From Macrostomum lignano (Eukaryota), in the NCBI GenBank assembly GCA_002269645.1, contig NIVC01002565.1, positions 97,247 to 161,246 on the forward strand: a stretch of DNA of 64,000 nucleotides, given 5' to 3'. The translations under genes were made by a program, and so were the position numbers. Positions 1-64,000 of the stretch are shown one piece after another. The notes beneath the pieces were generated by a model. The model was not told where the DNA came from. It made no database searches and saw nothing but the letters and a program-made list of their open reading frames with translations. Each line of letters starts with the position of its first letter. Position 1 is the first letter of the stretch.

Positions 1-1
1 G

Positions 2-94
2 CTCTCTGTAGTGGACAAGGAATATTATTCCGACCGGAAATACGAAGCTCGGATAGTGTACGCCGAATACCCGGCTAAGATCAACTACTTTTAG
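2..94 (+). CDS. Possible 3' end of an unidentified upstream gene, truncated by the window edge
   Basis: Open frame from base 2 (LSVVDKEYYSDRKYEARIVYAEYPAKINYF) ends in tandem TAG TAG and is followed by AT-rich sequence with AATAAA near 390. No family recognised. Confidence 0.25.
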   Translation, partial: LSVVDKEYYSDRKYEARIVYAEYPAKINYF

Positions 95-1389
95 TAGCAA
101 AATGGCCTGTTTAGCGTGATTTGAGACTTCTGGAAATTTAGAAATTGAAATTTAACAAAACTACATTTAATTTCAATTGTTCAGGTTAACATTTATCCTC
201 CCAAAACTGTTACAGTTTTAATAACCTAGTTAAAGTTTGAAGAGTCCATGATTTTGTTTTGTTAATGACAAAACTAGAAAGCAATTTCAGTTGTGAGCCC
301 TGCTAAAATTAATATTTTGTATGCGGGTGAATTTACTATACCGCAATTTGTTTTCCGTGTTTTGGCGCCCTGGAAACTGGATCAAGGGTAATAAATTATC
401 GTGGCCACTGATGACTAAACGAATGACCTTAAGTGAGGATGTATAGGGAAGCAAGAACTTTGTCACAGTTTTGGGCTAGAGTTGACAAATCTCTTCTATT
501 CAGAGCGGTTTGGCTTTCTTTGGCATGCTGATTAACTGTGTCAGTTTAAATCATAATTAATACCTATGTGCTCGATAGGTGCGCAGTAGCCGTATTAGTG
601 CCCGGCCTGAGGTCGTTAATCATGCCATCAATGCCCCTCTGATCCCCTGCCGGGTCTTCATCACTGTCATTGAAGCATATAGCGGCAAGAAAGCTGCAAG
701 AATGCTTTTTTGGCACTGAGCGAGCGCAGGCCCAGCCAATTTAACTGAAAGCTTTCTGGCGATGAGATTCAAGTGTCTCTTGGACTGCCCCCAATTTTGC
801 CTTACTAATCAGATCTGCCATTTAATGTCTCTCAGGGCTATTGACTATCGGAACCAAATTTATTCATCGAAATTCGACGTTGAGCTCGGGAAGTGGATAA
901 TACGGAATTATAGAGCAATCAGAGCATTGGAGATAGCTCTAGCGGCCAAAATGGGGCACTTCCGGTGCGTCCTCGGATGGCAGTTTAGAGTTTTTAATCG
1001 CTAGGGAGCTGATCAGCTGCTGAACTGCCTAAGTTGCAGATTTCGGGATTAACAATCGATTAGTATCGATTGCACGGATTCGTTCGGCTATTAAGGAAGA
1101 TGCTGGCAGCTGAACTGCGTCACGAGGCCAGAGAGCATCGAGCAGAGTGCCAGGTTTTTTTAGAATACGAGCCAGCTTTGTCTCAAAGTTGCAGGCACCC
1201 ACACCTGACTCATTGGCGGGCACCGGGCTGGCACCCAATAGCCGACTAGCGGCAGCACACGGCGTCCTGCTTGGCCGTCCAATCCTAAAAATTGAAGGCC
1301 GGAATATTTGCGAGCCCGTCGGGGATCTGGCGGGCTGTGGAAACCTTCAGCCTGCGGTGTCTGACGGGCGGCCAGGCCTGCGAAGCAGT

Positions 1390-29621
<28,232 letters not shown>

Positions 29622-29765
29622 GCGCCACCTGAGCGCCACCTGAGCGCCACCTGAGCGCCACAAACCCCACCGAGTTCTGCGTTCGACCGGCTGGCAAAGC
29701 CTGCTTGACTCGAGATGAAAAAATCAAATGATTCACAGATTAAAAAATAACATTTTGTTACTTTG

Positions 29766-30186
<421 letters not shown>

Positions 30187-30681
30187 TCTCTGCTGTGGAG
30201 CTGCAGCAAGTTGTCAAGTGTTCGAGTTATTTGTCCTACTGTTACTATAAGATTTCCATATCTCTCATAATATTGTATACTTTGGCGGCTTGCTGAGCGA
30301 GGCGAAAATTAAAGGAACACGGTTGGTTTTATATTTGATTATGCCCGTGGGCTAAATAGAGTAGCGCGGTGCGTAAAAGAAAAAGTGGTGTCATAGACTA
30401 AAGTGAAAGTCATTAGGCTAGCCGCCACAATACTGTTTCCTATTCTCGTAATTATGCTTTTCTCAAATAGGTGAGACTTTAGAAATTAACCAGCACGTCG
30501 AGTTATTGATAGCGTCGAATTTTTACTCTGCATTATTAGCTTCAGCTGTTTCGTGAATCGTAGCTTTTAGTTCACTACACTCCGCTTTAAGCTTTTATTT
30601 TGTTATAGTTGAACCTTTAATGAGCTCTAATGAAAATCACAAATAAAATTGCGTGTTTTATTTTCTATATTCCCATGCCAT

Positions 30682-31625
30682 TAGCGGTAGCGGAAGCGGA
30701 AGCGGTAGCGGAAGCGGTAGCGGAAGCGGTAGCGGAAGCGGTAGCGGAAGCGGTAGCGGAAGCGGTAGCGGAAGCGGTAGCGGAAGCGGTAGCGGAAGCG
30801 GTAGCGGAAGCGGTAGCGGAAGCGGTAGCGGAAGCGGTAGCGGAAGCGGTAGCGGAAGCGGTAGCGGAAGCGGTAGCGGAAGCGGTAGCGGAAGCGGTAG
30901 CGGAAGCGGTAGCGGAAGCGGTAGCGGAAGCGGTAGCGGAAGCGGTAGCGGAAGCGGTAGCGGAAGCGGTAGCGGAAGCGGTAGCGGAAGCGGTAGCGGA
31001 AGCGGTAGCGGAAGCGGTAGCGGAAGCGGTAGCGGAAGCGGTAGCGGAAGCGGTAGCGGAAGCGGTAGCGGAAGCGGTAGCGGAAGCGGTAGCGGAAGCG
31101 GTAGCGGAAGCGGTAGCGGAAGCGGTAGCGGAAGCGGTAGCGGAAGCGGTAGCGGAAGCGGTAGCGGAAGCGGTAGCGGAAGCGGTAGCGGAAGCGGTAG
31201 CGGAAGCGGTAGCGGAAGCGGTAGCGGAAGCGGTAGCGGAAGCGGTAGCGGAAGCGGTAGCGGAAGCGGTAGCGGAAGCGGTAGCGGAAGCGGTAGCGGA
31301 AGCGGTAGCGGAAGCGGTAGCGGAAGCGGTAGCGGAAGCGGTAGCGGAAGCGGTAGCGGAAGCGGTAGCGGAAGCGGTAGCGGAAGCGGTAGCGGAAGCG
31401 GTAGCGGAAGCGGTAGCGGAAGCGGTAGCGGAAGCGGTAGCGGAAGCGGTAGCGGAAGCGGTAGCGGAAGCGGTAGCGGAAGCGGTAGCGGAAGCGGTAG
31501 CGGAAGCGGTAGCGGAAGCGGTAGCGGAAGCGGTAGCGGAAGCGGTAGCGGAAGCGGTAGCGGAAGCGGTAGCGGAAGCGGTAGCGGAAGCGGTAGCGGA
31601 AGCGGTAGCGGAAGCGGTAGCGGAA
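30682..31625. repeat. Homogeneous 12-bp satellite (GCGGAAGCGGTA)n, about 78 units, between the convergent ITPR and NLK 3' ends
   Basis: Essentially perfect after the first unit; source of the AEAV, GS and PL ORFs. Confidence 0.98.
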
Positions 31626-31943
31626 TTACATTATGCTTATATTTTTTTTTCTTCTTTATGATATCCCCAAAATAAAGTATCAAAAGACTAATATATTAAA
31701 TCGATTCAATCGATCGTGCAAAACTACTTTTCTTGCTGTTATTTCTTTGCAAAGGAAGGGCTTAGTTTAATACTAACAGTAATATATCAGTAGTATTTCA
31801 AGCAGTAGTTGAAATTGTTACACGTGGTTCAAGCAGAAATGATGACGCCGTAAAATGTGTAAAAGCTACAGCTGAGTGAAAAGCCATTTTGCTGTTGCTT
31901 AAAAAGCAACACAGTAAAGTTTCATTGTGCGGGCGGATTCGCC

Positions 31944-40685
<8,742 letters not shown>

Positions 40686-41282
40686 CCTGTCGATTATTTG
40701 CGATGATTGAAATGTCTGACGAGGATTTAGAGAATGAGAGAGCGTCAAAATTTAATGCATGCTCGACAGGCTTTTCTTGCTATTTTGGCCGAATAAAAGA
40801 GCTGTGTGACACAGGCTATAGATAGAAGGCCATAGGCTAAAAGCAAGCGTAGGCTCTCACTGGCTGCTTGTGTGCTTAGGGTGGCAAGAATCCCGGTAAC
40901 TGGGGGGTTTGACCAAGAATAGAAATTTTTGCTTGAATGTGCACTGACTTAAGCGCCTTATATGCGAATACGTTTAGGTATTCCCAGCCATTATATACAT
41001 GCAGTGAACTTTTAGTGTAAATTATTAAGTTATGATTGCAGCTTTTGTATACCCCGCAGCTGGAGCGGAAATAATAAAACTTTGTTTACGCTCGCATTTC
41101 ACTTCATTCGTTGCAATCGTCAAATTTTACGAAATTCTTACCTCTTCCATTCGATGGTAAATTGCAAGTTCCGAAAATGAAAGTTTTCTAAATGCATTAG
41201 TGGTCCCTGTCTTTAAATAACATAAACTTTGAATGCGGCCCCAAACTGTATTGGGTGCTCCCTGTCCTTGGGTGCTCGCTAT

Positions 41283-41917
41283 CTGAACCCTGTATCCACA
41301 CTGACCTGTATATGGACTGAACCCTGTATCCACACTGACCTGTATATGGACTGAACCCTGTATCCACACTGACCTGTATATGGACTGAACCCTGTATCCA
41401 CACTGACATGTCTATGGACTGAACCCTGTATCCACACTGACCTGTCTATGGACTGAACCCTGTATCCACACTGACCTGTCTATGGACTGAACCCTGTATC
41501 CACACTGACCTGTCTATGGACTGAACCCTGTATCCACACTGACCTGTCTATGGACTGAACCCTGTATCCACACTGACCTGTCTATGGAATGAACCCTGTA
41601 TCCACACTGACCTGTCTATGGACTGAACCCTGTATCCACACTGACCTGTCTATGGACTGAACCCTGTATCCACACTGACCTGTATATGGACTGAACCCTG
41701 TGCCCACTGACCTGTCTATGGACTGAACCCTGTATCCACTGACCTGTCTATGGACTGAACCCTTTATCCACACTGACCTGTCTATGGACTGAACCCTGTA
41801 TCCACACTGACCTGTCTATGGACTGAACCCTGTATCCACACTGACCTGTCTATGGACTGATCCCTGTATCCACACTGACCTGTCTATGGACTGAACCCTG
41901 TATCCACACTGACCTGT
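41283..41917. repeat. 34-bp minisatellite (CTGAACCCTGTATCCACACTGACCTGTCTATGGA), about 18 copies, upstream of NLK
   Basis: Period read directly. Confidence 0.94.
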
Positions 41918-42308
41918 TCAGTTTGAATCTTGTAGTCTTATCATTCTCCATAAGTTGCCTCTGTCAGTGTGGTTTTTAAAGACTAAAATAAAGTTACCGG
42001 CCTATCGAAAACGACTTTAATGATTTTGAGTCAGCTGGCATATGTAATCAACAATTTTTTCCACGTCGTATAAATATTGATGATGATTAAAATACACGGG
42101 GGACACAAAGCTTGCATGGTAAATAAATAGTTCTCATACAATGAAAACGAGGTAAGGTCGATAAATGATATGTTTACGAATTGTTAAACAGTTAATTTAC
42201 ATAATCAGACAGAAAAATCGTAGCGCGCACTGTGAGCCTCGCGTAAACATATTATTAAGCCTGCCACAAGTTAAAATTGTCAAGTAAAGGGCGCCCCTAT
42301 TAGCTGTG

Positions 42309-42381
42309 TTCCAAGTGGTCTAATGGATAAGGCGTCGGTTTTCGGAGCCGAAGGTTATGGGTTCGAATCCCATCTAAGACA
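42309..42381 (+). pseudogene. tRNA-Arg(TCG)-like gene with a mismatched acceptor stem (probable tRNA pseudogene)
   Basis: D arm GTCT/AGGC with loop AATGGATA, anticodon arm TCGGT-TTTCGGA-GCCGA and T arm ATGGG-TTCGAAT-CCCAT are intact, and a TTTTT terminator follows. The acceptor 5' TTCCAAG versus 3' CTAAGAC pairs at only 4 of 7 positions. Confidence 0.75.
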
Positions 42382-43387
42382 GAATTTTTCATCGCATAAA
42401 GGGAAGCTTCGATTAGTTAAATGTGCATAAAATTGTTTGATAGAGAAACTTAAATAACGTTAAATTTAAAAAAAATAAATACAGTACGTAACTCCCGCAT
42501 AAAAATTCAAATCTTTACTTTCTTTTCGATACATATCGTGAAGTAGTATAGGAGGCAAAGTGAGCAAGATTAGCTTGCCGGTTAAGCTAATTATTTTCAA
42601 TGTGGTTAAAAATCGCCGTGAAGAGCAAACCAAGTATTTCAGTACAATTATATTTATCTGCATAATTCAGTACATAATTATTATGTTATTGTGAAAAGTG
42701 AATTTTAATAATAGCTCGTAATTTTTGTAACTAATCTAGCCAACTGCCAGCTCTACTTATGCCATGCTGTTTCACATTGAGTTATAATCTATTTTAGGTT
42801 CTTTCGGGAAATTCTCGCATAATTCAGTCTTAAGGGTGGAAATGCACGCCTATTTTAGGCTATACTAATTTTAGCCACGTTTCAATTTCACGTTGGCAAG
42901 TACGCTAAAAATTATGCATAGCAACTTATAGAGACTTTACCTTGACTAAAACTCTTGACAGTATATCGAAAGAAAAAGCCCCTGATTAATTCAGCAAATC
43001 AATTCCTTTGATCAACGGCCGTCCTGAGATGAAGATCGGATTAAAAAAACAGAATTAGAATTCGGGTGCTCAGGAAGCTAAAAAATATTGAACTAAAATA
43101 TGAAAAGATACAATCTAAACTTTGACCCTCAAGGAATTAATCTTCATTTTTTGCTGGAGGGCTGGAGAATAGTCCACGCCAGCGCTTAAACTGTACAACC
43201 CTTAAACAGATAATGAAAATGTATACAGAAGTATAGCTACCTACGAGTACATGTAAGGAATGCATTTATACGTGTTTGTTTGCTAGTGAAGAAAGAAGGC
43301 GATGCTTTGCCTTCAACAAAGAATTCTATTCGACTGCTTTAAAGAAAGCTTTGTGCCACAGAAACCCCAAAATAGGTGTATGCATAA

Positions 43388-43751
43388 CAGGGGCGTAGCC
43401 AGGAATTTTGATTGGGGGGGGGGGGGGCCGTGAGTTAGGGGGCGCCAGCTTCTTATAGGGGGGCGCCAGTTTCTTTTAGGGGGGGGGGCGCCAGTTTCTT
43501 ATAGGGGGGGGGGCGCCAGTTTCTTTTAGGGGGGGGGCGCCAGTTTCTTATAGGGGGGCGCCAGTTTCTTTTAGGGGGGGGGCGCCAGTTTCTTTTAGGA
43601 GGGGCCGGGGGCACCAGTTTCTTTTAGGGGGGGGGCGCCAGTTTTTTATAGGGAGGGGGGCGCCAGTTTCTTTTAGGGGGGGGGGGCGCCAAGGCCAGAG
43701 TTGGTTGATTGGACCCTTCCCCTCTGGAGGACCCCTCTGGCTACGCCCCTG
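43388..43751. mobile_element. hAT-type MITE, 364 bp, with internal G-rich tandem repeats
   Basis: Perfect 15-bp TIRs CAGGGGCGTAGCCAG / CTGGCTACGCCCCTG, flanked by the 8-bp direct repeat ATGCATAA (43380-43387 and 43752-43759). Confidence 0.9.
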
Positions 43752-44737
43752 ATGCATAATTTGTTAAGGTTGTTTTATTGACATTTGAATTTATGTTACT
43801 TATATGCAACCCACAGATAATAAAACAGGTAGTATCTGTGATGCAACCTTACAACTCATTTAAAACTTGCAATGCTTTTTAGTAGACATACTGCTAACTA
43901 ATTCAACAATGCAAAAATTTACCAGATTGCAGTTTGTAAATATAATACCGTTTTGATAATGAAGAAATGTATATAGGCAATATAGCTTTCTTTGCAGCCT
44001 GTTCAACGCTGTACGGTATGCGCTTTTAAAGATGCTAAACTGCAGGCTACTTTTGATCTGCTACTTTGTCGAGACTAAGTAATAATAGCGCTGAAATGAC
44101 TGCAACTTTATTCATTTTTACTGCAATGAAATATTTGATGTTGTCATCACTCTACTGTATGTACGTCTGCCATTCCCACATGTAGATATAGCTCCAAACT
44201 TTACATCATGTTAAAGAGAACAGTTTTGAACAACCAGGCAAAAAGTTACCATTTTAGGTGCAGCTAACCCGGAGTTATGAGCATTTAAATTTTAGGTTCA
44301 ATGCGACAATGCAAACAAACGTCCCCAAAACTTTTCCATAGATGGGGAGTGTCGCGTCCTTTTTACTTCAGTAGTCATTCGTCTGTTTGCACCTTTCCCA
44401 ATTCTTCTTCAACTGGGAAACCCAAAAAAGGCCTTGAAGAAAACCAAGTCTATTTTAAGATATCTATATTTAGCTCCAAAAGGAAACTGAAAAACAAAGA
44501 TAACATTATCAAAAAGAATTTTGTAGTTAATAAAACTTATATATTTTAAGTTAGTATTATTTTTTGTTTTTTTCTTGAATTTAGCTTTTCGCTACATACT
44601 TTTTGTTATAATCCTTTGATGACATCATTCGCTGGAATTTCGCGTATATATATAACGACCCCTGCCCACGTGTTTTCATCATCAACCCAAATAGTGGAAT
44701 CAGAGGCGTTGCCTGCAATTGAACTTCTAATTCTAGC

Positions 44738-46780
44738 ATGTCGAACGTTGACGTCGAGTACTTATCACGTCGTGACTTTAAAAGCGACTCTGTTTTGGAT
44801 AGAAACCCGAAAACGGAAGAAAGCTCTCTGTCTGATTTTCTTTCTCGTGTTCTTCCCACTCTCGAACACGTCGAACTACCGAAGATGGGAGAGTTGGACC
44901 CAGAGTCCCTGCTAAATTTGCTTGCAAACCAGAAGACTACTCAAGCTAGCGGTATTCGTGGATCGGAATTGAGCGACAGTGCGTCATGGAGGCCGATTCT
45001 TGGCTGTGGACTTGCGACAAGAACAGAAGGTACAGAAGCATTTGGTGATGCAAATTTTAGTCTTCAAAGTTTGGATCACTTGTCAAGTTCTGCTACCCAG
45101 TCTGCGACTTCATCAGCTGCTGGAACTTCTGCCATTGAACAAATGACAGCCAGTGCCGATTTTGACAACCAGCTGCGACAGGCCACCTTTGAGAATAGGT
45201 CCCGCGATTTGTTCCAAAGACTAATAATGCAAGCTTCGATTGCTCAGGGCAAGCGACAGATAACAATTACTGAGCGCATTCAAGTTCCATCATCTGATCA
45301 TGTGGCTGAAATTGTTGGCAAGAATGGTAAGTGTGTTTGTATATTTTTCTTAACATCAATCATCATGAGAAATGGCATATCATCTAATCTAAATAATTTT
45401 GTTTTTCATTAATTTTCAAAAATTAAAAAATAATTTGAAAATTGACATTTAAAACATAGTTTTTTAGTGTAAAAAATTCCTCTTTGAGAATTAATTGTTG
45501 CTTCCAAATATTTTATTTTGAAAATTTCTTATTTAGTTATTTATTTAGCATATTGTCTTGATTTGTAATCTGTAAATTTAAAATAAGCTTCTTTTATTTA
45601 AGTATATTTTATATAAGTTTTTTAAGATTAGAATAAGCCTATTTTGAATTTTAATATTTAAAACTTATTTTCTTTCTAATTACTGGTTCATTTATTTTTT
45701 AATTTAGCTAATTTTGACTTATTTTTTACTTATTCCAGGCCTCCGAATCAAGCAGATCCGTGAACACTTGAAGGTCTGGGTCAAGACACCAACAAGAGAT
45801 GAGCTGCCTATCTTTGAAGTCACTGGAGTGCCAGATAAAGTTACTGAGGTGAGTCACTGTTGCTATTTTTAATTTTCTGACTAATGCATATTGAGCATAT
45901 AAAACTTGGCACATTGCCAAAAATACAAGAACCACTAAATTGTGCTTAGTCATTCAACAAATGGCCCGCAATCAATTGTTTGCAGGCGATCCGAATTCTG
46001 CAGCAGATGAGTGAGCACTTTACCCGGGTGCAGCAGGAACGTCAGACTCGCACTGAACCCACTAGAGTGGAGGAGCGACTGTATGTTGAGCAGGACAAGG
46101 TCGGCCTCATTGTGGGCGCCTCTGGCCAGACCATCCGCTGGGTGCAGCAGCTCTCAGACACGCACATCGCCACGCCGCGCAAGCAGGAGAAGCAGCCCGG
46201 CCTGCGCACCTGCTTCACCATCTGCGGCACCAAGGAGCGGGTCCAGTTTGCCAAGCAGCTCATCTCCGAGTACGTTGCCATGCGATGCCCAGGCCTGTGG
46301 CTCGAGCCCAGCTTGCCCCGCTCCGTCGAGGCTCTCAAACTGGTGGCCGATTTTCATCAGGTGCGCCAGACCAAAGCTGAGTCGGCCGCCCCGACTGTCA
46401 GCGTCACCCCGGCTGCCGGACCCGCCGCCGCTGCTAGCACCGACGATGTCGGAGCTGACGCCTGCATTGGGATCGCCCAGATGTCACTGCTGAACGAGCC
46501 CCAGCAGCAGCAGACCCTGAAGGACGCCCGCCGGCTCTGGCCGGAGCAGGAGCGGCCGAAGCGCCTGTGGAACAGCGCCCTTTTCTTCGGCGGCCTCGCC
46601 GAGCAGCGCCGCTACTCCGCCGACACGCCCGTCAGCCCCATCACCCCCGCCGGAGCCGCCGGCGCGACCGCTGACTGGCCAACAGCCGAGCAGCTGGCCT
46701 CGCTGAAGAAGGTCAGAAGCAACGAGCAACTTGGCGAGTCGCCAGCACCGAACTCAGCCGCCTTCTCTGGCTGGATGTGA
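44738..46780 (+). CDS. MEX3: MEX-3 family RNA-binding protein with two KH domains and no RING domain seen (about 497 aa, 3 exons)
   Basis: Exons 44738-45326, 45739-45848, 45986-46780, phases consistent. KH1: QVPSSDHVAEIVGKNGLRIKQIR..VWVKTPTRDELPIFEVTG. Linker: MSEHFTRV. KH2: VGLIVGASGQTIRWVQQLSDTHIATP. These match MEX-3 signatures (VPxSEHVAEIVGxxG, AEHF, VGLVVGPKGATIKRIQQ). Confidence 0.9.
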
Positions 46781-47230
46781 ATTCAGTGTTAACTCTCTGA
46801 CCGCTTCACCCTTGTTCGCGTATTCATTTCAACAATTATACAAACTATTGCGATTAATACTGGAACTGCGTTTTTGGTTATAAACCTTAGGTTGACTAAA
46901 TATGCTGATTGTTTTGGCTGTATATGTCACTTATAATTCTAGATGCCTGATAGTTGCTAATATGATTAAATTGGCTAAGTATTTCATCTTTTCGATTAAA
47001 TGTAGGAGCACTGCTTAGCACTTGCTAATAACTGTGTGCTATTGTAGTTAAGATTTGATAATTGATTTTTGCGCCTTCACCCCAAGCACCAATTTTATAT
47101 TTATATAAATTGCTAATAGTTCACTGCTTATTTTTACTCTATGATACAACCGCCCCCGCTCTTCTCTGCCTGTTATTTTTGCTCCTTATATTTTTATCTA
47201 GCTGATAAAGGCCTTTGAAGCATTTTCAAT

Positions 47231-47529
47231 CATACATGCGCAACAGTCGGCCGAGTCGGCCGATCCGGCCGACCGATTTGGCGGCCAACCAAGGAAGTCG
47301 CAAAAATGCCCACCCGAAAAAATAACCAAATAGTAGTACTAAAAAGCTGACGAGGCATTTTGGATTAATAACACAGTTATAGTTACTCCTGCTGTTTACC
47401 TAAAGTTGCGTTAATTTTGCTTTAGGGTTTTTTTTACATGTAAGTCGCATTTTTGGCCAAAAACTACGTCGCATTTTTGTTAAAACTAAGTCGCATGGCC
47501 GACCGAATTTTGGAGGTTGCGCATGTATG
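47231..47529. mobile_element. hAT-type MITE, 299 bp, downstream of the MEX3 stop
   Basis: Perfect 14-bp TIRs CATACATGCGCAAC / GTTGCGCATGTATG, 8-bp TSD TTTTCAAT (47223-47230 and 47530-47537), and subterminal GTCGGCC and AAGTCGCA repeats. Confidence 0.9.
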
Positions 47530-49481
47530 TTTTCAATGCATAATCTGTCTCTTTTCTAGCCAGCGTAAGAAAGTAATCAAAATAATAAAAAAACAATTTT
47601 TACCAGAGAACAGGTTTTATAAATATAGGTCTTTTGCCTTGCTCTGTACACAGTTAAGTTTGATCTGCTGTTTTTCGCATCTAAATGTTATTTTGTTTAA
47701 AAATACAGAGAAGAGCGCATCATTTTTGTTTATTATATAAGCCTTATAAAATTATATTATTGTTATTATTGACCCGAATTCTTTATCAGAGCTTTATCTG
47801 CAGGTTTCATTTTTGTATATCCATTTTATTCAGTAAACTGTCATCCGCGCCATCGTCTACGCTCGTGTCAGTTGGTTACTCTTGGCGGCTTGCAGTAATG
47901 TTTTATTAAATAGTTGGATATGTTTATATACTGCGTTATTAATTGTTAAATATAAACTAAAACTGTAATAAATTCTGATATGCAAAGCTATATATTAATA
48001 AGACTTTCACTTTCCGTAGCGGGTGCGGCGCTCATTCCGCGTGACTCACCGCCGTTTTTGCTCATCGGGATTGGGAGCGATTGGCTCGGAAGTCGGAAGT
48101 CTGAACTGGATTTGCACTTCAAATGCCCCCGTCGGTTACCATACTAAGCTATGAGGGGATTACTGCGTGTGCGTGTGCTGTTGCTAAAAATAGATCTGCA
48201 ATAGCCTTGAGGTCAACCCCAGTGCGATCACCCCCCCCCCGTTTTACTGCGTGACTCACTATGGGGTGGTGGCCTATTTTGGTCTTTCGCGAACATTCTA
48301 CAGATAAGGCGTCACCAATTGGTCATGCGGTACGGCCTCTGGCCCCTTACTCTCTCGCTTATTCAGCCACGCTGAACTGCTTTTGCACTGGAAAAGCAAA
48401 ACCTATGCTGCCTAATAAAGCAGAATTGCGTCTTAGCCTTATTTACCCGCGGCACAAATGAATCCGCAGGGCAGTAAAGCAGATATGCAAAGCACAAATG
48501 ATTAAATTATGTACGGTATACGCCCATTTTTTAAGCACTAACATTGAGGATTTCCTGTATGTCAAGTGAAGATTAAACAAAATAAAACTTTTATAAACAT
48601 TTTGAGAGCTGTACGTAAGTGACATAAAACTAGGCGAATATACGTAGTGCATATTTAATTATAACCTTTACATCAATACGGGATACAGTAAAATACAAAC
48701 TCAAGGAGATGACATGGCCTCACCGTCTCTGTACCAGAGGTCAGAGGAGATGAGAGATGAGAGGATAAGAAAGAGAAGAGAAGAGAGCTGGGGAAATTCT
48801 ATTACGAAGTTTCAAAGGGCCCGAGGGCCGGATGGAGTGACAAGGACCACTGTAGTAGCAAAACCAATAGTAAAGCTAAACAAATAGTTGTTGCTACAGT
48901 GGTTTTCTGACCTCCTGCTCAATGAGCGTCCACGGATGCCTGTGCTATACTAAATATAATCAACTAATTCGCTGGTTGGCTTATGTACGCTCGCAATTAA
49001 TTCCTTATCAGTCAGCAGGCCTCAATACCTTGCGATCAAAAGTCATTTAAAGACAGACGAAGAGAAAACCCCCGAAGGGGTCGGAAATGCGAGCGATTCG
49101 AACCTGCATGCCCGCCCACGCAATAGCCTGTGCCGCCTGTGCGGTAGGGAGCGGAAATCAAGAAGACTGTTAGGCTTTCCGCTAAAGCAATGGCGCGCCG
49201 GTGCACGGGCGGGTAGCGAGAGTTCAGCACCTGGCAATACCCGCTCGTAAAGTGTGGTAGAAAGCAGGAAAGCCCAGGTGTGCGAGTCTGCTGCAGAGAG
49301 AAGCCCCCCCCCCACAGCAAGCTCTTCGCGTGGGAAAGTGCAGCAGCTGATTATGCAGAGAATGCCTGAGGTGGGCGGCGCCCGGGTGCCACCCAGTGAC
49401 ATTTCCGTCAATTCTTCCTGCCTGCTCTCTGACCGTTGTGCTGTGGGGCCTGCTGCCATGCTTAATTATACCCGGTGAGGC

Positions 49482-50100
<619 letters not shown>

Positions 50101-51321
50101 TGTATGTATATTTCAGATTTATAGATATACATGCCTTTGTAGTATCTGTAAACTTTAATTTTCAAACGCTCTGCATATACTTGTGGACAACTTAAACATA
50201 TCCAACATAGCGTACAGAATATCTATAAGACATACCATGACTCAAGGTATGAATCACGATCGAGAGGGGATTCGTCAAGGCGATGACTGCTGCTGGCCAG
50301 GGTGCCTGGGCATGACCTCACTTCTTGTCGAGAGCCAGTGCAGCAGTGACTGATTGGCCCAGTGATTTATGCGAGTGTCGTCATCTCCGTACAATGCGCT
50401 GGCTCAGCAGAGAATTCCTGTCTTGTGCGTGCTGAGTCAGCCGATTTTGCTTCCTTCTAATTTTTATCGCATAATTCATACGAAAGAGCCATATATTTCT
50501 ACTAACAGTAAGCATTTGGCAAAGAACGCGGAAATATAAATCACAGAAAAGCAGAGTGATAAAAAGGAATTCCAAGATTCTATAATAACGAAAAACGCTA
50601 TTTTTACTACTCATCGGATTTCCCCGTTGTAAGTAGGGTAGTAAAACATGAAGTTGAAAGATTTTGCAAGGGACAATCAATTTGATTCTTGCCTTGATTC
50701 TTATCAAGTGGAAATTTTCCCTAATTTTCTGTCTCGTTTGTTAAACTGATTTTGCGAGACTAAACGCAGTTAGTAACGAAATCGGAGTGAAAAGAATGAA
50801 AAAAACAAATATTCGACCCCAATTCTGCCACAAAGCGGACCTGTATTCAGGAAAAAACGCTGTTAAAATAGGAAAACTTCAGTTGCCGCTCAGACTTCCG
50901 TTTGTCTCAAAGAGAACTTGAGAGCTCATTGCAACCCCGGAAGTGGTATTGCACCGGAAGTAGCAGGAATAACTCAACTTTCTATGTCTGCTCAGTCAGA
51001 GGAAGGCAATCCCAAAGTTTGCAGGTTCAATAGGTTCATTTGTGCCACCTGGTCCAGGTTAGCAACCAAGGGAAAGGTGAGAGAGGGACTTGTGCAGGTA
51101 TTTTTTAGCTGGGAGATTTTTCGGTGCCTAACGAAGCCTGGCTTTTGATTCGCAGGGCCTCGGGGAGGACCAGCATTAGCGGCCGTCGGATCCGGTTGAA
51201 TTCTCCGCTGCATACAGGCAGACAGCAGACTGACACTCAAGATTACCTGGTCTCTCTCTCTCTCTCTATTTTGCAAGCGAAAGCCGTTGGCGCACTGCTG
51301 CCCGCCTCAGCTAGGCCTGCA

Positions 51322-54300
51322 ATGTCTGAGTCGCCACCGTCTGGAGACTCCAGTAACGCCGCCGGCTCCCAAGAGGCCGCCGCGAGCGACCCCAGCGGCG
51401 AGCTGGCGGCGCAGCTGCACGACGCTGTGCGAGACAACCAGCCCGACAAGCTGCGCCAAGTGCTGCTGCAGTTGGTTGACATTGCCGGCGCTGGCGCCAT
51501 TGAAGCGCCAGATGACCGCGGAGACTCGGCGCTGCACGCGTGCGCCGCTGCCGGTCTGACCGAGTGCGCCGAGCTGCTGCTGACGTTCGGCGCCAATGCG
51601 GACCGGCCAAACTCGGCAGGCGACCGGCCGCTCCACCTGGCTGCAGCGGCGGGCGAGCGCAGCAAAGGCGTCGCCCGCGAGCTGCTCCGGTGCGGCGCCG
51701 ATCCGACTCAGCTCGACGCCATCGGCGACAACGCGCTGCACGTGGCCTGCTACGCCGAGTGTGGCCGCATCGCCGACCTCCTGTTGCGGGCAAAGCCTTC
51801 CATTGTCAACAGTCGGAATAGCAGCGGCAGCACTGGCCTGCATATTGCCGCCTCGTGTGAGAATCATGAGCTGCTTGGCCAGCTGCTCTGTCACGGTGCC
51901 GACTTCTCTCTGGCTGATAGTCGCGGCCAGACGCCGGTCGATTTGCTGCTGCAGGGCCCGGACACATCCGGCATCGACTGCCTCGGCAGGCACCTGATGC
52001 GCCGCCTTCGACAGTTCAATAACGGCCAGGACATAATCGGGGTGTTCGCCTCTTTTGAAGGTCGCGAGTTCGTGCGCCAGTTGCTGCTCATTGACAGCGA
52101 CATTGATGGACAGTCAAAGAGAGCTGAAGCAAAGGACTTGGACCCGGAGGGCTTGGAAGCCGAAGAAGATGAAGAGGCGGTGAAGCAGCGGCAATGGCAG
52201 CTGTCCAGGCTTGAGCTGGCTGCCTCCCGTCGCACCGTGGACGCCAAGCAGCTCATTGATGCTCTGATCGCCGCCTTCCAGGCCGGATTGAGCTGCAGCC
52301 TCGAGTCCAGCGGCCTGCTGAGTCGGATCACCTGGCAGCTGTGCCAGCTGGTGCTGTTTGCCGAGAACACGCGCCTGCTGAAGCGGCTGGTTGAACATCG
52401 GCACCTCTGGAGAGCGCTCTCCCGCCAACTGGAGGTTGCCATCGACAAATTGTATGCCAAGACGTTGCGCAAGCAGAAGGCAGGCGTGCGCGAGCTGCTC
52501 CAGCAGCGGTGCTGCATCGACGGCGGCACTTCGATCTCGTTTGCAAGGCTCAACAAGCTGCTGGCCGAGCTCACCACTTACTGGCAGTTCGCCAGCCGCC
52601 AGATGGTGTTCGACTTTGGAGAGCGACGCGGCGGCGACGACTGGTGCCAGAAGCGGCCGCTCCGAGACCCCGCCCAGTCGCTGGTGCTGTGGGCGATCCT
52701 GAGCGGCCGGCCGGGCCTGGTGCCGATCTTGCTGCAGCAGGAGGAGTTCGACCTGGTGCCGCTAGCCTTGCTCGCCGCAACGCTGCTCCGCTCACTGGCA
52801 CGTCGACGCGACATCGAGGACGTGTTCGCTGACCGGGCCGGTCGCATCGCCGACATCTGCGAGGCGATGGCCGTCAAAGTGATCAAGCAGGTGAAGGAGG
52901 TTGACGATTCACCCGGCAACTGCCTCACCATCAGCTACGTGAGTATGCCTCTGCCCAACTACGCTAACTACACGATTCTTGACCTGTCTGCTCGAGGCGG
53001 GGCGGGCAGTTTCATCAAGCTGGACATTGTTGAACTGGCAACGGAGAAGAACTGGTATGGGGACTTTTTCAACTTCCGCAAGCCTGCCCTGCGCGAGCTG
53101 GTGATTGCGGCCGGGTTCGTTCCACCGCTGCTGCTCTTCCTGCCCGGCCTGCTGCGCCGGTTCCGCGGTCCTGGCACGCGCGCCTTCCTCGACTCGGTGC
53201 TCAACGATTCCGGACCAACCGAACATCCGGGCAACTGTCCGGAGACGTTCCGTCTGCTCGCCTCGGATTTCCAGGTGGCCAGACGCCGACGCCGACGACA
53301 GGACTCTGAACTGGAAGCGCGCAGTCGCCGCCTGTGGCAGCGAGCGAGCGAGTTCGGCAGCGAGCTGGCGCTGTTTTACAACACGCCGTGCGTCAAGTTT
53401 CGCTTGCACGCGGCGGCCTCGTTTGTGTTCATCGGCCTGCTGTCCTACGTGATACTGCACGACTTTCAGGTGACCAGCGGCTCTGGGAAGGGAGCAATCG
53501 ATGAGGAATGAAACTGGGAAGTGGGAAATCAGCACTGTTTCTCGTCCAGAATCATGGATCGGCAATCTTTTATACCTTCAGGGCCAGATGGATATCCAGT
53601 TCATTGCTGCAGGACATTTTAATTGATTTAATTGGAGGGGCCGCAGTCCAGCAGTCTAGCGCGGCGCTCCCATGTTCCAGCGGCCCAGGCTCGATTCCAA
53701 GTGCAGTCATATTCATTTGGGGGCTAAATTGGAATCTCGGCCTGTCTTGAGGGCCGACCCCCAATGCACAGTAAAGTGTACATGCCTAACGATAAATAAC
53801 GCTGGGAGCGCTGTACACTCCTGTGTGAGTGTGTGCCTGTGCGTATGACTGCGTACGTATCCGCGCGCTTGTGTGCCTGCTCACTGTGCTCAGGGGCGAG
53901 TATACTTTTTGTCTTGATAAATCTTAGAGGTGTAACTTAATACGCAGCGTACAGTATTGTTTAACTTTCATTGTCTGTGGTTGAGGTCCACAGAAGGGGT
54001 AAACAACGAAGAGAAAAAGTACAACGATAAATGGATAACCAAGCTGCTACAAAGAACTGCTACACAGCAATGCCTCTCGCCGGTTGTGTGACAATGCCAC
54101 TTAAAGTGCGCCAGGGTGCGCCAGTACACAGCTACCCTGCCTCTAATAAAAAATGGTTAATTCTATAGATTTGGTACTGCAGACGAGGAGGGAAGAAAGG
54201 AAGACGAACAAAAGATAAGAGGAAGGAGACAGAAAAAAGGAGATGGGAAAGGGAGGAGCGAGGAGAGATGATAAAATATTAGTGAAGAGGTGGGGGGAGA

Positions 54301-57300
54301 GAGAAGAGAGAGCAGAGCAGAGAGGAGATGGGGGAGAGAGAGAAGAGAGAGAAGAGCAGAGAGGAGATGGGGGAGAGAGAGAAGAGCAGAGAGGAGATGG
54401 GGGAGAGAGAGAAGAGCAGAGAGGAGATGGGAGAGAGAGAGAAGAGAGAGCAGAGAGAAGATGGGGGAGAGAGAGAAGAGCAGAGAGGAGATGGGGGAGA
54501 GAGAGAAGAGAGAGCAGAGAGAAGATGGGGGAGAGAGAGAAGAGCAGAGAGAAGATGGGGGAGAGAGAGAAGAGCAGAGAGAGATGGGGAGAGAGAGAAG
54601 AGAGAGCAGAGAGAAGATCGGGGAGAGAGAGAAGAGCAGAGAGGAGATGGGGAGAGAGAGAAGAGAGAGCAGAGAGGAGATGGGGGGAGAGAGAAGAGCA
54701 GAGAGGAGATGGGAGAGAGAGAGAAGAGAGAGCAGAGAGGAGATGGGGGGGAGAGAAGAGAGAGCAGAGAGGAGATGGGGGAGAGAGAGAAGAGCAGAGA
54801 GGAGATGGGGGAGAGAGAGAAGAGAGAGCAGAGAGGAGATGGGGGAGAGAGAGAAGAGAGAGCAGAGAGAAGATCGGGGAGAGAGAGAAGAGCAGAGAGG
54901 AGATGGGAGAGAGAGAGAAGAGAGAGCAGAGAGGAGATGGGGGGAGAGAGAAGAGAGAGCAGAGAGGAGATGGGGGAGAGAGAAGAGCAGAGAGGAGATG
55001 GGGGAGAGAGAGAAGTTCAGAGAGGAGATGGGGGAGAGAGAAGAGCAGAGAGGAGATGGGGGAGAGAGAAGAGCAGAGAGGAGATGGGGGAGAGAGAGAA
55101 GAGAGAGCAGAGAGGAGATGGGGGAGAGAGAAGAGCAGAGAGGAGATGGGGGAGAGAGAGAGAGAGAGCAGAGAGGAGATGGGGGAGAGAGAGAAGAGAG
55201 AGCAGAGAGGAGATGGGGAGAGAGAAGAGAGAGCAGAGAGAAGAAGGGGGAGAGAGAAGAGAGAGCAGAGAGGAGATGGGGGAGAGAGAAGAGAGAGCAG
55301 AGAGGAGATGGGGAGAGAGAGAAGAGAGAGCAGAGAGAAGATGGGGGAGAGAGAGAAGAGAGAGCAGAGAGGAGATGGGGGAGAGAGAGAAGAGAGAGCA
55401 GAGAGGAGATGGGGGAGAGAGAAGAGAGAGCAGAGAGGAGATGGGGGAGAGAGAAGAGAGAGCAGAGAGGAGATGGGGGAGAGAGAGAAGAGAGAGCAGA
55501 GAGAAGATCGGGGAGAGAGAGAAGAGCAGAGAGGAGATGGGAGAGAGAGAGAAGAGAGAGCAGAGAGGAGATGGGGGGAGAGAGAAGAGAGAGCAGAGAG
55601 GAGATGGGGGAGAGAGAAGAGAGAGCAGAGAGGAGATGGGGAGAGAGAGAAGAGAGAGCAGAGAGGAGATGGGGGGAGAGAGAAGAGAGAGCAGAGAGGA
55701 GATGGGGGAGAGAGAAGAGAGAGGAGAGCAGAGAGGAGAAAATATAAAAAAGTGCGAGAGGACACAATGGAGGGCGGAGCAAGTGGCCAAAGCTGTGCTT
55801 TGAAATACGAGGTTAATTCAGCTCCAGCTCCGACTTTAGACCCCTGTCCAAAAAAATGCAGTCAATCGAAGGATACAAAATATTTACTAATTAATTTGGA
55901 GGATCTAAAGTTTAAACAGGAAGAGATTAAAGATCACTGGCGCTAATCGGCAGTCTCCCAACCCTTACAACGCGGAGTGCCCTTTTTCATTTTCAGGGAG
56001 ACGCCAGCCCCACAGAGGTGTTCTGCTACCTGACCCTGCTTGGCGTTCTAGTCGAGGAGCTGCGCGAGGTGGTCTCCGCTTGGCGCCAGGAGACACTGGC
56101 GGTCTACCTGACTGACGGCTGGAATGCCATGGACCTGGTTGCAATCCTCTGCGGCTTCCTGGCCTTTGCAGCCAGACAGATGGATTCGCAACATCTGCTG
56201 GTGCTCGGCGGCATGCTCAGCGAGCACGGCAAAGGCTGGGGCGACGTCAGCTACGTACTGATAGTCATCACCACGCTGATCTTCTGGATTCGCATCCTCT
56301 ACATCTCAGTGGTGCTCGAGTCTGTCGGCGTCAAGCTGAAGATGCTGTCTCTCATCGTCAGAAAGGACTTCATCCCGTTTCTGTACATCCTTGTGGTGAT
56401 CATGGTGGGATTCGGAACCACTTTCCACGCCCTCCTGTGGCCAAATGCAAAGTTCTACAGCCAGGGCCGCATCAACGAGATTCCAACAGCGGAGATTCTT
56501 GTGGAAATGTTTCACAGGACCTTTTATACTATTGTTGGTGAGTAAATCAGATGAAAGAGATGCGCAACCGACAGCTCAGCCGCAGCTATTGCGCGGCGCA
56601 TCTGAAGGCTGCGTACGGCTGTTCAGTCCAAGGACTGGGGGGTCGCCACACACACCCTCAATTACCCCAGCTAATGCTGGCACCCATTTTACAGCTGGGT
56701 GAACTGAAGCAATGCAGAGTTAAGTGTCTTGCTCATGGATATAAATTATTCCGAGTGAGTTGAGAATCGAACCCCCCGACCTTCAAGTCGTGAGTCCGAC
56801 GCTCTGACCACTAGGCTACAGCCCCCTAGCACGTCAAGAGACAATTTACAAGTATATAAGCATGAATAACTAAAAGCAGACTCATAAACTCATACACACG
56901 CTCACACAGGGAGCACAGCGGCACTTGAATTTCTCATCGTGACTCACCAAGTGTACGTACATTGAGCCCCAAATTAATGCGGTCACGCGCTGAATCGAAC
57001 CAATGTACTTTAGCCGACGCACTACCCCCCCCTCAGTGGGCAATCTCTTATGAATTTATGATGCTCAACCTATCGCTACTGTCTCGAACTTATTGCTACT
57101 GAGCAGGCGAGTACGGCCTGGACGACCTGAAGAAATAGTGCGACGCTCCAACAAGCGCCAACGTGTCCACCCAGCTGGCAACGGAGTCAATGATTGCAGA
57201 GAAGTGCGTCGGCTTCCCTGGCAATGTGCTGGTGCCGTACGGTCTCATGGCAGCGTACATAGTGATCGTGCAGGTGCTTCTCCTGAACGTCATCGTGGCC

Positions 57301-57741
57301 ATGTTCAGCAAGACCGTCGATATGGTCGACTCCGAGTCCAAGTCGCTCTGGCTATTTGAGCGCTACGACCTCAGCCGGGAGTTCTCCAAGCGCTCCCCGC
57401 TGCCGGCACCGCTCAACCTGCTGTTGGAGGGCCGCAACCTGACGGCCTGGCTGCTGGTCTCTCTGCTACGCCGCCTCATCGGTCGGGCGCCTCGACGCCG
57501 CACAATGCTAGACGTGCTGGCGCAGAATACCAGGAACTTTGTGCACCTGTTCTACCTGTACTACCAGTCGGTCACACTGAGAAAACTGCGCAACCGGCTG
57601 AGCTGCACCCGCTGGCAGCTGGAGGAGGATGAGTTCAGCCAGGAGGGCTTCGCACTACTCACCCGACTGGAGGAGCTGCGCGCTGCACTGGAGGGCGCCA
57701 GGATTGAGGAGCGGCGAGGCACCGGCGGCAGGGACGATTAA
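51322..57741 (+). CDS. Ankyrin-repeat TRPM-like cation channel (about 1,107 codons, 3 coding exons) with an in-frame TAG at 57136-57138
   Basis: Exons 51322-53469, 55997-56537, 57107-57741. About 5 ankyrin repeats (GDSALHACAAAG, GDRPLHLAAAAG, GDNALHVACYAE, GSTGLHIAASCE). TRPM MHR4-like SLVLWAILSGR..LALLAATLLRSLA..NYTILDLS..KNWYG. S1-S4 with EELRE, WNAMD and FWIRIL; pore FYTIVGE; S6 LLLNVIVAMFS; TRP box WLFERY..RSPLPAPLNLL. The start codon is uncertain: the frame is open from 51124, and an acceptor-like (CT)n..CAAG lies at about 51277. Confidence 0.85.
53810..53895 (-). repeat. Unclassified dispersed repeat (family A), copy 4
   Basis: CTGTACACTCCTGTGTGAGTGTGTGCCTG...GTGCTCAG matches the family-A terminus. 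Confidence 0.55.
54285..55740. repeat. About 1.45-kb purine-rich compound minisatellite (GAGAGAAGAG(AGAG)CAGAGAGGAGATGGGGG), TRP intron 1
   Basis: Almost pure A/G on the + strand; source of the long RE-rich and LS-rich ORFs. Confidence 0.95.
56563..56828 (-). mobile_element. tRNA-derived CORE-like SINE, copy 5 (TRP intron 2)
   Basis: Same sequence family as copies 1-4; starts about 25 nt after the splice donor. Confidence 0.87.
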
Positions 57742-58179
57742 GTCAAGGACTACTCAAGTAGAAGGACAGGAAACTTCGTTTCTTGCAAAATTTTACAAGA
57801 AATTATAATCTATGTAAATTGTATATCCTCCTCCGTACAATCGTACATGCACTGCGCCTAAAAATCATTAAAATTATGGCACAAACGACTCATTGGCTTT
57901 ATGAATCTACGAGTATTTTATTCATCTTAGCTTGACTGAATGATGATTTCTAAAACAACAGAGCCGTGCATTTTTTATGATTGTTAGATACAGGACATGT
58001 ACGTAGGGTATAGCATGAACATAAAGACACATCAAAATATGAACATTGGGTCTTCCTAGCCGTTAAAAACAATAATAATTTTTGTGCTGAAAAAAATGAA
58101 AACCTCCCATCTACGCAATGTACTACTTCAGTAAACCTGCCTTTTAAAATTTCCCAAAAACGTGTTTCCCGTCCATCTA

Positions 58180-58347
58180 CTTGAGTAGTCCTTGAGTAGT
58201 CCTTGAGTAGTCCTTGAGTAGTCCTTGAGTAGTCCTTGAGTAGTCCTTGAGTAGTCCTTGAGTAGTCCTTGAGTAGTCCTTGAGTAGTCCTTGAGTAGTC
58301 CTTGAGTAGTCCTTGAGTAGTCTTGAGTAGTCCTTGAGTAGTCCTTG
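58180..58347. repeat. 11-bp minisatellite (TTGAGTAGTCC), about 15 copies
   Basis: Period 11 read directly. Confidence 0.95.
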
Positions 58348-58926
58348 GATTGAATGACGGAGCAAAGCGACTTACAATCCGCTCTAGGCTATATGGATCT
58401 CCTATGGAGCAGCAATTCCGATTTCGTTGGGTCATAGTACACGCATGTGCAATTCCAGTAGAAAATAATGAAAATCTTGTCAAATTTATGCCAGAAACGA
58501 TGAAAGTAGCTCGTAAATCAGAAGTCGTGCATCGGCAGTCACGGATATTCTTTGGTCAGGTAGCCAAGCAGCCTTTTTTAATTTGTTGTTATACGGTAAA
58601 AAAAAATATAATTGGAGAAACCTAAGTTTTATAGTGACAAAAAGTTTGTAAAACGCACGTTATACTACTTCTAGTGGACTACTTGCTGTCATTAAGATTT
58701 TTTGCGCGTGCGAATTATTCTCTTCTGGAAAGTGAATAATTTAGACGTTGAGAGACTTTTGTTTAATTTGTTTATTATCCAGACGTTATAGTTGTTATAT
58801 CAATTAGGATGAAAACAACTTTGTTCCTTTCCACTTCACAAATATTTTGACTCGCGTGCCGATGCATTAAACAGAAATTTCCAAATCTTCCGGCCAAATT
58901 GTGGGTGCAGCCGACTCTCAAAGCAA

Positions 58927-60957
58927 TCAAAGTCCCATTCGGAACGCCAGTCTGCCAAAGTAGTAAGTTATCAGAGCAGCCAGGACCACGAAGGCCAAGG
59001 GAACTAAATAGAAAATGGCCTGCTTCTTAGAATTCTCATAGTTCTGCATGTTGATGGCGATGAGTTGCTCCTCAGATAGGGGAGAAACTGCGGTGATGGG
59101 CGCCTGGGTCGTTTCAGAGGCTGCTGCAGGCGACATGGTGGTCGGCGTACTTGTGGTAGTTGGAGTAGCTGTGGTAGTTGGAGTAGCTGAAGTAGTTAAA
59201 GTAGTTGTGGTGGTGGGTGTAGTTGTGCTGGTGGGTGTAGTTGTGCTGGTGGGTGTAGTTGTGGTGGTGGGTGTAGTTGTGCTAGTCGCGAGATATCTTA
59301 GGGGAATGCAACAGATAAACTGTGCCGAATGAGGAGAGAAGACTTGCTCCTTCAACTCTCTGGTGCTGTGCTCAATGACGATTCCGTAGTTTGACTATGT
59401 TACTTTCTGCTTGAAATATTTGTCATATAGAGGCAATCCTGTCGCGCGTAACTTCGGTCCATGGTGTTGTTCAACCTGTACGGTGGTTCTTCGTATGCCA
59501 TCAGGCAACCGTCAGAACATCCGCTTTTGATGGAGTTGAACACGCTGGAATATCAATAAATGAGGAAATATTCAATATCGGCACTTATCCGAGTGTTAAA
59601 TCAGATTCAGACAGTCAGGACAACTCACGAACTGAAAGCTGATCGAGCAGCGGTCTCAGTCAGATCAATCAGCGTCTCTCCGCTGGCCAGGCTGCACATG
59701 GTCGGCGCCTCCCAGAACTTCATAGAATAGCCGCCACGTCGAAAGCAAAAGGAGCGGCCGTCGCTCGAGTTGGCGCAGGTGTAGCCAGAAGCCGGTGCTG
59801 GGCAGCAGGTCAGGTTGGATATCGGACACACGCACATGCAGATGGCGTAGCCATCGTCATTTATTTCTCTAGAGTTCCAATTAGTCACGTTGACTGTGGT
59901 GTCCGTGATCACACCCACTGTTGGGTTGGCCTCTGTGCTGGTGAAGACTTCGCTCGACGGGCTCACGTCGGTGCTGGAGACGTACAGCTGGCTGGTCTGG
60001 CTGCGCCAGGCGAACACCCTGTCTGCCGGGCTGGTGCGGGCGGCCATACTGGCTCCGATCCAGTACCTTGACGCGCTGATGCCGCTGCGGATGGAGTAAT
60101 AAAAACTATGTCGATGAGCTGAGAAGTTATTTTTTAAACTTTTGTGTGTGAGTGTGCAGCATGGGTTAATTTAACTAACGTCTTTCCAGACAGTTAATTA
60201 GCTCGTAGGAGACAAATGTTTTGGCAAAAACGCAATCAAAATTGGGCAAACGTTAAATATCTACAAACAAACAGATAGATCTTAGAAATTTAGTGTAACG
60301 GTAAGTGGGTTGATGGCTGGGACACAAGCGGATCAGTGCGTGCTCAACAATAAATGCAAGTGATGTCTGATATCGAACATCGATCAGAGTCGAAGGCAAA
60401 AGGTGAGTTTTTTATTTAAGATGCAGTTCGAAACCAAATTGCGTCGTAAACGCACGAACAACTCGAGCAGCAATCGAAGGGAAATCATTTCTTGAGTTAG
60501 TCGACCAAATCGATTAATTTAATATGGTGTTTTTAGCAATAATTTTCACTTGTCTATGTGTTGTGTATATTGTTTGAGCATGGTGCAAGCAACAAATATT
60601 TTCGTAGTCCTTTAGGGCGAGACACTCTTCTCTGGTGGACTTTCCCAACTTCTCTGCTCTAAATTGACTTCGTGACTTTTCGTTTCCCAGCGTCGTTTGT
60701 ACTCACCTGGTCAATGTTGTAAAATTATCGTAGAACAGTTCAAACGATGACTGGTCCAAATTCTGCATGCCAAAGCTCGAGCAGTAGGTGCCCACGTAGG
60801 CATCGTCACCCAGAATGCTGATGTTGTAGCATCGGTCCGCCTTGCACAGCACCGCGGATTTGAAGACCTGCCCGTCTGTCAGCCTGCCTGCCGACAGGAT
60901 GATGACGCACACAGTCCACAGGGCTGCCAGCTCAGTAAGCTGGCTTCGTTGTAGCAT
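58927..60957 (-). pseudogene. C-type-lectin-like, Thr/Pro mucin-stalk, single-pass membrane protein, paralogue A (frameshift plus nonsense in exon 3)
   Basis: Exons 60957-60707, 60084-59629, 59544-58927. Signal-peptide-like N-terminus, Cys-rich lectin-like motifs (C..DRCY, YWIG..FAW, C..GRSFCF..FWEAPTMC..LI), TTP-rich stalk, TM IFYLVPLAFVVLAALITYYF. Alignment to paralogue B requires a 1-nt deletion near 59463 and reads through TAG at 59397-59395. The lectin assignment is tentative. Confidence 0.6.
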
Positions 60958-62698
60958 TTCAGACTACTCAGGCACAGAGGCAGTTGTGAGCAGCGTCTAA
61001 AGTTTCTGTATTGTTCCTTGGTTGGGAATTTCACGAATTTAAAGCCAACTCTAGCGCCAAGCTAACCCATTGTATTCGCGTTTCATTGTCGTTGGATGAG
61101 CAGTCCGGACTTTTCTTGCTTGTTTCCGCCTCGCCCTCTCTTGCATCGCTCAGGGAAAAATTCCAGAAAATTCCAGATTCTTAAAGACTTGACTAAAATC
61201 CTCTTTATCTTCTTTGCAGTTCCCAGTGCCGCAGCCGTTCCACCTCCCCCCCCCTCCAACCGTGACGCCACGGGCCGCCTGCGTTTTGCCTTCCACTGGA
61301 TGGGGTGACAAGCAAAATTTGCTGGAACTTTCAAGAGTTCCACCCACGCAGTTCTTAAATATGATACAACTAACGCATCAGCTACCAAGTGGTTTCTAGT
61401 TCGTAATCATAAGCAGCTTCGTTGGCATGCATCTTACATCAAATTTGCGATTCTTTGAAAGTTTTTATGTCTAAATCGAAAATGCTAACACTTTTGTCAA
61501 CAATATCTGACAACTCAGGATGCTGTGAATCGTTGCTCAGATACTGCAAAACTTTGTTCAGCTTTAGATTAAAAAGCAAATTTGTGAAAATCGTTTCAAC
61601 CAAACCGAACTTATGATAACTTCAGCAAAAGCTGACGCAAAACTCTGCTGTCTGTTGTGTGCAAACTGACACATGTAGGCCAGCCTGAGTTGTCTGTAAA
61701 AAGCCGAGAAGAGAGAAAGACCGCTGCTAGAAAGAGAATATTGAACACTTTAATTTATGAAAAATCTTCTTGAAAGAAGAACTTGTAAAGAACTAGAAGA
61801 AGAACTCGTAAAGCTTCACTTTTACTAGTATCATCACGAAAACAGTGAATGACCATCCTATTGTGCGAAAGACCGGCTCTCAACATCTAATTTTAGAGCT
61901 TCCAAATATGGTAAATGTTAACCTGAAATTGACCCAAATCTCACCCTTTTTATTTAAACAGCCCATCCCCTGTCAAACTATAAAATTACTTTTGTAACCT
62001 CATAAAAAACCTGTTGAGCCCAAGGTCGGCTCGAGGTCCGACTCGGAGCAGCCTCATGAGAACTTGAGATTTATCCAGAACTAGAATCAAAACGAGACTA
62101 CATCTCCGAGAGAAGTGTATACGAATCAGTAAGCCTTTGTTGAAGTCTTTGTTATTTTATTATCGAGAGGTGAGTCATTGCTGGCCGTTACTGATCAGTT
62201 GATTTCTATTGAGTTCTTGAATTATAGTCTCTCTCTCCCTCGTCAAGAAAGATAGTAAAAGATAGAAGTATTAGCTGATTCTGCTGTTTGACAATGACAA
62301 TAATCACTCAGAAAAAAGCAATTCATACTACTATGAGCAGATTATTGACTCCGATAGAATTTTTCGCAGCCTGACATCTCCTCAGTTTTAAAACAGGTTT
62401 TAAAAAGGCAAAGACGAGACAAAAAAGTCTTTACGATGCATTAAAGAGACAAATTCCAAAGACCCGATGTTTTACTTTTAGTTTCCGTGTCAAACAGTTG
62501 GAAAGAAACTTTTAATCAGTAGTTCAAAGAAATCGAGGTCTATAGTTTCAATTCTAACATTATTTAGACGAAAAACAAACAGTTATTTTCTTCCCAGTTC
62601 AGAGTTCCAGTTTCAGTTTGACTCGCGGTGCCGATGCTTCAAACAGAAATTTCCAAATCTTCCGGCCAAATTGAGGGTGCAGCCGACTCTCAAAGCAA

Positions 62699-64000
62699 TC
62701 AAAGTCCCATTCGGAACGCCAGTCTGCCAAAGTAGTAAGTTATCAGAGCAGCCAGGACCACGAAGGCCAAGGGAACTAAATAGAAAATGGCCTGCTTCTT
62801 AGAATTCTCATAGTTCTGCATGTTGATGGCGATGAGTTGCTCCTCAGATAGGGGAGAAACTGCGGTGATGGGCGCCTGGGTCGTTTCAGAGGCTGCTGCT
62901 GGCGACGTGGTGGTCGGCGACATTGTTTTGGGGGGTGTGGTTGTGGTGGTTGGCATAGTTGTGGTGGTCGGCGCAGTTGTTGTGGTCGGCGCAGTTGTGG
63001 TGGTCGGCGCAGTTGTTGTGGTCGGCGCAGTTGTGGTGGTCGGCGCAGTTGTTGTGGTCGGCGCAGTTGTGGTGGTCGGCGCAGTTGTTGTGGTCGGCGC
63101 AGTTGTGGTGGTCGGCGCAGTTGTGGTGGTCGGCTCAGTTGTTGTGGTGGTCGCGCAGTTGTGGTGGTCGGCGCAGTTGTGGTGGTCGGCGCAGTTGTGG
63201 TGGTCGGCGCAGTTGTGGTGGTCGGCTCAGTTGTTGTGGTGGTCGGCGCAGTTGTGGTGGTCGGCTCAGTTGTTGTGGTGGTCGCGCAGTTGTGGTGGTC
63301 GGCTCAGTTGTTGTGGTGGTCGGCGCAGTTGTGGTGGTCGCGCAGTTTGTGGTGGTCGGCGCAGTTGTGTCAGTAATGTTGACCAGAAGAGTGCACACAA
63401 ACTGAGATGAACTGGAACTGCCCTGCTCTTTTAGATACTGAGGACTACCTTTTTCAACGACAATCACTCTCTGGGAATCGGTTGTTTTCTCTCTTAGATA
63501 TCCGTCATTCAAAGCGAATCCGTCAGCTCTCAGGTTGGCGCCATAGCTGTCATTGAACCTGTACTGCATTACCTCGTATGCCATAAGGCAGAAATCGTAC
63601 TGACAGCGGGTCTTGAAGGAGTTGAACACGCTGGAATACGAGAGTAGCATACACCTACATGCGCCTCGTATGTATATAAATATCAAGCAGTTCGAGCAGT
63701 CAAATAAGCGACACAGCTCACCTTTGAAAGGCCACCCGAGCAGCGGTCTCAGTGAGATCAATCAGCGTCTCTCCGCTGGCCAGGCTGCACATGGTCGGCG
63801 CCTCCCAGAAATCCTTTTTGGAGTCGCCACGTCGAAAGCAAAAGGAGCGACCGTCGCTCGAGTTGGCGCAGGTGTAGCCAGAAGCCGGTGCTGGGCAGCA
63901 GGTCAGGTTGGATATCGGACACACGCACATGCAGATGGCGTAGCCGCCGTCATTTATTTTTCTAGAGTTCCAATTTAGTCACGTCAACTGTGGTGTCCGT
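62699..64000 (-). CDS. Paralogue B of the lectin-like, mucin, TM protein (5'-truncated by the window; frameshifted inside the stalk VNTR as assembled)
   Basis: Exon >64000-63722, intron 63721-63631, exon 63630-62699. The last 68 aa are identical to paralogue A, and the CMCVCPISNLTCCPAPASGYTCANSSDGRSFCFRR block is shared. Confidence 0.7.
62950..63370. repeat. Coding VNTR (17/18/21-bp units, GTCGGCGCAGTTGTGGTG) encoding an APTTTT mucin stalk
   Basis: Units read directly; the 17-bp variants GTCGCGCAG shift the frame. Confidence 0.9.

Follow-up and report, generated by a model that had tools for sequence, protein, structure and literature searches.

A gene in a 64,000-nucleotide stretch of the Macrostomum lignano genome (the whole stretch being called the window) combines N-terminal ankyrin repeats with a channel core of the TRPM type. 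An architecture with ankyrin repeats in the place of SLOG departs from the textbook view of TRPMs as ankyrin-free. The locus thus raises the question of whether it represents an undescribed, domain-shuffled TRP subfamily, as the original prediction had it, or a member of a family that is already known, and whether the copy in the window can encode a complete channel.

Gene structure and domain content

We read from the sequence a three-exon gene of 1107 codons on the forward strand (window positions 51322–57741), which is composed as follows.

51322–53469, + strand: exon 1 (codons 1–716; ATG at 51322; donor CAG/GTGACC), a single open frame for the N-terminus, the ankyrin repeats, a putative MHR3-like helical region, the MHR4/TRPM2-like block, pre-S1 and S1
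53470–55996, + strand: intron 1, phase 0, GT..AG
55997–56537, + strand: exon 2 (codons 717–897, of 897 the first base only; acceptor TTTTCAG/GGAGAC; donor GTTG/GTGAGT), for S2, S3, S4, the S4–S5 linker, S5 and the pore helix (AF2 helices 721–746, 757–781, 791–823, 841–863 and 880–896)
56538–57106, + strand: intron 2, phase 1, within Gly897 of TIVG/E
57107–57741, + strand: exon 3 (codons 897–1107 and TAA at 57739–57741; acceptor GAGCAG/GC), for the selectivity filter GEYGLDD, the pore loop, S6, the TRP helix (WLFERY ... LPAPLN) and the C-terminal helices (AF2 helices 935–963 for S6, 967–991 for the TRP helix, 1000–1021, 1030–1062 and 1075–1093)

When the assembled protein was searched back onto the window with tblastn, codons 1–716 were matched at 100%. 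The protein matched just the three exons, and no tandem paralogue or alternative exon 3 (the 3a/3b arrangement as in Opisthorchis) was found in the window. Intron 1 contains a GA-rich minisatellite with a unit of 32–34 bp (54297–55739), and intron 2 holds a SINE-like repeat of ~270 bp, a repeat present in five copies across the window. The ankyrin repeats and the MHR4-like block had been noted to share an exon, and they indeed do so, together with pre-S1 and S1, within the 2148-nt exon 1. As exon 1 spans the ankyrin repeats, MHR4 and S1 without interruption, the fusion is not an artefact of the gene model. All of the motifs on which the original prediction was based (SLVLWAILSGR, LALLAATLLRSLA, YTILDLS, NWYG, WLFERY and SPLPAPLNLL) were present in the sequence.

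The order of the domains is ~5 ankyrin repeats, a helical region that may be MHR3-like, MHR4, S1–S6 with a pore helix, the TRP helix and the C-terminal helices. The portion ahead of the membrane domain is divided into three parts.

51403–51987, + strand: ankyrin-repeat domain, residues ~28–222, ~5 repeats
51988–52641, + strand: helical linker, residues ~223–440, all-helical in the AF2 model
52648–53016, + strand: MHR4-type block, PF25508 TRPM2-like domain, residues 443–565

The number of about five ankyrin repeats noted at first agreed with both the Pfam matches across residues 32–212 (Ank_2, 1e-21; Ank, 4e-18; Ank_3/4/5) and the repeat register assigned by visual inspection and comparison with a consensus repeat (~28–58, 64–96, 97–131, 132–165 and 166–198, plus a partial sixth). 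In the AF2 model (pLDDT 79.4 and pTM 0.77 overall), the blocks over residues 31–230 in the ankyrin region showed mean pLDDT values of 81–95. The TRPM2-like domain scored 29.7 bits, barely over the cut-off of 27, and Ion_trans was detected at residues 703–973. SLOG/LSDAT (MHR1/2; PF18139/PF18171), NUDIX (NUDT9-H) and alpha-kinase, the absence of which had been noted, gave no Pfam match in the window protein even at E<=1. Residues 223–440 had no Pfam or PDB sequence match, including none to MHR3, and in the phmmer search of the PDB the alignments with TRPM1, TRPM3 and TRPM4 begin at query positions 440–450. The Foldseek alignments to the TRPM3, TRPM4 and nvTRPM2 chains cover ~820–850 columns, exceeding the extent of the sequence matches, and we infer from the model that the linker is probably MHR3-like by fold only.

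The window protein shares with the canonical TRPMs (TRPM1–8, nvTRPM2 and TRPM_PZQ) MHR4, pre-S1, S1–S6, the rib and pole helices, a TRP box of WxFxRY with LPxP, the pair of cysteines in the pore loop and the acidic Ca2+-site pattern of S2/S3, but differs from them in having true N-terminal ankyrin repeats and in lacking MHR1/2 (SLOG), NUDT9-H and the kinase. TRPS (soromelastatin) is set apart by its description, SLOG plus Nudix, ankyrin-free and with a divergent TRP box 2 (PMC7306681), whereas the window protein bears ankyrin repeats and the TRP box WLFERY ... LPAPLN, and has no SLOG/NUDIX match.

Flatworm relatives and origin of the architecture

Relatives were gathered by an exhaustive HMMER search of 1.84 billion representatives. 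The top-scoring ones were of M. lignano, Opisthorchis, Dicrocoelium, Schistocephalus, Fasciolopsis and Protopolystoma; when run through Pfam, nearly all of them had Ank and Ion_trans without SLOG and most also had the TRPM2-like domain, the exceptions being two short models with Ion_trans only. SLOG (MHR1/2) was present in 13 of the 39 nearest representatives.

The architecture is already known and defines a flatworm "TRPM-like" clade that includes TRPM_MCLZ (Schistosoma mansoni Smp_333650; UniProt A0A5K4FCC0). TRPM_MCLZ is a meclonazepam-activated schistosome channel with orthologues in trematodes, monogeneans and cestodes, and was described between 2023 and 2026 as a protein of a 'TRPM-like' group that has N-terminal ankyrin repeats and is devoid of MHR1/2-SLOG (PMC10788528, PMC11731825, PMC12861061). 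Thus, the claim of an undescribed, domain-shuffled subfamily has to be withdrawn. One sequence of the Schistosoma cluster (P0197) carries H827, H831, Y864, E868, R943, H946, Y1038 and Y1117; these residues and their numbers are those published for Sm.TRPM_MCLZ (PMC10788528), which identifies P0197 as the schistosome protein.

We subjected 281 TM columns of 54 sequences to a neighbor-joining (NJ) analysis with 200 bootstraps. In the resultant tree, which is distance-based, unrooted and free of an outgroup, the window TM domain grouped with the TRPM_MCLZ orthologues with a bootstrap value of 100%, and the ankyrin clade was separated from all other TRPM representatives with the same value. Within this clade, the Macrostomum sequences grouped together (100%), as did the window protein, Mlig004154 and Mlig030258 (100%), while the pair of the window protein and Mlig004154 received 75%. 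The same 30-member clade was recovered in just 60% of 50 bootstraps in an NJ tree of 137 sequences, which was rooted on mollusc TRPM2, midpoint rooting having split the clade of interest. Judged from its sequence, the window protein falls inside the TRPM_MCLZ clade, within a Macrostomum-specific expansion.

The window protein and TRPM_MCLZ have in common the N-terminal ankyrin repeats in place of MHR1/2-SLOG, a TRPM-type 6TM region, a pore helix with a conserved Tyr (Y1038 of TRPM_MCLZ corresponding to Y893), the TRP helix and the C-terminal helices. On the other hand, the overall identity is ~22%, the window protein is shorter (1107 against ~1380 residues), the filter reads GEYGLDD instead of FEVS, and a premature stop is found in the window copy, unlike TRPM_MCLZ. 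Both genes comprise three exons, but the boundaries differ: exon 3 of the S. mansoni gene encodes the whole channel domain (PMC12861061), whereas in the window gene exon 1 includes S1 and exon 2 runs from S2 to the pore helix. The Macrostomum-only expansion is sister to the neodermatan genes, so that the window gene is a co-orthologue and not a one-to-one counterpart of TRPM_MCLZ.

A count of the flatworm paralogues, as originally proposed, revealed at least 12 paralogue groups for M. lignano, as opposed to a single gene for each parasitic (neodermatan) species. A radiation of the clade in Macrostomum, unmentioned in the papers searched, which treat parasitic flatworms, is supported. The closest relative of the window protein is Mlig004154g2 of M. 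lignano (P0001, a 'hypothetical protein' of the PAA series), which shows the same architecture and 54–61% identity. A KH-domain gene lies upstream in the window and in the Mlig004154 contig alike, and the position and phase of intron 2 are common to the two loci; the window gene and Mlig004154 of M. lignano are syntenic orthologues. At the site of intron 1 of the window gene, Mlig004154g2 has no intron and its coding sequence is continuous.

Two readings that would deprive the protein of its place among the TRPM-like channels can be set aside almost entirely. The gene could encode an ordinary ankyrin TRP (TRPA, TRPN, TRPC or TRPV) with a TM region just superficially TRPM-like, which, if TRPA-like, might sense electrophiles through cysteines. 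TRPA1 and TRPN/NOMPC do resemble the window protein in the succession of an N-terminal ankyrin solenoid and a 6TM TRP channel, albeit with a TM domain and linker of a different type. TRPA1 has ~16 ankyrin repeats and NOMPC has 29, in comparison with ~5 in the window protein. TRPA1 and NOMPC score high against the family profile and NOMPC appears at Foldseek rank 20, but their profile matches run through the ankyrin region alone (best stretches at profile positions 34–248), whereas nvTRPM2 is matched from profile position 441 (E 2.5e-85) and TRPM3 at positions 451–1145 (E 7e-75). In the PDB phmmer search, the TRPM1, TRPM3 and TRPM4 structures align to residues 440–1013 (E 1e-34 to 1e-29), and the TM region of NOMPC received 13 bits against ~100–120 bits for TRPMs. 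The best 60 PDB matches of the TM domain alone are TRPMs without exception (E 2e-22 to 1e-10), and so are Foldseek ranks 1–19. By sequence as well as by predicted fold, the TM domain is of the TRPM type and not of the TRPC, TRPN or TRPA type, as the original prediction had stated for the 6TM region and TRP box, and the ordinary-TRP alternative is refuted for this domain. The TRPA-like cysteine sensing suggested at the same time found no support, as no ankyrin-region Cys is invariant or nearly so in an alignment of 28 family sequences; the two closest paralogues have only C74, C82 and C143 in common with the window protein. Overall, we give an ordinary ankyrin TRP next to no credence. The same is the case for a chimera of an ankyrin-repeat gene and a TRPM gene produced by assembly or annotation, which has nothing in its favor but the unusual combination of domains and is contradicted by the single 2148-nt reading frame, by the recurrence of the ankyrin plus TRPM-like architecture across at least nine genera of flatworms in independent genomes, and by Sm.TRPM_MCLZ, a functional channel obtained by cDNA cloning (PMC10788528).

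A less radical alternative is that the clade is an early-branching, separate TRP subfamily, in which ancestral ankyrin repeats predating the SLOG fusion were retained, and not a derivative of TRPM in which ankyrin repeats replaced SLOG. The separation of the clade from all other TRPM-like representatives in the NJ analysis is consistent with this idea, and so are its placement 'next to' other TRPMs under the name 'TRPM-like' by Rohr et al. (PMC12861061) and the report of degenerate ankyrin repeats within MHR3 and MHR4 of TRPM (PMC13143021). Nevertheless, a tree lacking an outgroup cannot support a basal position, all the named clade members are platyhelminth, and the match to TRPM extends over the full length of MHR4, the TM domain, the TRP box and the C-terminal helices. 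Moreover, TRPM and TRPS from cnidarians to vertebrates have been reported to be SLOG-linked and ankyrin-free (PMC7306681), so that an ancient origin of the ankyrin repeats would need many losses. We therefore consider an early branching improbable. It is similarly doubtful that the clade is an old, separate TRP family surviving in flatworms alone, which radiated in Macrostomum into a dozen or more sensory channels and stayed single-copy in parasites. We regard the window gene as most probably a macrostomid gene for a TRPM-like cation-channel subunit of the flatworm ankyrin-bearing clade, with a TAG in the sequence as assembled.

The in-frame TAG in exon 3

The reading frame of the window gene is interrupted at a single position, which had escaped the original prediction.

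57136–57138, + strand: in-frame TAG, codon 907, in the pore loop directly ahead of the conserved pore-loop Cys908

The sequence as assembled encodes an incomplete channel, and the TAG would remove S6. At the corresponding column, M. lignano sequences have GTG (Val) or Glu, GTG being the codon of Mlig004154g2. We searched for a splicing event that would bypass the TAG. Removal of 57111–57138 (28 nt) shifts the frame, and joining a donor at 56534 to an acceptor at 57138 deletes the filter VGEYGLDDLKK; no GT..AG combination removes the TAG in frame. A variant genetic code is unlikely, as TAG occurs once in 1107 codons and is absent from the 716 codons of exon 1.

Either the window copy has very recently become a null allele or a pseudogene, or the TAG is a base error. 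If the TAG is real and fixed, the locus would be a young pseudogene left by birth-and-death turnover, which makes no channel while the family assignment stands. The position of the TAG upstream of S6, the failure of any GT..AG pair to rescue the frame and the heavy duplication of the ankyrin-bearing TRPM-like family in Macrostomum are in line with a dead gene. Furthermore, the assembled copy of Mlig004154g2 is also damaged in exon 3, by a 1-nt frameshift after S6, albeit this could equally be an assembly error. On the other hand, the TAG is the sole lesion in 1107 codons, the splice sites are intact, and the 201 codons downstream are still open and conserved (a chance of ~0.002 from base composition), residues 973–1094 being 57% identical to the M. 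lignano Mlig004154 locus. A dead gene would be indistinguishable here from one base-call error or from an allele that is null and heterozygous. Altogether, a dead gene is a serious possibility, although the evidence leans somewhat against it.

Ligand pocket and pore of the encoded subunit

The TRPM_MCLZ family has been validated as a target for anthelmintics. Meclonazepam is reported to contact H827, H831, Y864, E868, R943 and Y1117 in a VSLD/TRP-helix pocket of Sm.TRPM_MCLZ, with H946 in S4 as the gatekeeper (PMC10788528). Three of the six contacts are kept in the window protein, namely H696 (H827), E737 (E868) and R815 (R943), while the other three are altered (H831 to S700, Y864 to V733 and Y1117 to F989), and the gatekeeper position is occupied by Y818, the low-sensitivity state. 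With half of the contacts changed and a Tyr gatekeeper, the window paralogue is not expected, from these residues, to respond to meclonazepam. The His-His/Glu/Arg set is kept by most other Macrostomum paralogues. These residues concern the response to the drug and have no bearing on the clade assignment. A free-living flatworm with many paralogues provides natural variation around the S1–S4 ligand pocket, and Macrostomum, tractable and non-parasitic, is a model in which to study the stimuli of these channels and the role of their ankyrin domain; the window locus itself, a further paralogue that may be disabled, adds little.

If complete, the subunit would join a tetrameric TRPM-like cation channel, the gating of which may proceed, by analogy, through the cavity between S1–S4 and the TRP helix. 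This cavity is the site of action of meclonazepam on TRPM_MCLZ, of praziquantel on TRPM_PZQ and of menthol on TRPM8. A TRPM-type Ca2+-site pattern appears to be kept, with E737 and E740 in S2, N759 and D762 in S3, and E988 in the TRP helix. The Gly-Glu filter and the acidic residues after it (GEYGLDD) point to a non-selective cation pore that is permeable to Ca2+. The ankyrin domain would occupy the place of the ligand-binding SLOG domain of canonical TRPMs and probably acts in the cytoplasm as a scaffold or a module for interactions, rather than sensing nucleotides.

Gene structure and domain architecture of the channel

The coding part of one gene fills window 51322-57741 in our sequence-based gene model, with GT..AG at every exon/intron border and a spliced reading frame of 1107 codons:

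51322-53469, + strand: exon 1 (2148 nt), canonical splice borders
53470-55996, + strand: intron 1 (phase 0, GT..AG)
55997-56537, + strand: exon 2, canonical splice borders
57107-57741, + strand: exon 3, canonical splice borders, TAA at its end

Every motif quoted in the original prediction was found in this gene. The ankyrin repeats and the MHR4-like block reside in the same exon as anticipated, namely exon 1, which also holds S1; thus, the domain combination cannot stem from two joined genes.

The Pfam scan of the translation detected ankyrin families at residues 32-212 (Ank_2, 1e-21), the TRPM2-like domain PF25508 at residues 443-565 (29.7 bits; cut-off 27), and Ion_trans at residues 703-973, in this order, and about five ankyrin repeats plus a partial sixth could be placed in register. 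No Pfam match to SLOG, NUDIX or alpha-kinase was found even at E<=1, in agreement with the predicted absence of MHR1/2 (SLOG), NUDT9-H and alpha-kinase. In the PDB search, residues 440-1013 aligned with the solved structures of TRPM1, TRPM3 and TRPM4 (E of 1e-34 to 1e-29), and the matches to ankyrin proteins and NOMPC were confined to the N-terminus; when the TM domain alone was used as the query, the best 60 PDB matches were all TRPMs (60/60). The match of the family profile to nvTRPM2 began at profile position 441 and that to TRPM3 spanned positions 451-1145, C-terminal helices included, with the matches to TRPA1 and NOMPC limited to positions 34-248. The AlphaFold2 model, for which 28 family sequences were the input, was helical throughout (mean pLDDT 79.4; pTM 0.77), and chains of TRPM2, TRPM3, TRPM4 and TRPM5 occupied ranks 1-19 in its Foldseek comparison with the PDB (the best-fitting chains aligned over ~820-850 columns). 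The pore of this protein is of the TRPM type, and the proposal of ankyrin repeats on a TRPM-like 6TM core was borne out by the Pfam, PDB, profile and Foldseek matches.

A flatworm TRPM-like family and the position of the window gene

The word-indexed protein search retrieved three Macrostomum lignano proteins with 48-56% identity. The scores in an exhaustive HMMER search covering 1.84 billion cluster representatives were graded, from 883 down to 213 bits for M. lignano proteins, ~150-270 bits for fluke and tapeworm proteins, and at most ~132 bits for SLOG-bearing TRPMs among the matches checked. According to per-protein Pfam scans, nearly all of the high scorers possess Ank and Ion_trans without SLOG, the exceptions being two short models with Ion_trans only, and most of them also bear the TRPM2-like domain. 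They were of M. lignano (many gene groups), Opisthorchis, Dicrocoelium, Schistocephalus, Fasciolopsis and Protopolystoma, to which a second search added Schistosoma, Trichobilharzia, Fasciola, Calicophoron, Echinococcus, Taenia, Mesocestoides and others; all named members of the family are platyhelminths.

Park et al. identified Smp_333650 of Schistosoma mansoni as TRPM_MCLZ, a channel encoded by a three-exon gene, bearing "multiple ankyrin-like repeats" and activated by meclonazepam via a pocket in the S1-S4 domain (PMC10788528). TRPM_MCLZ has ankyrin-repeat modules instead of MHR1/2 or a SLOG domain (Sprague et al., PMC11731825), and Rohr et al. noted the N-terminal ankyrin repeats and proposed the group name "TRPM-like" (PMC12861061). 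The window gene shares the N-terminal ankyrin repeats in place of SLOG; it also has three exons, with boundaries that differ from those in S. mansoni (PMC12861061). The architecture is therefore that of a subfamily described since 2023, and the idea of an undescribed chimera did not stand. Our Schistosoma cluster representative (P0197) carries H827, H831, Y864, E868, R943, H946, Y1038 and Y1117, all eight exactly matching in residue and number those published for the schistosome protein, Sm.TRPM_MCLZ (PMC10788528), which ties the sequences analyzed here to it. In two Opisthorchis viverrini models (P0011 and P0173), one complete channel domain is followed by another (residues 668-985 and 1362-1669 in P0011); the two seem to correspond to exons 3a and 3b, the alternative exons of TRPM_MCLZ, read through into one model, which fits the duplicated exon 3a/3b reported in Opisthorchis (Rohr et al. 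2026, PMC12861061).

M. lignano possesses at least 12 distinct paralogue groups (Mlig004154, 030258, 033956, 022043, 012389, 020550, 019746, 030565, 023207, 008432/029514, 011337 and 000356; proteins P0001-P0014, P0030/31, P0129, P0176-7 and P0193), in contrast to one TRPM_MCLZ in each neodermatan species. In an unrooted, distance-based neighbour-joining tree of TRPM-like sequences only (281 TM-domain columns, 54 sequences, 200 bootstraps), the split between the ankyrin-bearing sequences and the remaining TRPM-like representatives had 100% support. Neodermatan TRPM_MCLZ orthologues formed one group (100%) and all Macrostomum sequences another (100%); within the latter, the window protein grouped with Mlig004154 and Mlig030258 at 100%, Mlig004154 being the nearest (75%). 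The same 30-member clade was recovered in the tree of 137 alignable representatives, in 60% of 50 bootstraps. A KH-domain gene lies directly upstream of the channel gene (44738-46780, + strand) and also upstream of Mlig004154g2 (382-3082 on contig NIVC01003136.1), with conserved position and orientation and ~53% identity; this synteny backs the orthology of the two channel genes, which are ~54-61% identical and have the position and phase of intron 2 in common. Considering the tree, the synteny and the shared intron, we place the window gene within a Macrostomum-specific expansion, the paralogues of which are jointly co-orthologous to the single TRPM_MCLZ of the parasites. As the clade is confined to flatworms, it is more likely that ankyrin repeats secondarily replaced SLOG, which would make it a derived TRPM rather than an older lineage, a distinction beyond the resolution of unrooted distance trees. 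The size of the expansion is a minor point that is not mentioned in the papers searched.

Predicted pore, ligand pocket and ankyrin domain

The architecture and the clade are observations, and the working of the channel proposed here draws on the alignment and on what is established for TRPMs. The subunits would assemble into a tetramer, with a pore formed from S5, the pore helix and S6. The sequence of the selectivity filter is GEYGLDD; the pore loop is bracketed by two cysteines, C908 and C930, whose conservation within the family is at least 90%. Since Gly-Glu filters typify the divalent-permeable TRPM1/3/6/7 group, the protein is likely a Ca2+-permeable non-selective cation channel.

In the alignment, the cavity between S1-S4 and the TRP helix retains H696, E737 and R815, equivalent to H827, E868 and R943 of Sm.TRPM_MCLZ, and the pattern of the TRPM Ca2+ site is kept as well (E737 and E740 in S2, N759 and D762 in S3, E988 in the TRP helix). 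In most of the M. lignano paralogues, the pocket still has the His-His of S1, the Glu of S2 and the Arg of S4. Gating would most likely follow the binding of a small ligand and/or Ca2+ in this cavity. Unlike in the schistosome protein, three meclonazepam contacts are replaced (S700, V733 and F989), and the S4 gatekeeper is Tyr, which lowers meclonazepam sensitivity in Asian schistosomes and Fasciola (PMC10788528, PMC12861061); a response to meclonazepam is thus not expected. The ankyrin solenoid, standing in place of the ligand-binding SLOG domain, would most plausibly serve as a scaffold. The suggested TRPA-like electrophile sensing found no support, since none of the cysteines in the ankyrin region is conserved throughout the family alignment.

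Premature stop codon, introns and neighbouring features

At codon 907 the reading frame is interrupted by a TAG (57136-57138) that was overlooked in the original prediction; it lies within the pore loop, immediately ahead of the conserved Cys908, and, as assembled, would truncate the protein before S6; Mlig004154g2 has GTG at this column. Splicing out was rejected, as no in-frame splice removes the codon. With TAG occurring once in 1107 codons, a variant genetic code is also improbable. A true pseudogene or null allele would accord with a stop before S6 around which no in-frame splice leads, but we consider it possible rather than probable, given that the 201 codons after the TAG are still open (chance of ~0.002 from composition) and 57% identical to M. 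lignano. Being followed by open and conserved codons, the lesion is very recent, heterozygous, or an error. Mlig004154g2 itself has a 1-nt frameshift after S6, between ...MVDS and ESKSLWLFERY (~13095-13150 on NIVC01003136.1), so that its annotated protein (P0001) ends in a spurious tail and the TRP box and C-terminus run on in another frame; this frameshift may be an assembly error.

Intron 1 contains a 1.4-kb GA-rich minisatellite with a 32-34 bp unit (54297-55739). It has no counterpart in Mlig004154g2, where the coding sequence is continuous at ~12100-12200, and was gained or lost between the two orthologues, a minor point of which the searched papers make no mention. ARAGORN called no tRNA genes in window 50000-59000. 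A SINE-like repeat of ~270 bp occurs in five copies (87-92% identity between copies), one of them within intron 2. The multi-exon gene at ~7250-26500 is predicted to be of the IP3-receptor/ryanodine-receptor type, and the kinase exon looks MAPK/NLK-like by eye.

56558-56830: SINE-like copy, intron 2
10450-10720: SINE-like copy
15671-15944: SINE-like copy
4526-4790, - strand: SINE-like copy
2570-2805: SINE-like copy
~7250-26500, + strand: multi-exon gene, RIH domain (RYDR_ITPR) and C-terminal Ion_trans segment
25.7-27.4 kb: long coding-like minisatellites, within or adjoining the RIH-domain gene
35227-35649, - strand: exon with protein kinase catalytic core (...DFGLAR; Pkinase 1.6e-31)
49482-50097: long (ATCT)n microsatellite (49.5 kb array, ~154 copies)
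1467-2018: long (ATCT)n microsatellite
30.6-31.7 kb, 38.0-38.8 kb and 58180-58347: further long low-complexity arrays
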